64,000 nt of DNA from Somniosus microcephalus (taxonomy: Eukaryota): positions 6,696,001 through 6,760,000 of the forward strand of contig CM126225.1 of assembly GCA_052327205.1 (NCBI GenBank), in the 5' to 3' direction. Shown here piece by piece: positions 1 to 64,000 of this stretch. Every line of letters starts with the position of its first letter. Position 1 is the first letter of the stretch. The notes under the pieces were generated by a model. It made no database searches, was not told the DNA's origin, and saw only the letters and a list, made by a program, of their open reading frames with translations. Made by a program: the position numbers and the translations under genes.

Positions 1-41
1 TCGGGATTTGAAGAGGGGATTTCGCCCAAAAATGAGGCCAT
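1..41 (-). pseudogene. Possible 5' end of a HoxB11 relic, or of another downstream Hox sequence, running off the window
   Basis: ATG at 41-39 reads MASFLGEIPSSNP, weakly like the recalled PG11 start MMDFDERVPCSSNM. It lies at the expected colinear position. Only 13 codons are visible. Confidence 0.25.
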
Positions 42-1094
42 TTTTCTCATCAACTTAGTCAACGTGAAGGATGCAATAACTGATTAGCATGCACGGTGGA
101 TACCACAATACTAAGTAATGAGACAGTTTTTATCACGTAGCTGTCACTTTTGTTGGGTTGTTATAAACTGCACTAGCGTACATTACACCACACTGGGTGA
201 CTGCATTAATTTAGTCCATGCTATAATTTATTTGAACAGGATTAAAAGCTGCAGTGCGCTCCCTGCCAACATTTTGTGCATTCAAGGTCGAGGTGACGGT
301 CTGCTCAGGCACTGAGCCACATCCTGGGTAAACAACAATAAGAATAACTGACTAGAAAGTGAATACAAATTGTAAAGTATACATCAGATGACAAACATCT
401 CTTTACTTTTGTACTGAAATAGATTCCGGCATAAAAAAGAAACCTGGTCAAGTTGTAAATCTGAAATAAGACAAAAACAGAGTTGTGCATTTAAACCATC
501 TAATGTTCCATTCTCGTGCAAGCCCTTGCAGGAATTGTGTAGCATAAATGATGTAAGGCACCAAATTCAATGCAGAAAATGGGCACGTAAACAGAAATTT
601 ACAGATCACTTCGTTTGTAAAGCGACCTTGCAGCTCCTGCAGCATCTGTACCGGCGGCGCTTTTAGTGCTCACCACTTGGCTAATGAAGGGGATATTGCC
701 GTGTATTTCCATAACGCATGCGTGATGTTTAAAAAAATCACAAATATAACATAACTATGACAAAGTGGCAATTCAAAACAGCTTAATTTGATTTTTTTAA
801 TACAAAATTCATAAAAATGCTAATTGAAATTATTTTCCCCAACTAATAAAATGCCACCCGAGTTTAAAACGGCTACAGCTAGGCAGCCGTGTAAGATGGT
901 AAATATCTCCATTTGCGACGGGTAGTCACTCACTTGTGAGGTATTTGGTCTGATGAACGAGTTGCACCCCGAAATGTCATCCTGTTTTTCCCCCTCTCTT
1001 TTCTGGTGCTGGTAGACCTGCTGTGTATTCCCAACGTTTTCTATTTCAATTTGTTCAGCCTTGTTAGTGGATCATCTCCTGACCCCCAAAGCCA

Positions 1095-1400
1095 CCATCT
1101 ACAAGGCGCATCAGGAGCGTGGAACACTCGCCAGTTGCCTGGATGGGGGAAGCCGCAAAAACGTTCAAGAAGCTTGACACCTTCCAGGGAAGAGCAGTGA
1201 TTGGGTATCGTTGCCGCTAGGCTCAATACCCATCACCCTCTCGGTGTATGTACTATCTATACTGCAGTAACTCATCAAGTTTACTTAGACATCCCCTCAA
1301 GAAGGGCAAGAAGAGAAACTTGATGGTAACACCATCACCTGCAAGGCACACATCATCCTGACCTGCACACTCACTGTTCCGGACCGCAAAACGTTCATTG
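1095..1400 (+). mobile_element. Old non-LTR retrotransposon fragment, same family as 55033-55315
   Basis: Degenerate TIYKAQVRSVMEYSP-type ORF2 sequence and a shared AACACCATCACCTGCAAG motif. Confidence 0.5.
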
Positions 1401-1521
1401 CCTCTTGAGATTTATAGGGGCAAAAAATGAAAACATATTTCCCACCCTCAGGGTAAGTGAGCTATATCTTCATACTGCAAGGATGGATCGAATGGCCTTC
1501 TCTTACTTTCTAGATGAGATT

Positions 1522-2545
1522 AACAACAACAACAACTTGCATTTATATAGCGCCTTTAACGTAGTAGAACGACCCAAGGTGCTTCACAAAAGAGTTATCA
1601 AACAAAATTTGACACCGAGTCCCATAGGGGATATTAGGGCAGGTTGGTCAAATATGTAGGTTTTAAGGAGCGTCTTAAAGGAGGTGAGAGAGGCAGAGAG
1701 GTGGAGAGGTTTAGGGAGGGAATTCCAGGGCTTAGGGCCTCAGCAGCTGAAGGCACGGCCGCCAATGGTGGAGCGATTAAAATCGGTGAGGCGCAAGAGG
1801 CCGGAATTGGAGGAGTGCAGAGATCTCGGAGGGTTGCAGGATTGGAAGAAATTACAAAGATAGGGAGGGGTGAGGCCATGGAGGGATTTGAAAACAACGA
1901 TGAGAATTTTAAAATCGAGGCTTAACCGGGAGCCAATGTAGGTCAGCGAGCACAGGGGTGATGGGTGAATGGGACTTGGTGCAAGTTAGGTTACAGGCAG
2001 CAGAGTTTTGGATGAGCTTAAGTTTATGGAGGGTGGAATGTGGGAGGCCAGTCAGGAGTGCATTGGAATAGTCAAGTCTAGAGATAACAGAGACATGGAT
2101 GAGGGTTTCAGCAGCAGATGAGCTGAGGCAGGGACAGAGTCAGGTGATAATAGTGATGGGATGGATATGTGGTTGGAAGCTCATGTCAGTGTCAAATATG
2201 GCACCAAAGTTGCAAACAGTCTGGCTCAGCTTCAGACAGTTGCCAGGGAGAGGGATGGAGTCGATGGTTAGGGAACAGAGTTTGTGGCGGGGGTCGAAGA
2301 CAATGGCTTTGGTCTTCCCAATATTTAGTTGGAGGAAATTTCTGCGCAGCCAGCACTGAAAGTCAAACAAGCGGTTTGACAATTTAGAGATGGTGGAGGG
2401 GTCGAGAGAGATTGTGGTGAGGTAGAGCTGGGTGTAGTCAGCGTACATGTGGAACCTGATGTGTATTTGGATGATGTCACCGAGGGGCAGCATTGAGGTG
2501 AGAAATAGGAGGTGGCTGAGGATACATCCTTAGGGGATACCACAC
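1522..2545 (-). mobile_element. L2-clade LINE 3' fragment
   Basis: FHMYADYTQLY...NFLQLNIGKTKAIVF; tail GGCGCTATATAAATGCAAG(TTG)n. Confidence 0.9.
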
Positions 2546-2682
2546 CCACGAGAAAGTGGTTACAATTCTCTCCCTAATCGACATTTATCATAATACGTCT
2601 CCTGCCTGTGTTGTAATCTATTTATATGATTGTAATGAGGGAAAGATTCAACTAATATTTTTCTAGTATTGTTAATCATGCA

Positions 2683-3230
2683 TAGAACATAAGAACATAA
2701 GAAATAAGAGCAGGAGTAGGCCAATTGGCCCCTCGAGCCTGCTCCACCATTCAATAAGATCATGGCTGATCTGATCCCAACCTCAAATCTTCTATCACTC
2801 TCCATCCACCCGAACCCATGTGATCTCCCGGGAGAGGCGAAAAACCAGATAAAAGACCCAATGGCCAATTTGGGAGAAAAAAATCTGGGAAATTCCTCTC
2901 CGACCCATCTAGGTGATCGAAACTCGTCCAGATCACCCTGTCCCTATATTTTCTACAGTACTTACCTTCTGTAAAGGCGATCTCCACCCCAGCCAGGAAC
3001 AGGAATAAAACCATCTCCTGAAATCTAACACAGAATTAGAACACAGTAGGAGCAGAACCAGGCTACACGGCCCCTGGGCCCACTCCACTGCCCACAGGAC
3101 CATGACCATTCCGAACCTAGACTCATGTCCAATTTCCTGCCCGCTCCCCATAACCCTTAATTCCCTTTACTTCTAGGAAACTATCTATTTCTGTTTTAAA
3201 TTATTTAATGATGTAGCTTCCACAGCTTTC
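2683..3230 (-). mobile_element. CR1 3' UTR fragments, two subfamilies nested
   Basis: Same 3' UTR and ACATAAGA tail as 5235-5350, interrupted by the sequence type seen at 3705-4000 and 51010-51260. Confidence 0.75.
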
Positions 3231-3364
3231 TGAGTTTTGTGAGTTTTGTGAGTTTATTTTGTTTTTGCACTTTACCTGTCTGTGGAAATACACATTTTAA
3301 TGTTCACTTTATTGTCTCTGTACACAAGTGATATAAATCAACAACATCTAAAACTAAATATTGC

Positions 3365-3600
3365 ACAATAACAACAGAAAACGCTGGAAAAACCCAGCAG
3401 GCCAGGGCAGCATCCGTGGAGAGAGGAACGGAGTTAACGTTTCAGGTCAAAGACCCTTCGTCAGAACTGGAAAAAAAGCAGGAAAAGGGATAGATTTTAA
3501 AGCAAGTGGGGGCTGGGAAAAGGGAGAGGGGATGAAGGAACAAAAGGGAAGGTCAGAGATAGGATAGAAAGCAGGAGAGATTAAGAGACATTGAGAGACA
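3365..3600 (+). mobile_element. Interspersed repeat, Penelope-like terminal sequence; related copies at ~22195-22295, 40810-40945 and 50620-50745
   Basis: Recurrent GCTGGAAA..CAGCAGG.CAGG.AGCATC.GTGGAGAGA..GTTAACGTTTCAGG..ACCCTTC.TCAGAAC motif. The family assignment is inference. Confidence 0.55.
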
Positions 3601-3704
3601 TTAAGAGATATTATAACAGATTTATTGTGTCATTTATTATGGAGCGGACTGCAAACGTTGGGCAGCACTGTCAACAGTTTAATGCTCGTAATTCTTTGAT
3701 ATAT

Positions 3705-4420
3705 AAGAACATATGAACAATGACGGACTGGAAAAGACCCTTTGGTCCATCCAGCCTGTCCCGCGTTGCCTCGTGTATCACAGCATATACACTCTCCAGC
3801 GCCACCCACCGAGCACCCCCCCCCCTCCCCCCAACGATGTGATCTCCTGGGAGAGGCAAAAAACCAAATAAAAACCCAGGTCAATTTGAGGGTGGGAAAT
3901 CTGGGAACTTATTCTCCATCTCTCTTAGACGATTGAAATTAGTCCTGGAGACCATTGATAATTCTACACATTACCTACGTTTTATAAGAGGGGATCTCCG
4001 CCCTAGCCAGAAAGGAATTCAGTGAATCGGGTGCACCGCATAAGCTGGTTGCCTATTCCAGAGGTCCTCTATTCACTGGGAAAGGATCACCTCCTGACAT
4101 CTAACCTAGGTCTGGCATTATACAACTTAAAATTCCGACCCTGGTCCTCCCTAACCTATTGAAACAATCTGCCGACTGGAACACAATCTATTCCCTTCAT
4201 CATCCTAAAAACCTCGATCAGATCACCCCGAAGTCTATGATTCTCTAGTGCAGAGACCTAGCTCTTTTAGCCTTTATTGATAGCTAAGATGTTTGAAACT
4301 GGGAATTAGTCTAGTGGCCCTCCTCTGCACCCTCAATATCACCCACCATGTGAGGGGACCAAAACTGGACACAATATTCAAACTGAGGCTTGACCAAGGT
4401 ATTGTACAAGGACAAAACGA
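3705..4420 (-). mobile_element. CR1-type LINE 3' fragment, diverged subfamily
   Basis: Reverse strand has degenerate LYNTLV.PQ.EYCVQFWSP-like sequence and a 3' UTR shared with 51010-51260. Confidence 0.7.
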
Positions 4421-4436
4421 TATGTTTATATATAAG

Positions 4437-4900
4437 AAAGAAATACTTTATAATAGTGCCTTTCACGACCACCGGACATCCCAAAGCACTTTACAGCCAA
4501 TAAAGTACTTTTTGAAGTGTTGTTACTGTTGTAATGTAGGAAACGCGGCAGCCAATTTGTGCACAGCAAGCTCCCACAAACAGCATGTGATAATGGCCAG
4601 ATAATCTGTTTTAGTGATTTTGATTGAGGGATAAAATATTGGCCAGGACACTGGGGATAACCCCCCTGCTCTTCTTCAAAATAGTGCCATGGGATCTTTC
4701 ACATCCACCTGAGAGAGAGCAGAGGGGCCCTTGGCTTAACGCCTCATCCAAAAGACAGCACCTCCAACAGTGCAGCACTCCCTCAGTACTGCACTGGAGT
4801 GTCAGCCTAGATTGTTGTGCTTAAGTCTCTGGAGTGGGACGTGAACTCACAACCTTCTGATTCAGAGGCGAGAGTGCTACCCACTGAGCCATGGCTGACA
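4437..4900 (-). mobile_element. Full-length tRNA-derived DeuSINE (SacSINE1-like)
   Basis: tRNA-like head (TGGCTCAGTGG...GTTCA), Deu core (CAGGTGGA.GT.AAAGATCCCATGGCACTAT...TGTGGGAGCTTGCTGTGC) and an L2-type tail. Confidence 0.85.
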
Positions 4901-5234
4901 CTATATATAATATATATATAAAATCTTCGTTTTTTCCCTTCTTTAGATATATGTACAAGGCATAGTGCAAAATGAAAAAAGATGGAATAAAAATGGCAAT
5001 TATGCCTCACAGGTCTTGATACATCATTCTAAAAGGGACGCCTCCCCACCTCGACTGGAACTGGAGAGCTGCACTTTCCTTTCACATTCCAAAGTTAAAA
5101 TTGCTTAAGGCAATGTCACGGTCGCAACACTCTAATATGTGAAATGCAGGGTCTGGAATGCCACTTGCCGCAACCTCATTACAGAAGCATCCAACGCGCA
5201 CGGGAAATGTCTTTTGCGAAACTGTTCGACAAAA

Positions 5235-5902
5235 GAACATAAGAACATAACATAAGAAATAGGAGCAGGTGTCGGCCATTCGGCCCCTCGAGCCTGCTCC
5301 GTCATTCAATAAGATCATGGCTGATCTTCGACCTCAACTCCACTTTCCTGCACTATCCCCATATCCCTTGATTCCCTTAATATCCAAAAATCTATCAATC
5401 TCTGTCTTGAATATACTCAACGACTGAGCCTCCACAGCCCTCTGGGGCAGAGAATTCCAAAGATTCACCACCCTCTGAGTGAAGAAATTCCTCCTCATCT
5501 CAGTGCTAAATGGCTGACCCCTTATTCTGAGACTATGCCCCTGGTTCTAGACTCTCCAGCCAGGGGAAACATCCTTCCTACATCTACCCTGTCAAGCCCT
5601 GTAAGAATGTTGTATGTTTCAATGAGATCACCTCTCATTCTTCTAAACTCTAGAGAATATCGGCCTAGGCTACTCAATCTCTCTTCATAGGACAATCCCC
5701 CCATCCCAGGAATCAGTCTGGTGAACCATTGTTGCACTCCCTCTATGGTAAGTATACCCTTCCTTAGGTAAGGAGACCAAAACTGTACACAATGCTCCAG
5801 GTGTGGTCTCGCCAGGGCCCTATATAATTGCATTAACACGTCTTTACTTTTATATTCAAATCCTCTTGTAATAAAGGCCAACATACCATTTGCTTTCTTA
5901 AT
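5235..5902 (-). mobile_element. CR1 LINE 3' fragment
   Basis: KKANGMLAFITRGFEYKSKDVLMQLYRALARPHLEHCVQFWSP; tail (TTCTTATG)n. Confidence 0.93.
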
Positions 5903-5937
5903 AAGGAAACTGTACATGTTAAAAACAAGCCATACTT

Positions 5938-6010
5938 AGAAAGATAGATAGACAGTATAGATGGATAGATTGATTGATGATAGACAGACAGTCAGCTAGA
6001 TAGATAGGCA
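5938..6010. repeat. (GATA/GACA)n microsatellite
   Basis: Directly visible. Confidence 0.8.
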
Positions 6011-6241
6011 TGGAACATGTTAACACAGCAGTTCTTACATTTAACACGAGTTAACCCAGCGATTTTTCCATACGTTTAGAATATGGGCTTTGTTAAAATC
6101 TTTGAAGAAATACGCTTCTCTTCAATCGTCAGTAAAAGCAGAAGTTTTCTATTTGTATTCAACTGGTTTGATATTTATTAATGATCCCGTTTCTAAATTC
6201 GACCATTTAGTTCAGTAATGAAATTTGCCCTAGATTTGTCG

Positions 6242-7243
6242 TTATCGAGTCAGTGCGTCTTAATTTTCCTGGTGTTCTTCTGCGCTTTTTAACCTGCGGT
6301 TACATCAATGGCCCTCAGACCTTCACAACTCATTTCCTATAATAATTCGATTTTAAATTTAAAACGAGAACCAATCGTTTCATGTTTAGAAAAGTGTTCT
6401 TCAGAAGTGCTCATCTTTCAGGAACTTGTAATTACGCCTTTGCTTTGCAACTTTTAATTTGGGCTGATTTATCTGAAATGGGAGCCGAATTCCATTGTTA
6501 TCTTGCTAAGATTGAGAGAGTGCGAAAACAGCATTGACCAAACATAAAGTGGCAGTGCGTGTAAATTGGGCGCCAACACCTCACACTTCCAAAATTGTGT
6601 AAATATGCTTTCTGTTAAGGCTTTCAGTCTAGCTAGCTAATCTTTATATATGTAAGCATGCACCTAGCCATCTATAGTCTTAACAGAAAACTAAGTTTAA
6701 AATAATTTAGCTGAACTTTCGCTGCAGTCTATATTAAATATTCCGAATATTTATTTTATAATATTGACTTATCATCAACATGCACTGACCAGCTGAAAGT
6801 GTGATAAATGATTTCTGAGATCCATGCATCAATCACAGAATGTGAGAACTACCCGCCCCCCATTCTACACTGCTTATATCAAAATAGTTTCGATTTTGTA
6901 CACATTATCTCGCATCCATTGTTTTCACAGCGGTTTGATTTTTCTTCTCTGAATATACTTGCACCGCAATAATGAGTTCTTATTGCTGTTGAAACTGATA
7001 TCGTATTCGCTACATTAAAATATATTTTCTGTTTATGTCTTATGCCTAGGAGAAGTGCCATATGTTTCATGTGGGCAATGAATGATTGCTCAGCTTTTAT
7101 ATCTTACCCTTATCAAACATCACATTGAAATGTATATGTACAGTGGATAACGCTGCTTATAATACTACGATTAGATAAGTGTTCCATTTATCTCATGAAC
7201 TCACGCTTTACTTCAAGCGAGTTTGAATATGCTGCTCACAAAT
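6242..7243 (-). pseudogene. hoxb12: HoxB12-like pseudogene (exon 1 ~7243-6664, exon 2 6472-6242)
   Basis: Exon 2 follows a TTTCAG acceptor and reads in one frame SAQIKSCKAKA*LQVPER*ALLKNTFLNMKRLVLVLNLK...VKV*, then NRRLK...ALTR*. Recalled PG12: [59 protein letters not shown]...EQALS. Exon 1 starts ATT TGT GAG CAG CAT ATT CA AAC TCG (ICEQHI-NS vs MCEHNLLNS). Position and strand are colinear with HoxB13. Confidence 0.75.
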
Positions 7244-10200
7244 CGTTTTCCGAGTTAGTCATTGTCAAGACAGTGTATACATTTTAGTCTTTCTTTGACC
7301 TGCACACACATTTACAGAAAACTAATAAGCAGAATATTAAATTGCATCAGAACTGAAATATAGTGCTGATAATTTGATAATTATTTTGTATTTTCAGTGC
7401 AGTCATATAAACTAGTTAGAAAAATCAGATTGAATTATATTCAAATGTGTTAGCCGTTTGATTAATATAGCATTAATACAGCACAATATGCAACAATAAT
7501 AAGCCAGTAACAAAATAGGAGCAATTTGAAAACGTTGAATCAGAAAAAATTCAGGATATAAGAACTACTAAATTTGGCAGAATATTTCTAAAAATTATAG
7601 CGACATTTACCGATATAAAAAGCCGGCTCACCGAACAACTGTTAGGCATGGAAAGGCGTTATATTCAATTACTAAAATATAAATTTTAATCAGAATAGAG
7701 AATTGCCTTTTCAGAAAGTTAACCAAACGTTCTTTATTCTAATTGGATTTTTTTAAGCAAAAGGTACATCTAATAAACAAGGACTTCGTATCATATTTTA
7801 AAAATGTTCTGCCCAAGCTCAGTTAAAAGATATTTTTAAAGATAGGGAATCTGAAATTAAAGTATTGGTTTATTTTGCCTTTAGTAATCGCAACGCTTAA
7901 ACATGTGAATAAACGAATGCACTAATTGCAACTGAGCGTCTGACACCATGATCAGCTGCTGGGTTTATATTGTTCTGGATCAAAACTGTCAAACTAGGCG
8001 AAAGTGCTAAGTTACATTTACAATTAACCCGTGATCCACTGATCGTATTGACCTACACGTTTAAGTGGTTCCAATCAAAATACAATATAGCTACTGGATG
8101 TGTTTAGGTTATATTCATTGCGTTGGTGAAACTTAACTTCTGTTTTATTCCCTGTGGGCGAAGAGAAGAAACAGGCAATTTAGGACGAGTGAAGAATATG
8201 TGGGGATAATTTTCTGAAATTCAAATGGGAGGGAGACAATCGCCTATATGAACTGTATAATCAATTAATGAAATAAAAACATCGTTTGAATCAGTTTCCG
8301 GTCAAGATACATTTCCCATTCATGTTAGTATGGTGAATATAGTTACGAATTTAATTAAACCGCACTTACACACGATACTGTTTGCATTTGTTTTAAAACC
8401 AACCAACTTAAATTAAACTGAATTAACGGCGGATTTTGCCCTCGGTGTATCTTCGTGAACTAATAGCGTCTTTCTTTGCAATCTCTTATCAATTATGTTT
8501 CTTTTTGTCCTGGGGGTGAATCCACAAGTACCCGACCAGAAGGCTGTGAGACAGAAAAGCTAAAAGTGCCACAGCCATTTGTGAAAACAGCAGGGACAAA
8601 GAAATCTCTGAAAGCCAAGACTTGCTGTTGGACTTTTAAGGAATAGCTCGCGCGCGAGAGCTGAAATTGCCCGCAGCAGATTACATTGGTAATTGCAAAC
8701 TTACACATTCTCTCTCTCAAAACTGCCAAACGGTGACTAGCCCATTCGATTAGATTGCATTTTAGCAAAGTCCCTTAGATTAAAAACATCCGAAGTCCTT
8801 GTCGCGCTTGTTTTTGTACCAGAATGTTGCTTTGGCCCTCTGTAACTGCGCAACACAGAAACCAAACAAAAAAAAAATTTTTTTTTTTTAAAAGGCCAGA
8901 CCCTCAGCTTGCCTGAGGCTTTTTATAGATTACAGAGCAGGCGGTCAATTGCAACAGGCTACAATGTACCCGTCACTGACCTGTTTGTACCCAAAGGAAT
9001 GGGGAGAAACGGCAAAGTCTCTTAATGCCTCTCCCTGTCCTTAATTCATTCAGATACAGCAAAGCAAGTTATGACCTTATGAGTTGAAAGTTTTCTTTTA
9101 TCCCCCCCCCCCACCCTCATTAATTTCAGAACTTATCTTAAAACGTGCATCTTATCATCCCATCGCCTTGGTAGCGAGCACTTACTGTATTAGCCGGGGA
9201 ACTTTATGTTCTTTTCTGAGACCAGACCGTTGTCGGGGCCGCGGCGCTCCGTCTGATTTTGACCTTGCCTTTCAAGTTCAACTGCAAGGTCAGGGCTAGA
9301 CACAAAGGAACGGCTAGCCTGAGCTGCAAGCAGTCCTTAACTTAATTACATTCAATGCAATCGAACTTGGTTTCCACCCCCTCCCCCCCCAAAAGAAAAA
9401 TTACAAATAAGAAGCAGCACTTCGCCGTTTTGTCTTTTCCCTCTTCGAATTATTTCTTTATCTCTCACTAATGGGAAATTTTACGTTTGGTTGCGCGCAG
9501 AAAACCGAGAAACAGAAAAAAAAAACTCAATTCGCCGCTGGCGCACTTGAACTTGAATCGCGCCTGATGTTTCCGAACGCTCACCAGGAAAATCATTATT
9601 TTTGCGCCGAGGATTAGAACTAAACCTTTTGAGTATGTGTTAATCGCCTAGATGCAGTTTTGACTTCCTTAATGTTTTAATAAAATGCGCACAGTCTAAA
9701 CGGCGAACTCAGAAAGCTATTATTTGGTTGGCTGTTTGGCGTCATGTGACGGCTAGAAAGATTTGAAATTCTTTGGTGATTTTAAGTTCATTATTTTCAT
9801 GCTTCAGTTAGATTCCCTTACACATCTACATTTTTTTAAATAAATGAACTTTTTTCTAATCCCACTGAATTCGGAACGACGTATTAAAATTGCAAAAAAA
9901 TCACATGGAAGTGAGCTATGGTTAACTGGCCGGGTACATTATAAAGAACATATTTGTGTTTATTGTGCGATTTTTTTTTACTAAAGGACAGCTGCTACAT
10001 TTATTAAATATGAATTGTGTGATTGTTTTGACGGGCCCTCAATCCCAATCCCTCTCTAATACTTGTCTGTTGCTTCCGATTTGTTTTCCGGGCGTTAATC
10101 AAAGATAAGGCGTTGTAGAATATTAACGTCCCATTGTGCAGCTTTATGTTAAATTCCTAATTCTTAGCTTCAATGCGATAACTTTATTGGTTTTCATTCT

Positions 10201-11948
10201 ATCCCTGTCTCTATCTACCTATCTATACATCCACGCACATTGTCAAACATTCTGCAAAGCACGCTGTCCACTTTCACAGAGCAGGACGATACATAGGAAT
10301 CTCACACAAATGGACAGAATTGCTAAAGGAGATCTAGTCAAAAGAATTATAAAAGCAACACACAGGCGCGCTATAATGTGTGTATTTACCTGAGAATGAT
10401 GTATATAAGAGTCTAAATCAGAATTCAATAAGTAGTTGCCTATATTGCTTGGAATCTGTTTTTATCATAAACATCTGTGGATTAGAATACCTGTGTGAAG
10501 CATGTGTGCACAAATAACAGGTATATACAGCAGGATAGATATATACTGTGTGTATATATATATATGTATATCCTACTATATATATAATAGCAATATATAT
10601 TGCATGTGTAAGTGTTTGAAAGATTGATCCATAGATTAAAAAGACAGTTTCTGAAACAGAATTAAATAACGAGTATTAGTATGTGTGAGATTATTTTTAG
10701 CATTTAATGGGACAATTTGAAACCTTTTAGGGCAGAAAAGCTACTTTCGCATATTTGAAAATAGTGCCGTACTCTCACTGATTGATTTGTGCATCTAGTA
10801 GATTGTAAAACTCACAGTGTATGAATAAAGGTTATCGATATCTATTTATCTTCAATACAGTATATTCAGCTCTACTGACCGCTATGAATGAACTAAATGC
10901 TAAACGGTAGCAAACTTACCATTTCAAGTTCTATACCAACCTATAGTTCCAGATTAGTATTTGTATTTATATAAAGACTGATCCAAATTGGCCAAGTTAA
11001 ATATATTTAGGATTCTACTCGGTTCTTAATATCGCTGTGCGTGCACATGCACACATATTCTTAATAAGCTCTAATGTGAACACATTCTTGGAAATGTCCT
11101 GATAAAAACAAATTGTTTTCAAGTGCAGATCGTGTTCTGTGCAAGCTCGGTAATCCTGTTATCACAATAATTGTATAATCACGCCTGGTTTATACACAGC
11201 CAGTCACTTCTGCTCGTGACACAGTTAATGCTGTAATACAATAGTCAGCCTTGGCATATATACATTCTGTAATGGTACAGTCACTCCGGTTACAGTGAGA
11301 CAGCCATTGCTGTTTATAGACATAGTCAGTACGGATCAATCAATTCTGTTGTATGTCGGCTTGCTTTTGTGCAGTTTCTTTAGACTGACCTGACCTATTG
11401 GTTAAACATACCCCATTGTATTTATGATGATTATTAACTCAATTGGAAACGTCTCTGCTGTTAGATAAGCTCCAAAAATACCTTTTGCCTTCAACGTTTT
11501 GCATTCATTTCATCTTGCTGCATTGTGCTAAACTTCCATTGAATTTACTGCAGCAGCCATGAGCCCGTGTGTGAGCAGGGTTTCAATGCTGGTAAAAGTA
11601 TAATTCAAGTTCAAGCGCAAAATAATCAGGACTTTACATCTCAGTGTTTCGATTGGCGCGAATTAAATGCAATGACCACAAATACTCCCTGCAGTTTCCG
11701 GCCTCTCAATTGATTATTCATTTATCTACCAAGATGCTTTAGCTTAAAGGTTTCGCAGTAGCTCTAAATTGCTTCCTATACGCAAAGTGATTTTTCTGAT
11801 TTTTTTAAATTTCTGATGTGCTAAAATTTGAACTATCTGCAATAATTTTGCAACGTAAGCATTTGATATAATAGTGTTACCGGCTCCACGTGCAACAGGC
11901 GATGCGAATAATCGTACCGATTTGTCTAACGTAACGCACAATGATATA

Positions 11949-11985
11949 TGTGTGTGTGTGTGTGTGTCTGCGTGTGTGTGTGTGT
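11949..11985. repeat. (TG)n microsatellite
   Basis: Directly visible. Confidence 0.9.
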
Positions 11986-12247
11986 ATACAGGGCGCGTGT
12001 TTGTGTGTGGAGGAGGGGAAATTATCGTAGCAATGGTTCTTCAGTCAATTGACTGGGCAATATTGTCAAATAGCAAAAGAGAACATAAGGCGGAAAGCGC
12101 TGCAGCCAAACAATTATTTGTTTAATGAATCGGGATTAAAAATGTCCTTCATTTTGGACTATTTCTGTGCGAGCTCGGTACAAACTCAGCCTACATGTTT
12201 AAACAAAGGCTGGCCATCCAAGCGCCGTGCTTGTGTTATGGAACTAT

Positions 12248-12390
12248 TAGCCAGAAGATGGCGCACTTGCTCTACTCATGCTGGCCCTGCCCAGGTCAGA
12301 GCACCAAAAAAGCGTTCGATTATTCATGAGCTGCTAGAAGTCAAGATCACTGGCGAAGGCGCACGTGACTGCCAAGGTCAAGGTCAAAGG
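12248..12390. promoter_or_regulatory. Candidate cis-regulatory module 3' of HoxB13
   Basis: CTCF/YY1-like CCAGAAGATGGCGC at 12251-12264, E-box CACGTGA at 12362-12368, perfect DR0 AGGTCAAGGTCA at 12375-12386. Confidence 0.45.
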
Positions 12391-14092
12391 CTTATCAATG
12401 TGATTAGATTTGAGTATGCAAAGGTGGGAGCTGCTTGTTACTTGCTCACAAAGTCACCACTCACCCCCACCGTCCCCAAGGAACACACCCCAACATAAGC
12501 AAATCCACACCCTAATGCCAGCAGGGTTGCACAAACATATATCCTTACACCAACAGGCACATATGCACCCCTACATCAATAACAGTACATACGTGATCCT
12601 CCAACCTGCGTTTTGCAATTACCTTATGCCATTAAACCCATAGTCCGCGGTGAAGTAGTTAAGTGCCCGTTATTTTGTAGAAGGCGACAGGAAAACTTTA
12701 TTTAACCAAAAATATTTTTTGATTGAATGTCAATTTCAGTACATAATTCACGTGTTCGTGTTCTAAATACTAATAGTCAATGATATGGAAATGCGAATCA
12801 AGTGAGCGGCCGTGTTATCCTCTGTAAATTGATGTCATGCTAGATTATGTTAACATGGAGCCAAAAAGGGGGGGGGGGGAGTCTGTAGCAGAGTGTTTAT
12901 TGGTCTTAAATTGTTGCATTAACCAGACACTATTAAAGGTGTGAAATATAGAAGGGATCAGCTCATTTGTGTGATAGTGCCCGGCTTCAATGAGAAGTTT
13001 CCCAAACTTTGTTCATTCGTTCCTTTCCTTCTTTTCACAAAAACATCAAATTAGCTCGGAATACGTGCAGCAATTATTTCACGTAATTTTGTTTATCATA
13101 TTTAAATAAATGTATGAATTTACTTTTAAAGTCAAAGCAAATCATTCACTGGTTTTAAACACAATTAAAATAGTTGCAGCTAAATCCTTCCAGAGACTAC
13201 TTTGTATCGAGGTTAGGCTTTGCCCAGCTGCCAATTTTTCAAAGCGTATTTTCTGATGAAATCACAATATTAAATACAAAATTAAATCATTGTTTGTAAA
13301 CACAGATGGCTAGGAGTACCTGTTTATCTTTTTTAAATCAACCTTGCATAGTTTAAAGCAATTATACTTTTTGAAAAGATAAACCAGCAAACATTTCGTA
13401 CATGTTCACGTTTACTCAAGAACTGGTCGCCACCCCTTGCCTATAAAATTTAAAACCAGATCAGTAACATCGCCGCTTCATGTGTTTCTCTCTCTATATA
13501 TATTCCAAATATTATCTTATGAGCTATGTTATTTGCCGAAACTTCCATGGTTAATATCATTAAATGGATATGGAATGTATGAACATTCCTTGCAAAAATA
13601 TGGTTCAACAAAATTAGTGCAGTCATTAAAACTTTTAATCTTTTTTTTTATTATTAATATTTTCCCTCAACCGGTTTTGCTTAAAAACAGCGTTTAGGCG
13701 GTTTTATTGCTGCCGTGCCAATAATCAACGGTTTTTATGCATAACCAAACAAAACATTAAAAAATAGCATCTACACCAATAGGACATACGTTGCATACCT
13801 CCACAAACACAAAACTGATAATACAGTGATGTCGGTATGGTTACAACATCGTTATAATTATATTTACACTCTGACCATGTATCTTAGTCCATTTTTAATG
13901 GTATCCCATAACAAATCCTCCATTACAGTACTACAAAAAGAGGAGAGGACATGTTAGCATTCTGCAGGCAAGACTCCATGAAAGAAGTGTGCACTTAAAC
14001 CCCGGTCGGTCACAATCGTCTCTCGCTTGGTTGTGATAAATTTCCCCGATTGAACAGTTTCATTTATCTTTTTAAAAAAAAAATAATAATAA

Positions 14093-14340
14093 TTAAGGTG
14101 TGTTGGTTTTTACTTTCGCAATTACTTTCTTTTCCTTGACTCTCCTGTTTTGAAACCAGATGGTGATCTGCCGTTCGCTCAGGTTCGTAGCCGCCGAGAT
14201 CTTCCTTCTCTTGTCTTTCGTGATGAATTTATTTGTTGCATATTCCCTCTCCAGTTCTTTGAGTTGGACTTTGGTATAAGGGATCCTCTTCTTCCTTCCG
14301 CGCCGAAAGGAACTACCATCCTGTTGGTGCGCTGCAACAT
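14093..14340 (-). CDS. hoxb13: HoxB13 exon 2 (homeodomain); spliced CDS 924 nt = 307 aa
   Basis: [82 protein letters not shown] and the KV..KVK...TP end indicate B13 rather than A13/C13/D13. Acceptor CAG at 14343-14341; TAA at 14095-14093. Confidence 0.95.
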
Positions 14341-14783
14341 CTGCTGTGTGTAGCCAGACACACCCCGCCAAAAAAAAACACAAGACAAGCACATCAGAAA
14401 AATGTAACATTGGAAAATAATGTTGAAAAACGAATTAAACAACACGCTCATAATCAATAATTTTCAGTATCCAAAAGGAATACATTTAAATTAACTGATG
14501 TATCAAACGCTACTGGGTAATGCTGTAATGTGTATAATAATATTCCAAGGATTATAACTAAATCACAACACTAAATTTCGAATGATATTCCAACTGAGCT
14601 CCTTGCATCGGGAATATAAAATAAAATTGTACAATTTTCAATCCTGTTCTACATATCGGCATATTGTCAGAAATAAATCATTATCTTTCAGTTCCATAAG
14701 GCTTTTATGTTTCCAATATAATTAAATATGCAATTTTTTAGATGCTTATCCTTCTAGGAAGGAATGCAAAGGTCACTTGTTAC

Positions 14784-15459
14784 CTGCAAGTGTGGATTTC
14801 CAGAGGTGGCCCGGCTGTGCTTGTTCCTTAGAACAGTACATCTGGCTGTTCCAGCCATTGAGGGCCCAGGGCTGGTAGCCGTCCATAGGTAACAAGGCTT
14901 CGTGCCTCGGCTCTCCCGCGCCACTGATAGTCTGGACTACAGAAACATCTAGATAACTTGGCATTGGTTGGTAGGGACTCGCATAGCCGTGGTAAAAGGC
15001 GAATTCCTTAGGCCGCCCTGGATATTCATCGGTGGGGACAGGACTGTCCATGTACTTGTCTCCTGGGTAACTAGATAGGGCGGCAGGCTGGGTGCAAGGC
15101 TTGATGGAACTTCGCCCCATTCGACAGGAATAGTAGCCGCTGCCGAAATATCCGTATGGTAAAGGGGCGGCGGTGGAGGCCTGGGGCACCGGGCATGGGG
15201 TACATTGCTTGCCGGGCTCCACCACCCCAGAGCCGGAGACGTCGACTGTTGAGTAGCCAGAGCCGTGAACCAAAGGTGAAGGATGAGCCCCGAGCGCAGA
15301 GTGAGCCATTAAATTCCTGCACTGATTCGCAGAGAAATTCCCAGCACCAACAAATCCTTCCATTGCCCCGCTATTCTTATTAATCTCATCCGAGTTGTTT
15401 TCATACAGGAACATTACAGTGTCGACCCAGCGCGGTTTGAGAAGCAGTGACACTGTCAT
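14784..15459 (-). CDS. hoxb13: HoxB13 exon 1 (676 nt, phase-1 intron follows)
   Basis: [24 protein letters not shown]...[16 protein letters not shown]...KEFAFY...[16 protein letters not shown]...YCSKEQ...HLWKSTLA has the PG13 N-terminal motifs. Donor GCAG|GTAACA at 14784/14783. Confidence 0.96.
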
Positions 15460-15554
15460 ATCACGTTCAGCATTGGGTCTATAGTTTCTTTTAAGAGACG
15501 CAGCACTGAGAGCGATAGAGAATTTCTCCCAGCTTACTGCACTGACGCACTAAC

Positions 15555-15605
15555 CCGGGTTAAAAAAACACGCACGCCCATTGGCTGCCCACGGATCACG
15601 TGCTA
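15555..15605 (-). promoter_or_regulatory. HoxB13 proximal promoter (E-box CACGTGA plus CCAAT box)
   Basis: Minus strand reads AGCACGTGATCCGTGGGCAGCCAATGGGCG about 120-140 nt upstream of the ATG, followed by a T-rich TTTTTTAA element. Confidence 0.6.
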
Positions 15606-17299
15606 TGCAAACACAGATAATAAACCTTCCTGCAGAATTGGCAGGAAAGAAAAAAGATTCATTGCGAAATAGAAAATATGAAAGGCACGCGTTCAAAAGG
15701 CCTTTAATTTTTGCATGCTTAATAGAAAGCGAGGGAGTTGCATTGAACAAAAGTCAAACTACACATTAAACAAACTACACACTTGTATGCTAAAGCAAAA
15801 CAATATAAAATGTGAACACATGCACTAAATAAAGGTATTTTCACCATCTGGATACTATCTGTTGCATAATTGGTGATTTATCAGATTAAATTTACAGGGA
15901 TGGATTTTCCTGTTTCAACATTTCAGCATAAATCCATCCGGCGTTCACATTCCCTTTCAGTGTGCAAGAACTCTTGAGATTATGATCGGCCTGCCCATCA
16001 GTATTTGGTGTGCGTTGAGCGTTCAAGGTTTTTCTTTGGCAAGTCATTTGCGTTAGAACTAAATCCGCGAGCAGACTTGTGCGTGGATTTTTTTTGCTTC
16101 AAATTAAGCAACTTAATAACCTGAAGTTCCACCAAGTGAAGTGTGGAGGGAAGTGAGTTGCTGGTGTCAGCATTTCTTGCTTTTACTGACCTCTTGGCTG
16201 GCATTATTTCACTGCCAAGTACTCGAGTTGTATTTTGCAACTGCTGTGAGAGTGTTTGGTTGGTTACAATCTGGTCAGGTCACCAAATCTTAACAACTAT
16301 TTGAAAAATAATAGTTATTAAAAGTTAAAATCCCAATGACCAATTATCCTTTCTATACTTAGAACCTATACTTTCAGATGAAATGTGAGTGTGTGTGGAA
16401 CCATTTAAATTTCAGCAAACAATCTCCTCCCATTTAAATGTACAACGTGTTAATAAAACACACACACTCATAGATAGATAGGCACCCGCTCAAAAACACA
16501 TCCTTGGATATATAATGCCCAAATAAAATAAATCCTAATAATACAAAATTAATTCGATATTAAAGGCTCCCAAACGACTTTACGTTAACCGTACGCTATC
16601 GGCCATATAAACCAAATCTAATAGTATAAATCGAAGTGGCATTGCCACATTGCTCTCCTAGCATGGGGATTTACTTTTCATATGCGAACTGCCATTTATG
16701 ATATATTACAGTCAGAGGGGAAAAAGTGCATTCTACACCCTGGAACTTCATTGTCAGCACCGTGTGTTCTTTATACCTCCGGTTACACCATGCAGTTTTC
16801 CATATAATTATCCGCAAATCAGTCTCACTCATTAAAGTCTTAGTAAGTGACAGAGATTTATATCCCGTTTTGATATTGTACTACAATAGAAAATCGCATT
16901 ATTGTGAATTTTTTAAAATAGGATCTTACTAGTAATTATTCACCCAAATATAATAAAGATTAATTCCGATTTTAAGCTCCGGTTTAATGTTCAAATTGGG
17001 CGTTTTTATTTCAGAATGGAATTAATCACAATTCCAACCGCCTGCTCCTTCCTCACTTAACCTCGGGAGTCCAGACTTTCCCCGTTCGGCTGAACCTTTT
17101 TTCTTAGATTCAGTTTTATTTGGCTCAGTGTTGATTGGAAACTCGCATGTTTTGGAGCTATTGAAGTTTTAAAATATGTGAAATGCAGATTGCAAGTTCA
17201 CCACGATTAAAGTCTAGACTTAGAATCCCCTGCCCGTCTGCGTCAGGCTGCAGAATAGTTCAACGGCACGTGTGAGGCGGGTTGCGGGGGGGGTGGGGG

Positions 17300-17363
17300 G
17301 GGGGGATCGTTTTCCTGCGTTAAAGGCGCTATATAAATGCAAGTTGTTGTTGTTGTTGTTGTT
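17300..17363 (+). mobile_element. Short L2/SINE 3' tail remnant
   Basis: GTTAAAGGCGCTATATAAATGCAAG(TTG)n. Confidence 0.7.
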
Positions 17364-20300
17364 TGTCAAGTATGGTCAGTTAAGAGTGGTTTGACACCGG
17401 CTGATTTTAAGGCCGCATGAACGTACAGGTTCATATTAATAAAACACCAGACTATCCGCTCGCCATTCACGCGCACAAATATCTCCATGATTTAAAAAAA
17501 AACTCCAACGCTGTGTTATGTACAGAGTCGATTCAAACGCAGAGACAATAGCGAAAAGTTTTTTTAAATTCCTGTCTGAATGGTGACTGTGGAAGTAACA
17601 TGATTGAGAATGATGTGGCAATATTAGAAACTGCAGCAAAACTGTGTTATTCATCTGTAAATCATTACCGGCATTGACAATATAACAGGTCGAACATGCT
17701 CGTTTTTCTTTTTTTTTAAAGCGGGTTTAAAGCAATGTTTAAATTGTGTCATAATTTGCAAACTAACTTCTGAAAATAAAAATAGCGGCTTTACCAACGG
17801 CCGTTTGTTACATTTTGTGGTATTTACACTTTTAACAGAACGAATTAAAACTCCTAATACAGGATGATGATCAGAAAGTCAGTGTTAATTTATACTTGTG
17901 AGAGAAGCTGGCTTTGTTCAATAGAGTAATTAATTGCAAAATGTTATTTTTCTGTCAATTAAATGCAAACAAACAGACGGGCCAATAAATGTTAGATCAC
18001 CAAGAGATAAGATTTTTAATTTAAAATGTCTATTCACTGAAATAGAATCCAAAGGTCTGTGGGACGTCCTGAGACGTGATAAGGCGCCAGGTATGCAAAT
18101 TCTTCCTTTTTTATCTAAAGCCGTCAGAAGACAAAAAACTTTAAAAATACATTATATTTCCAATTTGTTTGAACAACGTTTAAGTACGACTATGAGGTTC
18201 TACTATTCATCCCGATCATTGTCGGTCTGCCAAATGATCTTTCCATTAAGATAATTCAAATAAAGTTAACTGTGTGCACAGAAACTTATAGCACTATAAA
18301 TTAGAAATGGGCAGAAAGTAGCACAATACTTCAAATATATTTACAAATAAATAATGCATACCGGAAACAACACGAAGCCTACAGCAAGTCATATTTCATG
18401 CAGCATTTTTCAATTGCTACATCTGTCTGTTTTGAGATAACTTCTGTAGATGGCGAGTTATCTTCTACCCTGCTCTCCTTTTGTTTATTAAAAATCAAAG
18501 CAAGAGAAAACATTTTACTGCCGACTTGATTGCGCAACCAATGTTTTAAAATATTAAACAACACACAAGTGATGTGTTAAAGTTTTTATATGTGACCAAT
18601 CGCAGAGGTCTTGGTCTATTTTCTAACATTACACCAAACTTCACAATAGATTGGAAAGGGCGGGTGATATGAAGGTTGGAAACTACACGAGAGCATTCCT
18701 GTTATTCACCCGTAATTACATCTTTGTCAGACTTCAAAATATAACAGCATAATATTAATATTTGAAAATTCAATGTCATTTTGAAAGTCCGATTTGACTG
18801 AGGCGGAATATCTTTTAAAAATAAAAAGAGATGTTTGCCCACACGCTTTCTATCATTTTGAAATGTTATGTTTCTTTTGTACTGCTTTTTTCTTGTTCAA
18901 TTATCTATCAATATAAGGCACTTATTTACACTGAAATGCCTCTGCCGGTGTGTAAAGGGCAGCATTTCCATTTTTAAAAAATCGCAGTCTTGAGTCTGTG
19001 TTGGGAGTAAAGGTTCAGTGTAAACAGAGATGGGTCGGGGCTGGAGGGGGGAGAAGTTCGGCCGAAGACGAGACACAAGCAATTAAAGGAGCCTGGGCTA
19101 TTTTACATACGGGTTAGACACGGCTGAAGGCCAAGGTCAAGGTGAAAGTTCAGAGTCTAGCCGCTCCGACAGCTTCTCATTCAAGGGCTTTTCCTTCCCG
19201 TCTGAGTCCCATCAAAACAAAACCCCTGATCGCTTCACTGCTTCTTTTATTCGTTGGGAACAACATTCGGAAGCCAATATTCCTCAGGCAGCGGGGTTCA
19301 CAAGACGGTGTGAGACCCATTAATTTAAAGAAAAACTGGTTTCGAAGAGGTTCCAAGTAATTTCATAGAACGTCCTTTTGTACTTTGCACTGGGCTTTCG
19401 CAGTTCAACATCTGCTTCCTAAACAATCTGACATTAGGCAAATAAAACCCCCATTTGCACATGTTTTCTTAAGAAAATGCAAAAAAAACCAATTGGTTTG
19501 TTCACGTATATAATAATATGGCTTTAGCATATTACAATTCTAGTTTTGTTTCAAACCGCGTTAACCTAACAAAATATCAGAACCGCGGTAAAGCTAATAG
19601 TCTGAAATATAATTCAGTGTAGATTTCAGGTATCCCGACCCAATGCTAACACAATGTAGAAAAAGCATTGGTCAATCACTACTTGAGATCATATTCTTGG
19701 ATAGTAAAGACGTTTTAAATAAACCTTTATATTTGTTTTACTTTCTGTTGTGTGTGCAGGTTTGGTTTTGTGTACACATCCAGTTTTTGAAAGCTTCAAT
19801 CACATCCAAAGACTACAGCCCCGAGTATGAGCACCGTGTTAACCGGTCACTGGACCCTGATTTGTTTAGAGGTGCAGGATCTCGTGCTGTGCCCCATACT
19901 AAAGTTGTACAATGCACATACTAAGCACAATGCTTAGTTTATTTCTCCCCAAAGCATGTAGATATTGCAAATTGTAAGGGGGAGTCGAGGTAATCCGATT
20001 TGCGATTTAGGTTGAGAAAGAGTAACAGTGTAAATGATTAAAATGCCAATACAATTACTGGCAAAATCTCCCTGATTATCCATTAGTTGATTTGTTTTTA
20101 AATATTTTATTTGCACAGCAATCCCAGTTAATCTTCAATATGTGTTATTTATATGAAATAATTTGCTCACTAAGGGGTGGCCCACAGATCCAACATTGTA
20201 CATGAACCAAAGAAGCGACAACACAGATCGGCGTGGAGCAAGAGTTATTTCGAGTAACTTGATTGTTTTTATAATTTTAAACAATTTAAGGTCTGTTTTT

Positions 20301-22924
20301 AAATTCACATATGCACACTTGTCACGTGTCGACGGACACCCAGTTGTATAATTTTACAGTCTTTACATGAATGGGGTTTTATATTTTTTTCTCCAGGTTT
20401 GTTTTCTGTTGCGAGACATACATATTGCTTTGACTGGTGCCTTTAGCGGGGATTGGTGGAGGGAGGGTGTGAAAGTGTTGAGTGAAGGTCACATAAACGC
20501 TCAATACCTGATGGTGGCGAAATGCATCGTTTTAAGAAATTAAGATCAAGAAGAGCGAGTTACTTAGTGTCCGAGAAAAAGTACCAGCAAGGGAAGCACA
20601 GCTGGGAAGAGCCATTCTGACCAGACTGCGGCACGTTTGCTTTAACAGGATTTGCTCTTGCTCGTCTCCGCTTTATTCACTGATCGCGGTTTATGACTTA
20701 TGTGTGTTTACGGTGTAGCTGCGGTTTCCCCCTGCTATATATTTCATTTTACACTGGCAAACGTGCGTTATTTGAGGTGCTTTGAGAGAAATTGACGTGA
20801 AATTATGAACTGGATATTTTGGAAACGGGGAAATAGTCTTCATTGACATTCCCTGTGAGCAGTAGATCTAGGTCAGTGTGTGCAAAGAATGTGGCGCATG
20901 TTTTCCCATCTAAACCATCTGTAGGTATGGGAATGGTTACATGCCAAGTCTTTGAGGTAGAGTCAATATGGACAGTTACCACATTCTACTTTTATCAACA
21001 TGACAACAATTAACCCGACTCGTTGTGTGAAGCACTTCCCAGACCTTTCCACGCGATCAGCTGCTTATGAACATGCAAGAATTAATTTTGGACATTATAC
21101 TGCAAAAGTGCCATTTTAAAGTTATAATAATCTGCCATATAGTTCCCAAAACAATGTTACCAGCCCCTGTATTTAGTTATCCAATACGTTGTGCTGTGTG
21201 TGTTTTCTATGCAGTTCCAATGATTGTGTCTTTATTAATACAATTAAGATAATGCTCAATCACCTTTGAATTCAAAAGTCCTCGTTTGTGTAGCGCCAGT
21301 CAAAATCAAAATGAAAATCGAATAACTCAAAAAGATGAATTTCCCCTTTGGTTAGATTTTTTCCCAAGTCTAATTCACTGCCTGTGTTTTGCGCATTGTG
21401 TTTGGATTGCTATTTCTGTGCTGTCTGTTTTTTTGAAAAAACTTTCACAAATAAAACTTTTTTTCAAAAAGAAGAGTGGTCAAAATGCTTTTAACAAGCT
21501 GCTGCCACCGCACATTTTATCAATTTGGTTTTGGTTTTACAATCATACCGCATTTTAACCTACAGCTGGTTGAAAAATCTGCATTAAATTAATGATGAAG
21601 TAGAAATATCGCCAAACCCACTGAGTAGACTTAACAAAAAGTTATTAATTTTGGGGGGTAGCTGAGCCCCATATTTAACCATTCAACCACTCATGGCCGA
21701 ATTCTTGAACCCGACACGTCTTCTGTGACGCACCTTCCTAATGGAGACATTGCTCCAAGACATCCATGATCAATTTCACCTCCCCCCCCTCATTTGGATG
21801 CGGAACAGAATGATCCTGTGTATTGTTACTCCTCCAGCAATTAAATGGATTACGTGTAAATTCGCTTCGACATCGAATTTTCGTCATTAACGATTTATGC
21901 GGCCAATCAAGCAAATTGTTCAAATATCGATTACCCGGTATTCCAGACTGAAAATGGCATCGCCTGTTCTCATATCACACAGAATAAAAGCAATGGGTCG
22001 TGTATCATGGTCCACTTGCTCCTCTTAACTGTCTCTTTGTCGTCGAAGTCCCCGAGGAAATATTTATAATCTCAAATTCTCCGACACAAGACATTCAGAG
22101 CAAATATACTGATACACAAGTCCATTCGTGCAAGAGAAAATGTACTATTTATGATCCAATTGGGTATAAAAATGAATAAGAATGCGGTAAATGTGAACTA
22201 AAATCAAAATGCTGGAAATGCACAGCAAGGCACTGCACATATGGAAAAAAAACAGGTTAACTTTTCGACTGCAGTGTAGACCCTTCATCAGAACTAATCC
22301 ATGTCAGTTTTCCCCTGTAACTTTCTATCCGGGTCTATAGCTCTTTTGAAAGTTTGCGTGATATAATTAATATGAAATTCTATTGTTCTCTATTCACTGT
22401 GATATGTTTTGATCTAATGCCACTCCATAAATAAATATAAGGAACATTCAGGATAACAATATATTGAATGATTTTCCACGACCTGGGCATGCTGGTATCA
22501 TTAACTATTGGAACGGGGAGAGGGAGGACAAGGGCCAGAGTTTTATGTTATTATTTATAAATGAGTTTCTTCAACTGCATGTCACTCCAAAATGAATGCC
22601 TCGCTTCCTTGCTCGTCAATGGAGGTATAAACTTGTTCAGTCCAACAGTTCAAAGTACCAATAAATGAAAAAAAGGCAAGTGCTCAATAGGGCTTCTATC
22701 AGGAAACAAACTTTGGAGTAATATGATAAAGGTCCTACGCAGTTATTACAATGTCCACAAGTGTTTCATTTCGAGTTTATTCAAATAATAGAGTATAATG
22801 AAATATTTCAGGTTTGTGTCACTCAACTCTACAATGCCCATAGTAGAATTAATCTATTTAATCGCATCAAACCGGTGAGTATTCGAAAGATGGCTCATAA
22901 TAATACTGGGGAATCTGAAAAGCT

Positions 22925-23195
22925 AGAGACAAGGAGAGAGGCAGAGATAGAGACAGAGCGACAAAGACAGAGCGAGATAGAAATAGAAATAGAAACAGAG
23001 ACAGTCAGACAGGGGTGGGGTCGCGGTGTTGGAGGGGGGGGGGGTGGTGCACAGACGGAGAAAGACAGAGGCAGAGACCGACAGAGACAGTCAGACAGCC
23101 ACAGACGGGCAGACACGCGGACAGATAGAGACAGCGAAACGAGGACAGAGGCAGAGAGCTAGAGACATACACACGGGCAGAAAGAAACGATAAAC
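22925..23195. repeat. Purine-rich (GA/AGAC)n low-complexity tract with a G-run
   Basis: Directly visible. Confidence 0.85.
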
Positions 23196-26100
23196 AAAGC
23201 GCTAGAAAGGGGCATCCCTGGTTACTTACATTCGAAAACGCGAATGCGTCATGTTGTGCAATGCTCCAATCAAATTGTAAAACTGGCTTAGGAACAGGCT
23301 GAACACTCTGACCTTGAACTTGACACCTAATAGGCTGCGGCTTTGTTGTGAGGTCGGTGGACATTTAGATATACATTGAAATGGACACATTTCAAAATAG
23401 TGTGTGCGCAATATGCGAAATATGCGCGATATGCGTGTTTAGCTCATAAAAAACAGCAGAGAAAGAGATTAAAGTATACCAGTCCTTAAGTGCAGAGATG
23501 TATTTGAAGATATATTTTCACAAAATGCACGTGCAGCTTAGAAAGTTGACTTCTACCACACGTTGTTGATGCATTGTATCAAACATCATAGAAATTGTCA
23601 CACTGAAGGAGACAATTCGGCCCATTCTGCACATACATTCAAAGGATTTATTGTTCCTATTTATTTAAGTTCTGTTTATACATGCTTCCTTCACAGATGG
23701 GGGGTTGCAATGGGCAGGGCCTGCAATCTGTGGCTGTTTCTTGTCCTGTTGGCTCCCCTCATTTTAAACAAACTCCTTATCTTGAGTGGGGACCTTATCT
23801 TGTTGTCGGGTAAGTGAACAATTGTTGTCCCACAAATAACTTAACCTATACTCTTGTATCTTGTAGTGCTTGCGTGTTGTAGTACAGTGGCTATTTATAT
23901 AAAACTTCATCGACGCTCGTGTGCCATCTCCATGAACCTTTTTTATCCCCACCAATGGTTTATGGCAGTTTGAAACAAATGCTTAATTTTCTGGGAGCCT
24001 GACAATTAAGAAAGAATACATCGTTAGGAATTTTTAACCTGAAGTTTTGATTCCTTTGGTCTTTAGTGCAAGCTCATACTGTTCTGACCTTGAGCTTTAA
24101 AGCCCTAGACAGGCGTAATGTTGGGCTGCCAGCGTGTTTTTTTTTAATGTAGGTCACCTCTGCTGTTGCTGTTCCTGTATGGCTGTGTTTAAAGATTGTG
24201 TAAATAAGGAGTAAAAAAAATTAAATAAAAAAAAGTTGCCACAACAAAAAGAAAATCATTGGTCAGTAGTTAGCAGATCTAAAGATAGATGTGTCCATAT
24301 GATAGATACACTGAAAATGCTTCTGTAATTACAGATATATAAAAGCATTAATAATTCACATTAGTAACAGCAGGATATTAACCGATAGAAATTCTGATAA
24401 ATGCGACACTCACTCTATGAATTAATACGTTCCCACAGTGCATTCGTTGCTCTCATTAACAAGAAAAACAAGCTAAAAATGCAGCATGCGTGCTCAGATA
24501 TATATACTAACCTTTTAGATTATATGGACTAACAAATTACTATATGTTTCCTATTAAACCAACCTACCGATTTTTCTAGATCAGCCTTATAGTAAAACAT
24601 GCTGTTTTGATTTAAATACATTAACAGATTTAAAAAAATTCTGTGCAAACCTTTGGAACGTGCTAGCTTGAAGCACAGAGAGATATAAAAATCATATCCG
24701 CATTGTGTGGATTCCGTTTGTAGGTATGAGTTTAAATGTTATTGAATAATCTGCTCACCGGGGAGGTAATGTCCTGTAGATGCAGTTATAGTAACAGGGT
24801 GAACATTCAGTAACATCACTTTTCACTTCTATTTTCAACCGTTCAGAGCATGCCTTGGTGGAATGTTGTGCCATTATTATCGCGGATTCCTTTTTGCTTT
24901 AAGATGAAGACATGTTATCTTGATGCTTGATGTGCAGTTGCTTTGGGATTTCTTGCTTCATTATTAAATGAACAATCCTTGCAGACAATTAAAACTTTTT
25001 TTGACTCACTCCCTCGTATCTATTCGGAGAGGACAAATTCCATCTCGACTGTTAAAAGAGTTCGAGGGATTTTAGTGAAGGCAGAGTAAATGTAAAGAAG
25101 TTACTTAAAAAAAATAAAGCACAGGTAATATTATACCGGTGACAGATTCTTATCTCCTAGATATCTTTTAAGACTTTTCTCAGGATATATTCTCGTTTGA
25201 AAAACACATTGAGTTGCTGTTTAACTTATTACGTTTTCATATAGGTTGTCATATTATTGGTAGTATTTGGCAATTGTTTCAATATTATTACATGAATTAG
25301 TTGTACTTGATCTTAAATAGAACATTTGGGTAATTGGATTGATCAATTAGGCACTTAGCAAATTGCGGAAGTGAGTAAAAGATTCTTCGAATTGGGTTTA
25401 ATTCGTCAATTATTACAGCAAAAATGCAACATATCAGCAATAATTTATATAGCGCCATATCTCATCTGTCAGAAACGCCCCAGGGCCTTGCACAGCTAAT
25501 GGAATGCCCTGTAGGAGAAAATTATTTAAAATATTGCAAGAATTCTTCCAAAAGACGTCACTTTTCTTGATTATATTACGAGCCAGTTATATACGAGCCA
25601 GTTTCAGAATCTCCATTGCACAATGAGGCTCCAATATATTTATTCTGTATAATAAGCAATAATATAGAATGTACAATTACTAAAGGAGGCAGGCCAGTTT
25701 TTCAGCTGTAACGAATTTCCAGTAGATGATGGTCGTCTGTAACAGAAACTCTTGCAAAATTGGATACTTATATTTGGACTGAGTCCCGTTTATTACACAC
25801 GCCAACGTGTAATATAACCAGTTAATAATATCCCATCACATTTATCGCCTCTCATATTTTTGGTTTAATGTCATGCCTTGCCCTTTTAATAAATGAGTGT
25901 ATTTTTAAAGACATGTGATATATCCTGCACCTTTTATGCATCCTGTTTTTAATCTTTATAGTCAACCATGGGCAGTGTGTACAATCAGTCCCGTGCGCAG
26001 TGATTAAAAGCTTATTTTTGATCTTGAAGGAATGTTTGACAATAGTTAGACTAACTTGTGTCGGTTCAAGTTGTGTTCTGCGGGCTGGTGGGATTTTAAT

Positions 26101-26774
26101 GTTTAGCTTTGGGATACTTGTTAGCTTGGACCAGACCGCAGCCGGAATCAGCGCCTCGTAGCTCCTGAGAACAACGGGTTAGGGAAGAGGCAGTGGATGA
26201 TACTTTCGCAGTTCATTTAGACAAAGCCTTTTATTCCACCAGCTAAGAAATACGGACGGCGACCTGAAACACGAGTACATTTGGTTAGGTTCCCCTTATT
26301 CGCAGTGCAGGTCGAAAGGACCTCTGTTCTGTGTGACAATGTGATTGGCTCCATTTTAAGTCCCCTGGAAACAAGAACGTTTCAAAATCAAGGCTGCATT
26401 AAAAAACACTACAACTACTAATCCTGTTTCAACATTGGGTTTTTAAATAACACGTTTTGAATTATACAAGTAAATACAAGGATTTGGTAATTATACTTCA
26501 TAACAAACAACAGGAACTGACTGGAATGTTATTCGGCGTCAGACTAATGTACTCATTTGGGCCCCGTACCCCAAAAGCACGTTTACATAAATTTATGTAA
26601 TACCGCTCATCGTTTCAAATTCTGTGATTGTAATGTACAGCATCGTTTTCTCCTGTTTGGGCTTATTTGAAAAGTTAATCTATTAGTGATCTTTAATTAG
26701 TTGTATCAAGGAAGGTATATAACATAGCCTTAACCAGACACGGCAATTACTGCCCGCATGATGCAATATTAGAG

Positions 26775-27080
26775 TACTAGGAACATAGGAACATTCAGCC
26801 CCTCGAGTCCGTTCCGCCATTTGATGAGATCATGGCTGATCTGTATCTTAACTCCATCCATCTGCTTTAGCGCCATATCCTTTTATACTCTTAGCTAGCA
26901 AAAATCTATCGATCTCAGATTTAAAATTATTAATTGAGCTGTGGGAGTTCCACACTTCTACCACCCTTCGCGTGAAGGATTATTTCCTAACTTCTCTCCT
27001 GAATAGCCTAGCTCTGATTTTAGGATTAAGTCCCCTTGCCCTAGACTGCCCCCCCCCCTCCCCCACCCCACCAGCGGAAA
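26775..27080 (-). mobile_element. CR1 3' fragment
   Basis: Similar to the CR1 3' UTR at 5240-5550. Confidence 0.7.
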
Positions 27081-27384
27081 AAGAAAAGGCATTGCAAGTC
27101 TTTTTTCGTTTTGAAGAAAGTTAGCAATATTTCTCTTCACTGTTATACTGTACCGTAACAATGCATACATTTCGAGTGGATGCTACAAATACTCAAGCAC
27201 TAATATTCCAGCAAATATATATTACAACTGGCGAAGGTATGGGCTGCTTCGTCCCATCAGCGGTTGGATGGGTAATTGTCCATGGTTAATCCAGCGTGCC
27301 CTAGACGCGAATCAAGCAGCTCTCGTTGAAATTGACTCTTCGAATTTGTTAACTTTTAAAAACAACTATTAACCAATTTGACAA

Positions 27385-28110
27385 ACTCCCCTGGCTGGAG
27401 AGCCTAGTACCAGGGGTTGCAGTCTCAGGATAAGGGGTCGGCCATTTAAGACTGAGATGAGGAGGAATTTCTTCACTCAGAGGGTTGTGAATCTTTGGAA
27501 TTCTCTGCCCCAGAGGGCCGTGGATGCTGAATCGTTGAGTATATTCAAGGCTGAGATCGATAGATTTTTGGATTCTACGGCCGTATGGCCTACTCAGGCT
27601 CCTATTTCTTACGTTATTATGTCCTCATATTGAAAAATGTACCCTCCAGTATTTGTATATCTTTAATCAGCAATGCTGGGAAAAGTTGATGTGTATTTTA
27701 TGTGATTTTTACAACTGTGAGATGATGTATTGAACATTCATCTCATAACATCTAATGCAGATATGTATCTAGTTGCTATTGCACATCGGGATCAATAACC
27801 ACTTTTTAGATATATATTTGATATGTACATTGTTAATCTATTCGCTATACCAGTAAGGCTATTTTTTCTTTTATATTTCTTGGGGTCCTAATTGTCAAAA
27901 AATTTTAAATCAACTTTTATGTGGATGCTCAGTCGTTGACTTTATTCAAGGCTGAGGTCGATAGATTTTTGGACTCTAGGGGAATCGGGATATGGGGATC
28001 GGGCGGGAACGTAGAGCTGAGGTCGAAGATCAGTCATGATCTCACTGAATGGCGGAGCAGGCTCGAGGGGGTATGGCCTACTTCTGCTCCTAATTCTTAT
28101 GTTCTTATTC
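27385..28110 (+). mobile_element. Two CR1 3' fragments (~27385-27620 and ~27920-28110)
   Basis: GAGATGAGGAGGAATTTCTTCACTCAGAGGGTTGTG and CR1 3' UTR/tail sequence. Confidence 0.8.
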
Positions 28111-28424
28111 TAAAATTCATGAGGGAGAGAAAAATTGCTCAAGTTGTTATGTGTGGCCTCATTGCAGATGCGTTCAATTCCTCTTCCCGTTAGTTCTGGT
28201 GAAATTGTGAACACGTACTTTTAGCTTCAGTTTACACACTGTCCACGATCAACTGGGAGCCAATTGGTCTTGGGTTTGCTGCAATGATGACAGCTCGGTT
28301 ACACTTCTCCAAGAGTTAGGCAATTCAGATTTAACCAGCCGCCCTTCACTTTGAAGCCACCGTGTCAATATGGAATCAGATCGCTGGCCTGGCTCCTTGT
28401 TCCTAAAATAACAATTTGCATTTA

Positions 28425-28870
28425 TAACAACAACAGCAACCTGCATTTATATAGCGCCTTTAATGTAGTAAAACGTCCCAAGGTGCTTCACAGGAGCGTT
28501 ATAAAACAAAGTTTGACACCGAGCCACATAAGGAGATATTAGGACAGGTGCTTGTTCAAAGATGTAGGTTTTAAGGAGCGTCTTAAAGGAGGAGAGAGAG
28601 GCGGAGAGGTTTAGGGAGGGAATTCCAGAGCTCGGGGCCCAGGCAGCTGAAGGCACGGCCGCCAATGGTTGAGCGATTGAAATTGGGGATGGGCAAGAGG
28701 ACCGAATTAGAGGAGCGCAGAGATCTGGGGGGATTGGGAGTTGTGAGGCTGGAGGTGATTACAGAGATAGGGAGGGGCGAGGCCATGGATTTGTAAACAA
28801 CGATGAAAATTTTAAAATCGAGGCGCTGCTTAATTAGTAGCCAAAGTAGGTCAGCGAGCACGGGGTGATA
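28425..28870 (-). mobile_element. L2-clade LINE 3' fragment
   Basis: LADLLWL..KQRLDFKI...IGGRAFSCLGPELWNSLP; (TTG)n tail. Confidence 0.88.
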
Positions 28871-30299
28871 TTGCTCCCTTGCCTAATAAATTAAAACGGA
28901 CGCAAAGCCAAAGAATGAGATAGCAGGGCTCCAATACTGCGGCAAAGTTGTAGAGTAAATCCAGAGTCAGAGTGTGACTGGCATCCAAGCAAGGCACTGT
29001 GTTCGCATACATTTACACAACTGTAGCGCTGGGACTAAGCGGGTCCCCTTCACACTCAGGCTGCAGCTATTGCCATAATGAAGCTTGAACTGGGAGTCAG
29101 GGCCCAACCTGACACTGGAGCACATTGGAGTGGGGCTCCCTTGAGAAAGGAAATTCACTCTGCTTTCCTTGGGAGTCAGTTCCGGCCTTAACACTCTACT
29201 GAACCCAAGTTCAAAATCGCTGCGTAGCCCTGCACCCTCCACTAAACTTCAGGGTATTCCAGCTATGGGCCCCACACCCCATCCCCCTCCACACCCCCTC
29301 CCCCCCCCCCCCCCCGCTCCGCCATAATGGGCAGAAAAGTGCCAAGTTGACTACTCTACATGCAAACCTGATTTAAACCTGCTTCACTCACGAATCATGT
29401 TGCTAACTGACTCCGGGTTTCCGCTACAACCTTAGGATGAGTGCAAAGTGAAATCCCACAGCCGTCAACGCGGTTTCTCTATATTTTTCATAAGTTGCCT
29501 CTACTAGGCATTTACGGTATTTTCTCAGTTCTATCCAGCTCCCACCTGTCCTTTAACCGGACAAGGTCCATCTTATGCGTCGCACTTTATTAATCATTGT
29601 TATTCTGTTGCTCCTTATTATAGCACTACCCGTAAAATCTAAATGTTGCGGAGAATCTAGCCAGGTATTTCTGCACAGTTTGTCACGTCCCATAAACAAA
29701 TTCCTTTCTCGGGTACATGCGGTTTGCATTAACCCCTTTCAAAAGACAGATAAACTGTAGTAAAGGGATCACATTCGCGTCCAGTTATATTTGAGCTGAA
29801 CGCGGCATAAATCCTTAAATTTTTACACTGCACTGCGGGGTACTCTAGAACCGTTAAAAAGAAGTCTGCATCTCCCAGCTCAACACAAAGCGGGCCATGG
29901 GCGAGGCCAAACACAAGGTCCCCATGCCTATCTCCGCCTGTTAATTCTTTAATTAAACGGCTCGGGCCAACTGGGTTATTTTCATTTCTGCTTTGCACAC
30001 TATTTCCTTTGGTTGGTCTCTCTAGCGAATTATAAAGGGGAAATCTGTGAGAAATACCAACCAGAGGAAGGTTTCGCGGCTCTATTACCCAAATCGCACA
30101 GAGACCGTCGCAATTCAGGCCTCGCTCCGCCCCCGCTCTTCCTTCAGTTTAGTTATTTTTGGGGGCTATTGATAGTTCTTACTTCACCCGCTGGGAATGG
30201 GTTTGCATCTATCACGCTGTCTATCAGATAACTGCATTACACACAGACACATCACACAAAGCACCAGCCTCCTCCCCCTAGCAACTCCTAAATTTAAAC

Positions 30300-31130
30300 A
30301 TAAGATTCTGAGGGGGATTGACAGGGTAGATGCTGAGAGGTTGTTTCCCCTGGCTGGAGAGTCTGGAACTCGGGGGCATAGTCTCAGGATAAGGGGTTGG
30401 CCATTGAGGGCTGAGATGAGGAGGAATTTCTTCACTCAGAGGGTTGTGAATCTTTGGAATTCTCTGCCCCAGAGGGCTGTGGAGGCTCAGTCGTTGAGTA
30501 TATTCAAGGCTGAGATCGAGAGATTTTTGGGCACTACGGGAATCGAGGGATATGGGGATCGGGCAGGAAAGTGGAGTTGATGTAGAAAGAAAGAATTGCA
30601 TTTCTATAGCGCCTTTCACGACCACCGGACGCCCCAAAGCGCTTTACAGCCAATTAAGTACTTCTTTTAAGTGTAGTCACTGTTGTAATGTAGGAAACGC
30701 AGCAGCCAATTCACACACAGCAAGCTCCCACAAATAGCAATGTGATAATGACCAGGTAATCTGTTTTTTTTAGTGATGTTGATTGAGGAATAAATATTGG
30801 TCAGGACACGAAGAGAACTCCCCTGCTCTTCTTCGAAATAGTGCCCTGGGATCTTTTACGTCCACCTGAGAGAATGGATGGGGCCTCAGTTTAACGTCTC
30901 ATCCAAATGATGGCACCTCTGGTAGTGCAGCGCTCTCTCAGTACTGCACTGGAGTGTCAACCTAGATTTTTGTGCTCAAGTCTCTGGAGGGGAACTTGAA
31001 AACCACAACCTTCTGACTCAAGAGCAAGAGTGCTACCCACTGAGCCACAGCAGTTCTGAAGTTCAGCCATGATTTTATTAAATGGAGGAGTCGGATGGTC
31101 TACTCCTGCTCTTAGTTTTTATGTTCTTAA
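30300..31130 (+). mobile_element. CR1 3' fragment hosting the DeuSINE
   Basis: KILRGIDRVDAERLFPLAGESGTRGHSLRIRG...RRNFFTQRVVNLWNSLP. Confidence 0.88.
30585..31052 (-). mobile_element. Full-length DeuSINE inserted into a CR1 3' end
   Basis: Closely similar to 4437-4900; CR1 sequence stops at ~30580 and resumes at ~31060. Confidence 0.85.
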
Positions 31131-31424
31131 ATTACTCTTTAAAGGTTGCAGGACAATTAGGAGAAAACATCGAAGTTAAAAAGCTCTGACGTTTTCTATT
31201 CATTTTTAAATTGGATGGGAGAGGGGAGGGGATTCTGCTACAGAATTATATCTGCCAGAGCCGCACTGAATAGGCACAACATATAAATCATTTAAATCTG
31301 GGAGCCCATGGGTGAAACAGAAACAGACTGGAGAGTCACCTCTAGGTTGCAGTTCAAGCCTTTCTATCATCCCGTGCTCGTTGTTCCACACTGTACCGCA
31401 TTTTCGCCGTGCATCGGTTACAGA

Positions 31425-31960
31425 ATACCCACGTAAACTTGAGGTCATCCAAAACTCGGCTGCCCGTGTCCTAACATGCACAAAGTCCCATTCACCCATT
31501 TCCCCTCTGCTCACTGACCTACATTGGCTCCCGGTTAAGCAGTGCCTCAATTTCAAAATTCTCATACTTGTTTTCAAATCCCTCCATGGCCTCGCCCATC
31601 CCTTCCTCAGTAATCGCCTCCATCTCCCATCACCCCCTGAGATATCTGCGTTCCTCTAATTCTGCCCTCTTGAGCATCCCTGATTATAATCGCTCAACCA
31701 TTGGTGGCCCTGCCTTCAGCTGCCTGGGCCCTAAGCTCTGGAATTCCCTCCCATAACCTCTGCACCTCTCTACCTCTGTTTCCTCTTTTAAGACGCTCCT
31801 TAAAACCTACCTCTTTGACCAAGCTTTTGGTCACCTGCCCTCATTTTTCCTTATGTGGCTCGGTGTCAATTTTTTTGTCTTATAATACGCCTGTGAAGCA
31901 CCTTGGGATGTTTTACAACGTTAAAGGCGCTATATAAATAAAGGTTGTTGTTGTTGTTGG
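31425..31960 (+). mobile_element. L2-clade LINE 3' fragment
   Basis: IQNSAARVLT...DLHWLPVKQCLNFKILILVFKSLHGLA; tail present. Confidence 0.9.
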
Positions 31961-32184
31961 CGTTCCTCCTTTACATTTGCTCCATAATCTCCCCCTCTGT
32001 AACCTCCAGCCCTACCTCCCTGCTGGAACCTTCCCTCTTCCCACACAGACCTACTGTAAGTGGCTCTCCTACTCGCTGCGCCATCAATGGCAGAACCTTG
32101 GGTCATTGTGACTCTGCACATCTTGTTCACCATCGAACTCCTCCTTACAACCTAACCTTAGAAGCGGGTGTTTTGCGAAGAAAG

Positions 32185-32400
32185 CAGGAGAGTTCTCCCG
32201 GTGTCCTAACCAATATTTATCCCTCAACCAACATCACTAAGACAGATTATCTGGTCATTTATCACATTGCTGTTTCTGGGAGCTTGCTGTGTGCAAATTG
32301 GCTGTCGCCGTTCCTACATTACAGCAGTGACTACACTTCAAAAAGCACTTAATTGGCTGTAAAGCGCTTTGGGATGTCCGGTGGTCGTGAAAGGCGTTGC
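32185..32400 (+). mobile_element. DeuSINE 3' part
   Basis: Deu core and tail match. Confidence 0.8.
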
Positions 32401-34699
32401 ATTCTTTCTATATTGTTGCTGTTACGTGGGTCTCCTTATAGGTCCATTTGCCAGTGACTAGGAATGACGGAGTGCGTGATAACCTGGGTAGGTAAAGGTT
32501 AAAATACAGGGTAATCGGAACGCGTGTCACAGTCTAAGCAAAATGACCCGTTACATTTAACACGATTCTTGTGACAAAACTGACTCGAACTCATAAGAGC
32601 ACGATCATGATTTTTTCCGAGTCAGATATAAATATAGAATCGCTTATTCTAAACAGTTGGGCTTTGCAAAGAACACGCATATTGTCTATGCAGAAATCCT
32701 TTACATTTGACACTCTGATTTCCACTTTTTAAAACTGTTCGTCTTTCTAATAATTAGGTTCATTTATTAGAAAATCGAAGTCATGCTTTTTTCCAGGAGT
32801 AAATGTCATTTTGATATGTCCTTATTTTCATTCTTACTCACAGTGACTATCCCCTTACCCTCCCTTATACCACTGTCCAACACAACCTTCTGATCTGATA
32901 ATGTAGTCATTAGTTCGTTAGCACAGAGATGCTGGAACATAACAGGAAGAGTTTTTTTGGTCTCCAACCTATATTAATTTCACTCGATTCATTTAAAAAA
33001 TCGAGTTTACGCGCGCCCTGGGAAATACAGAATCGTTATACGAGATTTCTACCAGAAGAAAATATAAAGTTTAAACTTGTGCAAGAAAGAAAACTTGTGA
33101 ACTCCGTAATCCGTGCAGATAACAGAAAATTATTACTTAAAAACTGCAATTAAATGTTTACAGCGCAAAGAAATATTGCGGCGCCTGTAATTTTGGATTT
33201 AATACGAGTTTGTCAAAATTAGAGAATACGGTTGTTGATGTAGAAACAGGGATGGGCACGAGGTTAACGTGCAATAACTTGCTGAGTCATTTCAAAGATT
33301 ACCAGAAGAAAAATTGCATATTTGGTCCACACTACAGATGGATGCTTAGAAAATAAGGTCTATCCGCAAATTGGTTCTGCTCAGGGTGCGGTCTGAAGTT
33401 TAAAGCCGTGCTGTCAATTTTTCCGGCCTACTTGTTTGGATCGTAAAAGTAAAATCTTCAAAATAAAATAGCCCATCATCTGCTTCCGCTGCATTTATGC
33501 CTGTGTGTAAATGGCTTGTACACTGGGCGAAATATTTCCTCGACATAAACATGTTGTTATTTCGAAAATAAAAGCAAATTCGCACTTTTCAACTGACAGC
33601 ATAAAGATTACTGGTGTGTCTGCAGTCAGTTTTCAGAAATAAGCTGCTTGTCACGATATTTTATTAAACCGTAAGAATTCAGAGTAATATAATGCCTGCT
33701 GTAATTGCGGCAAAGCTTCTAAAGTGGGTAAAATATATTAATGAATCGCTTAACAGCTTCAAGCGTGCACTTAACTGGAAATAGTACAGAGATTGTCAGT
33801 TTCTATCAGTTTAAATGAACGATTCGCTTATCCGGGATCACCTCCCATCTATACAAGGGAAACCGGATCCGAATTAATTCATTTCCAGTGACATAACAGA
33901 GCAAACTCGCAGTTCGTGCAAAATAATTAGAGCACAATTATTGCTCCATTTATTTAGAGCAATCATTGTGGGTAGTGGGTTTATCACTGGATAATACCGC
34001 TCCCACCTCTCACCACGACTGCTTAATGCTAAACGGATATTCCAGCGTTCCAAGGTCTTTGCCAGAGTGCTGTTTACTCTCGTTCTCCTCCCCAGTTTCC
34101 CCATCCTTATAGCAGACGCTTCAAAATTCAAACTCTGCGTCGTCTAAGCGCAACTTCTTAATTGATCTCGTCTTAGAATCAAATGTGTTTTTCGGCTGCT
34201 CCGCCGTTACTTTGGCGGAAAAAACTTTTCCGCGGCTGTTCTAGCGAAATTAGAACGTACCGGCGGGAGATTCCCCCGCGGAAATTCACCCCCGCACAAT
34301 TTTACAGCACGGAGGGAGGTGATTCGGTTTCCAGCCTGTGGGGACGCTCTGAAAGGGGGTTTCCACTTAATCCCATTCCCTCGCTCACTTACTCTTGCCA
34401 AACTACGGGTTATCGCGCACATGGGATTTTGGACATACGCCTAGGTTTTCTCATACAAAAGCGCAGTTGGTACAACATTTTATAATAATTTATACACAAT
34501 TTCTGAAGAAAAATTACATCACAGTAATATACAATAAAATTATGTGCAATTGTCATAACAAAGGCTATAAACAATGAACACAACAGTTTAGATAAATAGG
34601 TGGAGCTCATTCGATGCACAATTAGACAACAGTTTGTACTCAGTAACTCATTTTATGCACCCTGATCGCAGCACAATCGCAGTTTATGCAAAATGCTCA

Positions 34700-35312
34700 T
34701 GGTACAATATGGTGCCAGGCCCTACACGACATTGGTGTTCTGTTCAACCCTGAGCTTAGTTTCAGACTTCATATATACTTCATCACCAAGACTGCTTACT
34801 CCCCTCTCTGCAATATTGTCCACCTATGCCTCTACCTCGGCGTCTTTACCACTGAAACCCTCACACATGCCTTTGTCATCTCCGGACTTAACTACTCCAA
34901 TGCTCTACTAGCAGTCACATTTCCTGCAGACTTGTGCAAAGCTCTGCCGCACCCATTTTGTCCCACACTAATTGCCATTTGCCCATCAGCCCTGTCCTCA
35001 CTGACCTACACGGGGCTTCCCTTCCCCTAATGCATTGAATTCAAAAGTCTCGTCATCTTTAAATCACATTATGGCCTCACCCCCACCCTATCTCTATATC
35101 CTCCGGAACAACTCCGTTCCTCTGAGTCTTCCTTTCATCTGTTCCCTCCGCCTCCTCCTTTAAAACCTCAAAATCCATTTCTTAAATCAAGTCTTTGGTC
35201 ACCCCTCCTAATCAGTCCCTCTGGGCTTGGCATCCACTTTCATTACACTATGGAGCACGTTGGGGATTTTTTTGATGTTAAAGGCGCTATATAAATGCAA
35301 GTTGTTGTTGTG
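34700..35312 (+). mobile_element. Diverged L2-clade LINE 3' fragment
   Basis: DIGVLFNPELSF...ITKTAY...HAFVISGLNYSNALL; tail present. Confidence 0.8.
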
Positions 35313-35536
35313 TCTATCTATAGCACTGTTTATGCACAACACTCATAACACAGGTTTAGATACCAACAATACAAATAGAAATGTGATATAAGACCATTAG
35401 ACCCATCGAGTTCACCCCATCCAGGCATGGTGTAACTCGCACAGCATTTACCCAGAAAAACTCTAGCATTCCCCTCTGACTCCCTGAGACAATCAAGAAA
35501 AGCCCCGAGAGACTGTGGTTACCTGTAACTCCTCAG

Positions 35537-37278
35537 AAAAAGAAAAAAGATTGGTAAAGTCAAGCGTAGGTCCCTTGCAGTCAGAATCAGGGGAATTTAT
35601 AATGGGGAACAAAGACACGGCTGATCAATTAAATACATACTTTGGTTCTGTCTTCACAAAGGAGGACACAAATAAACTCCCAGAGATGTCGGGGAACATA
35701 GGGTCTGATGAAAGGGAGGAACTGAATGAAATCAGTATTTGTAGGGAAATGGTATTAGGGAAATTGACGGGATTGAAGGCCGATAAATCCCCAGGGCCTG
35801 ATAATCTACATCCTAGGGTACTTAAGGACGTGGCTCTAGAAATAGTAGATGCATTGCTGGTCATCTTCCAAATTTCTATAGACGCTGGAACAGGTCCCAT
35901 GGATTGGAGGGTGGCTAATGTAACCCCACTATTTAAAAAAGGTGGTAGAGAAAAAACAGGGAATTATAGAACGGTAAGCCTGACATCGGTAGTGGGGAAA
36001 ATGCTAGAGTCCATTATAAAAGATGTAATAGCAGAGCAGTTGGAAAACAGTGACAGGATCGGACAAAGTCAACATGGATTTACAAAAGGTAAATCATGCT
36101 TGACTAATCTACTGGAATTTTTTAAGGATGTAACTGGTAGAATAGATAAGGGAGAACCAGTGGATGTGGTGTATTTGGACTTTCAGAAGGCTTTCGATAA
36201 GGTCCCGCATAAGAGACTAGCGTGCAAAGTTAAAGCACATGGGATTTGGGTTAAGGTACTGACTTGGATAGAAAACTGGTTGGCAGACAGGAAGCAAAGA
36301 GTTGGAATATACAAGTCTTTTTCTGAGTGGCAGGCAGTGACTACTGGGGTACCGCAGGGATCAGTGCTAGGACCCCAGTTATTCACAATATATATTAATG
36401 ATCTAGACAAGGGAACTAGATGTAATATCTCCAAGTTTGCAGATGACACAAAGCTGGGTGGGCGTGTGTGCTGTGAGGAGGATGCCGAGAAATTCCAGTA
36501 TGATTTGGACAGGTTGGGCGATTGGGCAGATGTATGGCAGATGCAGTATATCTGAATGGCAATAGATTGGGAAAAGGGGAAGTGCAACGAGACCTGGGTG
36601 TCCTTGTGCACCAATCGCTGAAGGTAAGCATGCAGGTGCAGCAGATGGTTAAGAAGGCAAATGGTATGCTGGCCTTCATAGCGAGAGGATTCGAGTACAG
36701 GAGCAAGGATGTCTTGCTGCAGTTGTACAGGGCCTTGGTGAGACCACACCTTGAGTATTGTGTGCAGTTTTGGTCGCCTTATCTGAGGAAGGATGTTTGC
36801 CATGGAGGGAGTGCAGTGAAGATTCACCAAGCTGATACCTGGGATGGCAGGAATGACGTATGAGGAGAGATTGGGTCGATTAGGCTTATATTCACTAGAG
36901 TTTAGAAGAATGAGAGGGGATCGCATTGAAACTTATAAAATTCTAACAGGACTAGACAGACTAGATGCAGGAAGGCTGCTCCCGATGGCGGGGAAGTCAC
37001 GGTCTAAGGATAAGGGGTAAGCCATTTAGGACTGAGATGAGGAGGAATTTCTTCACCCAGAGAGTGGTGAACTTGAGGAATTCTCTACCACAGAAGACAG
37101 TTGAGGCCAATTCATTAAATATATTCAAGAAGGAGTTAGATATATTTCTTAAGGCTAAGGGGATCAAGGGATATGCGGAGAAAGCAGGGCCAGGGTATTG
37201 AATTTGGATGATCAGCCATGATCGCATTGAATGGCGGAGCAGGCTCGAGGGGCCGAATGACCTACTCCTGCTCCTATC
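35537..37278 (+). mobile_element. 5'-truncated CR1 LINE (RT domain plus 3' UTR)
   Basis: KSPGPD, VTPLFKKG, VYLDFQKAFDKVPH, GVPQGSVLGP and FADD motifs. Internal deletion near 36550. Ends in (CTATGTTT)n. Confidence 0.95.
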
Positions 37279-37279
37279 T

Positions 37280-37850
37280 TCTATGTTTCTATGTTTCTCA
37301 TAACCCCGGCTAATCAGCGACTTGTCTTCTTTAACTGAAAATGACCTCTTTATTCAGGAACCTGTCAAGTTCCCTGTTTAAAGCAAAACTGTGGCGAATC
37401 TATACCCACCATATGTCCAGGTAGTCTGTTCCAGAGAGCGATAACTCTCTGCCAAAATAATTACTTCTTGGTATCTAACTTGAGCCTCTGTCTATGTATT
37501 TTGTACATATGCTACCTCCTCCTGACATTCCGACCGATCATAATCAAACCTGCCTGAGTCCACTCCCATCATCGTATTAAAATCCCCAACCATATGCCCT
37601 CTATGCTACTTGCTCTCTAAAGTGGGCAGCTCTAACACTTGGAGCCTATTCTTTTAACCCATTGCCCTTCCCCTGGGCATCATTCTGGTCACCCATGACT
37701 GCGCCTACTCCAGAGCCTCAGTATCCTTCAACATGTGTCCGGACCATTACTGGACACACCACATGTGCGGACATACCGACACCTTACACTCAATGGTCCT
37801 AGCTTTAGAACCTAAAATCTTATTTGCTTTCCTTATAGTCACCTCACATC
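37280..37850 (-). mobile_element. Older, degenerate CR1 fragment; its 3' end is at ~35370-35530, so it is split by the younger CR1
   Basis: Diverged CR1 ORF2 C-terminal-like sequence continuing across the younger insertion. Confidence 0.5.
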
Positions 37851-40504
37851 AGCCTGTACCTTTAATGGGTGATTAATAGGGTACTCAGGTGTCCTTATTG
37901 ATCCCTTACAGTTAACATAATTTTTATAATGTCCAAATACAATTTATACACAACTAGGTGAACACATTTGGCGCCCAGCACACACTTGCATACAACGAGC
38001 ACAAAGTAATTTGTATAAAATGGGCTTGGCACTGACTGTTCATAGTACTGTACATAACACACGATAGCCTTGATACAGATGCGCCAATGTTTCCTTCAGT
38101 GCATTTATTTTAAGCAGTCGGTAAACCCATTTACAAACACCGCCTTCCCTGGTTGTTTGAAACTAAGACATCAGCAATCTGCAAACAATGAACACAATAG
38201 CTTGGTGCCACCATAGCATATAAAAGTACATTTTCGGACAAATATTTTTAAATGTAATAAGGTAACAAATTCAAACATACATCTAGTGGAAAACGGCATG
38301 AGATATCGCTTTCTAAAATGTTTTTGTTGCATAATGCTATCGACTTATGTTCAATTATTATCAGTACTCTCCGAATGAAGAGTATTCACATCCCCAGCAT
38401 TTTTCTTTGTCGCACATATATTTAATTAGATTTATACTGCATTTCTTTATGCTGAAATAAACATGTAAACTACCAACTTAAGTACCGAGTTCGCCAGGAT
38501 AGATGAGCTCACACAGTGCGTGTTCCTCTCGCACTCTGAGTTTAAAACGGAAGAAATTAAGGAGCGAATCGCTGATATTTTGGGGGTGATTAAGCCCCGT
38601 AATCGGTACCGCCAGATAATTGAACGCTGCTAATTGTGCAAAGTTTCAGGGCAGGGAAATGGTTTATTAGAATAGGTTAACAATAACCGCACCTTTTTTC
38701 CCCATTATTGAACATTTTGGCATTACTGGCTGCACTACAATACCATAAAATTAGCAGGTTACTTCTGTAATAAAGCAATTGAATAATTAACATTCATTAA
38801 ATGAATATTCCCAGATCTCAATAGGTCGGTCTACTCTCTAGCTGTCATCATAAGTGCGCCTTTAACTTGAATCAATAACCCTCCTCTTTCAATATGTTGG
38901 ACAAAAGTAATGATTCATCTTAGAAAAACTTAAAGCGTCTATGCACATACAAAAAAGACTTGAATGAAACAGGAGATGCACGGGATTAATTGTAGAAACC
39001 TTACATCGACCAGGCGAGACGTTAAAGGACGATACCGAAAATGAGCAGCATCGAATGTGCCGCTCTATTTTTTATTTCATTTTAATTGTTGAAAGTGAAT
39101 GCAGGTAGTTTTAATTTTGAAAGGATTTCTAACCATTGCATTCAAGTACAGATGTAGGTCAACAACAAAAAATCAGTGATTAATATGAAAGAAATTTGGC
39201 AGACTGTATATCGAACTGTATTTGAGTTTTAACTATTAATGGAAAAGGAACGCAAGTTACAGACATTACGGCACTTTGCTATGAGGGGCGTAATATCTCT
39301 TGCGTTTTAAAATTTCTTTAACAAATAGATTTTTCCCAGGAAGGAAATATACTGTAAAGACAGGCCTGTTAATATGCACATTTCAGAATGAGTCACTGTG
39401 GTCAGCGATATCTTGATGGCATCCTATTGAGGGCTTGGTGACTTGTGCACGATGTTTCGTCCCTGAGACATGGGTTAAATTCGGTCCGATCTGATGGAAT
39501 GGAACGGTGAAATTACTTTGATAAGTCTCAATCCACTTCCTGGTGGGCTGGAGGAGACTTCTCAAAATGCCCACAATTATGCCCCCAATGAGGCCATAAG
39601 GGTGGCAGGTGCAGTAGGGGTGCTTTCTGAGAGTGGGAGTTTGATGGGCTTGTTGAGGTAGTTTGTAAGGAGCTTTATTTTACACCTCTACGCTCAGTTA
39701 TGCTTCATCGAGGAGGGAGGGGGCATCTCAAAGTGCAACGTTGACATTGTCTACGTTGCCTACACGTTCACAACCCTGCTTTTCCTTTTCAAAATCCCCT
39801 TGCATTCTAAAGAGATGTTGATATTGAACACTTGTAAATAGCCAGACCTTTACCATTCACTTTATTTTTGTGTTAATGGCATACTTGCCCAAGTCAGTGT
39901 CACTGTGAGATTCACCAGCCTTTTTATTTAATGAGACAATTTCGAATAAATCATCTGAGTTCAAGTGGGAATTTATTAAGCAGCTTATTAACATAAATAA
40001 ATAACGGGTACATAAATGATCATATAAATTCAAATGGATGATCTTTAATTATGTCTCCTGCAAAAGACGTCGCGATAACTGGACCATAGTTTGAAAATGA
40101 CATTTCTCTTTATTGCCATGTTAGATTGCCAGGGCACTCTCTCTCTTTCAGTAAGCTGCTAATTGTTATATCTTGGTAGGAAAGCATTCATTCTCAGTCC
40201 TCCCTGGTTTTATTATTACTCCTTCCACTCAGATATATTTCCTCCTTACTTCCATAACACCTCAGTTATCTTAAGCGGAACATTCCCCACAATCCTGTTT
40301 TCCGAAGACCAGAACATACGATTTTTTAGAAACTCCATTAGGTCTCAATAAACCCGTTTCCTTCTAGTAATTAAATCCACCTACCCATCTTCTTACCATG
40401 TCCTTCCAACTCAATCCACTAATACATCTAATTCTACTTTAATCCCAATTTTGCTTTCTGCTTCAATGCCTCTCCTGTTAATTTATTCCACAAATCGATT
40501 TCTC

Positions 40505-41056
40505 TTTAGATTTTAAAACTCTCATCCTTGTGTTCAAATCCCTCCATGGCCTTGCCCCTTCCCAATCTTTGTAATCTCTTACACCCCCTCCACCACCACC
40601 ACCCAGATATCTGCGCTCCCCCAATTCTGGTCTCTTGCGCATCCCCGATTTTAATCGTCTCAGTATTGGCGGCCGTGCCTTCAGCTGCCGGGGCCCTAAG
40701 CACTGGACTTTATTCCCTAAACCTCTCCCCTCTCTACCTCTCTCCTCCTTTAATATTCTGCTTAAAACCGACCTCTTTTACCAAGTTCTTGGTCACCTGT
40801 CCTAATATCTCAGCAAGCCAGGCAACATCCGTGGAGAGAGAAATAGAGTCTATTTCTCTCTCCACGGATGTTGCCTGGCCTGCTGAGTTTTTCCAGCATT
40901 TTCTGTTGTTATTTCGGATTTCCAGCATCCGCAGTATTTTGCTATTGTCCTAATATCTCCTTATGTGGCTTGGTGTCAAATTGTTTGATAATTGCTCCTG
41001 GAAAGCTCCTTGGGACGGTTTACTATGTTAAAGGCGCTATATAAATACAAGTTGTT
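40505..41056 (+). mobile_element. L2-clade LINE 3' fragment with a nested palindromic insertion
   Basis: Same 3' region as 31550-31960, interrupted at 40812-40945. Confidence 0.85.
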
Positions 41057-42269
41057 TCTATAGATGAAAAGTGCAAGTGTCTTGCTTCCTTACTCCCAAC
41101 GTTGTATTGTCGGGACTTAAGATAACTGATGCCACTTTCTAACCCTGCCAGTCTGATCCAATTAACGTCTAGATGTCCATCTATTCCTCTGCCTAGTGGG
41201 ACAGTGACTGGGAGAAACTGTTTCAACTCATAGATTGTCGCTGTTTTCCCCTACTAGGCAAAGGTAACGTTTCCGATCGGGTCCATACAGATTAGGAAGA
41301 ACCAAGATTAAAACGCTTGGTCGCTCATTTCAGCCGGGACAGCAGTCAGAACGCTACAATTATCACAACACCCCAGAGTTAGGTAAGTGTAATCCAGTGA
41401 TCCCTGGCGGCAGTGTCTGTCTGTTGATGTTAGCTGAGGACCGAATGATGCTCGGCTGTGGTGGCCTCCACAGTCCATTAGCCTATATGCAGTCTACACA
41501 AACGGGTATTGTTTTATCCCCTGGGCGCCCAAGAACAATTGTGGCGCAAGACCACGCTCAAATAGCCAATTTGCTGCCCAAATAACAGAATATCACTCCG
41601 CCCTGATTTTGTCATTACTGGGCCCGCGCTAAGCTCGATGCTCATGCTTTGCTCCAGGAGCAGACTCCGTGCTGCAGGCTGCAAGTGGGAATTCCTAATC
41701 TCCTAATAGACCCGCAATTCCCAACAAATTACAGCGTCCGTTCTAACAGTGAAGCAACCGTTTCACATGGGAGCGATAGTCAGGGCCAACAGTGAGAAGA
41801 TCATCGAGGAGAGAGTGTGCCAGAGAGGGAGAGAAAAAGAGAGAGGGCGACACAGAGAGAGAGAAAGAAAGAGAGTGCAATTGAAGGGGTAGGGTAGGGT
41901 TAATGAGTGAAAAGAGCATCGGTGAGCGAGGGATGCTAAAGGAAGAGAGTGCCTCTGTTGGCTGGGAGATGGGTTAGAGGAGGAGAGAGCTTCTGTGACC
42001 TGGCGTGTTAGGGGTAAGAGTGCCTCGGTGACTGTAGTAGACTAGAATATTTCTGTGAATTGTGGGTTCGAGGGGAGACTGCCTCCGGATGGGGGAGCGG
42101 GGAGTCACGGGAGGAGAACGCGTGTGAATTGAGAGGAATGGAGGGAGAGTGCATTTTTGATTAGAAGTTTGAAGGGAAGGGTGAACGGATAGGTGTTAGA
42201 GAAGAGTGCATCTGTGAGCAAGAGGGCAATTGTTCAGGTAACTTTTGGAGAAGTGATGGCTGGTTGATA

Positions 42270-42545
42270 TGGTGGACGTAAAAGATCCCATGGCACTATT
42301 TCGAAGATGAGCTGGGTGTTCTCCCCGGTGTCCTGGCCAATATTTATCCCTCAACCAACATAAGAAAAACAGATTATCTGGTCATTTTCACATTGCTGTT
42401 TGTGGGAGCTTGCTGTGCGCAAATTGGCTGCCGTGTTTCCCACATGACAACAGTGACTACACTTCAAAACGTACTTCATTGGCTGTAAAGCGCTTCGAGA
42501 CGTTCGGTGGCCGTGAAAGGCGCTATATAAATGCAAGTCTTTCTT
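42270..42545 (+). mobile_element. DeuSINE 3' part
   Basis: Deu core and GGCGCTATATAAATGCAAG tail. Confidence 0.82.
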
Positions 42546-43664
42546 TTGAATATGGATAAACCTCCAAATGTGGACGTGCCTGGGACCTGGGCAGCAGTTG
42601 GAAGTAATTGTGTACATTTGAAATTGTCTGCCTGCACTAATTTTCTTGGCTCACACATGAATAATCGACACTTGGATGATGTACTGCAGTGCGACTGGAG
42701 GTGGGGATCAATGGTTGCAGGAAGTGGGGAGGGGGCAAAACTAGACATACTTCTTTCTGCCTGTAGAAGGATACAAGACAATGGTAACCCTTATCATGAT
42801 GATGTCACATAAAAGTGACACGATAATAGGATTTATCCAATTCCTTTCTGTGTTGGTAAACAAACGTTTGACCAAAACCTTTTGCATATAAATAGGTAGC
42901 CATTAATTTCTAACACGTTTAATCTTTCTCGTTGTTCTCTCCTCCTATATTTTGCAATCCTTCTGATTATTTTATATTCAATCTTATCTTTCCTTCCTTT
43001 CTCCTACGTGTGACCCTATTAACTACATGCATTGACTTCTGCACACAAGGAGTGCGTAATTGACATAACTGCACATATTTAATTGGAATTCAACTCAGAT
43101 ATTAAATTACCTCAAGATATTTTATTTAAACGCTTGAAAGTTGACACCAATCAATGTTTCCTTCCCCATAAGCATAACATTCAATGAGATTCATCCAAAT
43201 TAGCCGTTTCACGCATCCTAATAGAGTTTTATTTCATTGAGAAACCCGGTTGAGGGACCAAGAATCACAAGCTGTTTTTATATTGGCCCCATTCAATTCA
43301 GATTGAGGAAAAATGGCAAATCCCTCGCCTAACACAAGGCTTATTGATCCATGAAAAAGTGGGTCTACAAATCTATCATTTAGCAGCGTAAAGATTGGGA
43401 GATGGCTCACCAATTCTGGACTTCCGGAATTCGAATTAAAGTAAGGCCAATGATATAAAAGTGGCTGTAGTGCTGTTGAAAACGGCGAGAAAGAGTATCG
43501 CTAACTGATATCAAGTTTGGTTTTTGGGTACTTCTAGATTGCAAGAGGAAAATATACAGAGGGAGGTAAAGACTACCAGAGATTTGAGATCTTAGGACAG
43601 AGCGGCAGTGGAAGACAGATCAACAAGTTCTAAGGTGAATGCAATGAAAATATATTTGAAATCT

Positions 43665-44015
43665 CACCCTTGTGTTCAAATCCCTGTGTGCTATCGCCCC
43701 TCACTATCTCTATAACCTCCTCCAGCCCTACAAGCTTCCCAGATCTCTGCGGCCCAATTCTGGATTTCTATCGCTTCATCATTGGTGGCCGTGCCTTCAG
43801 AAGCCTGGGCCCTAAGCTCTGGAATTCCCTCCCTAACCCTCTCCACCTCTCTCTCCTCCTTTAAAACCTACCTCTTTGACCAAGTTTTTGGTATTCTCTA
43901 CTAATATCTCTTTATGTGGCTCAGTGTCAAATTTTGTCTGATTACGCTCCTGTGAAACGCATTGGGATGTTTTACTACGTTTAAGGTGCTAAATAAATGC
44001 AAGTTGTTGTTGTTT
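43665..44015 (+). mobile_element. L2-clade LINE 3' fragment abutting the Evx pseudogene 3' end
   Basis: IGGRAFRSLGPKLWNSLP; (TTG)n tail. Confidence 0.85.
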
Positions 44016-44546
44016 TTATGACGAGTAATGGAGCTCAAGAGAGAATTGACTATAGTAGAATCTGTAACATAGAGAGAGACACAAAGGTATCAAAGTGCTG
44101 TGCAAGGTGTCACTACAGTAGTGACCGACAGATGTGTTTGGATTAACTTGTGCCTTCAGGCTGCAGGTATTGGGCTGAGCGAACAGCGGTCCGAATTTCA
44201 AGGGCGTTCACTTCTGTTATATTTTTAGCGATTCAGTCCCCAGGGTCTGAGCGTGCCATGGACACCCCGTGATGGCTTGTGTATGTCTGGACAAGTAGAT
44301 TGAACATTAGAATGTGTAGAAAAGGCAGAGGATCCCGTGTTGGAGCAAAGTAGCGCTTCTCCATGCGGGGACACGAAATGCAAATTGCTGCCGGCACTTG
44401 TTGCGTCGTCCTTCTACATTCGAGTTCCAACAGGCCCGAGTTATACTGCCACCTGCGCGTGGAGTGTGACCCCCTAAATTCTAGTGCCTCTTTTTTGCAC
44501 CTCTGCCAAGTGAAATGACTTCCTATCGACCTAGTGTAACTATAGT

Positions 44547-44910
44547 AACTCCAGTGCAGTACTGAGGGAGTGCTGCACTGTCAGAGTGCCCTTTCGGATG
44601 AGACATTAAACCGAGACCCCATCTGCTCTCTCAGGTGGACATAAAAGATCACATGGCACTATTTTGAAGAAGAGCAGGGGAGTTATCCCCGTGGTCCTGG
44701 GGCCAATATTTATCCCTCAACCAACAGAACAAAAACAGATTATCTGGCCATTATCACATTGCTGTTTGTGGGAGCTTGCTGTGCGCAAAATGGCTGCCGC
44801 ATTTCCTACATTACAACAGTGACCACACGTCAAAAGTACTTCATTGACTGTAAAGCGCTTTGAGACGTCCAGTGGTCGTAAAAGGCGCTATAGAAATGCA
44901 AGGCTTTCTT
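44547..44910 (+). mobile_element. DeuSINE (headless) in intron 2 of the Evx pseudogene
   Basis: Deu core and tail match. Confidence 0.82.
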
Positions 44911-45564
44911 CATAACATTAAATGCATAATGGAGTTTTCGATGTACAGCATATATACCAATAAATGGTAATTTTGCACATTTTTCCACTTTTGGGAGAGG
45001 ACAGAGGGGAGCCAAAGTCGAAAATGGTCATTCCACCGGGACCCTGTGAAATTTTGTTTTTTTTAAAACATTTTTTAAAGTGAAAGTTTAAAGTGAAATG
45101 GACAGTTTGTGCTGCCGGTCCGGTTATCACCTCGGGTGTTGTCGAGTCTTTATTGGATTGCTCATGCTTGTAGATTGTCCCTTGAAGCTGGCCAGGGTTC
45201 TGAACCGCGGGCCCATCCCCGGCTATCATCGCCTTGGCGAGTGGAGCGACTATTTCCCTCCAGGACAGCAACGTCATAGATACATTGTTTGGTAACCATT
45301 AAATAGTAAATTATTTGTTTGATATTTATTATTAAATCACAACGGTGACATAAATAGTAATATTCGTCTTAAGCAAGTGTATACAGACATTAAACACAGC
45401 ACTGAATCTAAAGCATTTAATATTTTTGTACAGCTGGACACAGTATTGATTAGTCAGTGGTCACCATTCATATAAACTGTAAATAAATAAACATTCAGCT
45501 TGCAAATCTCTACCTTACATGCCATTTAATCATATAATTTTATAAATATAAGATAGTCACTAAT

Positions 45565-45822
45565 AAATCCAATAAGGAATTCAGGAGAAACTTCTTTACT
45601 CAGAGAGTGGTGAGAATGTGGAACTCGCTACCACAGGGAGTGGCTGAGGGGAATACCATAGATGTATTTAAAATGCAGCTAGATAAACACTTGAGGGAGA
45701 AAGGACTAGAAGGGTTTACTGATGGAGTGAATTGAGGACGGGAGGAGGCGCGAGTGCAGCATAAACGCCGGCATGGACCAGTTGGGCCGAATGGCCTGTT
45801 TCTGTTCTGTACATTCTATGTA
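45565..45822 (+). mobile_element. CR1 3' fragment in intron 1 of the Evx pseudogene
   Basis: AGGAGAAACTTCTTTACTCAGAGAGTGGTGAGAATGTGGAACTCGCT; tail CATTCTATGT. Confidence 0.8.
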
Positions 45823-47804
45823 AGTAGCCGGACCATTCAATATAAGCGAATTGAAAACACTGAAAATGCATTTTATTTGTACACAAACTATGCGAACGAG
45901 TCACCGCACAGCAATTCATGAAACGCGCTGAGGCGCTTCAGGGAAACGCGATAAAATTCTATAAAATTACGAGCTTTTCTTTTCTTTTTATTTCAAATAA
46001 AAAGGCAACGCCGGAAACCTAAAATAGACACAGACCCGGTTCTGAAGTTCGCACCGAAATGTCAGCCTCCTCCTTTTTCTGAAGGCGACTGGCGTGTCTG
46101 TGCGGGTCCATTATTTTACACCTACGCGATTAAACTGGGTGAACCGTGCTGGTGAAAGGCACTGGTAGCCTGGCCTGTCCAATCTGTCTGAGTTAATGAA
46201 ACACAGCAATTGCTGGATATGTGGCGGTACGACGAGAATATTCGACTTACAGTATCAATTTGGAGCTGGTCGGTGCACACGTATACAGGGAGCGTTCTCT
46301 GTGTCTGCAGAACAACCTGTGTTTGATTCGGTTGTGAGTTTACCTCGAATGGACATCGACCAAAAAGTCAGATGCGCAACATTTTCAAAAAATTGGTAGT
46401 TTTAAAACATCCAGTGCTGTAACCATGTCCTTTATTTATAAAACAAAAATAAATTCCCAGAACGAGGAAGCATATTAGCTAGATTATAAAAACATAAAAC
46501 ATTAGTTTATATCCGATGTATTAATAAGCTGCAAATTTTTTATATCATTAAGTCCATCAGTTACAACTAATGAACGTTAAACGTGTGTTAGGAGTAAAAT
46601 TACAACGTATTTCAATTCGTAATTTTGAGATTTCCCTTCAGTATTTCCCCCCGCGCACAAACGACAAGGGAACGACATTTCTTGTTTCACATCTCTTCCT
46701 GAAATACAAAATTAACAGAAAGAGAAGTTTTTATACCCTTGGAATTTGTGCAAAACCTCGGAAAATCGAATCTAACTCGCACATCTACACCTGAATTGTA
46801 CCTGTCAATCGGCAGCGTTTTAAAGAGTCCGGGTCGTTCAGGTCTGGGGCATTGTAGATATATAACGGTGGCATTTCACTGCTAAACCCTTAATATAGAA
46901 AACAGGGAAACTGAGTTACATTTTTAGAACGCCTCTCGCCTAATGGAATGATTAAGGGACGGAACCCAGAGCATCCTGGAAGAAATAGGTCTTTAACAGT
47001 GCGTCTGTACTGCAAAAGGGAAACCATTTTTCAGTGCTACTAAATTCAGAATCAGGGCCCGATTTTAGCTCCAGAGTAAAGCTATGTGGCACTCTCCGCA
47101 TGTCTCGCCGCGTCGCATGGGTTTGAGGTGGATAGAATTGAACTGCGCTGTCTAATGCGCCTGTGGCGCTCCCTATTGCTGGGAAGGGAGCTCCACAATG
47201 GATGCATAAGACACTCTCTCCTGGGCAAAATAAGTGCAATTGCAGCAAAGCAGTACTGTACAAGTGAGCATCCGTCTGGCGAGAACTTACACGGCAGGCA
47301 GCTACAGCAGAAATACAGCATAAGGCGCTTTGAAGGGAAAGGGCTGACGATGTGGTTTGAGGAGAGAGCAACGATGGGCTGACTGAAACAATTTGTAAGT
47401 TAAATATCAAAGGTCTGTCATGAATACTTCAATCTTCCTTTTTACTCCTGGATTAAAGAAACGCGCCAGTTTGCCGAGAATGAACCTGCTAAGAAAAATA
47501 TTTTCTTCGGTACCTAAATACAGAAAAATAAACGAATAAACTTATAACAACATTCCGATTGGAAACAAGTGCACAGTAAAAGAAGAGGACCAAATAATAG
47601 TTAAAACAAAATATCAGAGTGTTTCTAACATGATTTGTTTTAAAACGTAAATAAGCCTGTAGTAACGGTCTGTCCAATTCATTTAATTTCTGTTCACAGA
47701 CACTGCAAGATTTCCTCTTTGTGCATCATTTAGTTTAATCGCTCTTTATAAATGGCTTTGGGATTTCCTTGCAGTTCACACAGAGACAAGCAACCCATTG
47801 TATC

Positions 47805-49645
47805 ATAGCATCTTAGAACTTTACGGTACAGAAGGAGGCTATTCGACCCATTTGTGTCCATGCCGGCTGAAAAAGAGCGATCCAGCCTACTCCCACTTTC
47901 CAGCCCTATAAGTTACTGCACTTCCAGTGCATATCCAAGTACTTTTTAAATGTGGTGAGGTTTCTGCCTCTACCACCCTTTCAGGCAGTGAGTTCCAGAC
48001 CCCACCACCCTCTGGGTGAATAAAGTTCTCCTCAACTTTATTACCGAGATAGCTTCACTGCTTTCCTCCCTCGGCCTCTGCACAGAACAACTTCTTAGGT
48101 GATTTCAACCTCCATCTCAATTCACCATGCTCCCTCACCTCTGAATTATCTAGCTTCCTATTCTCCCTTAATCTCTCCCTCCATGTAAACTCCCCAATCC
48201 ATATTCATGGCCATCCTCTCGACCTTGCCATCTCTCGTGGCCTCGCTACTCCCATCGTGTCAATAGCAGATAAGGCCATCTTCTGTGCCCGCCCCTGGAA
48301 AAAGCTCTCTCCCAACTCTCTTACAACTGCACAGATGAAATCCCAATTGTCCAGCCTTTGGCATTCCATTCACCACAACATTTCTGCAGCTACCGATCTG
48401 CTCAACCACACCCTCACCACCACCTTTGATGCCCTAGTCCCTACTAAAACAATTACCCTCTCTCACCCTAGCCATTCCCCCTAGTACAGCCCTCATCTTC
48501 GCTCCCTTAAGTCCAAGGGATACAGACTTGAACGGATATGGCGGACAACTGGTTTAGACAATCTTCGCCAGATCTGGCTGGACCACATAAAGCATTTTCA
48601 GGTCCAGCTCTCGTCTGCCAAAATTGCTCACTATCTGCGGCATAACTAAGACCGCCTATTTCCACCTCCATAGCATCGCCCGTTTCCGCTCTTGCCTCAG
48701 CTTATCAGCTGCTGAAACCCTCATCCATGCCTTTGTTACCTCTAGACTTGACTATTCCAATGCACTCCTGGCTGGTCTCCCACATTCTACCCTACGTAAA
48801 CTGGAGGCCATCCCAAACTCGGCTGCCCGTGTCCTAACTCACACCAAGTCCCGTTCACCCATCACCCCTGTGCTCGCTGACCTACATTGGCTCCGGGTTA
48901 AGCAATGCCTCGATTTCAAAATTCTCACCCTTGTTTTCAAATCCCTCCATGGCCTCGCCCCTCCCTATCTCTGTAATCTCCTCCAGCCCCACAACCCCCC
49001 GAGATATCTGCGCTCCTCTAATTCTGCCCTCTTGAGCATCTCTGATTATAATCACTCAACCATTGGTGGCCGTGCCTTCTGTTGCCTGGGCCCTAAGCTC
49101 TGGAAATCCCTGCCTAAACCTCTCCGCCTCGCTACCTTTCTTTCCTCCTTTAAGACGCTTCTTAAAACCTAACTCATTGACCAAGCTTTTGGTCACCTGC
49201 CCTAATTTCTCCTTATGTGGCACTGTGTCAATTTTTTTGTCTTATAATACTCCTGTGAAGCACCTTGGGACGTTTTACTACGTTAAAGGCGCTATATAAA
49301 TACGCGTTTTTGTTGGTATTGTTATCAACTCCCCTCTGATCGTTCTACCAATTATTTAAAATCTATGCCTCCTAGTTATTGACCTCTCTGCTAAGGGAAA
49401 TTGGTCCTTCCTATCCACTCTATCTGGGCCTCATAATTTTTTGCACCTCAATTAAGTCTCCCCTCAGCCTCCTCTGTTCCAAAGAAAACAACCCCAGCCG
49501 ATCCAATCTTTCCCCATCGCTAAAGTCTCCAGTCCTGTCAACATCCTCGTAAATCTCCTCTGTACCCTCTCTAGTGCAATCACATATTTCCTGTAATCTG
49601 GTGACCAGAACTGCACGCAGTCCTCTTACTGTGGCCTAACTAGTG
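47805..49645 (-). mobile_element. CR1 3' fragment (47805-48037 plus 49325-49645) split by the L2
   Basis: CR1 C-terminal and 3' UTR sequence is continuous across the insertion. Confidence 0.75.
48038..49324 (+). mobile_element. Internally deleted L2-clade LINE nested in a CR1
   Basis: LGDFNLH endonuclease-region sequence joined near 48630 to ITKTAYFHL...SRLDYSNALL...LHWL. Flanked by TCAACT direct repeats at 48032 and 49325. Confidence 0.88.
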
Positions 49646-51009
49646 TATATTAAATAGGAAGTTGTCATTTATATTGTATTTAATAACGGGTATTCTTGAG
49701 ACAACCCTATAGTTCATCAGTTGTAATGTGGATCTCGAGTCAGTGCCGACCTTCTCTGAGCAGTCGCACTGCCTTTCCTGTAGTGTCAAATCCAACCCTG
49801 ACAAGATTTACACCACAACTTTCGCACCCCTACCAACAGCAGTCCTGCAGATGTAGCTTAATGTTCACCCGTAAGTTATTAATATCTTGGATAGGACACT
49901 GCTGAGGCGTACCTCAGTGATGGAGTCATCATTTCAAGAGAGGCGGGGAGGGGAGAAAATTGGCAAAAGAAAGAAAATAAATCACTGCAATTTCAACTGA
50001 CATTAGCCTTTAAAAATATAAACTCCGATGTTTTCTATACCTTAGTAAAGGCTCAAAGATCAGTTTACCGAAATTATTGGGAGCAATATGATGCATTACT
50101 TAATCATAACTTTCGGATGCCAACATGCACCAATAAAATAGTATAGCTTCCAAGCGGTAATGTGTTAATGGAGCACCAATACTGATAGGAAATATATATC
50201 ATTAGATTAATATAACTGTGTGGATGACGGCCAAGGAAAAATAAATTTTACTGATCATTCTATTTCTCTTTCAAGCGGATTCTCCTTAATACTGACTAAC
50301 CTGTGCGAATTTCTCTACCTTTCCAAAATAAACGGCATTACCGTCTTCTGAATTTCAATTCCCATGTGGTGTTCTGCATTTACTGAAAATGTAAATAATC
50401 AGGCAACCAACAAATCCGACAGGCGGGATAAGGACGCATTTATACTTTACTAATGAAACTAACAGCCACGTTCGCTTCGTGTTCGGAGGCTCCATACACA
50501 CAGACATCTCTATACTCCCAGTCTAAACCAGAGAGGATTCCTTTGGCAGTGACGTCGTGAAGTCACAATGCAGACCACCAAATTGATACATTTTGGAGGC
50601 ATTAACATTTATTGTTAAACAAAAGCAAAATGATGGAAATATGAAAGAAAAACTGAGAATGCTGGAAACAGTCAGCAGGTCAGGTAGCATCTGTCGAGAA
50701 AGGTAGGGTTAACGTTTCAGGTTTATGACCTTTCATCAGAATATCATTTTCTTCCATGGGAGACAACATTTCAGAAATTAACATTTCCCCTCTCTGACCC
50801 TGCTGAAAATTGCCCTTTGGGATCAGATCTGCCGAATACCACGTTCACGCTGGTTGGAGATGGCTAATTTGGGCCTGCAATCATCAGGTGCCCGGATATA
50901 CAATCAGGTCTACATTCCCATGAGATACGCCATTTATCCTGCTTACACACCATCCATCCACTGGATAATGTCACTGCAACCTGGGAACTACTTCCCAGTG
51001 ATACATACA

Positions 51010-51260
51010 AACATACCAACAATGACGGACAGGTAAAGACCCTCTGGTCCATTCAGCCTGTCCCACCCAATTGTGATACCAGGCCACGCGAAACCACGAG
51101 ATCTCCTGCGAGAGGCGTAAAACGAGGTTTTTAAAAAACCCAGGGGAGGAAAATCTGGGAAATTCCTCTCCAACCCACCTGGGCGATGGAAACTAGTCCA
51201 CGAGATCACCCTGGCCATGAATTTCCTGCAGTAACTGCCTTCTGTAAAAGGTGATATCCG
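51010..51260 (-). mobile_element. CR1-type 3' UTR fragment
   Basis: Matches 2790-3000 and 3715-4010. Confidence 0.65.
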
Positions 51261-52849
51261 ACCCACCGAGAAACCCGTCTAGCTCTGGTTTGAAGAGTGC
51301 TAAAGATGTTAGAATGTTTGGGCATAAGGGATCGAATGGGTGGGGTACATAAAGGAAAACGATGCCCGGAGGAGCACCTACTATAACAGAGCCCATCCAA
51401 GTTAAATAGCTGCGGAATTAGCTGGGATCTATTGGGGCACGGAACCCTCTCTGCTCAACTTTTCTCTGTACTCTTTACCCAGGTAACACTTTACATTCAA
51501 GTCAAGCCAGATTTACAACGTTACCAGAGCATCGCTGAAACTCCCTTGAACGTGTTTTAACTACCTGACCTTAACTTCAATGTCAATATAACACTCTTGC
51601 TTTACACATACAGTATTTAAGTTTCTAGCAATTGAAAGAGATGCCTATATCAAGGCACCTACAGAGGTTTCGCCTGGATAGACAATTACAGTTTCAAAGA
51701 TACACAGCAACTGTTTACTGAAAAAATGTTTTTTTTTAAAAAACTCAGGAACTTGAAATTTCAGAAAAATCTCCTGGACTAGAAATGTTGTGGTTGGCGT
51801 TTATTCTTTGGCAGGCTGAAGCGGTACAAACACAGTCCTGCCTGGCTGGAACCCGAACTGTAGCTACCGCGCTCTGACCAGTAGCTGCAGTATCCTGGTA
51901 CTGACAACATGCTGTAGGTCAATGCACGGTAACTTTTGTTCAGCTCAAAGTTTTCTCTGTTGAAAATAGAACTATTTCTAGAGCTGTGCTTTTTATTTGA
52001 ATAGCCTTCGTCGGTTTACCCAAGCCAACAACATATTTCAACACATTGCAATAAGCCCAACATTTTGGTTTTATGTGGATTCAGTTTGTAGCGTCCATTG
52101 CTTCTGCCAATTAAACTACTTCAGCCGAGTGAAACAAGTGCCATCTGCCCTCATATATAACCGGGCCTGTGTCACGGGGAAATGATATTTCCTGGTCTCT
52201 GCAGAAATTATTCTTTTTACCTTAACAAGAACAATTAACATTAGTATTTCAAATACCAGCAATAGGTAGACACCATAATAATGCAACACAGATGAAGATT
52301 ACATAAAGAGGGAATGCTAACCAACAGCAATTCCGGTCCTGGAGATATTCCCTAAGATTCAAGCGCCTGGTTTTTTAAACTATTTTCCAGTAAATGTTTT
52401 CTGCCTCTAATGTCTATTTTTAAAAATATTATATTAAAGTTTATTTCCACCTAGTCAGGTGCCAATTTACCTCTAATTAAATAGCATCCTACAGGTAAAT
52501 CGCTATATGGGTATAATTTCATCTGTTACGCAATTAATTACACTTTAATTTCACGTGACCTTCGCATGAAATTCAGCAGTGTTCTTTCAATTTAACCCAG
52601 AGTCAATGTCAAAACAATGACAGCTTTGACGTATATGATTTTGAGTTGGGAGATGAATCTTTCGAAGGGGTTCATTCCCCCTTTCCCCATTCTTTCTCTG
52701 GCTGCTACCATATATCAGTGCTAGCCTATATGCCATTAATTCTCGGTTTCCTGGCACAATATGACCCAGTTGTACTAGGATTACTTTCTTATTTATAATA
52801 CAAACATTTAACCAGGGTGAAATACAAAGTAGTGCATTGTATTACAAAA

Positions 52850-53410
52850 TTCGGCCCAACAATGCTGGTGTTCATGCTCTACACGAGCCGCCTCCCACAC
52901 TTCTTCATTTCACACCATCAACATCTTCTATTCCTTTCTCCCTCGTGTGCTTATCTAGCTTCCCCTTAAATGCATCCATGCTATTCACCTCCTTGTGGTA
53001 GCGAGTTCCACATTCTAACCACTCCCTGGAAAAATAAGTTTCTCCTGAATTCCCTATTGGATTTATTAGTGACTGTCTTATATTTATGCCCCCTAGCTCT
53101 GGTCTCCCCTGCAAGTGGAAACATCTTCTCTACATCTACCTTATCAAATCCTTTCATAATCTTAACGACCTCAATCAGGTCACCCTTCAGTCTTCTCTGA
53201 AAAGAGAAAAGAGCCCCAGCCTGTTCAATCGTTCCTGATAGGTATAACCTCTCAGAGCTGGTGTCATTCCAGTCAATTTTTTTTACACCTTCTCCAGTGC
53301 CTCTATATCCTTTTTATAATATGGAGACCAAAGCTGTTCGCAGTACTCCAAGTGTGGTCTAACCAAGGTCCTAAACAAGTTTAAAATAAGTTCCCTGCTT
53401 TTCAATTCTA
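52850..53410 (-). mobile_element. CR1 3' fragment
   Basis: Reverse strand encodes degenerate LVRPHLEYC.QLWSP...FS.RVVRMWNSLP sequence. Confidence 0.82.
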
Positions 53411-53759
53411 TCTTAAATACATAAAGGGAAACGTGTGCACAGGTCTAGCACTGTCTTGGGTATCTATTGTAACACAGTCATGGTAAACTTGACTGAATTT
53501 CCAGTTGACTGAATCTAAAAGTGACCAAATGTCCAAGTGACCAAGCTTTGAGGGCAAGAGACTGCTTGGCTAAAAACATTTGCAAAATAAGTGAAGTGTT
53601 GGTGCTTTTCCTTCAAAAGATAAGATCTTTAAAATTCTGTGAGAACCGCAAGTCAATAACCCTGCAGATGTGAAAAACAATGATTCCCTCCAATCCCTGG
53701 ATGTCTGGCCTTGGTTAACTACACGTCAAAACAGATAGGAAGAGAGAGAGAGATGGGAA

Positions 53760-55020
53760 AACATGAATGCTGTGGGCGAGTTGCCACTTTTGGAGTATAA
53801 GTGTTATTGGACACTGGCATTCGGGGCTAGAATCGATGGTGACCTGGTCAGTTGCCAGTTAAAGTTAGTCACACGTCTAGTCGTCGTTGAATTGGACTCT
53901 CATCTGGTGAATAGTATGTATGTGGTTTTGCTTATAATCACCTAAGCTTAAAGTAAATGATTTTAGATGCTTGCTTGTAATAATTACATGAATTGAGTAC
54001 AGTTTGTATTCTGGTAATTATTTGTCACTTCTTGCTGATTTTTAAGTAAAAGACATTTCGCAGATTCATTGGGTTTTGTGTTGTCTGTTCCACGGGTCTG
54101 AACTCTATAAACTGTCAATCAGAATGTCTTGAGCACTTCACTGAGCGTAAAGAATTCCTCTGCTCGCTACATTAGCAACATTCTAAGTTTATTCGAGAAT
54201 GTTTTCTCTGCTGACCATTTCCAGCCCAACAGGCCAGAATTTACTGTACCGGACAAATTTAGACTTGCCCGTGGCCATTTAATATCTATGGCCTTTTGCA
54301 CTGGAAGCTGATGTAAGTTAGTGATCCAAATGGCTTGGCTCCCTCCACAGGGCATCTGGGACAGGGCAAGCAACTGTGTGTCTCCTTAACCAATTAGATT
54401 GAAGCATCGTTAACGAACAGCGCAGACTCTGAACCAGGAAGCATAAGGTAGAATTTTGAATTCAATGTCAAATCAGGTACAGAAAGTGAAATAAAGCGAG
54501 GGAATGGTTGGATTAAGAGAGATAGAAAAAAAAAACAGAAAAAAAGTAAAAAAGTCACTTTTTTGAAATCTCCAACAACAATTAAAATCTGAATGAATGA
54601 GATTCCACACTTGTAAAAGTAAATTTTCAGTGCCAGAGAGGTTGTTTGGCAGTAATGAAGACTTACCACGTTGTTAATAGGGTATTTAGACTGAAATGGG
54701 CAATTCCTGGCATTCTGTGGCGTGCTTAGTCCTTATTTACCATGCAAGTACAGAGCCTTCAGGCAGTTCAATACATTTAAATGGAGAGCCAGACAGCGCG
54801 ATGCCCATTTCACATCTAGGAGTTGTGTATTTCTGACAGCAACTTCAGGATTTTCGCAGTTACCTGCGCAACGGTTTGCACATAAATAACAGCAAGGGCC
54901 TTTAGCCTCACTGTTATTTTTACAGTAAATTCTGGTCCGATGGTCTTAAAAGAAAATATTTAAGGCAACCAGAAGAATTCTTACCCATGTGTTCCTAGAC
55001 AGCAGTAAAAGAACTAGTGG
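53760..55020 (+). pseudogene. Probable degenerate exon 1 of the Hox14-like pseudogene, interrupted by a MITE
   Basis: RYI...ENVFSADHFQP (54195-54227) parallels the PG13/14 motif GYI/LD...HETLLPMDSYQP. After the MITE the sequence continues with TGG (W) and later TGT TCC (CS of YCSK). The 5' limit is a guess. Confidence 0.4.
54231..54938. mobile_element. MITE / non-autonomous DNA transposon, ~700 bp
   Basis: Terminal inverted repeats AGGCCAGAATTTACTGTA and TACAGTAAATTCTGGTCC share a 15-bp perfect core; no coding capacity. Confidence 0.7.
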
Positions 55021-55032
55021 AGAAAAATTATA

Positions 55033-55315
55033 TATTTTTTTATTCGTTCATGGGATGTGGGCATCGCTGGCAAGGCCTAGCATTTATTGTCCATCCCTAA
55101 TTGCCCTTGAGAAGGTTGGTGGTGAGCCGCCTTCTTGAACTGCTGCAGTCCGTGTGGTGAAGGTACTCCCACAATGCTGTTAGGGAGGGAGTTCCAGGAT
55201 TTTGACCCAGTGACAATGAAGGAACGGCGATATACTTCCAAGTCAGGATGGCGTGTGACTTGGAGGGGAACTTGGAGGTGGTGGTGTTCCCATGCACCTG
55301 CTGCCCTTGTCCTTC
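55033..55315 (-). mobile_element. Non-LTR retrotransposon 3' end with poly(A)
   Basis: RRSFIVTGSKSWNSLP...QFKKAAHH, AATAAA and an A-tail on the minus strand. Confidence 0.8.
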
Positions 55316-56631
55316 TGCTAAGAAAATGTATAGGAATTGGAATGCAGGGAGCCAAGCATTAGATTGGTATTAGATGTGAATTTCCGTCTGTCCTTTGAGA
55401 AGAGCAAAACCCCTGCCTCTGGATCTAAAATCGGATTTGAAAAAATGAAAACAATCTGAAGACGCCGAGTTAATTATTAATGTCTGGAAAGCAAAACAGA
55501 AAACACAAATCTCCAAACCATCCTTAATATTACAATTAAAATATAAAAGTAATAAAAAAAATTTACTAAAATTAATGCGTCAAAGCGAGAGGGGCTTATA
55601 ATTCTCACCACACTTATTGCAGGAGAAATTCACGGGACAAAACAAAAGAGGAAAATAATCATTATCACGACAAAAAAAATCTGTGGAACCAGTTGAGGAA
55701 ATCCCATTATTGAAGCGATATATCATCCTTAGGATTTTTGTGAAATAAAAAGTTAATAGATTTTGAAACTTCATGTTGAGTTTGAATCTGAGTTTAAAAC
55801 CGGGAATAATCGTTAATATCGTGGAACCAACCCACATTCCTTCTCTCTGTTTTGGTGCAATCTGTTTGATATTTTGCTAACTTCAATCTGTATATTTTGT
55901 TTAATGAGTCTTGGGGAGACTGTGGGACTTTGAATTAAAAAACATGAAACATGTTCAATCTTTCCAAGACAAAAATTCAGATTGCTGAAATAAGAAAAAT
56001 TATATCGTAAAGGAAAGTATCTGACTTTTGAACTGTATCCTTCCCTTAGTCCTTTCTCTGTCACGCTCTCTCTCTCTCGCCCCCCCCCCCCCCCCACACA
56101 CACACACACAAATGCTGCGCTCATAGCAAGCAGATTATTATCACAGGGGTTTAAACAGTAGACGCGCTCCTTGTGACGAAGAAGTGATTGTTGCAATTCT
56201 GCCTTTAAGCGGGGCTGCGAAATTAGTCCTCAGCTGACGCTTCGGTGCGATATAAATGACGCATCGTGAGCGAATTATCTGATTGCTTAACAATTCCTCC
56301 TGAAAAAAATAAATCTTTAGAATTAGAGTGCCGACAGTATAGGCATCGTACAGATAAATATTGGGAGGAAGTATGCGCTCCAGATGACCATTTGATCAGA
56401 TAACGGGGACAGGTTTTACGGCGTGAGAACACCAGATACCCGAGTTTTAAAACAGACGGTACATCAAAGTGTTCGCGAATAGTGCGCAGAGTGAACTGCA
56501 ATGTTCGTGTTTAGAACTGAAACCATTTGCGACCCGTTTACATCGCACCAATATCCCGGGCGGGATATTTTCTAACTTTCCTTCTGATCTAAGGCATCTA
56601 AAAAAAAATTCCATTCACTTCTGTTCTGTAG

Positions 56632-59600
56632 TTATGGGGGAGCAAAGCAAAGGCTGTAAATTTCTTCTGGCACGACCCAATGCAGCAAATTGCCTGACCG
56701 CTTAACTTCCTCCTCGCTTGCAATAATGTTCTCCAAATACCCACCCTAACCAGAGAATCCACCCTGACCAGAGAATCCTCCCTGACCAGAGAATCCACCC
56801 TGACCAGAGAATCCACCCTGACCAGAGAATCCACCCTGACCAGAGAATCCACCCTAACCAGAGAATCCATCCTAACCAGAGAATCCACCCTAACCAGAGA
56901 ATCCACCCTGACCAGAGAATCCACCCTAACCAGAGAATCCACCCTGACCAGAGAATCCACCCTAACCAGAGAATCCACCCTGACCAGAGAATCCACCCTG
57001 ACCAGAGAATCCACCCTAACCAGAGAATCCACCCTAACCAGAGAATCCACCCTGACCAGAGAATCCTCCCTGACCAGAGAATCCACCCTGACCAGAGAAT
57101 CTACCCTAACCAGAGAATCCACCCTGACCAGAGAATCCACACTAACCAGAGAATCCACCCTGACCAGAGAATCCACACTAACCAGAAAATCCACCCTGAC
57201 CAGAGAATCCACCCTAACCAGAGAATCCACCCTGACCAGAGAATCCACCCTGACCAGAGAATCCACCCTGACCAGAGAATCCACCCTAACCAGAGAATCC
57301 ACCCTGACCAGAGAATCCACCCTAACCAGAGAATCCACCCTAACCAGAGAATCCACCCTGACCAGAGAATCCACCCTGACCAGAGAATCCACCCTAACCA
57401 GAGAATCCACCCTAACTAGAGAATCCACCCTGACCAGAGAATCCACCCTGACCAGAGAATCCACCCTAACCAGAGAATCCACCCTGACCAGAGAATCCAC
57501 CCTGACCAGAGAATCCACCCTAACCAGAGAATCCACCCTGACCAGAGAATCCACCCTAACCTGAGAATCCACCCTAACCAGAGAATCCACCCTAACTAGA
57601 GAATCCACCCTAACCAGAGAATCCACCCTAACCAGAGAATCCACCCTAACCAGAGAATCCACCCTGACCAGAGAATCCACCCTAACCAGAGAATACACCC
57701 TAACCAGAGAATCCACCCTGACCAGAGAATCCACCCTGACCAGAGAATCCACCCTAACCAGAGAATCCACCCTAACCAGAGATTCCACCCTAACCAGAGA
57801 TTCCACCCTGACCAGAGAATCCACCCTGACCAGAGAATCCACCCTGACCAGAGAATCCACCCTAACCAGAGAATCCACCCTAACCAGAGAATCCACCCGA
57901 ACCAGAGAATCCACCCTAACCAGAGAATCCACCCTGACCAGAGAATCCACCCTGACCAGAGAATCCACCCTGACCAGAGAATCCACCCTAACCAGAGATT
58001 CCACCCTAACCAGAGATTCCACCCTGACCAGAGAATCCACCCTGACCAGAGATTCCACCCTGACCTGAGAATCCACCCTGACCAGAGAATCCACCCTGAC
58101 CAGAGAATCCACCCTGACCTGAGAATCCACCCTGACCAGAGAATCCACCCTGACCAGAGAATCCACCCTGACCTGAGAATCCACCCTGACCAGAGATTCC
58201 ACCCTGACCAGAGAACCCACCCTGACCAGAGAATCCACCCTAACCAGAGAATCCACCCTGACCAGAGAATCCACCCTAACCAGAGAATCCACCCTGACCA
58301 GAGAATCCACCCTGACCAGAGAATCCACCCTGACCAGAGAATCCACCCTAACCAGAGAATCCACCCTGATCAGAGAATCCACCCTAACCAGAGAATCCAC
58401 TCTGACCAGAGAATGCACCCTAACCAGAGAATCCACCCTGACCAGAGAATCCACCCTGACCAGAGAATCCACCCTAACCAGAGAATCCACCCTAACTAGA
58501 GAATCCACCCTGACCAGAGAATCCACCCTGACCAGAGAATCCACCCTAACCAGAGAATCCACCCTGACCAGAGAATCCACCCTGACCAGAGAATCCACCC
58601 TGACCAGAGAATCCACCCTAACCAGAGAATCCACCCTGATCAGAGAATCCACCCTAACCAGAGAATCCACTCTGACCAGAGAATCCACCCTGACCAGAGA
58701 ATCCACCCTGACCAGAGAATCCACCCTGACCAGAGAATCCACCCTGACCAGAGAATCCACCCTGACCAGAGAATCCACCCTGACCAGAGAATCCACCCTA
58801 ACCTGAGAATCCACCCTAACCACAGAATCCACCCTAACTAGAGAATCCACCCTGACCAGAGAATCCACCCTGACCAGAGAATCCACCCTAACCAGAGAAT
58901 CGACCCTAACCAGAGAATCCACCCTGACCAGAGAATCCACCCTAACCAGAGAATCCACCCTAACCAGAGAATCCACCCTAACCAGAGAATCCACCCTGAC
59001 CAGAGAATCCACCCTGACCAGAGAATCCACCCTGACCAGAGAATGCACCCTGACCAGAGAATCCACCCTGACCAGAGAATCCACCCTAACCAGAGAATCC
59101 ACCCTGACCAGAGAATCCACCCTGACCAGAGAATCTACCCTGACCAGAGAATCCACCCTGACCAGATAATCCACCCTAACCAGAGAATCCACCCTGACCA
59201 GAGAATCCACACTAACCAGAAAATCCACCCTGACCAGAGAATCCACCCTAACCAGAGAATCCACCCTGACCAGAGAATCCATCCTGACCAGAGAACCCAC
59301 CCTGACCAGAGAATCCACCCTGACCAGAGAATCCACCCTGACCAGAGAATCCACCCTAACCAGAGAATCCACCCTGACCAGAGAATCCACCCTAACCAGA
59401 GAATCCACCCTAACAAGAGAATCCACCCTGACCAGAGAATCCACCCTAACTAGAGAATCCACCCTGACCAGAGAATCCACCCTGACCAGAGAATCCACCC
59501 TAACCAGAGAATCCACCCTGACCAGAGAATCCACCCTAACCTGAGAATCCACCCTAACCAGAGAATCCACCCTGACCAGAGAATCCACCCTGACCAGAGA

Positions 59601-60536
59601 ATCCACCCTAACCAGAGAATCCACCCTAACCAGAGAATCCACCCTGACCAGAGAATCCACCCTAACCAGAGAATCCACCCTAACCAGAGAATCCACCCTG
59701 ACCAGAGAATCCACCCTAACCAGAGAATCCACCCTAACCAGAGATTCCACCCTAACCAGAGAATCCACCCTGACCAGAGAATCCACCCTGACCAGAGAAT
59801 GCACCCTAACCAGAGAATCCACCCTAACCAGAGAATCCACCCTGACCAGAGAATTCACCCTGACCAGAGAATCCACCCTGACCTGAGAATCCACCCTGAC
59901 CAGAGATTCCACCCTAACCAGAGAATCCACCCTGACCAGAGAATCCACCCTGACCAGAGAATCCACCCTAACCAGAGAATCCACCCTAACCAGAGAATCC
60001 ACCCTGACCAGAGAATCCACCCTGACCAGAGAATCCACCCTGACCAGAGAATCCACCCTAACCAGAGAATCCACCCTGACCAGAGAATCCACCCTAACCT
60101 GAGAATCCACCCTGACCAGAGAATCCACCCTGACCAGAGAATCCACCCTGACCAGAGAATCCACCCTAACCAGAGAATCCACCCTGACCAGAGAATCCAC
60201 CATGACCAGAGAATCCACCCTAACCAGAGAATCCACCCTGACCAGAGAATCCACCCTGACCAGAGAATCCACCCTAACCAGAGAATCCACCCTGACCAGA
60301 GAATCCACCCTGACCAGAGAATCCACCCTGACCAGAGAATCCACCCTGACCAGAGAATCCACCCTAACCAGAGAATCCACCCTGACCAGAGAATCCACCC
60401 TAACCAGAGAATCCACCCTGACCAGAGAATCCACCCTGACCAGAGAATCCACCCTGACCAGAGAATCCACCCTGACCAGAGAATCCACCCCGGAAATTTG
60501 CCAAGGATTCCCAGCAATAGTTTTGCAGAAAGACAA
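56632..60536 (+). pseudogene. hoxb14: Hox14-like pseudogene exon 2 (homeobox to Q44), split by a 3.75-kb minisatellite
   Basis: Polypyrimidine tract with TAG acceptor at 56631, then EQSKGC (RQRKKR) and P-N..QQIA at 56683-56694 (PYSKQQIAE). After the array, TPEICQ-IPSNSFAERQ at 60487-60536 matches recalled Hox14 TPEV/IRLNISFKLGLTERQ. The match ends at ERQ, where Hox14 genes have their homeobox intron. Confidence 0.65.
56741..60490. repeat. 18-bp minisatellite (ACCAGAGAATCCACCCT[A/G])n, ~208 copies
   Basis: Near-perfect tandem array visible directly; it generates the spurious VRVDSL, HPDQRI and TLTRES ORFs. Confidence 0.98.
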
Positions 60537-61146
60537 TCAAACGAGTGAATAATGGTTTTAAAAGGTTAATTACGACCATCATTTTCTAACCTCGGTTCCT
60601 CTCTGCTCGTCGCCCCTCTCTATCTCTACTTCTATCACTCTGGTATCTCCTCTCTCGGTTCTATTCCATTCTGCTCCCTAGACTTTATTTCTATTTCTAG
60701 CCTCTCATTGTGTCAAACCTCTCTAATTTTGCTCTAGATTTTTCTTTCCAGTCTCTCTCTGTTAAGACTCTCTTTAATTTCCCTCTAGTCTGTCTTTGTC
60801 TAGCCGCTCTTTCGTTTCTCTTTCTCTAGTCTTTCCGTCTGCTCGCTCAATCTTTCTAGTCTTTAGCACATGCGAAGCAAAGCTATTTTAATATTATTAT
60901 TTTATTTCAAGGATACGGTATCGAGTTGTAGTTAAAAAAAATCATAACTAATGAATTACTGTGGGCTGAAATGCTCATCGTTTGCACAGAATGAGTCTCA
61001 GCGCTCACTTTTAAACTCAGGTACATTGGGCCAGAGGCGGATAGGGAGACTGCAAAATCACATGATAAATCTGTTTTTTTGTGTGAATATATCGAGTACA
61101 ATCATTGCGGTCCTCAAACAACAATCAATTGATGTAAACAGTCTGA

Positions 61147-61461
61147 NNNNNNNNNNNNNNNNNNNNNNNNNNNNNNNNNNNNNNNNNNNNNNNNNNNNNN
61201 NNNNNNNNNNNNNNNNNNNNNNNNNNNNNNNNNNNNNNNNNNNNNNNNNNNNNNNNNNNNNNNNNNNNNNNNNNNNNNNNNNNNNNNNNNNNNNNNNNNN
61301 NNNNNNNNNNNNNNNNNNNNNNNNNNNNNNNNNNNNNNNNNNNNNNNNNNNNNNNNNNNNNNNNNNNNNNNNNNNNNNNNNNNNNNNNNNNNNNNNNNNN
61401 NNNNNNNNNNNNNNNNNNNNNNNNNNNNNNNNNNNNNNNNNNNNNNNNNNNNNNNNNNNNN
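61147..61461. other. Assembly gap (315 N)
   Basis: Run of N. Confidence 0.99.
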
Positions 61462-62469
61462 CTCGGTCCACAATGACGGCCAAGGAACCTAATGGATCCC
61501 AAATGCTTTTATGTTAATTTGGATGCAGCGTTTGACTACTCGTTTTGTTCGGCAAGGCTGAACAGATCAGACGTGAAGACACATACGAAGTGGCATTTAT
61601 GAGCAGCGGAAGTCGCTGTCAGTTGGCTTGTTATCCCTGTCCAGCGGGAGAAAGTTGATCCGCAAGGATGTGAATACTTGAACTATCCGTTTTATTAAGT
61701 GTGTGTGTGTGTTATACGTTCGATATGAAGTTTGTTACACGTTCGCTGGTAAAAAAAAATACTATTTCTCGTCTGTCACATATGCAAAACTAACGAACTT
61801 TAGGGGGAGAGGGAAATCAGATCGAGGTGGATTTTGACAGCTCGGATACTGATCAATGCAGGCGCGGTAAGCAATGAACATCCAAATCTAGTGGGTTATT
61901 TTTCAATTCTATACGGCAATGGCCAGGATTTTTTTACACAGCTGAAATTAAATACATTTTATATGCTCTAAACCTTGTGTTATTTTCTCTTTTCGGGCCG
62001 AATAACACAACCACAGATGGATTTATTGGCAGATGAACTCGGTTACTTCTTCTATCACTATTGTTTTTGACAGTTCAGAAAAATCATTGATCTTAATCTA
62101 GAAGTTACGGCTTCAGTTTACAATTTATATCTTTGCCACTTTCAGATTTCCATCATGTTTGATTCATTTTACACGCGGCTCAGCCGAATGGTTCACACAC
62201 GGTGAATGGATAAAATGAAATCGCAGAGATCACTTTCGGAATGTTACTGTTTGCAGCGATTCAGTCAGCTCTACGCTGCAACTGTCCTTAGAAAAGAGTT
62301 TGGAAAATAGGCAGCTTTCTAAAATGAGACACTCGGAAGTGCCACTGGCCGAGGCTCGGAGGTTGAGCTCGGTGGAGTCTAAATAGGTGAAAGCGAGTTG
62401 AGCTTTCCGTCCTTGGAAAGCAGTGAGGATCCCTCCGCAGGGATAGTTTGCACCTCTGTAAAATAATGA

Positions 62470-64000
62470 TCAGTGATCCAATCCATTTACACAGAATTCC
62501 AGTGATCCAATCCAATTGTACAGAATTCCAGTGATCCAATCCAATTGCACAGAATTCCAGTGATCCAATCCAATTTTACAGAATTCCAGTGATCCAATCC
62601 AATTGCACAGAATTTCAGTGATCCAATCCAATTGCACAGAATTCCAGTGATCCAATCCAATTGCAGAGAATTCCAGTGATTCAATCCAATTGTACAGAAT
62701 TCCAGTGACTCAATCCAAATGTACAGAATTCCACTGATCCAATCCAATTGTACAGAATTCCAGTGATCCAATCCAATTGTACAGAATTCTAGTCATCCAA
62801 CCCAATTTGTACAGAATTCCAGTGATGCAATCCAATTGTACAGAATTCCAGTGATCCAATCCAATTGTACAGAATTCTAGTGATCCAATTCAATTGTACA
62901 GAATTCCAGTGATCCAATCCAATTGAACAGAATTCCACTGATCCAATACATTTGCACAGAATTCCAGTGACTCAATTCAATTGTACAGAATTCCAGTGAC
63001 TCAATCTAATTGTACAGAATTCCAGTGATCCAATCCAATTGTACAGAATTCCAGTGATCCAATCCAATTGTACAGAATTCCAGTGATCCAATCCAATTGT
63101 ACAAAATTCCAGAGATCCAATCCAATTGTACAGAATTCCAGTGACTCAATCCAATTGTACAGAATTCCAGTAACACAATCTAATTGTACAGAATTCCAGT
63201 GACCCAATCCAATTGTACAGAATTCCAGTGATCCAATCCAATTGTACAGAATTCCAGTAACTCAATCCAATTGTACAGAATTACAGGGACTCAATCCAAT
63301 TGCACAGAATTCCAGTAATCCAACCTAATTTTACAGAATTCCAGTGATCCAATCCATTTGCACAGAATTCCGGCGACTCAATCCAATTGTACAGAATTCC
63401 CATGATCCAATCCAATTGTACAGAATTACAGTGATCCAATCCAATTGTACAGAATTACAGTGACCCAATCCAATTGTACAGAATTCCAGTGATCCAATCT
63501 AATTGCACACAATTCCAGTGACACAATCCAATTGCACAGAATTCCAGTGATCCAATCCAATTGTACAGAATTCCAGTGAGCCAATCCAATTGCACAGAAT
63601 TCCAGTGACTCAATCCAATTGTACAGAATTCCAGTGATCCAATCCAATGGTACAGAATTCCAGTGACTGAATCCAACTGTACAGAATTCCAGTGACTCAA
63701 TCCAATTGTACAGAATCCAGTGATCCAATTAAATTGTACAGAATTCCAGTGATTCAATCCAATTGCACAGAATTCCAGTGACTCAATCCAATTGTACAGA
63801 ATTCCAGTGATCCAATCCAATTGTAAAGAATTCCAGTGACTCAATTCAATTGTACAGAATTCCAGTGACTCAATCCAATTGTACAGAATTCCAGTGATCC
63901 AATTCAATTGTAAAGAATTCCAGTGATCCAATCCAATTGTACAGAATTCCAGTGATCCAATCCAAATGTACAGAATTCCAGTGATCCAATCCAATTGTAC
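62470..64000. repeat. 29-bp tandem satellite (CAGAATTCCAGTGATCCAATCCAATTGTA)n, running off the window end
   Basis: About 50 more diverged copies, most with GAATTC and CAATTG. Confidence 0.96.

Follow-up and report, generated by a model that had tools for sequence, protein, structure and literature searches.

An 18-bp minisatellite within a probable HoxB14 pseudogene at the 5′ end of a shark HoxB cluster

Based on its sole intact homeobox gene, the 64,000-bp stretch of DNA analyzed here (hereafter, the window) is assigned to a shark HoxB cluster, specifically its 5′ end, because exon 1 of this Hox13 gene shows higher identity to shark HoxB13 (93%) than to ray HoxA13 (64%). The same values overrule the HoxA13 identity suggested by a Pfam HoxA13_N match. 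A Hox14-like remnant that encloses an 18-bp tandem repeat was found 37–45 kb past the HoxB13 start (Table 1), i.e., 5′ of Hox13, with no assembly gap between the two. The intervening region at 28400–53400 contains many retroelement-like copies in both orientations, a possible substrate for inversion, with a reverse-transcriptase-like frame (read by eye) at 35488–36552. A total of 56 inverted-repeat pairs were identified; among the 25 listed, transposon-like copies occur in both orientations and none marks a breakpoint. On the other side, 2 kb from the 18-bp array, a second tandem array (62471–64000; 29-bp unit, 52.8 copies, 89% matches) runs off the window end and is not among the top matches to a Hox14 exon 3 profile. 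The two arrays are separated by an assembly gap (61147–61461; 315 N), and a further Hox14 exon 3 remnant could lie there or beyond the window.

Table 1 Features of the HoxB13–Hox14 region, in window coordinates
Feature	Positions	Strand	Remark
Intact HoxB13, two exons	14093..15459	-	landmark for cluster and orientation
TATA-like box	52154..52160	+	22-28 bases upstream of ATG; weak, almost no leader left
Likely exon 1 start, ATG with M-I-F-P-G	52182..52215	+	identical to coelacanth and Australian lungfish HoxA14
Probable left remnant, Hox14 residues 124-151 just before the homeobox (G-T-T..L-N-F..V-L-Q-I)	56665..56740	+	frameshifts and stop
18-bp minisatellite, 208 units + 6 bp	56741..60490	+	stands in place of Hox14 residues 152-177 (homeodomain 1-26)
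Terminal 14-mer with T-P-E-I codons (homeodomain 27-30), putative parent of the unit	60485..60498	+	12/14 identical to ATT-type unit minus 4 bases
Probable right homeobox remnant, residues 178-202 (T-P-E-I..E-R-Q, then V-K-I-W-F-Q-N-like bases)	60487..60563	+	frameshifts and stop
8-base insert at homeodomain 44/45 junction, presumed site of the Hox14 second intron	60537..60544	+	intron apparently collapsed or lost

The array holds 208 complete units of 18 bp, all in register, and a further 6 bp, with 94% matches and 0% indels. A search of the whole window for the unit pattern (≤3 mismatches) returned 208 matches, compared to a chance expectation of 0.13. All 208, of which 200 are listed individually, are accounted for within the array, and no copies exist elsewhere in the window. 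Head-to-tail units of 10–60 bp with interspersed variants define a minisatellite, and the array is one. It is not an interstitial telomeric sequence, which would be a hexamer run, because each 18-bp unit contains a single hexamer-like stretch. The mean G4Hunter score (0.78) is unremarkable, a search of Rfam gave 0 matches, and viral contigs contained seven single unit matches and no arrays, which is roughly the chance level by our estimate. An open frame of 1312 codons on the minus strand (60536–56601) spans the whole array; by inspection, no unit codon becomes a stop by a single-base change, so the length of this frame is explained by the unit codons and is not evidence of coding.

To describe variation within the array, we compared all units. 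There are 27 unit variants, the two main types accounting for 104 and 58 copies. Position 8 of the unit is dimorphic (124 G, 84 A; n = 208), and 46/208 units are changed at another position (1.4% per base outside position 8). Five rare alleles, all distinct, reappear after 113 units, which only 13 of 2000 shuffles reach, and smaller recurring sets occur at spacings of 15 and 60 units. Rare-variant blocks number two, compared to a shuffle mean of 0.2, whereas the longest repeated block (nine units) was equaled by 102/300 shuffles, a weaker test without significance. Of the two block tests, one therefore supports block-wise expansion, as do the rare-variant blocks. The unit length and copy number of about 208, the recurring variant patterns, and the block-wise expansion had all been proposed in an earlier sequence-only reading, and hold.

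The sequences on both sides of the array were compared to three HoxA14 proteins, fourteen chondrichthyan HoxD14-type proteins (as a profile), and cyclostome Hox14. The decisive alignment used a nucleotide-level profile fixed to the edges of the array. With coelacanth HoxA14 on the plus strand, 6/6 parameter sets place the end of the left flank at residue 151 and the start of the right flank at residue 178. The joint flank p-value was <1e-4 to 0.036 across gap settings (20000 random flank pairs, 1723 null breakpoints), and the minus-strand control gave 0.44–0.80. Among 160 homeodomain proteins, two HoxA14 ranked 1 and 2 (z = 5.3 and 4.8; best decoy: 3.07), and lamprey Hox14 ranked 7. The A14 profile fits the flanks (p = 0.00015–0.029) and places the 151|178 breakpoint in all three A14 settings, whereas the shark D14 profile does not (p = 0.10–0.50), indicating that the remnant is not a copy of the living HoxD14. 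Single pieces are weak and depend on the gap penalty (left flank: p = 0.0003–0.15; right flank without T-P-E-I: p = 0.015–0.12; single flanks with stiff gaps: p up to 0.15–0.3), and the residue windows of some tests were picked after the alignment had been seen.

At the array, the remnant lacks about 26 codons (Hox14 residues 152–177), which would encode the N-terminal arm and helix 1. Further downstream, W-F is followed by a stop (60553–60561) in the position of the helix 3 motif WFQNQR; because this motif is lost and the match ends at residue 202, the region was classed as a decayed remnant and not as a gene. ENRFLTPE is given as a Hox14 motif in a primer table of PMC3038165. The window contains 10 exact T-P-E sites, among them that at 60487, where the gapped full motif ties for the best score with unrelated sites. 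Taken together, ordered similarity to Hox14 above that to other homeobox genes is combined with stops and frameshifts, as in a Hox14-derived pseudogene, and the presence of one at the array is very probable. The sequence-only reading had recognized a dead homeobox, and the array does lie inside a decayed Hox14, but the opposite strand and the ~26 missing codons had been overlooked.

No match at the array was returned by tblastn or by protein-level frameshift alignment with real Hox14 proteins, by Pfam and PDB searches, or by the HoxB13 homeodomain as a proxy query, and a protein search over 50% representatives found no Hox14 among the best 150. The early view that a homeobox origin was unlikely, based on the HoxB13 proxy, was reversed by real Hox14 sequences. 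Most Hox14 proteins in the database (P0174, P0175, P0183–P0199) carry automatic misnomers (e.g., Hox-D12-like, Hox-B9a-like, hhex-like) despite their WFQNQR motif. Bases at 56430–56452 resemble H-Q-I-x-E of Hox14 helix 1 (residue 169); lying 300 bases upstream of the left remnant, this match is out of order and was treated as chance. No further remnants of exon 1 or exon 3 were found in the window.

The likely start of exon 1 lies 4.5 kb upstream of the left remnant on the same strand. Its ATG is the best of 1983 in the window (19.4 bits; next: 12.2 bits), with a chance expectation of 0.0025 per 10 kb of one strand and 0.03 for the whole window, and exon 1 beyond M-I-F-P-G is unrecognizable. 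Between this start and the left remnant, a CpG-rich stretch (56100–56330) with a TATA-like ATATAAAT at about 56250 follows a CT/C/CA microsatellite and is present in organisms B–D of the comparison below; it could be a regulatory element within intron 1 of the remnant. Genes of a Hox cluster generally share one strand. Hox14 is drawn accordingly in figure legends of PMC3509897, and in this assembly the remnant lies on the plus strand and HoxB13 on the minus strand. If the assembly is right, the remnant, which faces away from HoxB13, implies a local inversion of one of the two with respect to the other. The second intron of Hox14 is presumably located between homeodomain residues 44 and 45. An intron that splits the Hox14 homeobox is described in passages of PMC3707753 and PMC8423624, and at the corresponding junction the remnant holds only 8 bases without GT-AG ends. 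Since these bases sit at the intron site, the homeobox intron seems to have been lost or to have collapsed to 8 bp; the evidence is modest, with the exon-3-like bases that follow in the top 1.7% of 4239 tiles.

We refer the remnant to HoxB14 because of its position adjoining HoxB13. An Evx remnant, considered owing to the strand, was set aside solely on the ground that Hox14 accounts for both flanks. The best-fitting living proteins are coelacanth and lungfish HoxA14 (P0174, P0175, P0182), which have in common with the remnant M-I-F-P-G, L-N-F and V-L-Q-I before the homeobox, and T-P-E-I followed by R-Q-like codons. These are intact three-exon genes of HoxA clusters, whereas the remnant is non-coding and lies beside HoxB13. 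According to the parts of the literature available to us, pseudogenes of A14 and B14 are reported from the elephant shark (PMC3707753), other chondrichthyan group-14 pseudogenes are mentioned in PMC3509897, and hoxb14 is inferred to have been lost in bony vertebrates (PMC7269910). The remnant resembles the elephant shark pseudogenes as described in passages of PMC3707753 and PMC3509897 in being a decayed group-14 sequence 5′ of Hox13, and differs in being located in a shark HoxB cluster opposite to HoxB13, with a homeobox split by a 3.7-kb minisatellite and an apparently collapsed intron. The hoxd14 pseudogenes of bowfin and gar are likewise dead Hox14 copies at the 5′ end of a cluster, but the bowfin copy retains WFQNQR and the split junction and is transcribed (PMC8423624, in part), whereas both motif and junction are decayed in the shark remnant.

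Judging from its alignment with the array edge, the 18-bp unit most likely arose in place from codons of the homeobox. The last unit runs into ACC CCG GAA ATT at 60487–60498, as had been noted before, and removal of 4 bases leaves a unit with the codons T-P-E-I (ATT type) or T-P-E-N. Directly beyond the array, 8 bases agree in register with the tail of the unit at 6/8 positions (chance: 0.010; any gap length: 0.084). In a profile test against shuffles, codons 177–181 matched the unit at only p = 0.06–0.17, compared to 0.35–0.73 for the whole missing stretch (residues 152–177). T-P-E is invariant in 21/21 aligned Hox14 proteins and, at the array edge, in frame with the remainder of the remnant, so that the step from codons to unit is the simpler direction. 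A contig of organism C contains, in register inside the array, a 6-base unit start plus the 8 letters CAGAAATT and then another unit, i.e., a 14-bp unit that is one CpG-type change from the terminal 14-mer of the window; alternatively, this short unit may have arisen later, when an 18-mer lost 4 bases. The sequence-only reading had aligned the unit to residues 172–179 (N-R-F-L-T; p = 0.05–0.27 against shuffles). Its in-place homeobox origin remains the most likely, but the unit appears to fit the T-P-E-I codons plus a 4-base insert better than that alignment.

To date the array, related organisms were compared. Part of the region is held by 13 listed runs, from five studies and five coded organisms, and relatives were compared on the left flank in 4/19 listed runs. 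All three related organisms (B, C, and D) run from the same flank into the repeat. Organism B shows 4 differences in 656 bases of left flank and continues 30 bases into the repeat, organism C shows 31 differences and 12 gap bases and contains about six units to the contig end, and organism D shows 32 differences and 21 gap bases and reaches 16 bases into the repeat. Other repeat-bearing records of organism D, with 20 pieces outside the listing, are not physically tied to the flank. The units differ among organisms: T at unit position 17 has a depth of 159/227 in organism D, is mixed in C, absent in B, and present in 8/208 units of the window, and the ATT-ending type is common in C and D and likewise limited to 8/208 in the window. 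None of nine records of organism B runs on into unlike sequence, and the listed loose ends beside the array in organism D are unit-like, although short contigs limit what either implies about other loci. Summed contig depth of unit vs. flank is ~190x in B and 30x in D, which is not a copy number.

Flank divergence reaches about 5% among these organisms. At the mutation rate of 7e-10 per generation given for another shark in PMC10587355 (95% interval 1.4–14e-10), this corresponds to about 35 million generations per lineage, a rough figure and not a recent date. Because B, C, and D all pass from the same flank into the repeat, the array is, on this comparison, older than the splits of organisms A–D, and its units have turned over since. 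The prediction of one or few copies in relatives therefore fails: no single-copy version exists in B, C, or D, which refutes recency and not birth in place. Of the recent expansion proposed earlier, turnover is recent and block-wise, but the origin is not. No relative without the array was found among B, C, and D, so its birth was not observed directly.

The best explanation of these data, and in our view a fairly probable one, is that a neutral minisatellite arose in situ within a HoxB14 pseudogene. If the dead Hox14 is real, the unit could still be foreign or made by repair: 78 bases would have been lost at a break, and filler, telomere-like or of another kind, would have been inserted and then amplified. 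The array stands exactly where the 26 codons are missing, and the 4-base insert creates, in the A-type unit, an 8-base match to the hexameric telomere repeat of vertebrates that 0.9% of shuffles reach. However, this test was post hoc and each unit holds one hexamer and not a run, and both the 12/14 identity to the adjoining T-P-E-I 14-mer, in register, and the 14-bp unit of organism C argue against filler, which we consider unlikely; in a hybrid account, only the 4-base insert may be telomere-like. Amplification in place of residues 172–179 (N-R-F-L-T-P), the version of the sequence-only reading, has the merit that six codons make 18 bases, that p is 0.05–0.07 in the best settings, and that E-N-R can be aligned to the last unit across a 7-base gap. 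It requires several indels, reaches p-values of up to 0.27 in other settings, and leaves the 14-bp unit of organism C unexplained, making it very unlikely.

Two alternatives concern the remnant instead of the unit. An ordinary intergenic minisatellite, with flanks that resemble Hox14 by chance, would agree with the empty tblastn, protein-level frameshift, Pfam, and PDB searches, with the strand opposite to HoxB13, and with the single-flank p-values under stiff gaps. We give it little credence given three ordered matches on one strand, the 151|178 breakpoint in 6/6 anchored and 3/3 A14 settings, and HoxA14 at ranks 1–2 of 160, in the position expected of a HoxB14 remnant. The exon 2–3 part could also be a partly processed Hox14 mRNA that was retrocopied and inserted backwards, in place of an inverted native gene, as the opposite strand and the mere 8 bases at the homeobox intron site might suggest. 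Intron 2 is apparently lost, as in processed pseudogenes, yet the likely exon 1 start is retained on the same strand, at a distance of 4.5 kb upstream, and the remnant does not fit shark HoxD14, which would be the candidate for a living donor, so the chance of a retrocopy is slim.

Under the preferred explanation, a neutral minisatellite born inside the HoxB14 pseudogene, HoxB14 would have died, leaving the stops and frameshifts seen today, and the remnant would have come to the strand opposite HoxB13, where this assembly places it, by local inversion. The ~26 codons now missing would then have been deleted, 14 bases around T-P-E-I duplicated in tandem, and one 14-bp copy would have gained 4 bases in the Pro codon to give the 18-mer. 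Before organisms A–D split, the 18-mer would have spread in blocks of up to about 113 units, the spacing observed, presumably by slippage and unequal exchange or gene conversion. Turnover would be continuing, the ATT-ending type having been reduced to its present few units in the window. The array is probably functionless and neutral, which is favored because it can be explained without any function. RNA run X14 yielded 0 reads from ~24% of the run, too small a share to judge expression. It is highly doubtful that the remnant, inverted and already without its homeobox intron, carries a T-P-E-I minisatellite that has persisted over tens of millions of years because it serves the 5′ HoxB end as a boundary or silencing element.

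Single-locus minisatellites with interspersed variant units are a known class. The array is like them in its 18-bp unit, kilobase length, block-duplication variant map, and turnover between species, and unlike them generally in that a parent sequence, probably four homeobox codons, can be named. Our literature search brought up no account of a HoxB14 remnant in sharks, of the orientation of such a remnant, or of the array. A prior description is possible, since the search did not extend to the primary papers (Powers and Amemiya 2004, Ravi 2009, Feiner 2011), of which the first two may state the orientation and structure of Hox14 pseudogenes.

The remnant suggests that an inversion took place and that the homeobox intron was lost, a combination that could cause colinear alignments to overlook it. 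To our knowledge, HoxB14 has no living member, and thus every remnant of it documents the Hox set of ancestral jawed vertebrates, to which the shark remnant would add a start and traces of exon 2. A minisatellite with a nameable unit parent and turnover traceable across species would make the birth of a minisatellite testable by wider sampling of sharks, and the array would mark the remains of a lost body-plan gene.
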